Shown here: piece by piece, positions 1-64,000 of the stretch | How positions within the stretch are numbered: position 1 is the stretch's first letter | How the letters are laid out: each line of letters begins with the position of its first letter | From: Raja brachyura | Lineage: Eukaryota | Length of the DNA: 64,000 nucleotides | NCBI GenBank assembly: GCA_963514005.1 | Contig: OY740802.1 | Location: 7,378,001-7,442,000, forward strand | Direction of reading: 5' to 3' | Made by a program: the position numbers and the translations under genes | The notes under the pieces: model-generated | Seen by the model: the letters and a program-made list of their open reading frames with translations, nothing else | What the model was told of the DNA's origin: nothing | Database searches by the model: none

Positions 1-41
1 AGCTCTTCAGCCCGCGCCGAACAGCGATCCCCGCACCCTAA

Positions 42-245
42 AGGGCCTGTCCCACTTACGCGACCTTTACGGGCGACTGCTGGCACCTGTCATAGGCCGC
101 AGAAATTTTCAACATGTTGGAAATTCAGCGGCGACCAGAAAGACGCTACGACTCTTTGGCGACCTCTTATGACCATACTGGCAACCCCTGGCACGTGTCG
201 CGGGTGACCACTCACGACCATAGGAGACTTCTCACAACTGTGGCC
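42..245. mobile_element. PIF/Harbinger-type MITE (left part, runs into assembly gap)
   Basis: TAA then AGGGCCTGTCCCACT terminal repeat; interior similar to the 57781 element. Confidence 0.7.
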
Positions 246-428
246 NNNNNNNNNNNNNNNNNNNNNNNNNNNNNNNNNNNNNNNNNNNNNNNNNNNNNNN
301 NNNNNNNNNNNNNNNNNNNNNNNNNNNNNNNNNNNNNNNNNNNNNNNNNNNNNNNNNNNNNNNNNNNNNNNNNNNNNNNNNNNNNNNNNNNNNNNNNNNN
401 NNNNNNNNNNNNNNNNNNNNNNNNNNNN
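246..428. other. Assembly gap (N run)
   Basis: Run of n. Confidence 1.
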
Positions 429-571
429 CCAAGCCAATTAACCTACTAACCTGTACGTTTTGGAGTGTGGGAGGAAACCAAAGATCTCCGGGGAAACCCC
501 AAGTAGTCACGGGGCGAACGTACAAACTCCGCACAGACAGCACACGCAAACTCCGTACAGACAGCACGACA

Positions 572-855
572 GACAGGGGGAAGTCTTGTAGGACCGAGAT
601 GAGAAAAACATTTTTCACACAGAGAGTGGTGAATCTGTGGAATTCTCTGCCATAGAAGGTAGTTGAGGCCAGTTCTTTGGCTATATTTAAGAGGGAGTTA
701 GATGTGGCCCTTGTGGCTAAAGGGATCAGGGGGTATGGAGAGAAGGCAGGTACAGGATACTGTGTTGGATGATCAGCCATGATCACATTGAATGGCGGTG
801 CAGGCTCGAAGGGCCGAATGGCCTACTCCTGCACCTAGTTTCTATGTGTCTATGT
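572..855 (+). mobile_element. CR1/HER1 LINE 3' end
   Basis: RTEMRKTFFTQRVVNLWNSLP plus conserved tail. Confidence 0.85.
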
Positions 856-1121
856 ACTCGGGATGCCACTGTGAGGCAACAACTCTGCAGCCGTGCCACC
901 TTATACTTGGTTATTGATTGAATAATTATTGATTATCTAATCAATAATTAAATACTATTATTATTGACACTATAATGAAACTTATAGTATCAGTGTCTGT
1001 AGCTTTGTCCAAACTGTGCAAGGTGCAGCACTGTATTACAGATAATATTTAAGGTGGAGTAACCGACCACAATTTTCCTTTCTTTGATAGACAATGTCAT
1101 TTTGCTGGATATCCAATAGTG

Positions 1122-1424
1122 TAGTTTAGTTTTGAGATACAGCGGGGAAACGGGCCTTTCGGCCCATCGAGTCCGCTCCAGCCAGCGATCGCCGCAACAC
1201 GCACTACCCTGCACACGCGAGGGACAATTTACTATTATACCAAGCCAATTAAACTGCAAACGTGTACGTCTCCGGAATGAGGGAGGAAACTGGAGAAAAC
1301 CCACGCAGGTCACTAGGAGAACGCACAAACTCCATACAGACAAGCACCGCAGTCAGGATCGAACCCAGTTCTCTGCCGCTGTTGGGCAGCAACTCTGCTG
1401 CTGCTGCTCCACCGTGCCGCCCTT
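1122..1424 (-). mobile_element. HE1/V-SINE-type tRNA-derived SINE
   Basis: Minus strand: tRNA-like head ggcacggtgg...ggttcgatcc, V-domain gagtttgtgcgttctcc...tttcctcc, CR1-like tail and (aaact)n. Confidence 0.85.
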
Positions 1425-1892
1425 GGTTGCCTCGGACTCGAACAGCGTGAAAACAGGCCTTTCGGCCCACCTTGTCCATACTGACCAAGGTCCCCCCCCC
1501 CTTTAAGTTATCCTCAATTGCCCATGTTTGGACCATATCCATATCCTGGTTTAATGGTTTCCTCTAACAGTGCTTCTCAAGAACGCTTACAGTCCTCACA
1601 CTCAGTACTGTCCAAAGCATTAATCTTATAATTGGCCTTATATATCAAATTAAATTTCCATTCCAAGGATTATAGGCCTTTTCCAATGGTTTGATGATCA
1701 CATTTGAGTCATTCAATCCATTTTGCTTTGAACATCTCATATTACTAATTGAGCTAAGGGTTGAGCTATAAGCTTTGCATATTGACTGGGATTTAGTTAC
1801 GTTGATTCCCAGCTCCCCTTAGTAGAGCGTACTCAAACCTTCCGCAATAGTGCTCCATATGGCATGGCCTCAGTCCTCCGTTTCTAACTTTT

Positions 1893-2190
1893 AGTTTAGC
1901 TTGACGATACAGCGTGGGAACGGGGCCTTCTGGCCCATGGAGTTCACACCAACCAGCTATCCCCGTACACGAGTTCTAACCTACACACGCTCGGGACAAT
2001 TACCTGCAGCCGATTAACTGACAAACCTGCATGTCTTTGGCGTGTGTGGGGGTGAAATCAAAAGCACCCGGAGAAAACCCACGCAGGTCACGGGGAGAAC
2101 GTCCAAACTCTGCACAGACAGCGCCCGCAGTTAGGATGGAACCCGGGTCTCTGGCGCTGTGAGGCAGCAACTCTACCCTTTCGTCCCACT
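1893..2190 (-). mobile_element. HE1/V-SINE-type SINE
   Basis: Same head, V-domain and tail architecture. Confidence 0.85.
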
Positions 2191-2691
2191 GAGAAACGCA
2201 GTCAGGAGTTCCATCGAGAGTTTCCCAATGTTCCATTTTTTTCCTGGCAAACAATGAGATATTGGGAGCATCGTGTCACAGTGAGGAGATGCATTGCTGA
2301 TAGATCGTTGTCCTTAATTGAAGCAAGGTTTTTCGGCTGAATGTTAAACGAGGGAGTGCCATCAGGTCAAGAAACAAAAAATGCATTTTAGTCTTTTGGT
2401 TGAAGTGAGGGAACGAGCTTGCAAACAACGTGAGCTACAGCGATCTTTGGGCACATTTATTAAGGCAGCAACTCTACCGCTGCACCACAGTGCTGGGTCA
2501 TTTCCTCCACGGCTGCTGACAGCATAATTCACTCCCATAGTTCCACCACCTGAAAGTTTCTTTGGTTGGCACGTGAAGTTCTCAAAATGGAAGCTTCAGA
2601 CACGGTGCAACTTGGCACTTCTGTCTGAATTTTGCAAACGGTTGAAATCGTGAGAGTTGCTTGAAATGCGTTCTGTTGTGGCCGTCCGCAG

Positions 2692-2902
2692 TTTGCCCAG
2701 GAATTGAAAAGCAAGGCATGGCCATCCTTCAAGCAAGCTTCCACCAAGTTACACCTGTTGACTGGCACTGATTTCTGTCCGGCTAACTGCCACGTTAATG
2801 TCATGGAGGTCTCCTGCCCGAAAAGTACAACCTCTCTTGGAAGATCTTTCAGCATACGGTTTGGCCGAAAAAATTCTTTCCTTGGCTTGGAGCAAGATCA
2901 AG
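2692..2902 (+). CDS. PREX1: PREX1 coding exon (first in window): [15 protein letters not shown]...[45 protein letters not shown]
   Basis: ccgcag acceptor, g|gtacgt donor; translation matches the remembered P-Rex1 segment DFCPTNCHINLMEVSYPK...[11 protein letters not shown]. Upstream exons are outside the window. Confidence 0.93.
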
Positions 2903-3031
2903 GTACGTGAATGGCGTCGGACCAAGGTGTACCGTTAATTTACACTCAATTCTTGCTTAATTTAAAACATTATTGGTAAATTCCACACTGCTGGTTGAAA
3001 GAGGTTTATATGTCTGGAATGGGGAGCATCA

Positions 3032-3271
3032 AGGGCCTGTCACACCTGACGATTTTTTTCGGCGATTGCTGGCGTCATTGACTGATGTATCTGGTCACCG
3101 AAAAATCTGCGGCGTGACGCGGCGCGATGACGTATATTGACGCACGGTGTTCTTTCAAGTGTCGCAACATTTTTTTTGTCGCCGCTGGATTTTGAAATGT
3201 TCAAAATCTTTTGGCGACACTGATATGACACCGGTAGTCGCCGAAAAAAATTGCCAAGTGGGACAAGCCCT
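3032..3271. mobile_element. PIF/Harbinger-type MITE
   Basis: AGGGCCTGTCACAC / GTGGGACAAGCCCT TIRs, flanks TCA/TTA; reverse-complement relative of 62191-62423. Confidence 0.8.
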
Positions 3272-4294
3272 TTACTGACTGGAAGAGGTTGGACAGACTG
3301 GAATATCGGAGGTTGAGGGTTAAGGCTGTATAAAACTGAACGGCACAGATGGGGTAGACAGTCAAAACCAGTTACCCAGGGATATAAATATCAAATACAG
3401 GAGGTGATAGTTTTAAGGTGAGAGGGAAAAAGTTCAAAGGAGATTTGCCGACCAAGTTCTTTTACACAGAGGGAGGTGAATGCTGACGATCAGCCATGAT
3501 CACAATGAATGGCGGTGCTGGCTCGAAGGGCCTCCTCCTACACCTATTTTCTATGTTGCTATGAATGCCTCAAACACGCTAATGGGGCTAGTGGTGGAGG
3601 CAGACACGATAGTGGCATTTAAGAGATTTTCGGAGCAGATTGTGGATATGCAGGGAGTGGAGAGATGTGGATGATGGGCCGTTATGGAAGACATTATCTG
3701 TACATGTGTGAATGTGGGCCTTGCCGTCTGCCTTACCACGTGATAATGACGCACTGGAAACTCATTTTTACGTCCGTTTTGAGAATATTCCACTAAAACC
3801 CTTGACGTGTTCAACTTCCGATGGCAAGTTGTGAGGCAGCGGCTCGTTCGGTATCTGCTCCTTCCACTGCACAAGCCGACCGGCCTATTTTCCGTGGTTT
3901 CCAGAAGCTTCGTTTGAGTTAGCAAAAGGAAGTTCGTAAGTCAGAGGAGCAGAAGGAAGCCATTCGGCCCATCGAGTCTTCATGTTGTACATCAGTGATT
4001 TGAGTGAGGCAATTAAAAGGCCTTGTGGCCAAGTTTGCAGCTGATGTGAAGATAGGTGGAGGGGCAGGTAGTGTAGATGAAGCAGGGACTCTGCAGAACG
4101 ACTTGGACAGGTTGGGAGAGGGCGCGAAGGGGGATGGGTGGGGGTGGTGTCACATTTTCTGGGGGGTGGGATTTTGTGTGGGGGGGCGGGGGGGGGGGGA
4201 GGGGGTGCCTGCCACCGGTGGTGGATCTTAACCTTTATTTGTTGACCAAGTAATACATTGGTGTACACGGCTGAAGTGTCGGATCTGTTTACAG

Positions 4295-4571
4295 GGATTC
4301 TAAACCCCATGAGCTATACGCGGCACGTCACTACCTCGATGGCAGCTCCCCAGTGGAACTGTTTCATTGGGGAAGATGGCGAAGGTCGTCAGGGACTGGA
4401 CGAAGAGGAACCGTCGAAGCCACAAAATGGAGTGCTGATTCAAAAAAGTGGAGGCCTGAGCAACCTATTGAAGCCTGAAGACATGGAGATTCAGGACTCC
4501 TTCTTCCAGCTTTTTAACAAGTTGGAGATCTCTCTCAAAGAAATGAAGCAATACGTGGAGCAGATAAACAA
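4295..4571 (+). CDS. PREX1: PREX1 exon: (G)ILNPMSYTRHVTTSMAAPQW...EIQDSFFQLFNKLEISLKEMKQYVEQIN
   Basis: tttacag acceptor, aa|gtgagt donor; phase fits the previous exon; matches P-Rex1 LNPMSY...LKEMKQYV. Confidence 0.95.
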
Positions 4572-4650
4572 GTGAGTGTTTCATGGCTTGGAACTGTGGG
4601 CAGCACGGTGGTGCGGGGCGGTTACAGTGATAGAGACCCGGGTTTGACTT

Positions 4651-5563
4651 TCAGAAGGCTTTCGACAAGGTCCCACATAAGAGATTAGTATACAAACTTA
4701 AAGCACATGGTATTGGGGGTTCAGTATTGATGTGGATAGAGAACTGGCTGGCAGACAGGAAGCAAAGAGTAGGAGTAAATGGGTCGTTTTCAGAATGGCA
4801 GGCAGTGACTAGTGGGGTACCGCAAGGCTCAGTGCTGGGACCCCAGCTATTTCCATAGACATTAATGATTTGGACGAGGGAATTGAATGCAACATCTCCA
4901 TGTTTGCGGATGACACGAAGCTGGGGGGCAGTGTTAGCTGTGAGGAGGATGCTAGGAGGCTGCAAGGTGACTTGGATAGGCTGGGTGAGTGGGCAAATGC
5001 ATGGCAGATGCAGTATAATGTGGATAAATGTGAGGTTATCCACTTTGGTGGCAAAAACAGGAAAGCAGATCATTATCTGAATGGTGGCTGATTAGGAAAA
5101 GGGGAGATGCTTGGGTGTCATGGTACACCAGTCATTGAAAGTAGGCATGCAGGTGCAGCAGGCAGTGAAGAAAGCGAATGGTATGTTAGCATTCATAGCA
5201 AAAGGATTTGAGTCCAAGAGCAGGGAGGTTCTACTGCAGTTGTACAGGGTCTTGGTCCAGAACAAGGGGTCACAGTTTAAGGATAAGGGGGAAATCTTTT
5301 AGGACCGAGATGAGAAAAACATTTTTCACACAGACAGTGGTGAATCTCTGGAATTCTCTGCCACAGAAGGCAGTTGAGGCCAGTTCATTGGCTATATTTA
5401 AGAGGGAGTTAGATGTGGCCCTTGTGGCTAAAGGGATCAGGGGGTATGGATAGAAGGCAGGTACAGGATACTGAGTTGGATGATCAGTCATGATCATATT
5501 GAATGGTGGTGCAGGCTCGAAGGGCCGAATGGCCTACTCCTGCACCTATTTTCTATGTTTCTA
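4651..5563 (+). mobile_element. CR1/HER1-type LINE 3' fragment with internal deletions
   Basis: FQKAFDKVPH...SGVPQGSVLGP...FADDTKLGG...RTRGHSLRIRG; tail gggccgaatggcctactcctgcacct. Confidence 0.92.
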
Positions 5564-6059
5564 AATGGTTTAATAGGAATCTGAGGGATATATTTTTAAC
5601 ACTAAGGGTGGTGGGTGTATGGAATAGCTGCCGGAGGAGGTAGTTGAGGCAGGGACTATCCCAATGTTTAAGAAACAGTTAGATGGGTACTTGGATAGGA
5701 CAGGTTTGGAGGAATATGGGCCTAACACAGGCAGGTGGGACTAGTGTAGCTGGGACATGTTGGCCGGTGTGGGTAATTCAGGTCGAATAGCCCGTTTCCA
5801 CGCTGTATCACTCTATGACTCTACGATCAGCCATGATCACAAAGAATGGCGGTGCTGGCTTGAAGGGCCGAATGGCCTCCTCCTGCACCTATTTTCTATG
5901 TTTCTACGTTTGACTTTGGAGCTACATTGTGGAAACAAGCCCTTCGGACCACTGAGTCCGTGCCGATCAGCGATCCCCGTACACTAGCACTATCCTACAC
6001 ACTAGGGAAAATTTACAATTTTTACTCCAGAATTTTGTGTCTATCTGCTTTTTTTCTTA

Positions 6060-6350
6060 GCTTAGTTTTGAGATACAGCACGGAAACAGGCCCTTCGACC
6101 CACCAAGTCTGCGCCGACCAGCGATCCCCGCACACTGATGCTGTCCTACGCGCTAGGGGCAATTTTCAATGATACCAAGCCAATTAACCTACAAACCCGC
6201 ACGTCTTTACAGTGCTGAAGGCATGCGGAGAAAACCCACGCAGGTCGCAGGGAGAACTTACAAACTCTGCACAGATTGCACTAGCATTCGGGATCAAACC
6301 CAGGTCTCTGGCGTTGTGAGGTAGCAACTCTAGCGCCGCGCCACTCTACC
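6060..6350 (-). mobile_element. HE1/V-SINE-type SINE
   Basis: Same architecture. Confidence 0.8.
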
Positions 6351-6795
6351 GTCTCTGATTATTACCTTTGCGGGGACTTGTGCGCAGTTGGTGCAAGCAG
6401 CCACACACAAGGTGACTCCAAACTGACCCTTGTGGAAGCCGGAAGACATGAACCCAGTGAGATTCTAAACCCTTTGCTTACTCATCTGTTTTGTTTAAAA
6501 GGCTGCGAAGTACCGTTTCCATGGCAGCCTTCCATGACCTGGAATTAGTAACCTTTGGGCAGTTTCTGCATTGCGGTCTAACTATAAATTGAATCCGTCT
6601 GTTGGATTCAATTGCCGTTTTCACCTCTAAATTGAGTTATGCGTCGCTCAAATACAAGAAGCGGTACCTACCCTGACCTGAAGTGCACGCTGATCGCTTC
6701 CAGGTGGCTGTCTGAAACAAGAAAGCAAATTATTTCCAGGCACCAGATATTTGTTGCCGATCCGAGATTAACGCTTGTTTCTATTGTGTCTGCAG

Positions 6796-6996
6796 CTTGC
6801 TGTCCACGATAACCGGGCCTGCCCCGTCCGAGGGGTCCGAGCAGAATGCGTCCGAGCTTTCGCTGCCCCCGTCAATGGAAGACAATGACATTGACAAAGC
6901 CGAGCACTGTGGGACCAAGAGGGTCTGCTTCGTGGTGAAGGAGGAGGAGCAGAATGACTCTGGCCACGACACGACGAGCTTCAGGGATTCCTACAG
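6796..6996 (+). CDS. PREX1: PREX1 exon: LLSTITGP...KRVCFVVKEEEQNDSGHDTTSFRDSY
   Basis: tgcag acceptor, ag|gtacgg donor; P-Rex motif VCF...DSGHDT. Confidence 0.95.
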
Positions 6997-7024
6997 GTAC
7001 GGCAAGTTTTTCAACTTGCTCCAA

Positions 7025-7350
7025 GTTGTTGTTGTTGTTCTTCGTCCTTCGAAGGAGTCGAAGAAGACCATAACTTTTGTGTTTGTGGGTCTGGAGGTGA
7101 CTGGTGAGACCGATCTGGGCCCGGGAGGTTCGCCCGCATATGGGACACAGTTGGGTGGGCGCCACGGTAGAAGTTGAAGCGGCTCGAGCCTCAAGCACAG
7201 CGCGTTTCCTCTCAGCTGCACGCACGCGCTCCTGCGGTGAACTTGTTTCACCCAGTTTGGCGGTCCAGTGTAAAGCGACTCCCAAGGATTGAGATCGATA
7301 TTAAGGTCTTCGAGGGACACTGTGAGGCAGTCTTTGAAGAACTTCTTCCG
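7025..7350 (-). mobile_element. RTE-clade LINE 3' end
   Basis: FKDCLTVSLEDLNID...CPICGRTSRAQIGLTSHLQTH with (AAC)n tail; a further piece LQKARVRWAGHVIR at about 7793-7850. Confidence 0.8.
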
Positions 7351-7452
7351 CCCCCCTCCTCCACCCCCCCCCCCCCCCCCCCAACTGAGCACTTTCCCTG
7401 ACACAATTCACCTTACAACAGCTGTTTTGGCGGCCGGCGGTCTGGCATTGTT

Positions 7453-7790
7453 GGCAGGAAAAATGTTCCCAATGTTGGGCGAGTCCAGGACCAGGGGCCA
7501 CAGTCTTAGAATAAAGGGGGGGCCATTTAAGACTGAGGTGAGAAAAAACATTTTCACCCAGAGAGTTGTGAATTTGTGGAATTCCCTGCCACAGAGGGCA
7601 GTGGAGGCCAAATCACTGGATGGATTTAAGAGAGAGTTAGATAGAGCTCTGGGGGCTGGTGGAGTCAAGGGATATGGGTAAAGGCAGGCATGGGTTATTG
7701 AAAGGGGACGATCAGCCATGATCACAATGAATGGCGGTGCTGGCTCGAAGGGCTGAATGGCCTCCTCCTGCACCTATTTTCTATATTTCT
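7453..7790 (+). mobile_element. CR1/HER1 LINE 3' end
   Basis: AGKMFPMLGESRTRGHSLRIKG...tail. Confidence 0.88.
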
Positions 7791-9519
7791 ATTCGGATGA
7801 CATGGCCAGCCCATCTGACTCTGGCTTTCTGAAGGAGGGCGTAGACGCAGGTGATGCCGGCCCGTGTCCGGGATTTTGTCCTGCCACCTAATGTGGACGG
7901 TTACTTCAAGTGACCCTTCAAGTAACACGTAGGAAAGAACTGCAGATGCTGGTTTAAGTCTGAAGATCAATACGCCCATCACCCTTCGTTCCATACACTC
8001 ACCACCCTTTCCTATTAAATCTTTTCACCTTAAACCTATGCCCTCTGGATCTTGATTTCCCCTACTCTTGGCCGACTCTGATCTATTCCTCTCATGGCTT
8101 GTACACCTCTACAAGGTCACCCTTCATCCTCCTGCGCACCAAAGAATAAAGTCCTAAGCTGCCCAGCCTCTCCTTGTAGCTCAGGCCCTCAAGTCCTGGA
8201 AACATCCTTGTAAATCTGCTCTGCACCCTTTTCCAGATTGACAAAATCTTTCCTATACCATGGAGACCAAAACCATGCACTGTGGCGTCCCAGAGGAAAA
8301 AGTCCAATGTCCATAATGACATGGATTGGAAAATCCATAAGTACCCTCGCTTATGGAAAGACCGTTCAGAAGAGGCGGAAGGAATCTGTGCCTGAGTCTG
8401 TTGATGCGCGCTTTCCAGCTTCTGTACCATCTCCCCTGGGAGTGGGGAGAAGGGGGGAATAGACCGGTGGTGGAACGTGTCCTGGATAATGTCGGCTGCT
8501 TTGCCGAGATGGAGTCAGTGGTGGCGAGCCTGCTCTGTGTGACGGACTGGGCTGCATCCAGGACTCTCTGCAGTTTCTGGCGGTAAGATGCTCCGGATTT
8601 GGCGAGCGGGAGATGGCTGGGTCCCCCCCCCCCCCCCCCCCCCCCCTTCCAGGCACCTTGTGGAGTTAATTAGGAAGCAGACCCCTCCACTCCTAACTGC
8701 TGGCAATCGGTGTAAGTAGCTGTGGGCTGCTTTCAATTACTGCATGAATACATACACCTTTTCCTGAAGTGTCCAAACCTCTGTGGCGGAAATAATTTTT
8801 TGTTTGTATAAGTTAATGTGCACACTGAATATAAATTAACGATCCCATCTGCCAGTTTTTAACCAAAATTTGTAAAATGAGTACAGGGATTTTATTAGCT
8901 GGGCTTTTTTTTTGTGGTGTACAAGAACAAAAATGAAGCAAATAAAAGTTGTAAGTTAGTTTCCTTCTTTTTCAAAATGCAGACACTAGAAGTTGTACAA
9001 ATTCAATCGCCTCATTGTGCGCTGATTTGAAACAGATTTGGTCTTGCAGCCCGTCCGTTCATGGTTGGTGAAATACCAGCTGTTTAAAGGATTTTTTTTT
9101 TTTTTCCCCCATCCGTCTCTGACCGATTTTCTCACGAGTTCAGTTCCAAACATTGAGAGGTTTCTCGCTCCTTTCTGTTCCATCTTGCAGGTGGAGAGGT
9201 GGGGAAAGACAATGTTTGCTCAGGTGTCACATCTAGAAATAGTTTTTGTTTTTCGTCCTTTTTTTTTTTGGCACATCTCCACCATTTTCTAAAAAAGATT
9301 CTTTGCGTACAAAACCATTCTCAAATAATTTTTCACTCCCATAACACGGATCATTAAACATTCCTAACATTTTTTCCTTGCACTACGAGTGTGTGTGTGT
9401 GTGTGTGAACGTTAAAAATCCATTTATTCTTTCAGAGGTCGAAAATGTTGGTGATTTTCTTTTGTGTTTTCAGAGCTGTTAAATAAAGGGCTTTTTTCTT
9501 GTTCAAGAGACTTGCTCCT

Positions 9520-9835
9520 TTAGTTTAGCTTAGAGATGCAGCGCGGAAACGGGCAGTTAGGCCCACCGTGTCCACACGGACCAACGATCCCCGCACACTT
9601 GTACTATCCTGCACACACTAGGGACAATTTTCAATTTTACCCAAGTCAATTAGACGACAAGCCTGTACGTCTTTGGAGGGTTGGAGGACACCGAAGATCT
9701 CGGAGAAAATCCACGTGGTCACGGGGAGAATGTACAAACACCACACAGACAGCTGCCGTAGTCGGGCTCGAACCCGGGTCTCCGGCGCTGCAACTTGCTG
9801 TAAGGCAGCAACTCTACCGCTGTGCCATCGTGACA
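9520..9835 (-). mobile_element. HE1/V-SINE-type SINE
   Basis: Same architecture; the adjacent copy 9868-11058 is split by the 7-bp-TSD transposon. Confidence 0.85.
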
Positions 9836-9971
9836 ACCCTCGCTTTGTTTGAGCGATTTGCTCCTTTAGTTTAGTTTAGAGGTACAGCGCAGAAAACAGG
9901 CCCTGAGGCCCACCGAGTCGGCGCCGAACAGCGATCTCCGCGCACTTTAACACTATCCGACATGCATGAAG

Positions 9972-10853
9972 TAGGTATGTTGCAAAACGTACCTTTAGCG
10001 GCACTGCAGTTCTGCCGCTCCCCGTGTGCGTGACTTTGGCGCCTTTCAGAGGGGGGCGGGCTTAAAGTGCCGATTTTCAACAGACTGGGATAATCGATGA
10101 ATGTCGGCCGATTTCGTTGCGGAAGAAAAATCGCTCCGACATTTCATCAATGAAGGTATTTTTAAATAACTCTAAATTATTTATTAACTAGAGTAATTTA
10201 AAAATCACCTTCAAAAGCCGTGAGCACCGACAACCGGAAGGATTTTGCGTAGGGGAGAAAAAAAGGTAAATAGTTTATTTTTATATTAAAAGTTAGTTTT
10301 TCGGGAGGCTTTAATAATATTTTTATGTTGCGAAATGGGTCCCAAAAAATGTATGAACCAACAGTATTTTTCCTCCCGACTTCACCGCTAACCGCAACGT
10401 TCCAATCCACCGCATTCCACTAAAACCCACTCGCTAGTTGATTTAAATGGCCATTAATTTACAGGCATTAAACACTAAATTCCTTCCATTTGGCCCTAAT
10501 TATAATGCTTTAACTAATTATATGCTTTAATTTCAGTTAATCCAAGTAAGATTGTTTAATATTTGTTTCAGAATGCTTCAATCTATAATAACTGAAAATT
10601 TCATTGAGTTCTCTTAATTTTTAAGAAAGTTATGGGCTTTTAACTTTTCCAGATCACAGCTTTTGAGTTAAGTCAATTGAAAGGCAATGGGGAGCAAGAT
10701 GCTAATTTCCGAGTATGAAAATGGCCATAACTTTCTTAATACTGAAGATATGAAAGTAAATTAGGTGTCAAATTAAACTTCTTTGTATGCTTTATCTGAT
10801 GGGATAAGTTGCAGACTTGATTTTTTAAATCTCAAAATTTTGGAACATTGCTA
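9972..10853. mobile_element. Non-autonomous DNA transposon, TAG...CTA termini, 7-bp TSD (hAT-like), nested in a SINE
   Basis: Imperfect TIRs TAGGTATGTTGCAAAA / TTTTGGAACATTGCTA; TSD catgaag (9965-9971 / 10854-10860); homologous to 41646-42680 in opposite orientation. Confidence 0.85.
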
Positions 10854-12010
10854 CATGAAGGACAATTTACAATTTTACCAAAAGCCAACAAGCCTGTATG
10901 TCTTTGGAGTGTTGGAGGAAGCTGGAGCACCCGGAGAGAACCCGTGCAGGTCACGGGGAGAACGTGCAAACTCCATGCAGATAGCACCCGCAGTCAAGAT
11001 CGACCCTGGGTCTCTGGCACTGTAAGGCAGCAACTCTACCGCTGTGTCTCCGTGCTTCCCCTGTTGTGAATCTAATTGTCGCTTCAACAATATTCAACGC
11101 GGCATACCTTTCTCACAGACCGCTTGCCGCACTCTGTTCCAAATTGTGAAGAGAGATTCTGGTCACGTTATTGTACATAAAATCTGGCCGATTGGTCCAC
11201 AGAGTTTGGTGTTTTCCATGAGGTTTTTGGCTACCTTTTTATAATGTGGACTGCTGATCTCCGTGTCCTTCTGCATCCGACAACGAACGAAAACGCACAA
11301 ACTATCATGCGTTTGTGTAGTCATGCCTACTATGTTCTGTTGTGCTGAAGCAAAGCAAGAATTTCATTGTCCTATCTGGGACACACGACAATAAACTCTC
11401 TTGAACTCTCTTGATTCCCAGATCCTTGTAGCGACTGAGGAACCGAAACGTCACGCATCCTTTTTCTCCAGAGATGCTGCCTGACCCGCTGAGTTAGTCC
11501 AGCACTTTGTTTTTTTTTGGTGATTCTAAAATCGTCTGTGCATATATTCATTTTGTGAATCGCCTCAGTCTCCATCCCTGATTTGTTTATAATTTCAAAT
11601 TGGACGGAGTATTCTATTTTCCCAGGCTCAGATATAGACAATAACGTGCTTTTGAGCGTTTTGTAGCTACAGGTAATTTTTTTGAAGGGTTCTTTGTGAG
11701 CCTCAGAGCGACATAGAGCCAATGATTTAGTCATTGGTAAACTCCAGGGACTTTAAGAAATATAGCATATTAATATATTTTATCCTGCCCTTGTGCAACA
11801 TTCCAGTGCTTCTGCTGCAGAGTGCGGTGTGTATTTTGGATAAGGAAGTGTGGAGGTCTTTAAGATATTGCCCTCTGGAGGCAAATGGGGGGGGGGAAAG
11901 GTGTAAATAATTTAATCTCTTATTTCTACTATTTAAACCAAAGGTATCATATGTCAATTTGATGCTAGTTATATTAATGTGAATTGCTTAATATACTGTC
12001 ATATAAATCA

Positions 12011-12231
12011 TTAGGTAGACACAAAATGGGGGGAGTAACTCCGTGGGACAGGCAGCATCTCTGGAGGGACGGAATGGGTGATGTTTCATGTTGAGACCCT
12101 TCTTCAGACGTCTCGACCCGAAACGTCACCCATTCCTTCTCTCCCGAGATGCTGCCTGTCCCGCTGAGTTACTCCAGCATTTTGTGTCTACCTTCCATTG
12201 AAACCAGCACCTGCAATTCTTTCCTACACAT
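12011..12231. mobile_element. Penelope-derived palindromic mini-element (degenerate hammerheads)
   Basis: Inverted arms gtagacacaaaatg.../...cattttgtgtctac; 10-bp TSD atataaatca (12001-12010 / 12232-12241). Confidence 0.75.
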
Positions 12232-13169
12232 ATATAAATCACTCTCTGAGAGATGCTGATTTATTGATAAAATAATAGATGAGTGCTCTCAATCTTGACT
12301 GTAGGCCTGCAGCCTTGCAGATTATCAACAGTACTTTGCCTAGGATGTAAGGGATGTTATTAGCTTTTAAATAGACCAATTGGTACCTGTAATCATAAAT
12401 ATTTTACCAAAAGCATTGAAAGTCATAGAATCATACAACATGGAAACAAGCCCTTCGGCCTAACTTGCCCACGCCGACCAACATGCCCCATCTACACTAG
12501 TCCCACCTTTCTGTGTTTGGCCCATATCCCTTCAAACCTATCCTATCCATCGCCTGTCTAAATGCCTCTTAAATGTTCCAATAGTATCTGCCTCGGCTTC
12601 CTCCATCAGCAGCTCGTTCCATACACCCACCGGCCTTTGTGTAAAAAATAAAGTTACCCCTCAGGTTCCTATTAAACCTTTCCCCCCCTTACCTTAAACC
12701 TATGTCCTCTGGTTCTCGATTCCCCCTTACTCTGTGCAAAAGACTCTGTACATCTACCCGCCTATTCCTCTCAAAATTTCTAACCTCTATAAGATTACCT
12801 CTCATCCCCCTGCGCTCCAAGGAATAGACTCCTAGTGACTGATGATTAATGAATAAAGGCGGATGTCTAAAATAAATCGTATGTCCCTAGAATCTGTTGG
12901 TGAGACTTATTGTGACCTGATTGCATTTAATCTGGTAAATTAAAAATATTACTTAGTATTTATAAAGTATCTCTTTCCTGGGGCTATATATGGTGGTTAG
13001 TTCTTCGAGAAAGAGTATTTTATGCATTGTGTGCCATGGATTTAATTATCTGCTTCCAGTCTTGTTTAAAACAACACCCTAAAGATACAAAGAGAAGACA
13101 CAAAGTGCTGGAGTAACTCAGCGCATCAGGTAGCATCTCTGGAGAACATGTGCATGTGTTGTTCCCCCT

Positions 13170-13716
13170 TCTGATTGTGGACTTTGGAAGGAGTAGGATG
13201 GGGACCCACAGTCCCGTTTATATCAACGGGTCGATGGTTGAAAGGGTCAAGAGCTTCAAATTCCTGGGCGTGCACATCTCTGAAGATCTTTCCTGGTCCG
13301 AGAACACAGATGCAATTATTAAGAAAGCTCATCTGCGCCTCTACTTCCTGAGAAGATTACGGAGAGTTGGTCTGTCAAGGAGGAGTCTCTCTAACTTCTA
13401 CAGGTGCACAGTAGAGAGCTTGCTGACCGGTTGCATCGTGACTTGGTTCGGCAACTTGAGTGCCCTGGAGAGGAAAAGACTACAAAAAGTAGTAAACACT
13501 GCCCAGTCCATCATCGGCTCTGACCTTCCTTCCATCGAGGGGATCTACCACAGTCGCTGCCTCAAAAAGGCTGGCAGCATCATCAAGGACCCACACCACC
13601 CTGGCCACACACTCATCTCCCTGCTACCTTCAGGTAGAAGGAACAGGAGCCTGAGGACTGCAATGACCCGGTTCAAGAATAGCTACTTCCCCACAGCCAT
13701 CAGGCTATTAAACTAA
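13170..13716 (+). mobile_element. Rex1/Babar-type LINE 3' ORF fragment inserted in a Penelope mini-element
   Basis: LIVDFGR...[14 protein letters not shown]...LRRLRR...AIRLLN, near-identical to 59098-59604. Confidence 0.9.
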
Positions 13717-14139
13717 ACTTAGCAGTGTGAGATACTGCCTGACCCGCTGCATTACTCCAGCACTTTGTGTCTTCTTTTCTATAAATCGACACCTGCAGTT
13801 CCATATATCTCCTTCATGTTTGTATGCTTGGAAATGGCACTGCTATTCGTTGAAAACCTCGTTGGTTTAAAGGGCAGAAATTTGATCGAGTGCCAATATT
13901 TTGTAAAATTTTCAATGAACATAATTCAGCAAATTTTTATTAATGACATTTATATGAGTACCGGCCTTTATTTGCATTCCAAAACTCCTTGGTGATGGGA
14001 AGGGTGTAATTGGGAGTGTGGAGAATGATATTAATGCGTTAAGATCCTATTATCTTTTGATAGGCACAAAATGCTGGAGTACCTCAGTCGGTCAGGCAGC
14101 ATCCCTGGAGAACATGGATAGGTGGCATCTTGGGTCAGT

Positions 14140-14440
14140 CTGGAGATACAGCACGGAAACAGGCCCTTTGGCCCACCGGATCCGCGCCGACCAGCGATCC
14201 CTGCACACTAAGACTAACCTATGGACACTAGGGAGAATTTACACATACACCAAGCCAATTAACCTACCATCCTGCACGTCTTTGGAGTGTGGGGGCAAAC
14301 CAAAGATCTCGCAGAAAACCCATGCGGTCACGGGGCAAAGGTACAAACGACATGCAGACAGCACCCGTAGTCGGGATCGAACCAGGGTCCCCGGCGCTGT
14401 AAGCACAGTGAGGGGCGACTCTTCCGCTGCGCCACCGTGA
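14140..14440 (-). mobile_element. HE1/V-SINE-type SINE inserted in the centre of a Penelope palindrome (about 14060-14560)
   Basis: SINE flanked by ggcacaaaatgctggag... and ...ctccagcactttgtgcc inverted arms. Confidence 0.8.
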
Positions 14441-14596
14441 CCCCCCTGAGTCCTGACCAAGATTGTTGCTTATCCATGCTCTCCAGAGATTCTGCCTGAC
14501 CAGCTGAATTACTCCAGCACTTTGTGCCTGTCTTCAGTGTGAACCAGCATCTGCAGTTCCTCGTGATCGAAATAGTCTTTTGTTGATATCTTGCAG

Positions 14597-14685
14597 TGAG
14601 TGCAACAGCAACCGAGACTCGGTGCTTTCATACACCAGTGACCGTAGTCGAAGCTCCTATCTGGGAAGCGATGAGATGGGATCAG
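14597..14685 (+). CDS. PREX1: PREX1 exon: [31 protein letters not shown]
   Basis: ttgcag acceptor, g|gtgaga donor; near-identical to remembered P-Rex1 [15 protein letters not shown], which distinguishes it from P-Rex2. Confidence 0.96.
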
Positions 14686-14770
14686 GTGAGACTTTCTTCC
14701 AAGTAAACTCTTATCACTTTTATTGTTGCAATCGCAGTAGCAATTCTGTGGCCGAAACTGTGCCCGACCA

Positions 14771-15248
14771 GACTGATTCCTGGGATGTCAGGACTTTCAT
14801 ATGAGGAAAGATTGGATAGACTCGGCTTGTACTTGCTGGAATTTAGAAGATTGAGGGGGGATCTTATAGAAACTTACAAAATTCTTAAGGGGTTGGACAA
14901 GCTAAATGCTGGAAGATTGTTCCCGATGTTGGGGGAGTCCAGAACAAGGGGTCACAGTCTAAGGATAAGGGGGAATTCCTTTAGGACCGAGATGAGGAAA
15001 ACATTCTTTACACAGAGAGTGGTGAGTCTCTGGAATTCTCTGCCACAGAAGGTAGTCGAGGCCAGTTCATTGGCTATATTTAAGAGGGCGTTAGATGTGG
15101 CACTTGTGGCTAAGGGGATCAGAGGGTATGGGGAGAAGGCAGGTACGGGATACTGAGTTGGATGATCAGCCATGATCATATTGAATGGCGGTGCAGGCTC
15201 GAAGGGCCGAATGGCCTACTCCTGCACCTATTTTCCTATGTTTCTATG
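14771..15248 (+). mobile_element. CR1/HER1 LINE 3' end
   Basis: [14 protein letters not shown]...GYGEKAGTGY* plus tail. Confidence 0.9.
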
Positions 15249-17028
15249 TTAACAAACTTATCATTTGGGTTGGTTTTCACCATAAATTTCAAGACTATGC
15301 AACGGTGACTTGTTTTCAGAAGAGGGTTTCTGCCAATATTTGCATTTGTAATTGATGTTACCTCTGCCACCACTGTTAACCACAGTGTACCTTGTCTTAA
15401 TAGTGTATTGTTTAAAACTAAAACGTCTAGATTTATGGAATGGAAAACAAATTTGCCCCAATAGTTAACTTTTACTCTACATTTTTTTGCATGGATTTCG
15501 ATGTTAGCCAGTTTTCTTTTAACCACAGAAGAAGCTGAAGTCACTTCCACCTATATGTTCAAGTTCTTAAGTTCTAGGAGCCCGAATGTGGCCATTCATA
15601 TCCACTGACTTGGCCTCTACAGCCTTCGGTGGCAAAGAATTCCACAGATTCACCACCCTCTGACTAAGTTTTGTTTTGTAATATTTGTCAGAACCTGGTG
15701 GTGTGGCGTGGCTGTTAATGTTCTCTAAAGTACGGTATTATCTCCACACTGCTGGAAACTCTCTCCCATTGAGAATAGAAATGGGGAGACCTCCCTCATG
15801 CCTCCACAGTCGTCCTTGGTAGGAATCTCCAAAGATTGACTGACCTCTGAGTGCAGATGTTGTTGCTTCCCATTTTGCATCCTCGAGGCTCAAGTGTTAT
15901 TTTGACACCAAGTGCTGGAGTAACTCTGTAGGCCAGGTCGAGACCATTCCTTCAGACTGATTGTGAAGAAGGGCCCCGACCCGAAATGTCACCTGTCCAC
16001 GTTCTCCAGAGATGCTGCCTGACCCGCGTAGTTACTCCAGCACTTTGTGTCTTTGTTTTTTGTAAAGCAGCATCTGCAGTTCCTTGTTTTGACATTCTTC
16101 CTTATTTTGACCCCTTGGTTCTTGATACCCAAACTAGGTGGGACTCCATCATTGCCCTTCATTCTTCCGTGCTCAAATATAGGCCACATCTGCTTAATCT
16201 TTACTGGTACGACAAACCTAACGTCCTGGCAAACAAATTTAACACACAGTTAACATTTTCTCTACATTTTTTTGGATGGGTTGTGATATTAGTCCCTTTT
16301 ATTTCAACCGCAAAAGCAGCTGAAGTCACTTCCACCTATCTGGCTCCCTCGAGTTTTATGTTTCACTCCTCTCCTTTTCTGATGAACCTTTAGTGGTGAA
16401 TCTTTGCTGCACTCTCTCTCTGTCGCAAGTGTATCAGCGGCGTTGCAGCTCCAGCTCTAAGTTGTGTTCCAAATGCAGACTCCACCAGGACCTAACAACT
16501 AGACATCTCTATTCCCACAACAACAAGGCCATCAAATCATTTGCCTCCATAATCGGTTGTTATCTCCGCATGTTAACTCCAGGTGCCTTGTACGTGAGGC
16601 AACCAAGGTCCTGCTGAGCATCAGCACCTTATAATCTCTCACCAATTATAAAAACACTCTTGTCTTTGTATTTTTGTGCCAACGTGGATGATCTTGCCTT
16701 TTTCGTCACCTATTCCTTCGCTCCATAGAAGATGCTGCCTCACCCACTGAGTCCCTCCAGCATTTTTGTCTATCTTTGCCTTTTTCCATGTTATATTTGA
16801 CCAGCCATATCCTCTTCCATTCATTCGACCTATTTTGCCCTTCTCCAAAACTCCACACAACCCACTAATAGCAGCCCCGGAGTATAAGTTTGTGAAACTA
16901 GCATCTCGGGGGCATTTTCTATCGCGACCGTCTTGTATATAACATGAAGATGAAAATCAGATCATATCTTTGCCAACTGTTGTAATTTTATTTTAGCAAA
17001 TTATTTTTTTCCTCTCACTTTATAAAAG

Positions 17029-17111
17029 GGGATGAACTTCCTTGTGACATGAGGATTCCTCTTGATAAACAGGACAAATTACACGGTTGCCTCGAACATC
17101 TCTTCAATCAG
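17029..17111 (+). CDS. PREX1: PREX1 exon: [27 protein letters not shown]
   Basis: aag acceptor after a pyrimidine tract, cag|gtacgg donor; phase continuous. Confidence 0.95.
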
Positions 17112-17254
17112 GTACGGATAGCATATCCATTCATGTCAAATTTTGCCTCTTACACCAAGTTGCCACCCTTCAACGGTATTTTATTGTCACGTGTATCTCT
17201 AAAACGAAAAACTATAATAAATTTGCTGAAATCGTATGAACATAGAAGCAAAGA

Positions 17255-17920
17255 CATGTTGCCAGGCCTGAACAGCACCTTGCGAACCATCACTGGGGGC
17301 CTTCACCCTACTCCAGTCGAGCAGCTCCCTATACTTGCAGACATTCCGCCTGCAGGGATCTGAAGGCAAGCAGCAACTCTGGCACTATCTCGTCGTGCCA
17401 TGGACCCAGAGCACCTCCTCCATCGGGCTATCAGCAGAGAGCAGAGGCCACCCCGACTGAAGTCCCGTCACCCCTTTGCTCCACATGGGAAACAATTCCT
17501 CGCATCCATCCAGCCAACTGAGACAAAAGCACACTGGACAGCCACCAAGTGGTCACAGGAGTGGAAGGCAACCTCATCTCCATTACACAGCGACATCTCT
17601 TCACCAGATAAAAGCTGTCCAGGGTCTGACCTCCCCAGAGGAGCGTGGGTGAAGCTCAACAGACTTGGTACTGGAGTTGGGCGTTTCGACGCCAGCATGT
17701 GGAGATGGGGTCTCTGCCAGAGCCCAGCCTGTGAATGCAGAGCAGAACAACAGACAACCAACCATGTCATCTCTGGGTGCCCGCTCTACCACCCACCAAA
17801 TGGAGCTCAGGGCCTGGCAGACATTGTCGCCAACAGAGACAACAACCTGGCTGCTCAACACCCGGCTTGAGATCTAACTATTCCTTGGGTTTATGTTTCA
17901 TTCGCAAGAAGAAGAAGAAG
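17255..17920 (+). mobile_element. Vingi/Ingi-like LINE 3' fragment
   Basis: [12 protein letters not shown]...RLKSRHPF...WVKLNRLGTGVGRF...CEC...QTTNHVISGCP zinc knuckle; internal stop; ends cattcgc(aag)n. Confidence 0.7.
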
Positions 17921-18239
17921 TGTACCAAAGTACAGTGAAATTCTTGTTTGCAAACAGTTCAGTGACAATCCTACTGTGCATGAGGCATATCATACTCGGT
18001 CTAAGAGTGCGCCATGGAAGCCAACACTGAGTCAGAATGCACAAACTCACCGTGGTTTTAACGCCAACTTGTACTCTTCAATTTTGAGTTTTTTTTAACA
18101 AAAGATTGTTCGTGTCTTAGCTTGGCCATCAAGGCCCGTTGTCCTGGTGATCGCACCGGGTCAGTGTTGCAGGGGTCGGCCTGGCTTGGCAACGTGTCAT
18201 TGAGTCCACGTTTTGGAGACGCGTTTAATTTCAGCAAAT

Positions 18240-18325
18240 TTAGGTTTAGAGATACAACGCGGAAACAGGCCCTTTGGCCCGACGAGCCCGCGCCGACCAG
18301 CGAATCCTGCACACTGACACTAGCC

Positions 18326-18363
<38 letters not shown>

Positions 18364-18527
18364 GAACAATTTACATTGATACCAAGCCAATTAACCCACT
18401 ATGTGGGAGGAAACCGAAGATCTCGGACAAAACATACGCAGGTCACGGGGAGATGGTACACCCGGAGTCGGGATCGAACCCGGGCCCTCGGAGCTGTAAG
18501 GCAGCAACTCTACCGCTGCGCCACCAC
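18240..18527 (-). mobile_element. HE1/V-SINE-type SINE with internal (CA)n
   Basis: Same architecture; (CA)n at about 18331-18360. Confidence 0.8.
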
Positions 18528-18564
18528 ATTGTTCTTCATTGTGACCCCTTTGCTTGAGTTCCAG

Positions 18565-18655
18565 GTGGATTCAATCGACGCACTTCTCAAGGGCTCAGTT
18601 ATGGTCAAGGCTTTTGAAGAGACAAATGACATTAATACAGAATATAATGTACAAG
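18565..18655 (+). CDS. PREX1: PREX1 exon: VDSIDALLKGSVMVKAFEETNDINTEYNVQ
   Basis: ttccag acceptor, g|gtaac donor. Confidence 0.94.
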
Positions 18656-19814
18656 GTAACGTATGCATTCGTGATAAAATAAATTATTATTTCTATCTTC
18701 TAGTTTGAATGTTGCATTTAAATGTTAAAGACTCTAACTTCTCCATTTGCATCTGTCTTTGCAAATATTTCCTCATTTGGAATGTGCGTTTAAAAAAAAA
18801 AAGATTATCTTGACTGATCTCCCTGCAATGTAGGTTTAGGTTTAAATTTAGGTTTATTATTGTCACCGGTGATCTGTGAAAGGCTTTGTTTTGCAGGCTA
18901 TCTAAACAGATCAGGTATACTGTACATGAGAACAATCAGGTCAAACTCGAGTACAATATGTAGAGCAAGGGGGAAGGTGCAGGATGCAGTTCTCAGCATT
19001 GGAGCGCATCAGTTCTAGAACCCGATAGAGGTCCAATGGTGTAGATGTGAATCGGACGGTACTCCAGCTTATGGAAGCTTATGATTAACGCTCGCTTATT
19101 ATTTTTGTTTTCAAATGAGTGCTGAATTATTTTACATGGATTGATGTTCCTGTGGTAGCATCAACGATTAGAAGGTGTCTCGACCCGAAACGTCGCCAAT
19201 TCCTTCTCTCACCCGCTGAGTTTCTCCAGCATTTTTTCAGTCTACCTTTGATTTTTCCAGCACCTACAGTTCTTTCTTAAAGTTTTTGTCTACCCTCAAC
19301 GATGACTAAGTTGGGGGGGTGGGGGTGGTGAAAATGTACCACTTAATGGGGTGAGCAGTCTGAAATATGGGGCCGATCAACGGGGGCAAATGTTCTTGTC
19401 CTTTGGTGACCAAGATGAGTTTTTACCAACAATACAATTTCCATTTTGTGCGTGATCAGCCACGATCACATTGAATGGCGGTGCAGGCTCGAAGGGCCGA
19501 ATGGTCTACTCCTGCACCTATTGTCTATTTCTCACCATATCCCTTGATTCCATTAACCCAAAGAGGTGTATCTAACGCTCTTGAAACCATCCAGTGAATC
19601 GGCCTCCACTGCCTTCTGTGGCAGAGAATTCCACCTTTTTGGTTTATACAATTGAGCTTGCAGCAAAGTTCGATTTCCTATTCTGTACAGCATTGGTGCA
19701 CCTCCAGATGACATGTTGCTTACACAAGCATTGTAGCTCTGTACCATAGCTCTGTAAACATTCATGAAAGTTATTAAGGATGTTGTGGTCACTGACTTCT
19801 TCAAATCTCTTTAG

Positions 19815-19943
19815 AATTTCAACAGAAGGTTGACCGGAACATAAAATGTCGAAGTATCATCCAAACTAATGTGCAGGAAGACCCTTGGAACTTGCCTTGT
19901 TCAATCACCGCTCTGGTGGCCAATGTACAGGAGTATGTGGAAG
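19815..19943 (+). CDS. PREX1: PREX1 exon: [43 protein letters not shown]
   Basis: ctttag acceptor, g|gtcagt donor; QEDPWNLP motif; absent from the ORF track, found by manual translation. Confidence 0.93.
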
Positions 19944-20721
19944 GTCAGTGATATATTTGCTATGAATTACTGGAACAACTGTTGCAGTCTGGCCATTCAG
20001 TATTTTTGATCATAATTTTAATGACAACCGCATAAATGAACCCATTCAAATCGTTTTTGCACACTTTCAGTATTTTGGTGCCGTACGGCATGATCGAACA
20101 TTTTCCATGTCACCGACCCCACCGATTCACGTAACATTTCCCCAGTGTATCAAAAGATTCGTCAACTCCACCTTGATATGAATAGTCACATTTGTCACGT
20201 GTGCAATTGCCCAGTGAAATTCATTTTGCATATATTTCACATGTGGGCGCCACCATTTATGGCGCCATTATTCAAAGTCTGCTCGGCCCGATGTACTGGA
20301 GCAGTCCCCGCGTATTAACGTCCCCCTCCTCTGCTCGCCCGGCTGTCGTCGTGGCCCGCGGGCGCCTCCTGCAGGCCGACCGTGAAGGCGCTGGGATCAT
20401 TACTCCGGTTCACCCACTCACCGGCCCTTGCTCCTCACGTCCGACATCTCCAGCGCCCTCCCGGTTTCACCGTCCGACACGCCTTCAGGCGAGGTCCCAC
20501 TGACCGACGAGCCTGAAGTGCATTCGAGTCAGTATCTGTAATTCTCAGATGGCAAAGTCCAAAAAGCTCCAAATGCCTGTGCAAAGATATTTCCTCTTGC
20601 CGGCTTAAGTGAATGATCACTCACGCTGATACTTCCAGACACTTCAGCCTGAGCGTTTCATAACCTGTTGCCCTCCGCAGCATTGAAGCTGTGTTTCCCT
20701 GAGGATTTCATGACTTCATTG

Positions 20722-21518
20722 GGCGGCATGATGGCCTCACAGCGCCTGAGACCTGAGTTTGATCCTGACCTCGGGTGCTGTCTGTATGGAGTTTGCACGT
20801 TCTGGCTGCGACTGCTTTTGCTTCCTATGGCTGCTCCGGTTTCCTCCCACACCCCAAAGACTCGCGGGTTTGCAGGTTAACTGGCCTCTTTAAATTGCCC
20901 CCCTAGTATGTCGGGTGTAGATGAGAAAATGGGATAACACAGAACTGGGGTGATCGATGGTCGGCATGGACGCGGTGGGCCGAAGGGCCTGTTTCCGGGC
21001 AGTATCTTTCAAACAATCTAATCATTCAGGTTGCAGAAAGCTCCAATTCAGTACTTGTTCCAAGAAACACTGGAATGCTTCAATATTGGAATCATTTTCT
21101 TTCGAACAAGTGTTAATCACTGTAATTAAGACACCGTTTTTAAACATGAATATATATTTTATTACTGCTGCAGCCTGTAGATGGTCATTTTTCATAAAAC
21201 GTGTAGATTTAGTTTAGTTAAGATACAGAGCGGAAACAGGCCCTTCGTCCCACCGAGTCCGCGCCGACCAGCGATCCCCACACATTAACGCTATCCTACA
21301 CACACTGGGGACAATTTACAATTATACCTAAGGCAATTAACCTACAAACCTGTACGTCTTTGGAGTGTGGGAGGAAACCGAAGACCTCGGAGAAAACCCA
21401 CACAGATCACGGGTTAATGTACAAACTCCGTACAGACAGCACCTGTAGTCGGGATCGAACCCGGTTCTCTGGGGCTGCAATCGCTGTGTGGCAGCAACTC
21501 TACCGCTGCACCGCCGTG
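20722..21518. mobile_element. Two SINEs tail-to-tail (+ 20722-21015, - 21207-21518)
   Basis: V-domain and CR1-like tails in opposite orientation. Confidence 0.8.
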
Positions 21519-22061
21519 CAAGTTATTCTTTAACTTGGAGCAGATGCCTGCGCTTTGGGATCTGTGTGCCTTACGCCTTAAAGTGCTGCAATTTCCAGTA
21601 ACTAACAAACTGCGTTTTTGTAACCAGCGGGTCCGTGGTTTACCACAGGGCCAAAGATGTCTTACGAATGTGTGGAAGTTTATAAATAGGCTGGCATCAT
21701 TGACAGGATAACATTATTATATTTTAAAAGTGTTTGTGCAGACATTCTGCATGGAATTATACGGCAGTTTAGTTTTATTGGACTGCTACGTAGTTTATAT
21801 TGCGACTATTTTCTTGTGACTTTGCCAAAGTTACGAGAGTGGAGACTTTTTGCACCGTTCTAAACTACAGCGGAGAAAATTAACGCTGAGCAGACCAGTG
21901 AGTTCCCACACATATTATGCAGTTTGACACCAAATGGTGAATTATGATCACAGCTGCACAATTCAGATTCTAGAAGAGATCTTTGCGATATTAGTTTAAA
22001 TGCACACTGCCGCAAGTGTATATTTTCTGATTTGATTATCGCACGTTCGAAGGAAAAGGTT

Positions 22062-22355
22062 GGCACACTGGCGCAGCTGGTAGAGCTGCTGCCTCACAGC
22101 GCCAGGGACCCAGGTTCGATTCTGACCTCGGATGCTGTCCTTGTGGAGCTTGCACGTTCTCCCCGCGACCACGTGGATTTCCTCCGGTTTCTTTCCACAT
22201 CCCAAAGACGAGCGGGTTTGTAGGTCAATTGGCCTCTGTAAATTGCCCCTCGGGTGTTGGGAGTGGGATAGCATGGAACTAGTGTGAAGAGGTGATCGAT
22301 GGTCGGCGTGGACTCAGTGGGCCGAAGGGCCTATATCCATGCTTCACTTCTAAAC
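22062..22355 (+). mobile_element. HE1/V-SINE-type SINE
   Basis: ggcacactggcgcagctggtagagctgctgcctcacagcgccaggg...tail. Confidence 0.85.
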
Positions 22356-22691
22356 TCTGTAAATTAAAATTCATTCCATGGCGTTAAACAGTTGTAAACA
22401 CGGCCAGACAGTGAGCTGTGTAATACCCAGCTGATCTAAACCACTCCATCCTCCTTCCCTTTTATTCCATTCCCTTCATTATTCTTCATTGTTTTCCTTT
22501 GCATGTTAAGCCTTCCCCTTTTCTCCAGTAGGATTTACCCTCCCACTGTTGTCCACAAGGCATTGGAGCAGAATTAGGCCATTTGGCCCATCATGAATGC
22601 TCCGCCATTCAATCATGGCTGATCTATTTTTCCTGCTTAACCTCATTCTCCTGCCCTCCTCCCCCGTGACCTTTGGCACCCTTCCTAATCA

Positions 22692-23018
22692 AAACATGTT
22701 CCCGATGTTGGGGGAGTCCAGAACCAGGGGCCACAGTTTAAGAATAAGGGGTAAGCCATTTAGAACGGAGGTGAGGAAACACTTTTTCACACAGAGAGTT
22801 GTGAGTCTGTGGAATTCTCTGCCTCAGAGGGCGGTGGAGGCTGGTTCTCTGGATACTTTCAAGAGAGAGCTAGATAGGACTCTTAAAGGTAGCGGAGTCA
22901 GGGGATATGGGGAGAAGGCAGGAACGGGGTACTGATTGGGGTTGATCAGCCATGATCACATTGAATGGCGGTGCTGGCTCGAAGGGCCGAATGGCCTACT
23001 CCTGCACCTATTGTCTAA
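22692..23018 (+). mobile_element. CR1/HER1 LINE 3' end
   Basis: NMFPMLGESRTRGHSLRIRGKPF...GTGY*. Confidence 0.88.
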
Positions 23019-23223
23019 TGTTTCCCATGTTATGCTTCTGTCTTGTCATACACTGTTGCTCCAGTTTACTCTGGCAACTTTGCATGCACCTTGACTAGGT
23101 CATTGTACTTAATCTTTGCGAGCCATGAAAGCAACAGTTCCAATATTGAATAAACATTGCCAACTAATTTCCGAAATGTAAGATCTGGGCACTTCAGTGA
23201 CCTTTGTATACTTCTGTCCACAG

Positions 23224-23265
23224 ATGGGAAGAATCAGTTACTTCTGGCTCACCTACACTGTACAG
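23224..23265 (+). CDS. PREX1: PREX1 42-bp exon: DGKNQLLLAHLHCT
   Basis: ccacag acceptor, g|gtaaga donor; matches P-Rex1 DGKNQLLLALLKCT. Confidence 0.92.
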
Positions 23266-23943
23266 GTAAGAGGTGGTCTCCTCAGAAATGAGTGAGTCAC
23301 ATTGTCACACAGCATGGAAACAGGCCCTTCAGCTCAACTTGCCCACAGCGACCAACACGCCCCATCTACACTAGCCCCACTAGACTATGGTCAATCTGAG
23401 CAGGCTCATTGGCAAATGTTTTTGTAATTCATTTTTGACTTGGTTCCCTTCTGTTACAAGGATAGTGTTCAAAAGAACTCTGCTTCTTAAAAGTTAGAAT
23501 AATAGACCGGTCGATTGCAATAATAGAAGCACTGTGCACAATAAGTTGCTAATGGCATTATTAAAGATTCCAGATTCTAGTTCATTGTAAACAAAAGCAA
23601 AATGACTGAACTCCAACTTGTAGTATTTTCCTACAGTGGAGTGGTCTGAAAGGAACTGCTTTTCAATTTAGTAAAATCTGACTATATTTTGTAGTATAGT
23701 CACAGCACCCAATTGTAACAATGTTTGCAAGTTGGCGTGAGTTTTAGACAAACTGCAAAGTTAGCAATTAGCTACAACTTTTCAAAAAAAAATGTGATTT
23801 CAGTGAAATAAGTTTAACACTTTCCAAGGTGACAAAGTTGCTGTCCTGTGTGGCTCAAATACTGTGATTTAAATCAAATTAGACATATTTTATCGCCTTA
23901 TGAGTATGGACGTTGGGAGGTCATATTAGAATAATACAAGATT

Positions 23944-24492
23944 CTGGACCAAGTGCAGACCCCCCCCCCCCCCCCCCCCAAACGGTGTGGTCCCCCAACG
24001 CAATGTTCCACCACTCACCCGTTCCCCCAACGCAACTGAAGCCGTTCCCGAACATAAGATTCTAGCGCTCCCCTGCGTCCCTCAGCAATGGACTTTAAAA
24101 AATTCCAATTGTACCTCCCCTGCCCGCTGCAGCAGTTCCATTGCAATACCAATTGGCCCTCCCGCTCCTGTTGAAATATCCCATTGAGGTGAAAAGTTCA
24201 GAGTGTTCCTGTCTTGCAACTTTGTATCGATGTGTGTTGAAAGCTGGGAGGAAGGATTTTAACAGTAAAAATCTGGTTAAAGTTGGCATTTTTAAAGCTT
24301 TAATCGCGAATAACTTTGGAAATATAGATGGCAATGTGATGGGAAGATATTTATCGCCACCGCGGGAAACATGAGTAGGATGTGTAAAAATGGGAAGGCT
24401 GTGGCCTAGCGTTTGGAAGAAGATAGCAATTAACCAGATTGACACAGAGACACATCGTGGGCACAAACACAAGAGTTTTAGTTATGAATAGA
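23944..24492 (-). mobile_element. Probable non-autonomous Helitron
   Basis: Minus strand begins TCTATTCATAACTAAAACTC next to a (GATA)n run and ends ...GTCTGCACTTGGTCCAG (CTAG-like); no TIR or TSD. Confidence 0.45.
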
Positions 24493-24524
24493 TAGATAGA
24501 TAGATAGATGGAGTGATAGACAGA

Positions 24525-25020
24525 GTATTGTATTCAGTTCTGGGCACCATGTTATGGGAAAGATGTTGTCAAGCTGGAAAAGCTGCAGAGCGGACTTACA
24601 AGGATGTTGCCAGGACTCGTGGGCCTGAGATATATGGAGCGGTTGAGCAGGCTAGGACACTTCTTTGGAGTGCAGGTGAATGAGGGGTGATTTTGTCGAG
24701 GTGCACAATTTCATGAGTGGAATCGATCGAGTAAATGGAGTGGATTGAGTCTTTTGCCCAGGGTAGGGGAATCGAGAACCAGAGGACATGGGTTTAAGGT
24801 GAGGGGGAAAAGATGTAATAGGAACCCGAGGGGTAACTATTTTACACAAAGGTTGGAAGGTGTATGGAACGAGCTGCCAGAGGAGGTAGTTTAGGCAGGT
24901 ACAATGACAATATTTAAGACACATTTACACAGGTATTTTGATAGGATAGGTTTGGAGGGAAATGGACCAAAAGCAGGCAGATGTGACATGTTGGAAAGTT
25001 GGGCCGAAGGGCCTGTTTCC
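24525..25020 (+). mobile_element. Older CR1 LINE 3' fragment
   Basis: gagtattgtattcagttctgggcacca...aggatgttgccaggactc...gggccgaagggcctgtttcc. Confidence 0.8.
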
Positions 25021-37170: not shown

Positions 37171-37844
37171 ACATGTGCGTTGCAGACCGCTGAACGTGGT
37201 CGATGCTTAACTGTTCGAAGATGCAGCGTGGAAACTGGCCCTTCGGCCCATCTGCGTCCGTGCCAACCCACGACCACCCGTACACTGGCTCCATGCTATC
37301 CAAGGGCCTCATAAACGGGACGCGGATGGAACCCGGGCCTTAGTGTCGAGAAGCAGCGTGGACACGGGCACTCGGTGCCGAGCAGCGATCACCCGTCCAC
37401 ACTAGTCCTATCCTGCACACTGGGGACAATTTGCAAGCCTACACTCCTTTGGAACGTGGGAGGGAACCCATGCGCTCACAGGGTGAACGTGCAAACTCAG
37501 TGCAGGCAGCACCGGTGGTCAGGATTGAACCCAGTTCTGTGGTCCTGTAATGACGCAAAACGTTACAGCTGCGCCACCGTGCCGCCCCCAAAATTGGTCG
37601 TCCCAATAAACCTTTTCCTATCCATGTACCCGTGCAAGTGTCTTGTAAAAGCTGTGATCGTACATGCCTCAACTACCTCCTCCCACCAGCTCCCACTGAA
37701 AAAGATCCCCTGATTAAATCTTTCCCCTCTCACCTTAAACCTCTGTCCACTCGGTTTCTCGACTCCGCTACACTGGGTAAAAGACTGTGTGTGCATTCGC
37801 TCAGAGGTAACTTTAACGGGTCTGAAATTGTTCATTTTGTGCAG

Positions 37845-37947
37845 GAGTACTTTGAGCGTGACTCTGGAACAGGCAGTCATTTTAGCACGGAGCCACGGGC
37901 TTCTACCGAAATGCATCATGCAAGCCACAGATATAATGCGGAAACAG
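37845..37947 (+). CDS. PREX1: PREX1 exon: [34 protein letters not shown]
   Basis: gtgcag acceptor, cag|gtaaag donor; near-identical to remembered P-Rex1. Confidence 0.96.
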
Positions 37948-38391
37948 GTAAAGCCTTCAAATATCTGTTTCAGTTCAGTTTAGTTTATGGTCGTCTGCAC
38001 CGAGGTACGGTGAAAATCTTTTGTTGCGTGCTAACCAGTCAGTGGATAGGCAATACATGATTACAATCGAGCCGTCCACAGTGGACGGATACATGAGAAG
38101 GGAATAACATTTAGTGCAGGATAAATCCAGCAACGTCCAATCCAAGATAGTCTGAGGGTCTCCAATGAGGTAGATAGTAGTTCAAGACTGCTCTCTGGTT
38201 GTGGTTGGATGGTACAGTGGCCTGATAACAGCCGGGAAGAAATGGTCCCTGAATTTGGAGGTGTGCGTTGTCATATTTCCATATATCTTTTAGCCAGATG
38301 GGAGAGGGGAGAAGAGGGATGCACCTCGTCCATGATTACGCTGCTGGCCTTGCCGAGGCAATGTGAGGTATAAACGAAGTCAATGGAAAGG

Positions 38392-38950
38392 AGACACAAA
38401 ATGTTGGAGTGACTCAGTGGGACAGGCAGCATCTCTGGAGAGAAGGAATGGGCGACGTTTCGGGTTGAGACCCTTCTTCAAACTGGTGACATGGGAGTCG
38501 GTGAGATGGAGATAGATCGGTGGGAGAACTGGGAAGGGGGAGGGGATGGAGAGAGAGGGAAAGCAAGGGCTACTTGAAGTTAGAGGTCAATGTTCACACC
38601 GCTGGGGTGCAAACTACCCAAGCGGAATATGAGGTGCTGTTCCTCCAATTTGCACTGGGCCTCACTCTGGCAATGGAGGCGACCCAGGACAGAAAGGTCA
38701 GATTGGGAATGGGATGGGGAGTTGAAGCGCTGACCCACCGGGAGATCAGGTGGGTTAAGATGGACTGCGCTTGGTCTCAGTCCAGTTCACTTGGTTCCAG
38801 TTGTCAACAGGAGCTGACACCTGGAGCAGCGGATACAGTAGATGAGGTTGGAGGAGGTGCAGGTGAACCTCTGCCTCACCTGAAAAGACAGTCGGGGTCC
38901 TTGGATGGAGTCGAGGGGGGAGGTAAAGGGGCTAGTGTTGCATCTCCTGC
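38392..38950 (-). mobile_element. Penelope-like element fragment (GIY-YIG region plus pseudo-LTR), degraded
   Basis: Minus-strand translation FQVRQRFTCTSSNLIYCIRCSRCQLL; sequence similar to 36340-36838. Confidence 0.85.
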
Positions 38951-39215
38951 GGTTGGAGGGGGGATGAAGGGAGGTTGGTTTCTTTGATGGTCTGGGCTGC
39001 GTCCACAATTCTCTGCGATTTCTTGCGGCCTTGAATGGAGCTGCACCCCAACCAAGCTGCCTTGCATCCCCATAAAACATCTGTTGAATTAAGTGAACTC
39101 AAAGCCTGGGCCACCAGTTCCAAATGCAAGCAGCCAAGCCCCACAATCTGAGTGGTGTTTTTGTGTTTTTAATATAAAAAATATAAAAACAAAGAATTGG
39201 TTTTTATTCCTCCAG

Positions 39216-39283
39216 GGTGCAAGAGTCGAGAACTCTGCCAAAAACCTCAAAGCAATGGATCAGATGCCCCAGTCTGTACCAAG
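39216..39283 (+). CDS. PREX1: PREX1 penultimate exon: GARVENSAKNLKAMDQMPQSVP(R)
   Basis: ctccag acceptor, ag|gtaggc donor. Confidence 0.95.
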
Positions 39284-39539
39284 GTAGGCTACGGGTTTGT
39301 CCACTGCTGTATTTATGTGTGAGGTGTAGCAGTTATGCCTGTGGTTACTTGTATGTCAGCCAGAGCTAACAGACTAGTATTTCAGCATGTTTGCATCCAG
39401 TTTGTTATTGGGAATGGAAAAATATTTCAAATGGCAGACAGGATTTGAAATATTTTAAGGTGCTATTTCCTGTCCAGTACGTGCACTAATTCGAATCCAA
39501 ACGCACGCCTTCCTGTCCTGCTACCGTTCGATCCAATTG

Positions 39540-40200
39540 ATTTGCGAGAATGTTGCCGGGACCCGAGTGCCTGAGCTATGGGGAGAGGTTGAACAGGCTG
39601 GGACTCTTATTCCTTGGAGCGCTGGAGGATGAGGGGCGATCTTATAGCGGTATACAAAATCATGAGAGGAATAGATCGGGTAGACGCACAGAGTCTCTTG
39701 CCCAGAGTAGGGGAATAGAGAACCAGGGAACATAAGTTTAAGGTGGGGGGGGGGGGGGGGAAGATTTAACGAGAACCTGAGGGGTAACCTTTTCACACAA
39801 AGGGTGGTGGGTGTATGGAACGAGCTGCCGGAGGAGGTAGTTGAGGCAGGAACTATCGCAATGTTTAAGAAGCGTGTCTGTGGAATTCTCTGCCTCAGAG
39901 GGCGGTGGAGGCAGGTTCTCTGATTGCTTTCAAGGGAGAGCTAGATAGGGCTCTTAAAAATAGCGGAATCAGGGGATATGGGGAGAAGGCAGGAACAGGG
40001 TACTGATTGGGGATGATCAGCCATGATCACATTGAATGGCAGTGCCGGCTCGAAGGGCCGAATGGCCTACTCCTGCACCTATTGTCTATTGTTTTGACAG
40101 GTATATGGATAGGACAGGTTTAAAGGGATATGTGCCAAACGCAGGTAGGTGGGATTAGTGTTGGCAAGTTGGGCTGAAGGGCCTGTTTCTACGCTGTAAC
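39540..40200 (+). mobile_element. CR1 3' fragment with a younger CR1 tail nested at about 39876-40092
   Basis: MLPGPECLSYGERLNRLGL...; inner ctgtggaattctctgcctcagag...ctattgtctattg. Confidence 0.8.
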
Positions 40201-40217
40201 ACTGATCTGTGCTGTAA

Positions 40218-40762
40218 AGGGCCTGTCCCACCAGCATGCAACTCCATGCGATGAGCGCGACTTAACGTGGTCGCATGAGCCGTCCGGCGTCGCGGGGCCG
40301 GTCCCACTTCGATTGCCGGAGCCGTGCGGAATTGTGCGGCGTTTGTCCCGACATCGCGCGGGGTTCCGAAAAACTGAACGTGTTCAAAAATTCCGCGCGG
40401 CAACGGCTTGTCGGCTCGCAGTCGCCTCGACGCATTGTACACCGCCTCGACATCGTGCCTCCGTGACCCTATATGTAGGTGCCTCCGTGACCCTCTCTGT
40501 GTGTGCCTCTGTGCCCCTCTCTGTGTGTCCCTCTCTGTCCTGGCGAACTTACCTTTAAGACTTCGCTCCAAGTTCGCCTCACTTTGCGCAGCGTTGCGCC
40601 ATTCACCCGACCTCCGCGCGGCCCTCGCTGCCGGTTTGGTCACGCTTGCCGCATGCTGGTGGGAACGGGCCCTGTACGGGGATCACCCGACCTCCGCGCG
40701 GCCCCCGCTGCCGGTTTGGTTGCGCTCACCGCATGGTATCGCATGCTGGTGGGACAGGCCCT
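40218..40762. mobile_element. PIF/Harbinger-type MITE with duplicated right end
   Basis: TAA|AGGGCCTGTCCCACCAGCATGC...GCATGCTGGTGGGACAGGCCCT|TAA; about 70-bp internal repeat near 40603 and 40683. Confidence 0.85.
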
Positions 40763-41645
40763 TAAGCCTCTATGACCTTCTTGGTACAGCAGGTGCTGGA
40801 ATTCCCCCTGAGCAAAGGCACAGACAACTAATCGGTTTACCATCATGGTAAACTATCTCCATTTCTCTCTCTCCACCTGTCAGCTCTGACACAGTTTGAT
40901 ATGTTAAGCATCCTCCATTGATCAAACACACACTGCTGCCATCACCCAGTCCCACACTGCTACTGCTCTGATCTGTTCTTTGTTTCCTGTTCATGCCTCT
41001 CATCTCCCTCTCCACCCCAACTCTCAGTCTGAAGAAGGGTCTCGACCCGAGATGCCACCTATTATTGTTCCCCAGAGACGCGGCCTGACCCGCTGAGGTA
41101 CTCCAGCGCTTTGTGTCTATCTTGGGCATAAACCAGCATCTGCAGTTCCTTCCAGTCTATCCGCTCTTGCTTACCTGGCCATGGATGGAGAATCTACCTG
41201 AAAGGTTCTCCTCCACCTTTGGCACAGTTAATGCTGGAGACCTGAAGCTGGACCTTGGATCTTTGACAAGCTGCCAACCCAGTACATCATTCAGGAACGC
41301 CCTCGGCTGCCAAGCGTATGTTCCTGATTCTCCACCTCTCTCTTGTAACGTTTTTCATCTCTTATTTGTCACACAATCTGTCTTCTAAAAAGCGGCCGCA
41401 ATTTTCTTCAGTTAAATCTTCAATTCAACGTCTTTGTCAGATATTCTGTACATACATACAACCAAGTCAAACTCGAGTACAATTCACAAAGGTGAAGATA
41501 GGGTGTGCAAAACATAGTTCTCAGCAATGAAGACGCATCAGTTCCAGAGGCCAAGTCGAATGTCCGCAATGGGGTAGAGGTGAATCGGACAGTACCCCAG
41601 CTTATGGAAGGACCGTTCAGAAGACTGATAACAGAGGGGAAAAAG

Positions 41646-42680
41646 TAGCAATGTTACAAAATTTTGAGATTTAAAAAATGAAGTCTGCAAGTCTTTATCC
41701 CGTCAGATAAAGCATAAAAAGAAGTTTAATTTGACACCTAATTCACTTTCATATCTTCAGTATTAAGAAAGTTATGACCATTTTCATACTCGGAAATTAG
41801 CATCTTGTTCCCCATTGCCTTTCAATTGACTTAACTCAAAAGCTGTGATCTGGAACAGTTAAAAGCCCATAACTTAAAAATTAAGAGAACTCAATGAAAT
41901 TTTCAGTTATTATAGATTGAAGCATTCTGAAACAAATATGAAACAATCTTACTTGGATGACCTGAAATTAAAGCATATAATTAGTTAGTTATCTAATTGT
42001 AGCTAATTACAAAATTCAATGAGTAGATCTAAACATCTATCCATTTCTTAAGAAAAAGATAAACTTTTTTTAAATTGCCTAAGTGTCCAAATAACATTCA
42101 CACAATAATCCACAATATAACATGATTTTTAAATCATTAAATTTTCATGAATTTCTGTGCCAAATGGAATGAATTTTGTGTTTAATGCCTGTAAATTAAT
42201 GGCCATTTAAATCAACTAGCGAGTGGGTTTTAGTGGAATGCGGTGGATTGGAACGTTGTGGTTTGCTGTGAAGTCGGTATGAAAAATACAGCCGGTTCAT
42301 ACATTTTTTTTGGACCCCATTTCGCAACATGAAAATATTATTAAAGCCTCCATAAAAACCAACTTTTAATATAAAAATAAACTGTGTACCTTTTTTCCCC
42401 TACGCAAAATCCTTCCCGTTATCGGCGCTCACGGCTTTTGAAGGTGATTTTTAAATTACTCTAGATAATAAATAATCTAGCGTAATTTAAAAATACCTTC
42501 ATTAATGAAATGTCGGAGCGATTTTTCTTCCGCAACGAAATCGCCCGACATTGATCGATTTGTCCAGTCTGAAGAAAAACGGCACTTTAAGCCCGCCCCC
42601 CTCTGAAAGGCGCCAAAGTCACGCACACGGGGAGCGGCAGAACTGCAGCGCTGCTCAAGGTAAGTTTTGTAACATACCTA
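41646..42680. mobile_element. Second, longer copy of the 7-bp-TSD DNA transposon
   Basis: TAGCAATGTTACAAAA...TTTTGTAACATACCTA; TSD gaaaaag (41639-41645 / 42681-42687); splits a minus-strand Rex/L2-type fragment. Confidence 0.85.
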
Positions 42681-42789
42681 GAAAAAGCTGTTCCTGAGTC
42701 TGGTGGTGCGCGCTTTCAAGCTTCTGCATCTTCTGCCTGACGGGAACGGGGAGAAGGAGGAATGACTGGGCTGGGACAAGCCTTTGATT

Positions 42790-43075
42790 TAGCTTTGAGT
42801 TACAGCATGGAAACAGGCCCTTCAGTCCATCTAGTCCACGCCGACCAGCGATCCCAACAAACTAACGACATCCTACACACACGTGGGACAACTTACAATT
42901 AGTCTACAAACCTGTACGCCTCTGGAGTGTGGGAGGAAACCGGCGCACCCGGGGAAAACCCACGCAGGTCACGGGGTGAACGTGCAAACTCCATACAGAC
43001 AGCACCTGTAGTCAGGATTGAACCTGGGTCTCTGGCACTGTGAGGCAGCAACTTGACCGCTGCGCCCCTTGTGGC
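42790..43075 (-). mobile_element. HE1/V-SINE-type SINE
   Basis: Same architecture. Confidence 0.8.
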
Positions 43076-44039
43076 ACCGATCATGTTGGTTCCTTTTCCG
43101 AAGGGTGGTGACGTGTAGGTGGGGTGTCTGCTCTCAGTGAGGGACCCTGGTTGCAACTTCCACAACTGTCTGCAGTGTCTTGTGGTCTTGGGCAGAGCTT
43201 GTTCCCAAACTAAGATGCAACCCTGACAGTGGCGCGTCTGCAGGAGTTTGTAAAAAGTATATTTCTTCAGCGGATAAAAGATTGTAAACTTGCAGATGGA
43301 CACAAAATGCCGGTGAAACTCAGCGGGTCAAGCAGCATCTCCGGAGCAAAGGAAGAGGTGATGGTTCGGGTCAGAACCTTTCTCCAGTCTGAAGACTTGC
43401 GGTACCCTAGCGTCACCAGTCTCAAGAAGGGGTACGACCTGAAATGCCGCCTATTCCTTTTCACCAGAGATGCTGCCAGACCCACTGAGTCACTCCGGCG
43501 CTGTCCGCGCACGGGTCCCCGGTTACTTCCCCGGTGAAGGGAGGAGATGCGGATCTATACCGCACTCACGCATGCGCGCGGGACGGGTCTGTCGGCCACC
43601 CCTTGGGTATTGGGATTTTGTGTAAACCATCTATACGTCCCTGTATGTGTTATTAGCGTTCTGGGTACTGTATTACTAAGCCATCATGTATTAGTGTGTT
43701 CATGTTTATAGACAGCCTGCATTTAGATGTGCTTCATTTTATTTCTACAAGGAAAGATGTAGATTGGTTACTCCACACTAACCAATTATAGTGCTTTATT
43801 ATTAGAAGCTCTGCCTGCTACACGGTTTATATTATTGTAGCCCAGCTGGTGCTGTTAGTCTATTTGTCGCTACATGAGCTATAACTACATGCTGAAGTGT
43901 ACTGCAAGTGATCTTTCACGTAACACTGTTGTGCCATGTTTGTGAGAATGACTGGGTCATTTACATGCAGTATTAAACCAGCGTCTGCAGTTCCTTCCTA
44001 CACGTTGTAAACTCGCAACTCCCTTCACTTTTCTCCTAG

Positions 44040-44082
44040 GCTCTACCGTCTTTGCCAGCCGCCTTCAGATGGAGATCTATGA
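44040..44082 (+). CDS. PREX1: PREX1 terminal coding exon: RLYRLCQPPSDGDL*
   Basis: ctcctag acceptor after a pyrimidine tract; TGA at 44080-44082; matches remembered P-Rex1 C-terminus RLYRLCQPPVDGDL. Confidence 0.95.
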
Positions 44083-44641
44083 AAGATGCTTTGCTGCGGA
44101 TTCCTGATCCTTCAGAGAATTGGAGCTGCTGGGATGTGGTCAACTTGTGGCGTCTGTGTTTCGTTAAACCAAGCTCTGGCGTGTCTGCGTTTGCACAGTA
44201 ACACAATAGCGGTGTTGCAAGCTGCGTTGTGAACTGGAACTGGAGTCACTTGGTGTATATCCATTTATATCAAGCTGGTGGTGATCAAGCTGCTTGCCCT
44301 CCTCTGCCGGCTCATGGATATTGTGGCTACGTCAACCTAAATAACAGCTATTGATAAGAACCATATCGTTGTGGATGGGACATGCATGAGATAGTTCAAG
44401 TTTTACTAACTAACGACAATGTGTGTGTGTGTGCGCACGTACTCCCCTGACACCCACCACCATTACTCCCCTTTCCCCTTCTTCATGTCTTGCAAATATG
44501 CCAATCGCAATGACGATGTTGGTTTTTACAATATCAAAAAACTCTGCCTAGAATTCACTGAAATAAAAGCAGAATTAAATATAAATAGGTCGCTGAATTA
44601 GCTCGACCATATTCCAGCTATTCTACAATCTTTAGCCAGTA

Positions 44642-44902
44642 CGGGTCCACCACTGATTTTCCAGTACCCTCGGTTCCAGAGCCTTATCCGTTTTGCCGGA
44701 ACAAGCGAGGTCGCGGCCTCTGAGAGGAGACCGACGCAAGTCGGCCTCGGAGGTTGGGGATGGGAGCGGATCTGCCGGAGTTCCAGAGCCCCGGGCCGCA
44801 GGGAACAACTTCGACCCGCCAATCAGCTGCGGATCTTGTAATTCTGTCCGGATTCAAGGAGGTGCCGGACCACCAGTTGCTGGCAAATCTGTGGTGGACC
44901 CG
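44642..44902. mobile_element. Tc1/mariner-pogo (Tigger-like) MITE in the putative 3' UTR
   Basis: TA|CGGGTCCACCA...TGGTGGACCCG|TA; a related left end at about 25950 (aagtccaccgccgattttccagca). Confidence 0.75.
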
Positions 44903-47900
44903 TAGCGGCAACATAACCTACACTTGCATGGAGCTGAGATATTGTCGACACAGCTGCAGGAATCAAGTCTGTTTAGATGGGTCTAGGCCTATCCTGCTAC
45001 TGATTCCGATTTTAGTCAAGAAATTTAAAACTTGCTGCACTATCACACATCCCTAGTTTTAAGCCCTTCCGAGGCGGCAGCATCGAATACCATACACCTG
45101 GACTTGCCCGAACTGGACCTATTCTTCTACTGAATTAATACTTTAATTCCCCCATATACTTTCTAAAACCGGACAATAGCTGTGTAAGTCAAGAACGCAA
45201 GTGCAACGCGACAGTTAATCTATTGTAGCCCTTCTATGTAGAATTACAATTCAATTATAAAGGAAAGACCCCTCAAATTTCTAAAAACCACGGCAGAAAT
45301 GTTTCACATTTGGCTAAAATCTGAAGAATTCCACTCGCGAGTTTTCGAGCGATGTCACCGAGCACTGGGGTGTCCTGGTGGATGGAGCCATCTTGTCTGG
45401 ACTGATAAAGACGTCCATTCTTACTGAGGGAGAAATCGTCCATATTAAATTATTGACCGTTTTATTTAAGCCATTTGTGACAAGTTGTCCGGGCATGAAA
45501 ATACGGCGGTGCATATCATGTTTACATCCGAGCGGAGATCTTAAATGCTTCTCAAATAGTATATATTCACACAAAATCTGTAACTGAATTAATGAAAGAT
45601 AAATTGAACTCGGGTGCTTGAGAGGAGTAGGCAGACTATATTATTTTTCAACAGTGTATGGCAAGTATTTTTTTGCTGATATTTAGGGCAGAATTCTATA
45701 ACAACTGTCTGAATTGTTCTAAATTGTGCCCTTTGTGTCACAGTTGAGTCGGGGGGACTTGCAAGAATTTTGATTTTAGTACTAACTTTTAAAAATCAGT
45801 GGTACATTTGCACATTTGCATACATGTTGAAACTGATGGGCAGAGCTCCATGTTAAAGCCCTTTTTAACAGTGCCTTAAAAATATAGAAATAGCTCCGAC
45901 AATTCAGTTGCTTTTTCTTTGGGTACAATTTTGTTCAAAGCTAACACGGTAAATATTTTATCACATTTAATCTATTTTTTTACATTGTAAGATATTTTCA
46001 GTTGCAATTGTTTTAAAACCACGCTAACCATTTACCTGGCCGGCGGATGCTGTCTTGGTGGAGTTTGCGCGTACGTGCTTTTAAATTGTGGATGTGAACG
46101 TTTTGCTTTAGATTTAGGTGGGACGATGAGAGAAGTAAGATAACAAATGTTTAATCCTGACATCGAGCTCCTATTTTCTAACGCTTATCAATCTGTATCC
46201 TGGGGTGTCTATAATCTAGAAAATCATAAGTTCATAAGATGATGAGATAGGAGTAAAATTAGGCCATTCGGCCCATCAAGTCTACTCCGCCGTTCAATAA
46301 TGGCTGATCGCTCTATCTCTCACCTAGCCCCATTCTCCTGCCTTCTCCCCATAACCCCTGACACCCGTACTAATCAAGAATCTATCTACCTCTGCCTTAA
46401 AAATGGATAGAAGCAAAATGCTGGAGTAACTCAGCGGGCCAGGCAGCATCTCTGGAGATAATGAATAGGTGATGTTTCAGATTTAGAACCCTTCTTCAGA
46501 CTTTGAAACGAAACGTCACCTGTTTCTTTTCTCCAGGGATGCCACCCGATCCGCTGAGTTACTCCAGCATTTTGTGTCGATCTTCGGCGTAAACCAGCAT
46601 CTGCAGATCCTTCCGACACATCTAGGAAATGGGACTTTGTGTCAAACCAATTTCACTGAACTACAAGTTCAAATTGTAATTGAGTAATATCAACCTGACC
46701 CAAAAAGCATCGACCAAAATGTTTGTAGACAGACACAAAATGCTGGAGTAACTCAGCGGGTCAGGCAGCATCTCGGGAGAAAAGGAATAGGTGACGTTTC
46801 GGTTCGAGACCTTTCTTCAGGCTCGTGTTCGGTTCAGATCAGCCATACTTGTGAAAAATCTAGAATTGTAGTTTCCCAGTTTGAGAATCTCAGACCACTC
46901 GTGTTTTATCCTTACATTTATATACCATTTCTGTTTGTCTAGTCTGTGTGGCTTCAGTGCCGTTTTAGTGTAGGGTCTAGTTAACTTGGTTCTGTGCAGT
47001 TCTAAGTCTGGAGAATTCCCTGGGACAACTTGGTGAGACCTTACAGATGTAATAGTGCAATATTTCATTTATTTTTCCTCCTTAATCCTCTCCTCCCATT
47101 TTTTTTTTTGTTTGTGGTTACTTGAGGATTCTTGCGATGTGTGTATAGGTGCCAGGAACTCGTTCGAGTGAGGCAGGTGACCATACCCAGGGTGTGATCT
47201 AAAATGGGGATTGATGCCAGACTTTTGCTTTGGGGCCTGCTTGTGCATAATTTCCATCAGGGCTTTTCCACCAGACAGAAATCTGTATTTTATCCCCTCC
47301 ACTGCTGTGCTACCTCAAGTCTTTCATAGACTTGGATTGGACACCAGACTGGATGTTCTGGACTTATTCTACACATTATGAAATAAGAAACATTTTTAGC
47401 TCCGACGTCTACTTTGTGCTCCCCCCTCCATCCCCCTTATTACACCTTTTACCCCTTGGTTTACCGTGTACCAGATTAAAATTTCAAACTTGTTAAGCAA
47501 AGATTTGAAACGAGACAATTAAAGATTTTGTTTTTGGCACGGATAGATACTTTGGCAATCTCACATACACTGAAGCTTTGTCCGTGGTCGACAATTGACA
47601 ATTTGCGTGTATTCAGCAGAAATAGAATTATCCTGTGAGTTTGCATTTAAATGTAGTAATCCACTGTTTACATGTCTGTTGAAATGCAACATTTTGTACA
47701 TAGTTGTGTGTCCAATTTTAAAATGCTTCATACTGCGCAGAGAGTGCTGTAGTTATTTTGAGTCTTGCCTCATCCTTGTTTACCAGAGCACAGCGACTGT
47801 CTAAAACATTCAGGATCATTAATGCCTTTCACTTGAAGTCCTAGAAAGTCCAAAATAGGTTGCACCTCTCCTGTGGAAGTTGTCAATTCATAGACTCATA

Positions 47901-48407
47901 AAATCATAAGTGATCAGAGTAGAATTATGTCATTTTGCCATTCAGTCATGGCTGATCTATCTCTCCCTCCTAACCCCATTCTCCTGCCTTCTCCCCATAA
48001 CCCCTGACACCCGCACTAATCAAGAATCTATCTATCTCTGCCTTAAAAATATCCATTGACTTGGCCTCCACAGCCTTCTGTGGCAAAGAATTCCACAGAT
48101 TCACCACTCTGACTCTTAAAACTAAGACAATCATTTTGCTTGATTTAGATGAAGGAAAGTACAAAGCTCTTTGCAGCTACTGTCATTACCAGTGCAATAC
48201 TTTTTTTTTAATCAAATACCACAAGGAAGAGGTGCACTTTCATCCAATGACTTAATACAATTTGACACAAAGCTGGTATAATGCTGGTAACCATTGTTTT
48301 GCTAATGTAAATAAATTAGGGTTGTGATGTAGTTAAAAAAAAAATAATTCTACATTGTACAGAAAGTTCGATTAATGTTATTTTATTGATAGTTTAACCT
48401 GCTAGGC

Positions 48408-48413
48408 AATAAA
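48408..48413 (+). terminator. Candidate distal polyadenylation signal AATAAA
   Basis: Canonical hexamer followed by ttttatttacgttttg (U-rich downstream element). Confidence 0.45.
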
Positions 48414-48798
48414 TTTTTATTTACGTTTTGACAGTTGTCTGCCTTAATATTTTTTTTTGTTCATTTACTAATTGGGCTACAAAATGATTGCAAACAAGCT
48501 TACCATTCTAAGCATGTTACTTGCTGCAGTCGGGTAATATTTCTGTTTAAGCGTCCAAATTAAAAAATCTTTGTACAGCCAAATATTGTACATTATTCTT
48601 GCGTGTTACCAGAGGTTTGTTTTAGTTTAGAGATACAGATTGTCGCAGGCCCTATGGCCGACCGAGTCCACGCTGACCATTGATTTAACATCACCATCAT
48701 CAACGGGCACAGTTCCGTACAATGCCGTGTGCGACAGTGATTGCAACTTCTACTGAAGTGTGGATGGCCGTTGGCTCGCCAAGATCTCATCCGCCCTT

Positions 48799-48895
48799 CT
48801 GTCTGAATAAGGGTTTCGGCCCAAAACGTCGCCTATCTCCTTCGCTCCTTAGATGCTGCTGCACCCGCTGAGTTTCTCCAGCCTTTTGTGTAACG
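48799..48895 (+). mobile_element. Penelope pseudo-LTR mini-element (mutated hammerhead core)
   Basis: ctgaataagggtttcggcccaaaacgtc; TSD ctcatccgc(c/a)ctt at 48786 and 48896. Confidence 0.7.
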
Positions 48896-49271
48896 CTCAT
48901 CCGCACTTTGACGGGTCTTGTTTTTGGTCCTGCTGGTGGTCCACAGCCCCCTCCTCACCTGGCAAACCAGGTCACCGACCAGGGAACTTCTCCCCCCCCC
49001 CCCCCCCCCCCCTCACTTTAAAACCTTGACCTCTTTGGGGCAAAAATGTCTTTGACATTCCCTGCCTGGGGGAGAAGGATTCTGACTCTCTCCCCTAATC
49101 CCTGCCTCTCACAATTTTCCATATCCTCAAATACCAATATATTAAAAAGTGGCCTTTTTGATAAATGTGTTGAAAGAATCCTTAGTTTCTCCGATAGGAC
49201 AGATTAGCGATTTTTATTTACATTTTCAACTTTTGCCCTATTTTATTTCATTTTTAATAAATTTAACTCAG

Positions 49272-49585
49272 AGTGGCGTAGTTGGAGGAGCTGCTGCCTC
49301 ACAGCACCAGAGGCCCAAGTTCAATTCGGACCTCAGCTGCTGTCTGTGCGGAGTTTGCACGCTCTCCGTGTAACCATGTGGGTTTCTTCCGGGTGCTCCG
49401 GTTTCCTCCCACATTTCAAAGACACGCAGGTTTGTAGGTTCATTGGCCCTCTGTCAAATGCCGCCAGTGTGTATGTAGGGAGTGGAGGAGAATGTGGGAT
49501 AACTCAGAACCTGTGTGAACGGGCGATCGAGGGTCGGCATGGACTCGGCGGGCTGAAGAGCCTGTTTCCATGTTGTATCTCAAAA
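49272..49585 (+). mobile_element. HE1/V-SINE-type SINE
   Basis: V-domain gtgcggagtttgcacgctctcc...tttcctcccaca. Confidence 0.8.
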
Positions 49586-49866
49586 AATAAATTAATTACA
49601 GCTTAAGAATGGGAAAGATTCTTTGGCAACAGAGTCCGATCAGCATCAGACAGTGGTCTCTATGAATGACTTTAAAAATCTTTCTCCTTAAATGCAGTTC
49701 CATAGTGTTAGTTTGAAACTGACTCCATCTACAGGAGATCTTTGACGAACAATTGTAAAATTCTGAAGAGGAAAGGAGAATGCAGATGCTGGAATCAGAA
49801 ACTACAAACTACACGCTGGAAGATCTCGTGGGTTAAACTGCGTCTGTGGAGGCAAAATGTATTCGC

Positions 49867-50190
49867 TGTGGCAGTGCGCGGTGGTTGGGCCACTTGCTAC
49901 ACGGAACCCTCAGCGGTCGGGGGTAGGATGACGTGACTGGGCAGTGGCAGGGAGGAGTTTTAACGGGTCCTAGCGTATATAACGAACCCAGGATCAACCC
50001 TGACTCTCACTCACCCATCGAGCTGACCATCTCTCTTCGGGTGAGTGTCCTGCCACCTCAGCAAGAGCTCAACTCGAGGCCACGAGGCAACAGCAACAAT
50101 GACTTTTGTGTTGGAGGACTAAACGTGCATGTATATGTACCTATAAATGCATGAATAAAGAAATCGTTTGGTGCCTCTACCACGCCAACA
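49867..50190 (+). mobile_element. Probable solo LTR
   Basis: TGTGGC...GCCAACA termini, TATATAA near 49976, AATAAA at 50154, 4-bp flanks tcgc/tcac. Confidence 0.6.
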
Positions 50191-50792
50191 TCACGGATCG
50201 AAACCCTGCAGATGAAAGATCACCAACACATTGCTGAAGAATGAATGAATGAATAAATACTGACAAGTCAGTGGAATTATTTGCTTGCTTACCCAAGGTA
50301 TGCAAATTGTCACCACATAAAGGGCGCCCACAAAGTCCAGGTCCCCCTTTGTTCTCCCACACCCCCCCCCCCCCCCCCCACCCAGGTCGTGTCATCCATG
50401 GTTCTTCACGGAGGTATACTGTATATAACGTGGGCCGCGGAACCGGGGGGGCTAGGGGGGCTGTGGCCCCTCCACATTTTTGGCGAGACATGCTTCACAA
50501 CCCAAAATTATCTGGCCCGCAGGTGTATTTTTCTCTTCTTCTGAGAATCTCCGACATCCAGAATCTCAGAACAAGCGCACAGTGAGCGCGGCAAAACCAC
50601 GACCAGCTGCGGTGGAAACCGACTGCCCCCCCCCCCCCCCCAAAAATCCTCCCTCCCCTCTGATCAATATTCATACAATATACTAATCCTGATACCATAT
50701 ACTGTGCTCCAAGGTAGTGGAGAATTGCAATGTGTAGGAAAGAACTGCAGGTGCTGGTTTACGCCGATGATGCTGGAGTAACTCAGCGGGTC

Positions 50793-51175
50793 AAGTAAGT
50801 AAGTAAGTTTATTGGCCAAGTATTCACATACAAGGAATTTGCCTTGGTGCTCCACCCACAAGTAACAACATGACATACAGTGACAGTTACGAAGGACTCG
50901 GAAAACACTAAACATTAGTAATAATAATAAAACATTAATGATAAAACACCATCGATCAAGCGCGTGAACCAACAAAGATCAAAGGGAGGCTACAGATTTC
51001 TGGCTGTTGAGTAGAGCAACTACTCGTGGATAAAAACTGTTTTTGTGTCTGGCTGTGGCAGCTTTGACAGTCCGGAGTCGCCTTCCAGAGGGAAGTGATT
51101 CAAAGAGTTTGTGGCCAGGGTGAGAGGGGTCAGAGATGATCTTGCCTGGTCCTTGCAGTGTGCAGTTCGTCAATG
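50793..51175 (-). mobile_element. Rex/L2-type LINE 3' end with (TTAC)n tail
   Basis: KIISDPSHPGHKLFESLPSGRRLR; near-identical tail repeated at about 56110-56190 and a + strand piece at about 55630-55785. Confidence 0.75.
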
Positions 51176-51939
51176 AGGGTGAGGCAGCATCTCTGGAGGG
51201 AAGGAATGGGTGACCTTTCGGACCTGAAAATGCAGACCAGAAAACGGAGGGACAAACGCGATATCTAAATATAATGAGCTCCCCAGTGATGTCTGGGCAT
51301 TCAGCTCAGCCGGACGGACGTGTGAAGCTCTAGGCTGGGGGCTCAAGTCTGTAACGTTGGATAATTAAATTATACTCCCCACGTGTCGAGAGGGGGAGGA
51401 CGGGTAAGTCATCCATCAAAATGATTCAACAACACACCGCCTCCTTGGGTGATGACACCAAGGTATATTGGGACAGTTTTCATAATTATCCGATACCTGT
51501 TATGTCGGAATGATATGTAAAAATAAATCATACGCATGTTGGTGAAGGGTAGGACATACTGCATGTAAGCTGCGGGGAAGGAAGGCTTTATAGCAGGAAC
51601 GCACACATGCCACCGTTTGTAAGATCGCTTCTGAGTAGCTCATTATCCTAATGAGGAAGCATATCACAGTCCTGTCACTGCCACTGTCAATGACTAAGCA
51701 CCCCGACTCCCAAGTGGGTGTGATTCCTCCACAAGAAGTGTAATAGTTCAAGACAATGCCTCATCTGTGTCCTCCCTTGGAGATCGTTAAATTCCAACTT
51801 CATCGCCACATCATGTTGAGAAAATGAACACTGGTCCACAGACAGAAATGAAGGACAAACCCGGCGGGTGTAAGTGATATAGAACTTGGTCGACATAGAC
51901 AAGTTGGGCCAAATGGTCTCTTTCCTTTTTGCATGACAG

Positions 51940-52470
51940 AGGCCCTAGTGAGACCACACCTGGAGTATTGTGTGCAGTTTTGGTCCCCTGATTTGAGGAA
52001 GGACATTCTTGCTATTGAGGGAGTGCAGCGTAGGTTCACAAGGTTAATTCCCGGGCTGGCGGGACTGTCATATGCTGAGAGAATGGAACAACTGGGCTAG
52101 TACACTCTGGAGCTTAGAAGGATAAGAGGGGATCTCATTGAAACATATAAGATTGTTAAGGGCTTGGACACGCTAGAGGCAGGAAACATGTTCCCGATGT
52201 TGGGGGAGTCCACAACCAGGGGCCACAGTTTAAGAATAAGGGGTAAGCCATTTAGAACGGAGACGAGGAAACACTTTTTCTCACAGAGAGTGATGAGTCT
52301 GTGGAATTCTCTGCCTCAGAGGGCGGTGGAGGCAGGTTCTCTGGATGCTTTCAAGAGAGAGCTAGATAGGGCTCTTAAAGATAGCGGAGTCAAGGGGAAT
52401 GGGTCACAGTGAATGGCGGTGCTAGCTCAAAGGGCCGAGTGGCCTACTCCTGCACCTACTGTCTATTGCC
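51940..52470 (+). mobile_element. CR1/HER1 LINE 3' fragment
   Basis: ALVRPHLEYCVQFWSP...AGNMFPMLGES. Confidence 0.88.
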
Positions 52471-52509
52471 TTTGGGACGTGGGTTCACCATTCTCTAAGA
52501 AAACCACAT

Positions 52510-52888
52510 AGCCATATAACCATATAACAATTACAGCACGGAAACAGGCCCTCTCGGCCCTTCCAGTCAGTGCCGACTATTTATTTTCCCCTAGTCCCAT
52601 CTACCTGCACTCAGACCATACCCCTCCATTCCCTTCCCGTCCATATACCTATCCACTTTACTTTTAAATGTTAAAATCGATCCTGCCTCCACCACTTCTG
52701 CTGGAAGATCATTACACACAGCCACCACTCTCTGAGTAAAGAAGTTCCCCCTCATGTCATCCCTAAACTTTTGTCCCTTAATTCTCATGTCATGCCCTCT
52801 TGTTTGAATCTTTCCTACCCTCAATGGGAAAAGCTTATCCACGTCAACTCTGTCTATCCCTTTCATCATTTTAAAGACCTCAATCAAG
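52510..52888 (-). mobile_element. CR1 LINE 3' fragment (different subfamily)
   Basis: LIEVFKMMKGIDRVD...NFFTQRVVAV...GRWD* with (ATATGGTT)-like tail. Confidence 0.85.
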
Positions 52889-53584
52889 TTAATTGAGGTT
52901 AATTGAGGTTAATTGCCTTGGTAAAAATCGTAAATTGTCCCCAGTGTGTGTAGGATGTTGTTAGTGTGCAGGGATCGCTGGTCGGCGTGGACTAGGTGGG
53001 CCGAAGGGCCTGTTTCTGCGCTGTGTCTCTAAACTCTCTGCCTCAGAGGGCGGTGGAGGCAGGTTCTCTGGATGCTTTCAAGAGAGAGCTAGATAGGGCT
53101 CTTAAAAATAGCAGAGTCAGGAGATATGGGGAGAAGGCAGGAACGGGGTCCTGATTGGGGATGATCAGCCATGATCAGATTGAATTGATCATGCTGGCTC
53201 GAAGGGACGAATGGCCTACTCCTGCACCTATTGTCTATTGTCTATGACCCTATGTCCACCAAGATCCAAACTATGCATCTTGTGTAAAATAAAAAAATAA
53301 CTGCAGATGCAGGTTTATACCGAAGGTAGACACCATGTTGTGGAGTAACTCAATGGGTCAGGCAGCATCTCTGGAGGAAAAGGATGGGTGACGTTTCAGG
53401 TCGTGACCCTTCAGACTCTTTTTCCATCCCTATCCTTGTTTCACTTTTCCTATCCATACCTATCCAATTATCTTTGAAATGTTGTTGAACTTTTCAACAG
53501 GTGGAGTTTGTGTTGTTTTATTTTGGCGATGATGCCAGAACGACGAGGATGGTGAAGACTTGAAATCTAAGGAGTTGTCATTGT

Positions 53585-54110
53585 GGTACACCCTGTCTCT
53601 GCAGCTAGTGGAATCTCTCAATGCCACAGACTCAAGCTCAATCCTGACCCTGGGTCTTGTCGATGTTGAGTTTGCACGTTCTTCCTGTGATTGTGTGGGT
53701 TTACTCTGGGTCCTCTGGTTTCCTCCCACGTCGCAAAGATGAACATGGTTGATAGGTCAATTGGCCTCTATACATTGTCCCTGGAGCGTAGTTGATTGGT
53801 GGAATCTCGGGAATTTATAAGGTCAGAAACCTGTTATGCTGGGACGACATGGTGGCGCAGTGGTAGAGTTGCTGCCTTACAGGTTCGATCCCAACTACGG
53901 GTGCTCTCTGTACGGAGTTTGTACGTTCTCCCCGTGACCACGTGGGTTTTCTCCGAGATCTTCGGTTTTCTTCCACACTCCAAAGAGGTACAGTTTTGTA
54001 CCTTAACTGGCTTGGTATTAAGTGTAAATTGTCCCTAGTGTGTGTAAGATAACATTAAAGTGGCGGGATCTCCGGTCAGTCCGGCCTCGGTGGGCCGAAG
54101 GGCCTGTTGT
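53585..54110 (+). mobile_element. Two tandem HE1/V-SINE-type SINEs
   Basis: Two V-domains at about 53660 and 53910. Confidence 0.75.
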
Positions 54111-54129
54111 ACCTATGATGTACTTATAA

Positions 54130-54485
54130 ACGGTTTGGACAAGCGAGAGGCAGGAAACATGTTCCCGATGTTGGGGGAGTCCAGAACCAGGGGCCACAGT
54201 TTACGAATAAGGGGTAAGCCATTTAGGACGGAGACGAGGAAACACTTTTTCACACAGAGAGTTGTGAGTCTGTGGAATTCTCTGCCTCAGAGGGCGGTGG
54301 AGGTTGGTTCTCTGGATATTTTCAAGAGAGAGCTAGATAGGGCTCTTAAAGATAGCGGAGTCAGGGGATATGGGGAGAAGGCAGGAACGGGGTACTGATT
54401 GGGGATGATCAGCTATGATCACATTGAATGGCGGTGTAGCCTCGAAGGGCCGAATGGCCTACTCCTGCACCTATTGTCTATTGTC
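54130..54485 (+). mobile_element. CR1/HER1 LINE 3' end
   Basis: GLDKREAGNMFPMLGES...GTGY*. Confidence 0.9.
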
Positions 54486-55230
54486 AATAACCAATTTAAA
54501 CAAAAGCTTTTCACTGACCCTCTGTACACATGACTAATTTAGTTTACTAAACTCAAAGTCAAGAATGAGGGGGAGATGGGAAAAAAAGGGATGAATGTGG
54601 AGTTAGTATTAATGGATGGTTGACGACCACCATGAACCTGATGGGCTGAAGGGCCTGTTTCTCTGTTGTATCTTTCTCTGATTCTGTAACAGCACAGATT
54701 ACAGTAGGTGGAATGGAATTGTAGAAGCACGTGGGAGAGGATGGCTAGAATCAGCCCACGTTAGTTGGAGATGTCAAGAATAACAGGACGATACAAGCAG
54801 CAATAACGAGCAGGTTCACAAATAAATGACAAAAATAACCCTTTTTATGCAGCAGAAGTTTGATGCATGGAGTTAAATTCTAGCTTTGTAGATGAAACTG
54901 TCACCATTCAAGATCATACTTATTAAATACAATATGGAATGAGTTATAATGGGGCAGAGTGTGTCACAAAGAGTGAGAGTCGAAGGTAGACACAAAATGC
55001 TGGAAATTTTCGATTTTGTGCATAAGAAAAAATGTATCAGTTGAAAAATGTATATGTTGAGAAAATGATTGCACAAAAGTCACTGATCGTTTAACCTCAA
55101 GAGGGAGACAAGACACAAGTTATTTGATTTCAGATCATCTTTTAGCATTTCACAATGGAGGTTTGTTCTCAATGCTGTCTCCATGCGGTTTAAATGAGAA
55201 CTGCAAGACATCCTGTGCATGGATTAATGA

Positions 55231-55456
55231 AGTGTTAAAGAAGGAACTGCAGATGCTGGAGAATCGAGGGTTACACAAAAGGCTGGAGAAACTCAGCGGG
55301 TGCAGCAGCATCTAAGGAGCGAAGGAGATAGGCGACGTTTCGGGTCGAGACCCTTCTTCAGACGTCTGAAGAAGGGTCTCGACCCGAAACGTCGCCTATC
55401 TCCATCGCTCCTTAGATGCTGCTGCACCCGCTGAATTTCTCCAGCCTTTTGTGTAC
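55231..55456. mobile_element. Penelope-derived palindromic mini-element with two opposed hammerhead cores
   Basis: 92-bp inverted arms (55272-55455), CTGAAGA-AGGGTCTCGACCC-GAAACGTC on both strands, 13-bp TSD catggattaatga (55218-55230 / 55457-55469). Confidence 0.85.
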
Positions 55457-56001
55457 CATGGATTAATGAGCCTGTCGCATTTATTGGGGACAATTATGTT
55501 CAATAGTCACAGGAGCCGAAGTAGGCCATTCGGCCCATCGGGTCTACTCCTCCATTCAATCATGGCTGATCTATCTTTCCCTATCAACTTCATTCTCCTG
55601 CCTTCTCCCCATAACACTTGACACCGATGCTACAGTAGTTGCTCTACTCAACAGCCAAAAATCTGTAGCCTAGCTTTGATCTGTTTTTTTCTTGATTCAC
55701 ATGCTTGATCAATGGTGTTTTATCATTAATGTTTTATTATTATTAATGTTTAGTATTTTCTGAGTCAATTGTAACTGTCACTGTAAACTTGGTACTAAAT
55801 GAATAGTGAATATAGACTGAACTAAATAAATGCAAGATGCAAATCTGAGTAGAATCGCAGAGGTACTCAGCACAGAAACAGGCCCTTCAGCCCTACTCAT
55901 CCATGCTAGCTGAGATGTCCCATCTACGCTAGTCCCATTTTCCTGCGTTTGGCCCATATCCCTCTTAACCATTCCCAATGAACTTTAAATGAACTGATTT
56001 A

Positions 56002-56111
56002 CGCCTGTTTCGACTAAAGCAATCAACCCGGCGTGCACAATCAAATAAGGTCAAATAGAACAAGTTGTCTTCCAACTTTAGGCTGTGCACGCCACATGCA
56101 AGGAGGAGAAG
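56002..56111 (+). mobile_element. 5'-truncated copy of the HDV-headed short element
   Basis: cgcctgtttcgactaaagcaatcaac...tcaaatagaacaagttgtc...aactttaggctgtgcacgccac aligns with 60533-60636. Confidence 0.8.
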
Positions 56112-56954
56112 TAAGTAAGTTTATTGGCCAAGTATTCACATACAAGGAATTTGCCTTGGTGCTCCGCCCACAAGTAACAACATGACATATGATGAATGCA
56201 GCAAATCCGTGGAATTCTTTGCCACAGACGACTTTGGAGGCCAAGTCAATGGATATTTTTAAGGAGGAGGTTGTCAGATTCTTGATTAGTGCGGGTGTCA
56301 AGGGTTATGGGGAGGTGGCAGGAGAATGGGGTTGTGAGGGAAAGATGCATCAACCATATTGAATGGTGGTATAGACTTGATGGGCCGAATGGCCTAATTC
56401 TGCTCCTATCACTTATGACCGTATGAAAATCACAAATATGTGTAGATCTACCTCATTAGTGACTCTTGGACAATCCTCGATTGGACTTTGCTGGCTTTAC
56501 CTTGCACTAAATGTTATTCCCCACACGAGGGAGACATTTAGTAAGCTGAAGGACAAATGTTTGAATGTTTTCCGAGTTGACTGCTTCACAATATGGAGAG
56601 GAAGGGAGCCTAGTGTTTAGTGTCGCTGCTGTTCAGTTTGGCCAGATGGATGTTGAAGGGGAATTTATTTGTATTTAAAGTTATAAATAACTCCTGGCAC
56701 TCCGATGAAGGGTTTATTTAGGAGGCAGGGATTTCAGTTGCTGGTTTACAAAACGAGTCGCAGAGCGCCGGAGTAACTCAGGCAGCATCTCAGGAGAACA
56801 TGACGGGCGGCGTTTGTTTAGTTCAGTTTAGAGATACAGCGTGGAAACAAGCCATTCGGCCCACCCAATCGGTGCTGTCCAGTGCACTAGCACTATCCTA
56901 CACAATGGGAACTATTTTATGATTTTACCAAAGTGTATTAAATCTTTTAAGAAT

Positions 56955-57413
56955 GTCAAAGTCAAAGTCAAAAGAGTTTATTGTCATGTGTCCCTGACAG
57001 GACAATGAAAATCTTGAACATAGTAGGCATTGACTACAATTATATACGTAAATACACCCATGAATTAATAAATTAATAAAGTGCAAATAACAGATGGAGG
57101 GATATTAATGTTCAGAGTTCCGAGCCAGGTTTAATAGTCTGATGGCTGTGGGGAAGTAGCTATTCCTAAACCGGGTTGTTGCAGTCTTCAGGCTCCTGTA
57201 CCTTCTACCCGAAGGTAGTGTGTGGCCAGGGTGGTGTGGGTCCTTGATGAAACTGCCAGCCTTTTTGAGGCAGCAACTGCGATAGATCCCCTCGATGGAA
57301 GGAAGGTCAGAGCCGATGATGGACTGGGCAGTGTTTACTACTTTTTGTAGTCTTTTCCTCTCCAGGGCACTCAAGTTGCCGAACCAAGCCACGATGCAAC
57401 CGGTCAGCAAGCT
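56955..57413 (-). mobile_element. Rex1/Babar-type LINE 3' fragment
   Basis: ESLLTGCIVAWFGNLSALERKRLQKVV on the minus strand with (TTTGAC)n-like tail. Confidence 0.85.
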
Positions 57414-57780
57414 CTCTTGGTTGGTTAAAGCCTGGGTTTTCATGAGTGGTGTAGAAGACACAGACTGCTGGAGTAGCTCAGCGGGTCAGGCAGCATCTCC
57501 AGAGAAAAGGAATAGGTGACGTTTTGTGTCGAGACCCTTCTTCGGACTGAGAGTCGGGGACGTAAGATATCGGTAAATAGAACGGATGAATGTAAGATAT
57601 GCACTAAGCATTGAAGAGTGTCTTTAACATTATTTGAGTTTGATAAAGAGTTTAAAGTCGCAAATGGGCCAACTGTGATTCTCGATGCTACTCTGAAAAT
57701 CCACTGGACTAGTCCAGTAAGGCTAGTCCATGAAGTGAGAATCTTGCATCTAGGATAATAATGTCACAAATTGCGCCTAA

Positions 57781-59884
57781 TGGGCCTGTCCCACTTCGGA
57801 GACTGCAGGAGACTCTGCGGTCGCCACATGTTTGCCACGTGTTTGCGGGTGGTTGCCGGGGAGTCGCCTTCATGGTCGTGAGGAGTCGCCGCATTCTGGG
57901 AACTAGTCGCGGCCTCATTATGGTCGCCGCAAATTTATCAACATGTTGAAAAATTAGCGGCGACCAGAATGAAGCCGCCATGGAGAGCAGCGAGGTCCTA
58001 GTGTGTTGCCGGGAGGTCGAAGGTTTTCGTAGGTTCTCGTAGGTTGTGGCCGGTGCTGACCGGTGAATTTCATTGGCTCATTGGGGAAAAAAAGACAAGC
58101 AGTAGTTTTCAGAATCAAGGATAACCGACCGGTAATGTTAATGTCCGCTGAGCTTCACAGCCGTGTATCTCTGGCTTCTTAAAAGTTGTCTCCACTCCTT
58201 CTTCCCCCTTCTCTCCCCTTCTTCCTCCCCCCCCTTATAAAGGACTTACCGTACACTGTGCTTTAGCCATCTTAATTACAGCTCCAACCTTCCTGTTCAT
58301 CACGGTGTGTGTCTGTATCACATAGGCTTTGCACCGTGGGAATTTCACTCAGACAGCGCTCCCCCCCCCCCCCCCCCCGCTTGCCCTGTCCCCCACCTGC
58401 ATAACGGGCTGGTGAAGGAAGCGATGTGTGCGTGTGTGTGCGTGTTCCACTCTGACAGTCGCTGTTCCAGTTGCCGGTTTTTCAGGCGACTGCCGGCAAC
58501 TTGTAGCACTAACGCCTGTGGTGATGAAGTGCTTCGGGAGGTTGATCATGGCACAAATCAACTCCTACCTCGAAAAAAAACCTGGACCCACTGTAGTTCG
58601 CTTACCGCCACAACAGATCAACGGTGGACGCGATCTCACTGGCTCTCCACTCCGCTGTGGACCACTTGGACAACAAAAACTCATATGTCAGGCTGTTATT
58701 CATCGATTACAGCTCGGCATTTAATACTATCATCCCCTCCAAGCTGGTTACCAAACTCGCAGAACTGGGTCTCTGCGCATCCCTCTGCGATTGGATCCTC
58801 GACTTCCTCATTCACAGACCACAGTCTGTTCGTATTGGTGGAAATGTGTCAGACTCGATAACAATCAGCAAGGGAGCACCTCAAGGCTGCGTGCTCAGCA
58901 CCCTGATGTACTCACTCTATACTCATGACTGCGTAGCCGGTCATAGCGCGAATTCCATCATCAAGTTCGCTGTAGACACCACTATTGTGGGACGTATCAC
59001 TGATGGGGATGAGTCAGAGTATAGAAGAGAGATCGAGCGACTGTCCATATGGTGCCAGCACAATAACCTGGCCCTCAACACCAGCAAAACCAAGGAACTG
59101 ATTGTGGACTTTGGAAGGCATAGGATGGTTGAAAGGGTCAAGAGCTTCAAATTCCTGGGCGTGCACATCTCTGAAGATGTTTCCTAGTCTGAGAACACTG
59201 ATGCAATTATTAACAAAGCTCATCAGCGCCTCTACTTCCTGAGAAGATTACGGAGAGTCGGTTTGTCAAGGAGGACTCTCTCTAACTTCTACAGGTGCAC
59301 AGTAGAGAGCCTGCTGACCGGTTGCATCGTGGCTTGGTTCGGCAACTTGAGTGCCCTGGAGAGGAAAAGACTACAAAAAGTAGTAAACACTGCCCAGTCC
59401 ATCATCGGCTCTGACCTCCCTTCCATCGAGGGGATCTATCGCAGTCGCTGCCTCAAAAAGGCTGGCAGCATCATCAAGGACCCACACCATCCTGGCCACA
59501 CACTCATCTCCCTGCTACCTTCAGGTAGAAGGTACAGGAGCCTGAAGACTGCAACGACCAGGTTCAGGAATAGCTACTTCCCCACAACCATCAGGCTATT
59601 AAACTTGGCTCGGACAAAACTCTGATAAAACTCTGACAAAACTAATAACCCATTATCTGTTATTTGCACTTTATCAGTTTATTTATTCATGTGTGTATAA
59701 AATTAAATAATGGTATATGGACACACTGATCTGTTCTGTAGTCAATGCCTACTATGTTCTGTTGTGCTGAAGCCAAGCAAGAATTTCATTGTCCTGTCAG
59801 GGACACACGACAATAAACTCTCTTGGACTTGAACTTGACAGTCGCCGACAATTTGCTGAAAAATCACCTAGTGGGACAGGCCTA
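57781..59884. mobile_element. PIF/Harbinger-type MITE containing a nested Rex1/Babar LINE
   Basis: TAA|TGGGCCTGTCCCACT...AGTGGGACAGGCCTA; right TSD not conserved. Confidence 0.7.
58504..59837 (+). mobile_element. Rex1/Babar-type LINE, 5'-truncated, disrupted reverse transcriptase
   Basis: VALTPVVMKCF...[16 protein letters not shown]...GAPQGCVLS...KFAVDT...LSNFYRCTVESLLTGCIVAWFGN; 3' UTR ending caataaactctcttggacttgaacttg. Confidence 0.92.
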
Positions 59885-60502
59885 GTACTGTTGTGCATTA
59901 AATAAGCCAATATATCCCTCAAAGAGAGAGTGCAAAGAGGCAAATGTCTCTGATGAAGTAATAATTGGCTCTATTTTAGAATATTGTATTGTGTTTAGTG
60001 CTTATATGTCTGAAAGGAAATTCATGCAGAAAATTAAATGCAGCCACTTCAAAGACTCAGATTGCTTTATTGAATGTCAGGGAGCAAACTGATCTTTGTT
60101 ATGAAATGTATTGAGCAGGGAGTAGGAACATTTGTGTTTCAAGTATTTTAAGAAAGAGAATAAAATGGAAGTTCATAGTTTTTTTCTATATTATGGTTGA
60201 ACACTCTTGGGTGTGTATATATAGATTGAAACACAGTGCCGCATGTCTGCACAGTTTTGTTTAAAGTCTACGTTAAATAGCAATTGACAAACCTTTCAAA
60301 CTTCGCGGATTTAATGATTTATTCAGCACTTTAGATCAGGTAAAAGGAGAGATGAACACTTAACACAAGGCGGACACAAAATGCTGGATTAACTCAACGG
60401 GACGGGCAGCATCTCTGGTGAGACGTTTTGGGTCGAGACCCGAAGTCTGAAGAAGGGTCTCGACCCGAAACGTCACTCGTTCCTTCTCTCCAGAGATGCT
60501 GC

Positions 60503-60556
60503 GGGGTGGAAGATTGCAACCTTCACGTGGTCCGCCCAGTTTCGACTAATGCAATC
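60503..60556 (+). ncRNA. Minimal HDV-like (CPEB3-type) self-cleaving ribozyme motif
   Basis: P1 GGGGUGG/CCGCCCA, P2 GAUUGCA/UGCAAUC, P3 ACC/GGU, L3 UUCACGU, then GU, vestigial P4 (UUCGA), J4/2 CUAA, all in correct nested-pseudoknot order. Confidence 0.8.
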
Positions 60557-60636
60557 AACTCGACGTGCAGAAACGGAAGATCAAATAGAACAAGTTGTCC
60601 AACAACTTTAGGCTGTGCACGCCACACGAAAGCAGA
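60503..60636 (+). mobile_element. Short non-autonomous retroelement (HDV-ribozyme head, Vingi-like tail)
   Basis: TSD agagatgctgc (60492-60502) / agagacgctgc (60637-60647); degenerate (AAG)n tail; second copy at 56002-56111. Confidence 0.75.
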
Positions 60637-61404
60637 AGAGACGCTGCCTGTCCCGCTGAGTTCAAAAAGAACATTTGGCAGTGTATTTGATGTATTTTGT
60701 GTTCCAAGTACAGCAAAACTGATTGTCAGTAATGAATTAAAGAATTAAGCATCAAGGTAAGAACTTCAACTGAGGTGTTTTGCTCGAGAGGTGAAGCTGG
60801 GGACTTGGATTGACTGTCAAATGGATTCACAAGTTCACAAGTTGTAGGAGTAGAATTAGGCCATTCGGCCCATCGAGTCTCCGCCATTCAATCATGCCTG
60901 ACCTCTGCTTCCTAATCCCATTTTCCTGCCTTCTCACCTTAACCCTTGACCCCCCCTCCCCATTCTAATCAAGAATTCATGCGCGTAAAAATGGAGGAAA
61001 AGAAGGCTTTATTTTCTGGAAGGTAGACAAAAATGCTGGAGAAACTCAGCGGGTGAGGCAGCACCTATGCAGTGAAGAAAATAGGCTACGCTTTGGTTCC
61101 AGACCCTTCTTCAGACCCTTTCTTTTCTGGACCTGGCTGTTTGGGTTCTTGTGCATTGTAGAAGAATGGGTAATTGTTGTTGTCAGATAAATATTGAAAC
61201 ACCGTAAGAATTTGTACAGCTACAGGTAATGTGCATGCAATTCTTGAAATATTCATAAACAGAATGTGTGTACATCAAAATGTCCACAGATTAAAAAGAC
61301 AGCTTGGTGTTGGACGATCAGGTTGCCACTGTGTTTGCCTTTGGCTTCATCAGTTATCGAGTCTGGTTCGAGTCAGGTACATAGAGCATGGCGCTGGTAC
61401 ATGG

Positions 61405-61685
61405 AGCGTGGCGCAGCGGTAGAGTTGCTGCCTCGCAGCGCCAGAGCCCCGGGTTCGATCTTGACTGTACAGAGTTTCTAACTTCTCCCGCGACCGGTGT
61501 GGGTTTTCTCCGGGTGCTCTGGTTTCCTCCCACACTCCAAAGACGTGCAGGTTTGAAGGTTAATTGGCTTCGGTAAAAATTTGTAAGCTGTGACTGTGTT
61601 AGTGTACGGGGTGATCGCTGGTCGGAGTGGACTCGGTGGGCCGAAGGGCCTGTTTCTGTGCTGATTCTCTAAAACGTAAATACTA
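61405..61685 (+). mobile_element. HE1/V-SINE-type SINE
   Basis: gtggcgcagcggtagagttgctgcctc...tail. Confidence 0.8.
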
Positions 61686-62190
61686 AAGGAAAGCCCAACA
61701 TTGGTGACCCTCTGACTGTCTTTGATCGGCCCTTATGGCTTTATCTTGCACTCAACATTATTCGCCGCCATCAGTGTATAGATACACTGTAAATGACTCA
61801 ATTGTAAACATGTGTTGTCTTTCCGCTGACTGGCTAGCGCCCAGCAAAAGCTTCTCACTGCACCTCGGTACACGTGACAATAAACTAAACTGACAACTGA
61901 CAAATAGTGGGTGAATCAATCAATGTTTCATCAAAGAAAGGCTGGTAATCCCAAATAATTATTGTTTAGTTGACACATGAGCAGGAGTGGAATTAATTAC
62001 ATTTTAAATTAACTTTATCTGTGGCAGGTCATGAACGCAGCTGCCGTTAAACCTGCCCTTGCACGCTGTTAGGTTATAGGTTTAGTTGCCTGCCAGGATT
62101 CTGGAAGAGTGAGTGTTTACATCCCAGCACGGGATAGCAGGCCTCCGAGGCAGGAATGAACAGGCCTCGTGACTCGACCAATCCGACTAA

Positions 62191-62423
62191 AGGGCCTGTC
62201 CCACTTGGCGATTCTTTCGGCGACTGCTGGTGTCCTATCAGGGTCACCAAAAGATATTGAACATTTCAAAATCCAGCGGCGACAAAAAAATTGTTGCAAC
62301 ATTTGAAACAGCGCGCGTCAATACGTCATCACGCCACGACACGGCGCAAATTTTTCGGTGACCTGATACGTCAGTAAATGATGCCGGCAGCCGCTGGAAA
62401 AATCGCCAAGTGGGACAGGCCCT
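62191..62423. mobile_element. PIF/Harbinger-type MITE
   Basis: TAA|AGGGCCTGTCCCACTTGGCGATT...AATCGCCAAGTGGGACAGGCCCT|TAA, a 23-bp perfect TIR. Confidence 0.9.
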
Positions 62424-63247
62424 TAAAGGTTATGAAAATGGCAGCTCAAAGAATTAAGTCAGAAATGCCCTATCGAGTGACTTTAACTTTAGAGATACAG
62501 CGCAGAAACAGGCCCTTGGGCCCACCGTGTCCGCGCCGCACAGCGAACACCCCGTACACTGCCATTATCCGACACACTCGGGACAATTTAGAATTTTACT
62601 GAACCTGCACGTCTTCGGAGTGTGGGAGGAAACCGGAACATTCGGAGAAAACCCATGCGGTTACGGGGAGAACGTGCAAACTCCGTACAGACAGCACCCG
62701 TAGTTGATCCCTTACAGATTATGCAAGTTTTTCTACCCATGTATAAATTCCAAAAAATTAAGTATTAGTTATGCAAAGAAAAACAGTGTGACTGTTGCTA
62801 ATCAAAAATAGAAATGAAATTTTGGTTAATTAAATGAAATTTTACAATTTACAGAAGCAAATTAACCTACAAACCCGCACGTCTTTGGAGTGTGGGAGGA
62901 AACCGAAGCACCCGGAGAAAACCCACGTGGTTACGGGGCGATTTCCAATATTCCAGGACAACAGACTGATCAGGATGATAAAAATGGGAACAAAAATGGA
63001 TGAGTTCTTTGTCCCTTCACTCACTTGTTTGCATTTGGAGTCGTGTGTTTCGGTTTGATCACCCACCCTGCTACAGGAAGGACGTTATTAAGCTGGAAAG
63101 AGTGAGGAGAAGAGTTACGTGAATTTTGCCAATGTTTGAGGGCCTGGGGATTAGGGAGAGGTTGAGCAGGCTAGGACTTTATTCCTTGGAGCGCTGCAGG
63201 ATGAGGGATGATGTTATAGAGGTGTATAAGATCATGAGGGGAACATG

Positions 63248-63553
63248 GCATGTGGCCTTGGTAACGCAGTAGTAGTTACAATGCTTGCAGCGCCGGAGAC
63301 CCGGGTTCGATCCAGAGTACGGGTGCTGTCTGTACGGAGTTTGTACGTTCTCCCCTTGACCGTGTGGGTTTTCTCCTGGATCTTCAGTTTCCTCCCACAC
63401 TCCAAAGACATACAGGTATGTAGGTTAATTGGCTTGGTGTATGTGTCAATTGTCCCGAGTGCGTGTAGGGTAGTGTTAATGTGTGGGGATCGTTGCTCGG
63501 TGCGGACTCGGTGGGCCGGAGGGCCTGTTTCCGCGCGGTATCTCGAAACTAAA
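63248..63553 (+). mobile_element. HE1/V-SINE-type SINE nested in a CR1 fragment (about 63065-63785)
   Basis: SINE interrupts atcatgagggga...agggtaaatgcac of CR1. Confidence 0.8.
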
Positions 63554-64000
63554 CGTCACAGGGTAAATGCACACCCCTTCTCATAATAGAGGAATCAAGA
63601 ACCAGAGGACGTAGGTTTAAGGTGAGCGGGGGGGGGGGGGGGGGGAGGTTTAATAGGAACTGAGGGGCAATTTTTTCACACAGAGGGTGGTGGGTGTATG
63701 GAACGAGCTGGCCGAGGAGGTAGTTGAGGGAAGAACTATTTCAACATTTACTAGACATTTAGACAGGTACATGGATAGGAAAGTGTGGATTGATGTTGCA
63801 TGTTAACCAATAACACACAAGCCAGCATCTCTAACTCCACCCCACTGTAATACTTATTCTAACACTTGTTTCCAGCACGGGCAGTTGGAGCAGCCAGGAT
63901 GTGCTGACAACTAATCATCCTTCATGCTGTTAAGTTTCAGTGCTGATTAAAGATGAATCACGTACTGAGTCTGGAGTCCGTTTACATGGTGTCAGAAGTG

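Follow-up and report, generated by a model that had tools for sequence, protein, structure and literature searches.

A hammerhead-bearing hairpin in the skate Raja brachyura: probably a dead end-piece of a Penelope-like element with an inverted copy made at integration

How did a near-perfect palindrome, with a minimal hammerhead core on each of its strands, come to lie in the genome of a skate? The question is raised by a short insert in a 64,000-nucleotide stretch of Raja brachyura DNA (assembly GCA_963514005.1, contig OY740802.1, positions 7,378,001 to 7,442,000), which we refer to throughout as the window. A preliminary description of the sequence offered two answers: a one-off inversion during integration, or a palindromic family that propagates itself and carries the ribozyme. 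We conclude, with a probability of roughly 0.9, that the insert represents a single insertion, short and dead, of an endonuclease-bearing Penelope-like element (PLE), probably of the Neptune type, and that its inverted, tail-less copy was made at integration. The parts of the insert are as follows.

55218..55230 (+): target-site duplication, left copy, 13 nt, with an AT-rich core (repeat scan; single copy at X10 contig 9)
55231..55271 (-): 41-nt PLE tail, a 3' extension on one arm (present in 17/41 arm matches)
55272..55363 (-): left arm, pLTR 3' segment, model positions 1 to 92, then tail (arm comparison, family profile)
55334..55361 (-): minimal hammerhead core (motif scan)
55360..55367 (no strand): hairpin centre, a blunt head-to-head junction, each arm starting from model position 1 (sequence, centre survey)
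55364..55456 (+): right arm, which repeats the pLTR segment of the left arm in inverted orientation and lacks the tail (arm comparison, family profile)
55366..55393 (+): minimal hammerhead core, C3 at 55366, C17 at 55393, helix I of 2 bp (motif scan, folding)
55457..55469 (+): target-site duplication, right copy (repeat scan, empty site)

Structure, target site and age of the insert

Reverse complementarity between the two arms (55272-55363 and 55364-55455) extends to 90 of 92 positions and fails only at 55292 and 55323. The arms abut at a blunt centre, with a spacer of 0, and form exactly the near-perfect, spacerless palindrome with two mismatches that had been described. Both mismatches are carried by the right arm (positions 41 and 72). 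The insert as a whole (55231-55456, 226 nt) is asymmetric, as the 41-nt tail at 55231-55271 lengthens the left arm only; the earlier coordinates had included this tail without describing it. The whole insert is predicted to fold at -189.3 kcal/mol (z = -25.6 against 200 shuffles). In the tailed arm alone (55231-55363, minus strand), an 8-9 bp stem is predicted between positions ~50-58 and the tail, and the 3' end of the tail could pair with the 5' core strand, at a z of -1.6 that is not significant.

An exact 13-nt direct repeat (55218-55230 and 55457-55469) flanks the insert and occurs at no third place in the window. It scores 13, whereas 200 random boundary pairs scored no more than 10. Furthermore, we compared the locus with four of 21 sequencing runs, namely X1, X3 and X7 (organisms A-C) and X10 (organism D). 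Contig 9 of X10 runs without a gap from 55027-55217 into 55457-55547, so that 239 nt are absent. As these 239 nt amount to the 226-nt insert and one copy of the repeat, the contig represents the empty site and demonstrates both the duplication and insertion in one step. The claim that the element inserted as one unit with a 13-bp duplication is thus upheld, with 55217 joined to 55457 across a single repeat copy. The flank contigs of X1, X3 and X7 reach 24-26 letters into the tail; as this is below the 31-letter rule for bridging, the insert is likely to be present in organisms A-C, where the palindrome itself was not seen. Flank differences from the window in the four runs were 0/611, 13/757, 25/740 and 9/282 letters. 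The divergence between the arms (2/92) fits the 1.7-3.4% divergence of the flanks among organisms, and the two mismatches compare with a neutral expectation of 1.6-3.1. The insert had also been called young, which holds in a relative sense only: the arms have diverged by 2.2%, and the insert is probably shared with two other organisms.

Much of the window (2689-44082, plus strand) is the 3' half of PREX1, with 14 exon matches that are 88-100% identical to a protein labelled Amblyraja radiata, as suits a host among skates or their close kin, and a stop after 44079. The palindrome lies ~11.2 kb past this stop codon, outside the coding introns. Older head-to-head PLE pairs were found within PREX1 introns at 12.1, 13-14.5, 15.9, 33.3, 34.7 and 43.4 kb; given this location it is these older pairs, and not the focal copy, that would be imperfect hairpins in pre-mRNA. 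A long multi-segment inverted repeat (57035-57417 / 59304-59843; best segment 201 nt, 97%) surrounds an RT fragment at 58597-59184, and is probably either two opposite LINE fragments or a 5' inversion. The window also contains two assembly gaps, at 246-428 and 31735-32312 (761 N in total).

The parent element and its hammerhead motif

A family profile seeded from the focal arm and run over the 64-kb window returned 41 arm matches. Those at 36708(+) and 38483(-) come directly after a pyrimidine-rich spacer that is itself preceded by the C-terminal end of a GIY-YIG endonuclease, the endonuclease remnants lying at 36.3-36.6 kb and 38.6-39.0 kb. Three related copies in the window are these.

36296..36838 (+): longer copy, in which a GIY-YIG endonuclease C-terminal remnant and ~90 nt of pyrimidine-rich spacer precede a tailed hammerhead arm that is 91.7% identical to the focal long arm
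38390..39050 (-): longer copy, with a decayed Zn-finger-like linker and GIY-YIG remnant (stop, deletion), then a tail-less arm (ORF/profile comparison)
48801..48895 (+): closest relative, non-palindromic, consisting of one tail-less arm from the focal sub-lineage flanked by a 13-nt duplication of its own, with 1 mismatch (private variants, duplication scan)

The PLE origin proposed earlier is therefore borne out, in that the same arm closes two longer copies ending in a GIY-YIG endonuclease remnant. Judged from sequence, the arm is the 3' end of an endonuclease-bearing PLE, probably of the Neptune type. The window remnant matches the Pfam GIY-YIG model weakly, with an E value of 0.038 that falls short of the cutoff, and is 49-70% identical to nine database proteins, seven of which themselves give weak Pfam GIY-YIG matches. 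A CX4CxxC linker precedes the GIY-YIG motif intact in three of the nine homologues and aligns with the decayed motif of the 38.5-kb copy; in the window remnant both outer cysteines are mutated and the middle cysteine is kept. A CX2-5CxxC linker before GIY-YIG is described as a mark of Neptune and Nematis (PMC8557442). By eye, some of the homologues extend N-terminally into RT-like sequence. No PLE RT domain and no full-length parent was found upstream of any arm in the window, and a Pfam scan of 126 unmasked ORFs of at least 60 aa gave just three RT fragments. The clade, resting on the endonuclease remnants, is for this reason given as probable, and we chose Neptune over Nematis on account of host range.

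In both longer copies a pyrimidine-rich segment of ~90 nt with GT..AG-like ends (36616-36707, plus strand, and ~38484-38574, minus strand) leads from the endonuclease stop to the hammerhead. It closes at helix I and resembles, in its sequence pattern, the reported intron of Penelope in D. virilis. A spliced template was considered for the truncated copies and rejected, as these retain the G before position 2 and have no common upstream exon.

The hammerhead core, CUGAAGA-A-GGGU(CUCG)ACCC-GAAAC-GUC, reads at 55366-55393 on the plus strand and at 55361-55334 on the minus strand. Both focal arms have CUGANGA, GAAA, UH, an extra base after A9, the G10.1-C11.1 pair and the palindromic 15.2-16.2 positions, and the minimal hammerheads (min-HHR) of PLEs are likewise described as having the cores, the extra base after A9, a closing G-C pair and a palindromic ACGU (PMC4209133). 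The minimal type I motif with a self-complementary ACGU stem III, which had been recognized in the sequence, is thus intact in both arms. Helix I, which would be expected to have 4-5 bp in a min-HHR, is limited to two contiguous pairs in the focal arm, and in four copies in natural context it never exceeds two. All core letters are retained in 6 of 17 full-core copies, and these 17 contain no two-sided compensatory change in stem II. It had also been asked whether the core is better conserved than its flanks. Outside CpG, the core is identical at 262/285 letters among the window copies and the downstream sequence at 1757/2106 (p=0.048), so that the core fares slightly better than the downstream part overall; it is no better kept than the best downstream block, positions 45-82 (1149/1283; p=0.44). 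Rfam gave no match in the window at the gathering score, and the 11 matches at E<=10 include no hammerhead family. The miRNA-family matches at E<=10 were all below the gathering score and were set aside as reflecting a generic hairpin.

Folding predictions agree with the suggestion that the hairpin sequesters the ribozyme. The predicted probability of stem II is 0.0 for either strand of the complete insert, and likewise 0.0 for nascent transcripts, since transcription always yields the antisense arm first. It is 0.001-0.004 in an isolated arm, and in a 36-nt piece stem II comes within 0.5 kcal/mol of the best fold. We read the hammerhead as a passenger from the parent pLTR that would be trapped within the 92-bp stem of any read-through transcript. 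In an anole PLE, hammerhead cleavage is described as protein dependent and the motif as dispensable for insertion in vitro (PMC11167929).

Origin of the inverted arm

The inversion point could be inherited or set anew at each insertion, and we examined this in ten head-to-head pairs selected visually among the matches; at the 34.7-kb locus, which is three-armed, the outer two arms were used. All eight of the centres read differ from one another, and within the 64-kb window the focal pair is the only one with position 1 on both sides; in the remaining two pairs other sequence, several hundred bases long, separates the arms. The tail stands on exactly one arm in eight of the ten pairs, on both arms in none and on neither in two, in which the second arm ends before the tail region. 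With 17/41 arms tailed and 18/41 tail-less, mixed composition in 8/8 pairs has p=0.004 under independent choice. Similarly, published PLE insertions are described as an inverted 5'-truncated copy with a 30-40 bp tail at one end (PMC8557442; PMC3846280; PMC8969392). When 22 loci were tested for target-site duplications, 6 of them, including both palindromic and single-arm insertions, had one of 11-14 nt, and the other 16 had none of at least 11 nt. In two inverted pairs (13163-13729 and 14137-14449) other repeats, amounting to several hundred bases, stand between the arms, and the first of these pairs contains a LINE C-terminus-like ORF at 13117-13716. In another pair, the spacer between the arms (43387-43419) resembles one more 30-nt copy of the hammerhead segment, now decayed, which may form a mini-tandem with the right arm.

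Kinship among the arms was compared as well. The private variants of the focal arms are common to each other and mostly to the copy at 48801, which has those at 37, 49, 83, 84 and 90 yet is single-armed. A partner arm was the nearest neighbour in 3 of 18 rankable comparisons, the focal pair among the three; this test gave little support beyond the focal, 12.1-kb and 33.3-kb pairs and is weak for old copies. A 93-nt contig from X1 spans the focal centre, reaching 60 and 30 letters to its two sides, and aligns with 8 differing letters and 1 gap, so a similar centre may recur elsewhere. Read joints at 55363-55367 (12 of the 15 joints listed, of 1575) were discounted, as the joints are short and the homology of the query to natural copies ends there. 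Of the two answers first offered, inversion at integration is favoured by ten pairs in 64 kb with differing centres, although those same ten pairs show that it was no one-off rarity. A shared inversion point, and with it the self-propagating palindromic family, is not supported by the eight differing centres in the window, the X1 contig being a possible exception.

The 5' ends of the arms are not randomly placed. Among the 41 arms, 11 stop at positions 0-3, 17 at 4-30 and 7 beyond 30, while 6 (1 ambiguous) continue into natural upstream sequence. The ends therefore pile up, with 11 of 28 truncated arms falling within 4 of 31 positions (p=4e-4). These 11 comprise five of six single arms (among them 28196, 46820, 48801 and 61116) and six paired ones. 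Hammerhead cleavage was rejected as the origin of these ends, which lie at 0-3 and not after C17 (position 30). Five natural copies have a match to YYANWYY, the initiator consensus, exactly at the pile-up site. In three single arms, 28196(+), 46820(-) and 53412(-), G-A stands just before model position 1, as a copied cap and initiator A would give. An initiator-like motif has been noted in a pLTR elsewhere (PMC3846280).

Read inward from each copy of the duplication, each arm of the focal insert is the antisense (cDNA) strand starting at an element 3' end, the left arm at the tail end and the right arm at the tail-less end. The protein of a studied PLE is reported to cut and extend both target strands, with two internal RT start sites bounding the tail (PMC11167929). 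We infer that the parent RT-endonuclease would make a mirror copy at each integration, with no inheritance from a palindromic master. The endonuclease would make two nicks 13 nt apart, and a single RNA would serve as template for two cDNAs, each primed by the 3' end at one nick; one of them would start at the tail end and the other at a tail-less site ~40 nt further in. Synthesis of both would halt at a shared stop (model position 0-1), after which the 3' ends of the cDNAs would be joined. The pile-up of 5' ends beside the hammerhead fits two cDNAs primed from both nicks, and we favour such twin first-strand synthesis as the sub-mechanism, at what we judge to be even odds. More tentatively, and at somewhat under even odds, the hairpin centre would be the 5' end of the element RNA itself. 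The initiator-like motif would then adjoin the hammerhead, and the RT would prime on the first pLTR copy of the RNA and run off its capped end after ~95 or 133 nt, twice per event from the two start sites. If so, the "inverted pLTR plus one tail" of PLEs would be a product of twin first-strand synthesis and not of folding back. In D. virilis the start is reported 46 bp before the intron that ends at the hammerhead (PMC2377424), and for that reason we offer this reading of the centre as conjecture.

The main competitor of twin priming accepts the same PLE origin and has the inverted arm arise by fold-back self-priming, either of the first cDNA or on an antisense template, so that it is a rival at the level of the sub-mechanism only. 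Self-priming on an antisense template has been proposed for head-to-head palindromes of Adineta PLEs (PMC3846280), the natural 5' edge of the hammerhead is a short quasi-palindrome, and several centres fall on short local palindromes. However, the focal centre is blunt, without a loop or spacer, and the 11 arms that stop at 0-3 include single ones and need no partner to do so. Moreover, the tail-less end (~93-96) also terminates single arms with duplications of their own (48801, 61116 and 16704), and so behaves as an independent priming site. Fold-back is a serious possibility that we nonetheless consider doubtful.

Two further explanations were considered. A self-propagating, non-autonomous palindromic family, MITE-like or retrozyme-like, with the 226-nt hairpin as its master, would suit a compact unit bounded by a duplication, the X1 contig that may share its centre, and the extreme abundance of the family, with a summed read depth in the millions over the arms as against ~10 on unique flank, although depth is not copy number; non-autonomous PLE derivatives are also known, in the form of retrozymes (10.64898/2026.07.22.740005). 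Against it, each of the eight centres read in the window is different, the nearest relative has a single arm, the pairs fall in different sub-lineages, retrozymes are described as tandem and not inverted (10.64898/2026.07.22.740005), and the hairpin is predicted to bury both the hammerhead and the tail-less priming region; we regard such a family as improbable. Even less credible is a host hairpin kept by selection as a source of dsRNA or siRNA, an editing substrate or a cruciform. Its 92-bp stem (z = -25.6) and probable presence in three organisms speak for such a role, but the two arm mismatches match neutral expectation, the site is empty in organism D and lies far past the PREX1 stop, outside its coding introns, and Rfam returned only sub-threshold, generic hairpin matches.

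Relation to known elements and significance

The insert shares with described insertions of endonuclease-bearing PLEs (PMC8557442; PMC3846280) a head-to-head inverted copy, heavy 5' truncation and a one-ended tail, of 41 nt here and 30-40 bp as described there. Its target-site duplication is 13 nt, in comparison with 8-10 bp given for Adineta (PMC3846280). It differs from the insertions described in those accounts in that both copies are cut down to the pLTR end, leaving a 226-nt hairpin with no ORF, and in that 5' ends pile up at one position. With the min-HHR it shares the CUGANGA and GAAA cores, the extra nucleotide between A9 and stem II, G10.1-C11.1, the palindromic 15.2-16.2 positions and the lack of a loop 3, and opposite-strand pairs 100-700 bp apart are described in Schistosoma (PMC4209133). 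Stem II is 4 bp here and helix I is 2 bp, a length also described for D. virilis (PMC4209133). In contrast to the min-HHR as described, the cores here are abutted and inverted, so that they anneal mutually and are unable to form a tandem dimer.

Another close parallel is Poseidon PAc of Anolis carolinensis (Frangieh et al. 2024, PMC11167929), which is described as having a hammerhead ~100 nt upstream of two tail-bounding RT start sites and an AT-rich target, both features shared with the skate insert, and in which both strands are cut and extended; the parent here, in contrast, looks Neptune-type, with its Zn-finger-like linker. Non-LTR retrozymes (10.64898/2026.07.22.740005) are also non-coding, derived from PLE pLTRs, equipped with a type I hammerhead and reported in a cartilaginous fish. 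They are described as head-to-tail tandems giving dimers or circles, and we rejected retrozyme identity for the present insert on account of its head-to-head arrangement. A search of the literature, as distinct from repeat databases, found neither this skate family described nor twin priming put forward to explain PLE inversions, and the origin of the tandem and inverted structures of PLEs is still called undefined (PMC8557442). The insertion structure and the hammerhead motif are already described; the pile-up of 5' ends beside the hammerhead is new to the literature searched.

In summary, the locus itself carries little weight, being one of many dead PLE end-pieces. Its value is that of a clean example, in which the cores are intact, the duplication is perfect and the orthologous site is known in its empty state, and its pattern of presence and absence is usable as a phylogenetic marker among the organisms compared. 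The one-tail rule and the sharp 5' stop can be counted genome-wide, and could separate twin priming from self-priming. Finally, if the hairpin centre is indeed the end of the element RNA, skate genomes, with a stump every ~2 kb in this window, would hold a very large natural read-out of the mechanism of PLE integration.

Follow-up and report, generated by a model that had tools for sequence, protein, structure and literature searches.

The 134-bp element at positions 60503–60636 is an internal-deletion derivative of a ~3.1-kb single-ORF LINE and thus a bipartite, non-autonomous retroelement of the SIDE type. It lies in a 64,000-nucleotide stretch of Raja brachyura DNA, here called the window. 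In our preferred explanation, which has good confidence, the 5′ 72 nt and the 3′ ~35 nt of one LINE family (family D) were joined to form it, its head is a predicted HDV-like ribozyme which lacks the P4 stem and is likely to self-cleave, and the element would be copied by the LINE protein. The features on which this account draws are given below in window coordinates; assignments were made by inspection of the sequence except where another basis is named.

60391–60662 (palindrome, no strand), host repeat split by the element, with arms at 60391–60416 and 60637–60662
60492–60502 (+), left TSD, 11 bp, with C at −1
60503–60636 (+), the element, with a decayed (AAG)n tail at its end
60503–60556 (+), putative HDV-like ribozyme, 54 nt, P4 stem absent (sequence, alignment and descriptor)
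60503–60509 and 60532–60538 (+), ribozyme P1
60512–60518 and 60550–60556 (+), ribozyme P2
60519–60521 and 60529–60531 (+), ribozyme P3, closing L3 at 60522–60528
60524 and 60539 (+), P1.1, the single pair C60524–G60539
60526–60529 (+), CGTG at +24 to +27, candidate promoter motif (the Pr77 DPE is CGTG at +25 to +28; PMC4748587)
60538 (+), A where the family has U opposite G1 (exact-pattern counts)
60539–60540 (+), G-U, followed by the L4 remnant of 5 unpaired nt at 60541–60545
60546–60549 (+), J4/2, C-U-A-A
60546 (+), putative catalytic C, equivalent to C75 (majority base C in all six families aligned)
60549–60551 (+), AUG over the last A of J4/2 and the start of the P2 3′ strand, in frame with the ORF in the parent LINE
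60557–60574 (+), remaining parent-derived 5′ segment, element nt 55–72 (match to family D)
60575–60601 (+), junction region with no parent match, comprising a partial local duplication and the 5′ strand of a 7-bp hairpin
60592–60598 and 60602–60608 (+), 7-bp hairpin at the junction
60602–60629 (+), parent-derived 3′ end: last codons, parent stop codon at 60609–60611 and a short 3′ UTR
60630–60636 (+), degenerate (AAG)n tail, the same tail as in LINE families A–E
60637–60647 (+), right TSD, one mismatch to the left TSD
56002–56110 (+), 5′-truncated copy of the other short subfamily, beginning at about element nt 31
17263–17918 (+), 5′-truncated 3′ fragment from sister LINE family A; its (AAG)n tail is that of the element

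An initial annotation of this DNA had given the HDV segments in their order with coordinates, had described an 11-bp TSD with one mismatch and an (AAG)n tail, and had noted the lack of a tRNA, 7SL or 5S head. Every segment and both boundaries proved to lie where they had been placed. ARAGORN finds no tRNA in 60000–61000 and Rfam gives no match to a small cellular RNA of the kind that heads SINEs; the head derives from the 5′ end of the LINE itself. The insertion is also evident from its empty site, as in three of four public runs (one run possibly being the window's own source) contigs pass from 60502 directly into the host repeat. In a run coded as another organism, 244 contigs stop aligning just 5′ of 60503 and have unrelated flanks. 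Palindromic MITE-like repeats are abundant in the window, at 12013–12193, 33245–33411 and 55262–55464 in addition to the one that was split, and one such repeat gives a sub-threshold match to MIR1858 in Rfam.

The fragment at 17263–17918 provided the lead to the parent, and families A–E were gathered by genome searches with proteins from it; a Pfam search with the C-terminal piece of family A gave no match. Nucleotides 1–72 of the element match the 5′ ends of family D at 84–92% and nt 100–134 match its 3′ ends, with nt 107–109 being the stop codon of the family D ORF. Both ends are found together in single family D copies (L279 and L280). In L280 they lie ~3.1 kb apart, and the intervening ORF aligns to residues 19–1019 of P0001, an intact relative of 1019 aa with APE and RT domains. 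Further family D deletion derivatives, several hundred bp long, also retain both ends. Two other candidates were set aside. Family A shares the tail with the element, not the ends, and is a sister family; a second match in L010, considered as the parent 3′ end, is a truncated short copy, and a search with it gave another repeat.

The element had first been read as a SINE-like family, but it is no orphan SINE, since both of its ends belong to family D. The same observation refutes an independent SINE whose head would be a captured cellular CPEB3-type ribozyme and which gained a LINE tail, a scenario to which we assign a vanishingly small probability. Such a capture would account for an L3 identical to the Rfam CPEB3 consensus and for the lack of a parent match over nt 73–99. 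The head, however, shares 47 of 49 core positions with the 5′ end of the parent LINE, the match runs on into the parent's 5′ region, and the Rfam CPEB3 model (RF00622) gives the element no score: it falls below the 35-bit cut-off, with no match at E≤10 in 60480–60660.

Non-CpG divergence over nt 13–54 amounts to 8/332 in family D and to 21/803 and 25/743 in the two short subfamilies, and this similarity places the activity of parent and derivative in the same period. From the shared ends and the similar age, we infer that the element is mobilised in trans by the parent's protein. The parent clade appears to be Vingi-type, a name based on an architecture that RTE also has and on terminal motifs of the I group: the C-terminal Cys/His motif and the N-terminal motifs of the parent protein presumably fit that group. 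A single ORF with APE and RT, a length of about 3.1 kb, and no RNase H (no RNase H family match at E≤1 in P0001, P0009 or P0014) agree with the definition of Vingi as a single ORF with APE and RT and without RNase H (PMC13708176). Bipartite non-autonomous LINEs are known, according to PMC5786205, from RTE, Ingi, Vingi and R2.

The family D copy in L239 carries a long open reading frame for a CR1/L2-type RT, inserted at about 2520–4070, and that in L241 a processed insert at about 2650–3230, which we take from its translation to be ferritin-like. Inverted segments resembling the products of twin priming occur in copies L068/L069, L073, L265, L286, L289, L306, L316 and L319. Fragments of a more distant LINE RT family are present in the window at 58597–59625, 13117–13716 and 57105–57485 (RVT_1 and ALKBH8_N matches).

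The short element is abundant, and its 5′ end is fixed. Exact-pattern searches of the genome gave 3792, 4804 and 5171 matches, and reversed control patterns gave none. Corrected for the fraction of sampled copies with an exact match (8/30 and 11/70), these counts point to about 18,000 and about 33,000 copies; incidental occurrences (14 in 0.98 Mb, or 10 after dropping 4 tied to selected copies) lead to about 28,000. Overall, the family numbers roughly 20,000–30,000 copies. The initial annotation had expected full-length copies to start at G1 rather than at scattered positions, and they do. Among copies selected by their 3′ end (the first 70 of 4804, all on a single contig, with a few segmental duplicates among them), the alignment begins at nt 1 in 55 and at nt 1–3 in 58, while 12 begin at nt 13 or later. 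A TSD is detectable in 88 of 112 full-length copies, and none was detected in 24. TSD lengths range over 6–15 bp, mostly 8–13, and relative to G1 the TSD abuts in 39 copies, overlaps by 1–3 nt in 29 and leaves 1–6 extra nt in 20. Long 5′ transductions were not seen among the 112 copies. The TSDs, the tail, the 5′ truncations and the many loci support amplification by TPRT, and together these data support a TPRT-type family with a 5′ start fixed at G1.

A capped RNA template is expected to leave an extra G at the 5′ end, as is known from work on L1. The single extra 5′ bases here are T in six copies, C in three and G in one, so there is no cap-G signature. This count bears on a different explanation for the fixed start, namely that G1 is set mainly by an internal Pol II promoter of the Pr77-like, DPE type within the first ~50 bp, the ribozyme being secondary or serving to trim read-through transcripts. 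Pr77 of L1Tc/NARTc is described as both a promoter and a ribozyme, in which CGTG at +25 to +28 is essential (PMC4748587); the element and, at the L3/P3 border, families A and C carry the same motif, and a fixed 5′ end would equally be expected from an internal promoter. Families B and E, however, lack CGTG there and keep the fold, so the motif can be explained by structural constraints on L3/P3. The scarcity of extra G, as well as the compensatory changes described below, which point to selection on RNA structure, also speaks against a mainly promoter-defined start, and we regard it as unlikely. The two functions can coexist, and given the Pr77-like CGTG, the description of the family as promoter-less is unproven.

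The HDV fold itself is supported by compensatory changes, including P1.1, across five LINE families. The element contains P1, P2, P3 and P1.1 in the nested double-pseudoknot order. The heads of families A–E are only 20–31/49 identical between families, and their stems pair at 82 of 85 positions versus 208 of 340 when the 3′ strands are swapped between families, a comparison that ignores relatedness; covariation of this kind had been anticipated for P1, P2 and P3. The majority stems were built from 6 copies of A, 3 of B, 2 of C and 9 each of D and E, with segments anchored by hand, and the three non-pairing positions come from the poorly sampled family C and the 5′-truncated family E. P1.1 is C-G in four of the families and U-A in B. 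All six sets (A–E and the short element) retain U20/G25 and the C-N-R-A junction. The first P1 pair is unresolved in C and E, kept in the other families and broken in the window copy. At the level of individual copies, 45/46 of one short subfamily and 25/27 of the other have the catalytic C, the remainder being C>T at a CpG-prone site. Within the short family there is little stem variation.

An HDV descriptor, written after the element had been seen, matches the window once, at the element, and finds nothing in 30 doublet-shuffled windows. Of the Rfam models, HDV-F-prausnitzii aligns to exactly 60503–60556, but weakly, its 12.9 bits lying far below the cut-off of 44, and CPEB3 gives no match. 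With ViennaRNA, which cannot fold pseudoknots, the minimum-energy structure of the whole element differs from the HDV fold, and an alternative mini-hairpin seen in the sequence, G-U-[UUCG]-A-C, could sequester G37 and the catalytic C.

The base preceding the element was also considered. T occupies −1 in 37 of 77 full-length copies, compared to a background of 28% (p=1.6e-4), and A is depleted (7/77). For the HDV ribozyme, U-1 is reported as the most active base (PMC1874588). The order here is T>C>G>A versus the HDV order U>C>A>G, and the T bias may be due to endonuclease preference or to untemplated bases.

The P4 region measures 18–40 nt in four of the families (A, B, C and E) and is reduced to 5 nt in D and likewise in the short element; the remnant is inherited from D and is therefore no sign of selection in the short element. 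Within the ribozyme, D and the short subfamilies differ in J1/2, in one P1 pair (U-A to U-G) and in the base after the catalytic C. A P4 reduced to 5 nt would be in keeping with a fold that is retained as a structural 5′ module, for nuclease resistance, protein binding or translation start, and that cleaves little or not at all in its P4-less form. The in-frame AUG at the J4/2–P2 border in A, B and D places a second constraint on the region, and in engineered R2 templates, stable HDV folds are reported to protect much as a cap does (PMC13708176). A purely structural role would not, however, predict that the catalytic C and U20/G25 are kept in every family, along with the G1 pair save in the unresolved C and E; minimal phage HDV ribozymes without P4 do cleave (PMC10879173), and the starts of the element coincide with the predicted cleavage site. 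We consider the structural-module explanation improbable, more so than the internal promoter.

Two short subfamilies exist, with their main differences at nt 45, 58–61, 71–74 and 123–127. A 20-codon mini-ORF running from the embedded AUG to the parent stop is intact in one and broken in the other, and was treated as chance. The state typical of the family is U opposite G1 (5171 exact matches with T versus 271 with A, C or G), and the A of the window copy is a minority state that most likely arose by a change after insertion. By hand count, the first 100 of the 271 non-T matches include 33 with A and 13 with G, an excess behind which there may be a small sub-lineage with A opposite G1 or a mutation bias. 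A separate subfamily defined by this A was rejected: the enrichment of A among the best matches stems from the query, and the A is unlinked to the copy's other private changes. The suspicion voiced in the initial annotation that the window copy may be weakened is borne out insofar as the copy, with its G1-A mismatch, reads as a decayed insertion that would probably cleave poorly. The copy at 56002 had been put forward as one that keeps the U. It does, but it has lost the 5′ strands of P1, P2 and P3 as well as L3, and it has a substitution in the P2 3′ strand; missing the first ~30 nt of the ribozyme, it is incapable of the fold.

The mechanism that we propose would begin with transcription from upstream host sequence, from an internal promoter, or both. 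The RNA would fold into the double pseudoknot and cleave itself 5′ of G1, leaving a 5′-OH end, and the folded ribozyme could then shield the uncapped 5′ end. The 3′ hairpins and the (AAG)n tail would be recognised in trans by a D-type APE-RT protein, leading to TPRT. The cleavage step is modelled on L1Tc/NARTc and on the R2 SIDEs; the NARTc and R2 SIDE ribozymes are reported to cleave in vitro (PMC4035085, PMC3414825).

The parent families suggest a further role for the 3′ part of the ribozyme. In A, B and D, the last A of J4/2 and the first two bases of the P2 3′ strand form an AUG in frame with the ORF (L215, L206, L224, L236, L245, L248), which in A and B is the sole in-frame AUG upstream of the endonuclease motif. 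In D it overlaps a stop codon, a stop-start motif that presumably resembles that of SART1. Family C has ACG at this site, and in family E the AUG comes later. A start codon embedded in the ribozyme fits with cap-independent initiation on the cleaved RNA, for which Ruminski 2011 is cited elsewhere.

The class of element is already known; the variant described here combines a P4-less head with a length of 134 bp and a copy number in the tens of thousands. The closest parallels are NARTc/L1Tc and RIME/ingi, which, like the element, pair an Ingi-group LINE with a non-autonomous derivative made of its 5′ and 3′ parts (PMC4035085, PMC4748587). Pr77 likewise is a ribozyme of the HDV-like type located at the extreme 5′ end with CGTG near +25, although it is 77 nt long versus 54 nt for the predicted, P4-less ribozyme here. 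The present case also differs from the trypanosome elements in its 134-bp length, its tens of thousands of dispersed copies, its 2.7-Gb animal genome, and a parent without RNase H. The R2 SIDEs and R2/R1 SIDEs of Drosophila, as described in PMC3414825, again consist of a ribozyme and a 3′ end mobilised in trans, and the loss of the parent's J4/2 stop codon in one short subfamily has its counterpart in them. They are site-specific to rDNA, rare, several hundred bp long and equipped with a large J1/2 loop, whereas the element is dispersed, tiny and very abundant, and has an APE-type parent. The derivatives of Vingi-1_EE (Kojima 2011, cited by PMC5786205 and PMC4494074) arose in the same way, from a single-ORF APE-RT element of ~3.1 kb that lost internal sequence, and several deletion derivatives exist side by side, as they do here; in our data, all seven Vingi-type families examined begin with an HDV-like fold.

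Theta ribozymes, as characterised in PMC10879173, resemble the element in lacking P4, in their short J1/2 and L4, and in having the catalytic C first in J4/2. They are, by the same account, confined almost entirely to gut phages, lie beside tRNAs, and did not appear in the eukaryotic genomes searched there. The fold described here heads a retroelement, with no tRNA at the cleavage site and outside any phage genome, and a phage collection compared with the element gave matches at chance level only. Finally, the mammalian CPEB3 ribozyme (RF00622; PMC8233481) has the same L3, the same single C-G P1.1 with an adjacent U-U, and a G1-U pair, while its stems are unrelated and it has the P4 that the element lacks. 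The description of the head as CPEB3-like is therefore apt for L3, P1.1 and the core, but does not extend to the stems or to the Rfam CPEB3 model.

The model does score the heads of sister families. The head of family E scores on it, and in a genome search with RF00622, 32 of the 41 matches listed lie above the 35-bit cut-off, the best among them at 65.8 bits; 14 control genomes gave none. The best 20 of these 41 listed matches all belong to families E, F or G (L303–L322, e.g., L308, L306 and L307; L293–L299). The family F head continues into a Vingi-type ORF. That of family G adjoins inverted ORF pieces in three of five loci, so its LINE linkage is less direct. By hand count, the G copy L308 agrees with the Rfam CPEB3 consensus at 53 of 60 positions from nt 5 to the end, with the P4 stem included and the L4 loop omitted; by comparison, families A–E agree with one another at 20–31 of 49. 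In a rough RT phylogeny, E, F and G group as a single clade with a support of 0.974, separate from D and from A/B/C; family F is represented there by 88 residues only, and decayed copies enter with X at stops. Short internal-deletion derivatives occur in the CPEB3-like families as well, in L291 and L301 (E) and L322 (F), each consisting of the ribozyme, the 3′ end and the (AAG)n tail, which suggests that miniaturisation arose independently in E and F.

Repbase, according to PMC5753468, lists a trace of Vingi in the human genome. On the basis of these sequence comparisons, the mammalian CPEB3 ribozyme is likely a domesticated Vingi-type 5′ end, such descent being the simplest reading, although the resemblance may have come about through convergence or horizontal transfer. 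Taken together, we think there is a reasonable, though by no means overwhelming, case that HDV-like heads, from P4-less 54-nt forms to CPEB3-like ones, are standard on Vingi-type LINEs, that the CPEB3 ribozyme is a domesticated insertion of the E/F/G subclade, and that in several families a start codon lies in the catalytic strand. The literature search turned up no article that connects Vingi with HDV ribozymes or CPEB3; its scope did not extend to Repbase and Dfam, to subscription journals or to supplements, any of which may already name the family.

If the element cleaves, a ribozyme form known almost only from gut phages (PMC10879173) stands at the 5′ end of a retroelement that is among the smallest and most abundant of the non-autonomous kind, and there would be thousands of potential self-cleavage sites across an animal genome. 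With its 134 nt, the element would also represent a naturally occurring minimal template for a protein of the Vingi type, and proteins of this type are now employed for RNA-based gene insertion (PMC13708176). If the proposed origin of the CPEB3 ribozyme is true, the E/F/G subclade would supply an outgroup previously missing from the CPEB3 ribozyme literature, and these sister families turn the origin of that ribozyme into a testable question.
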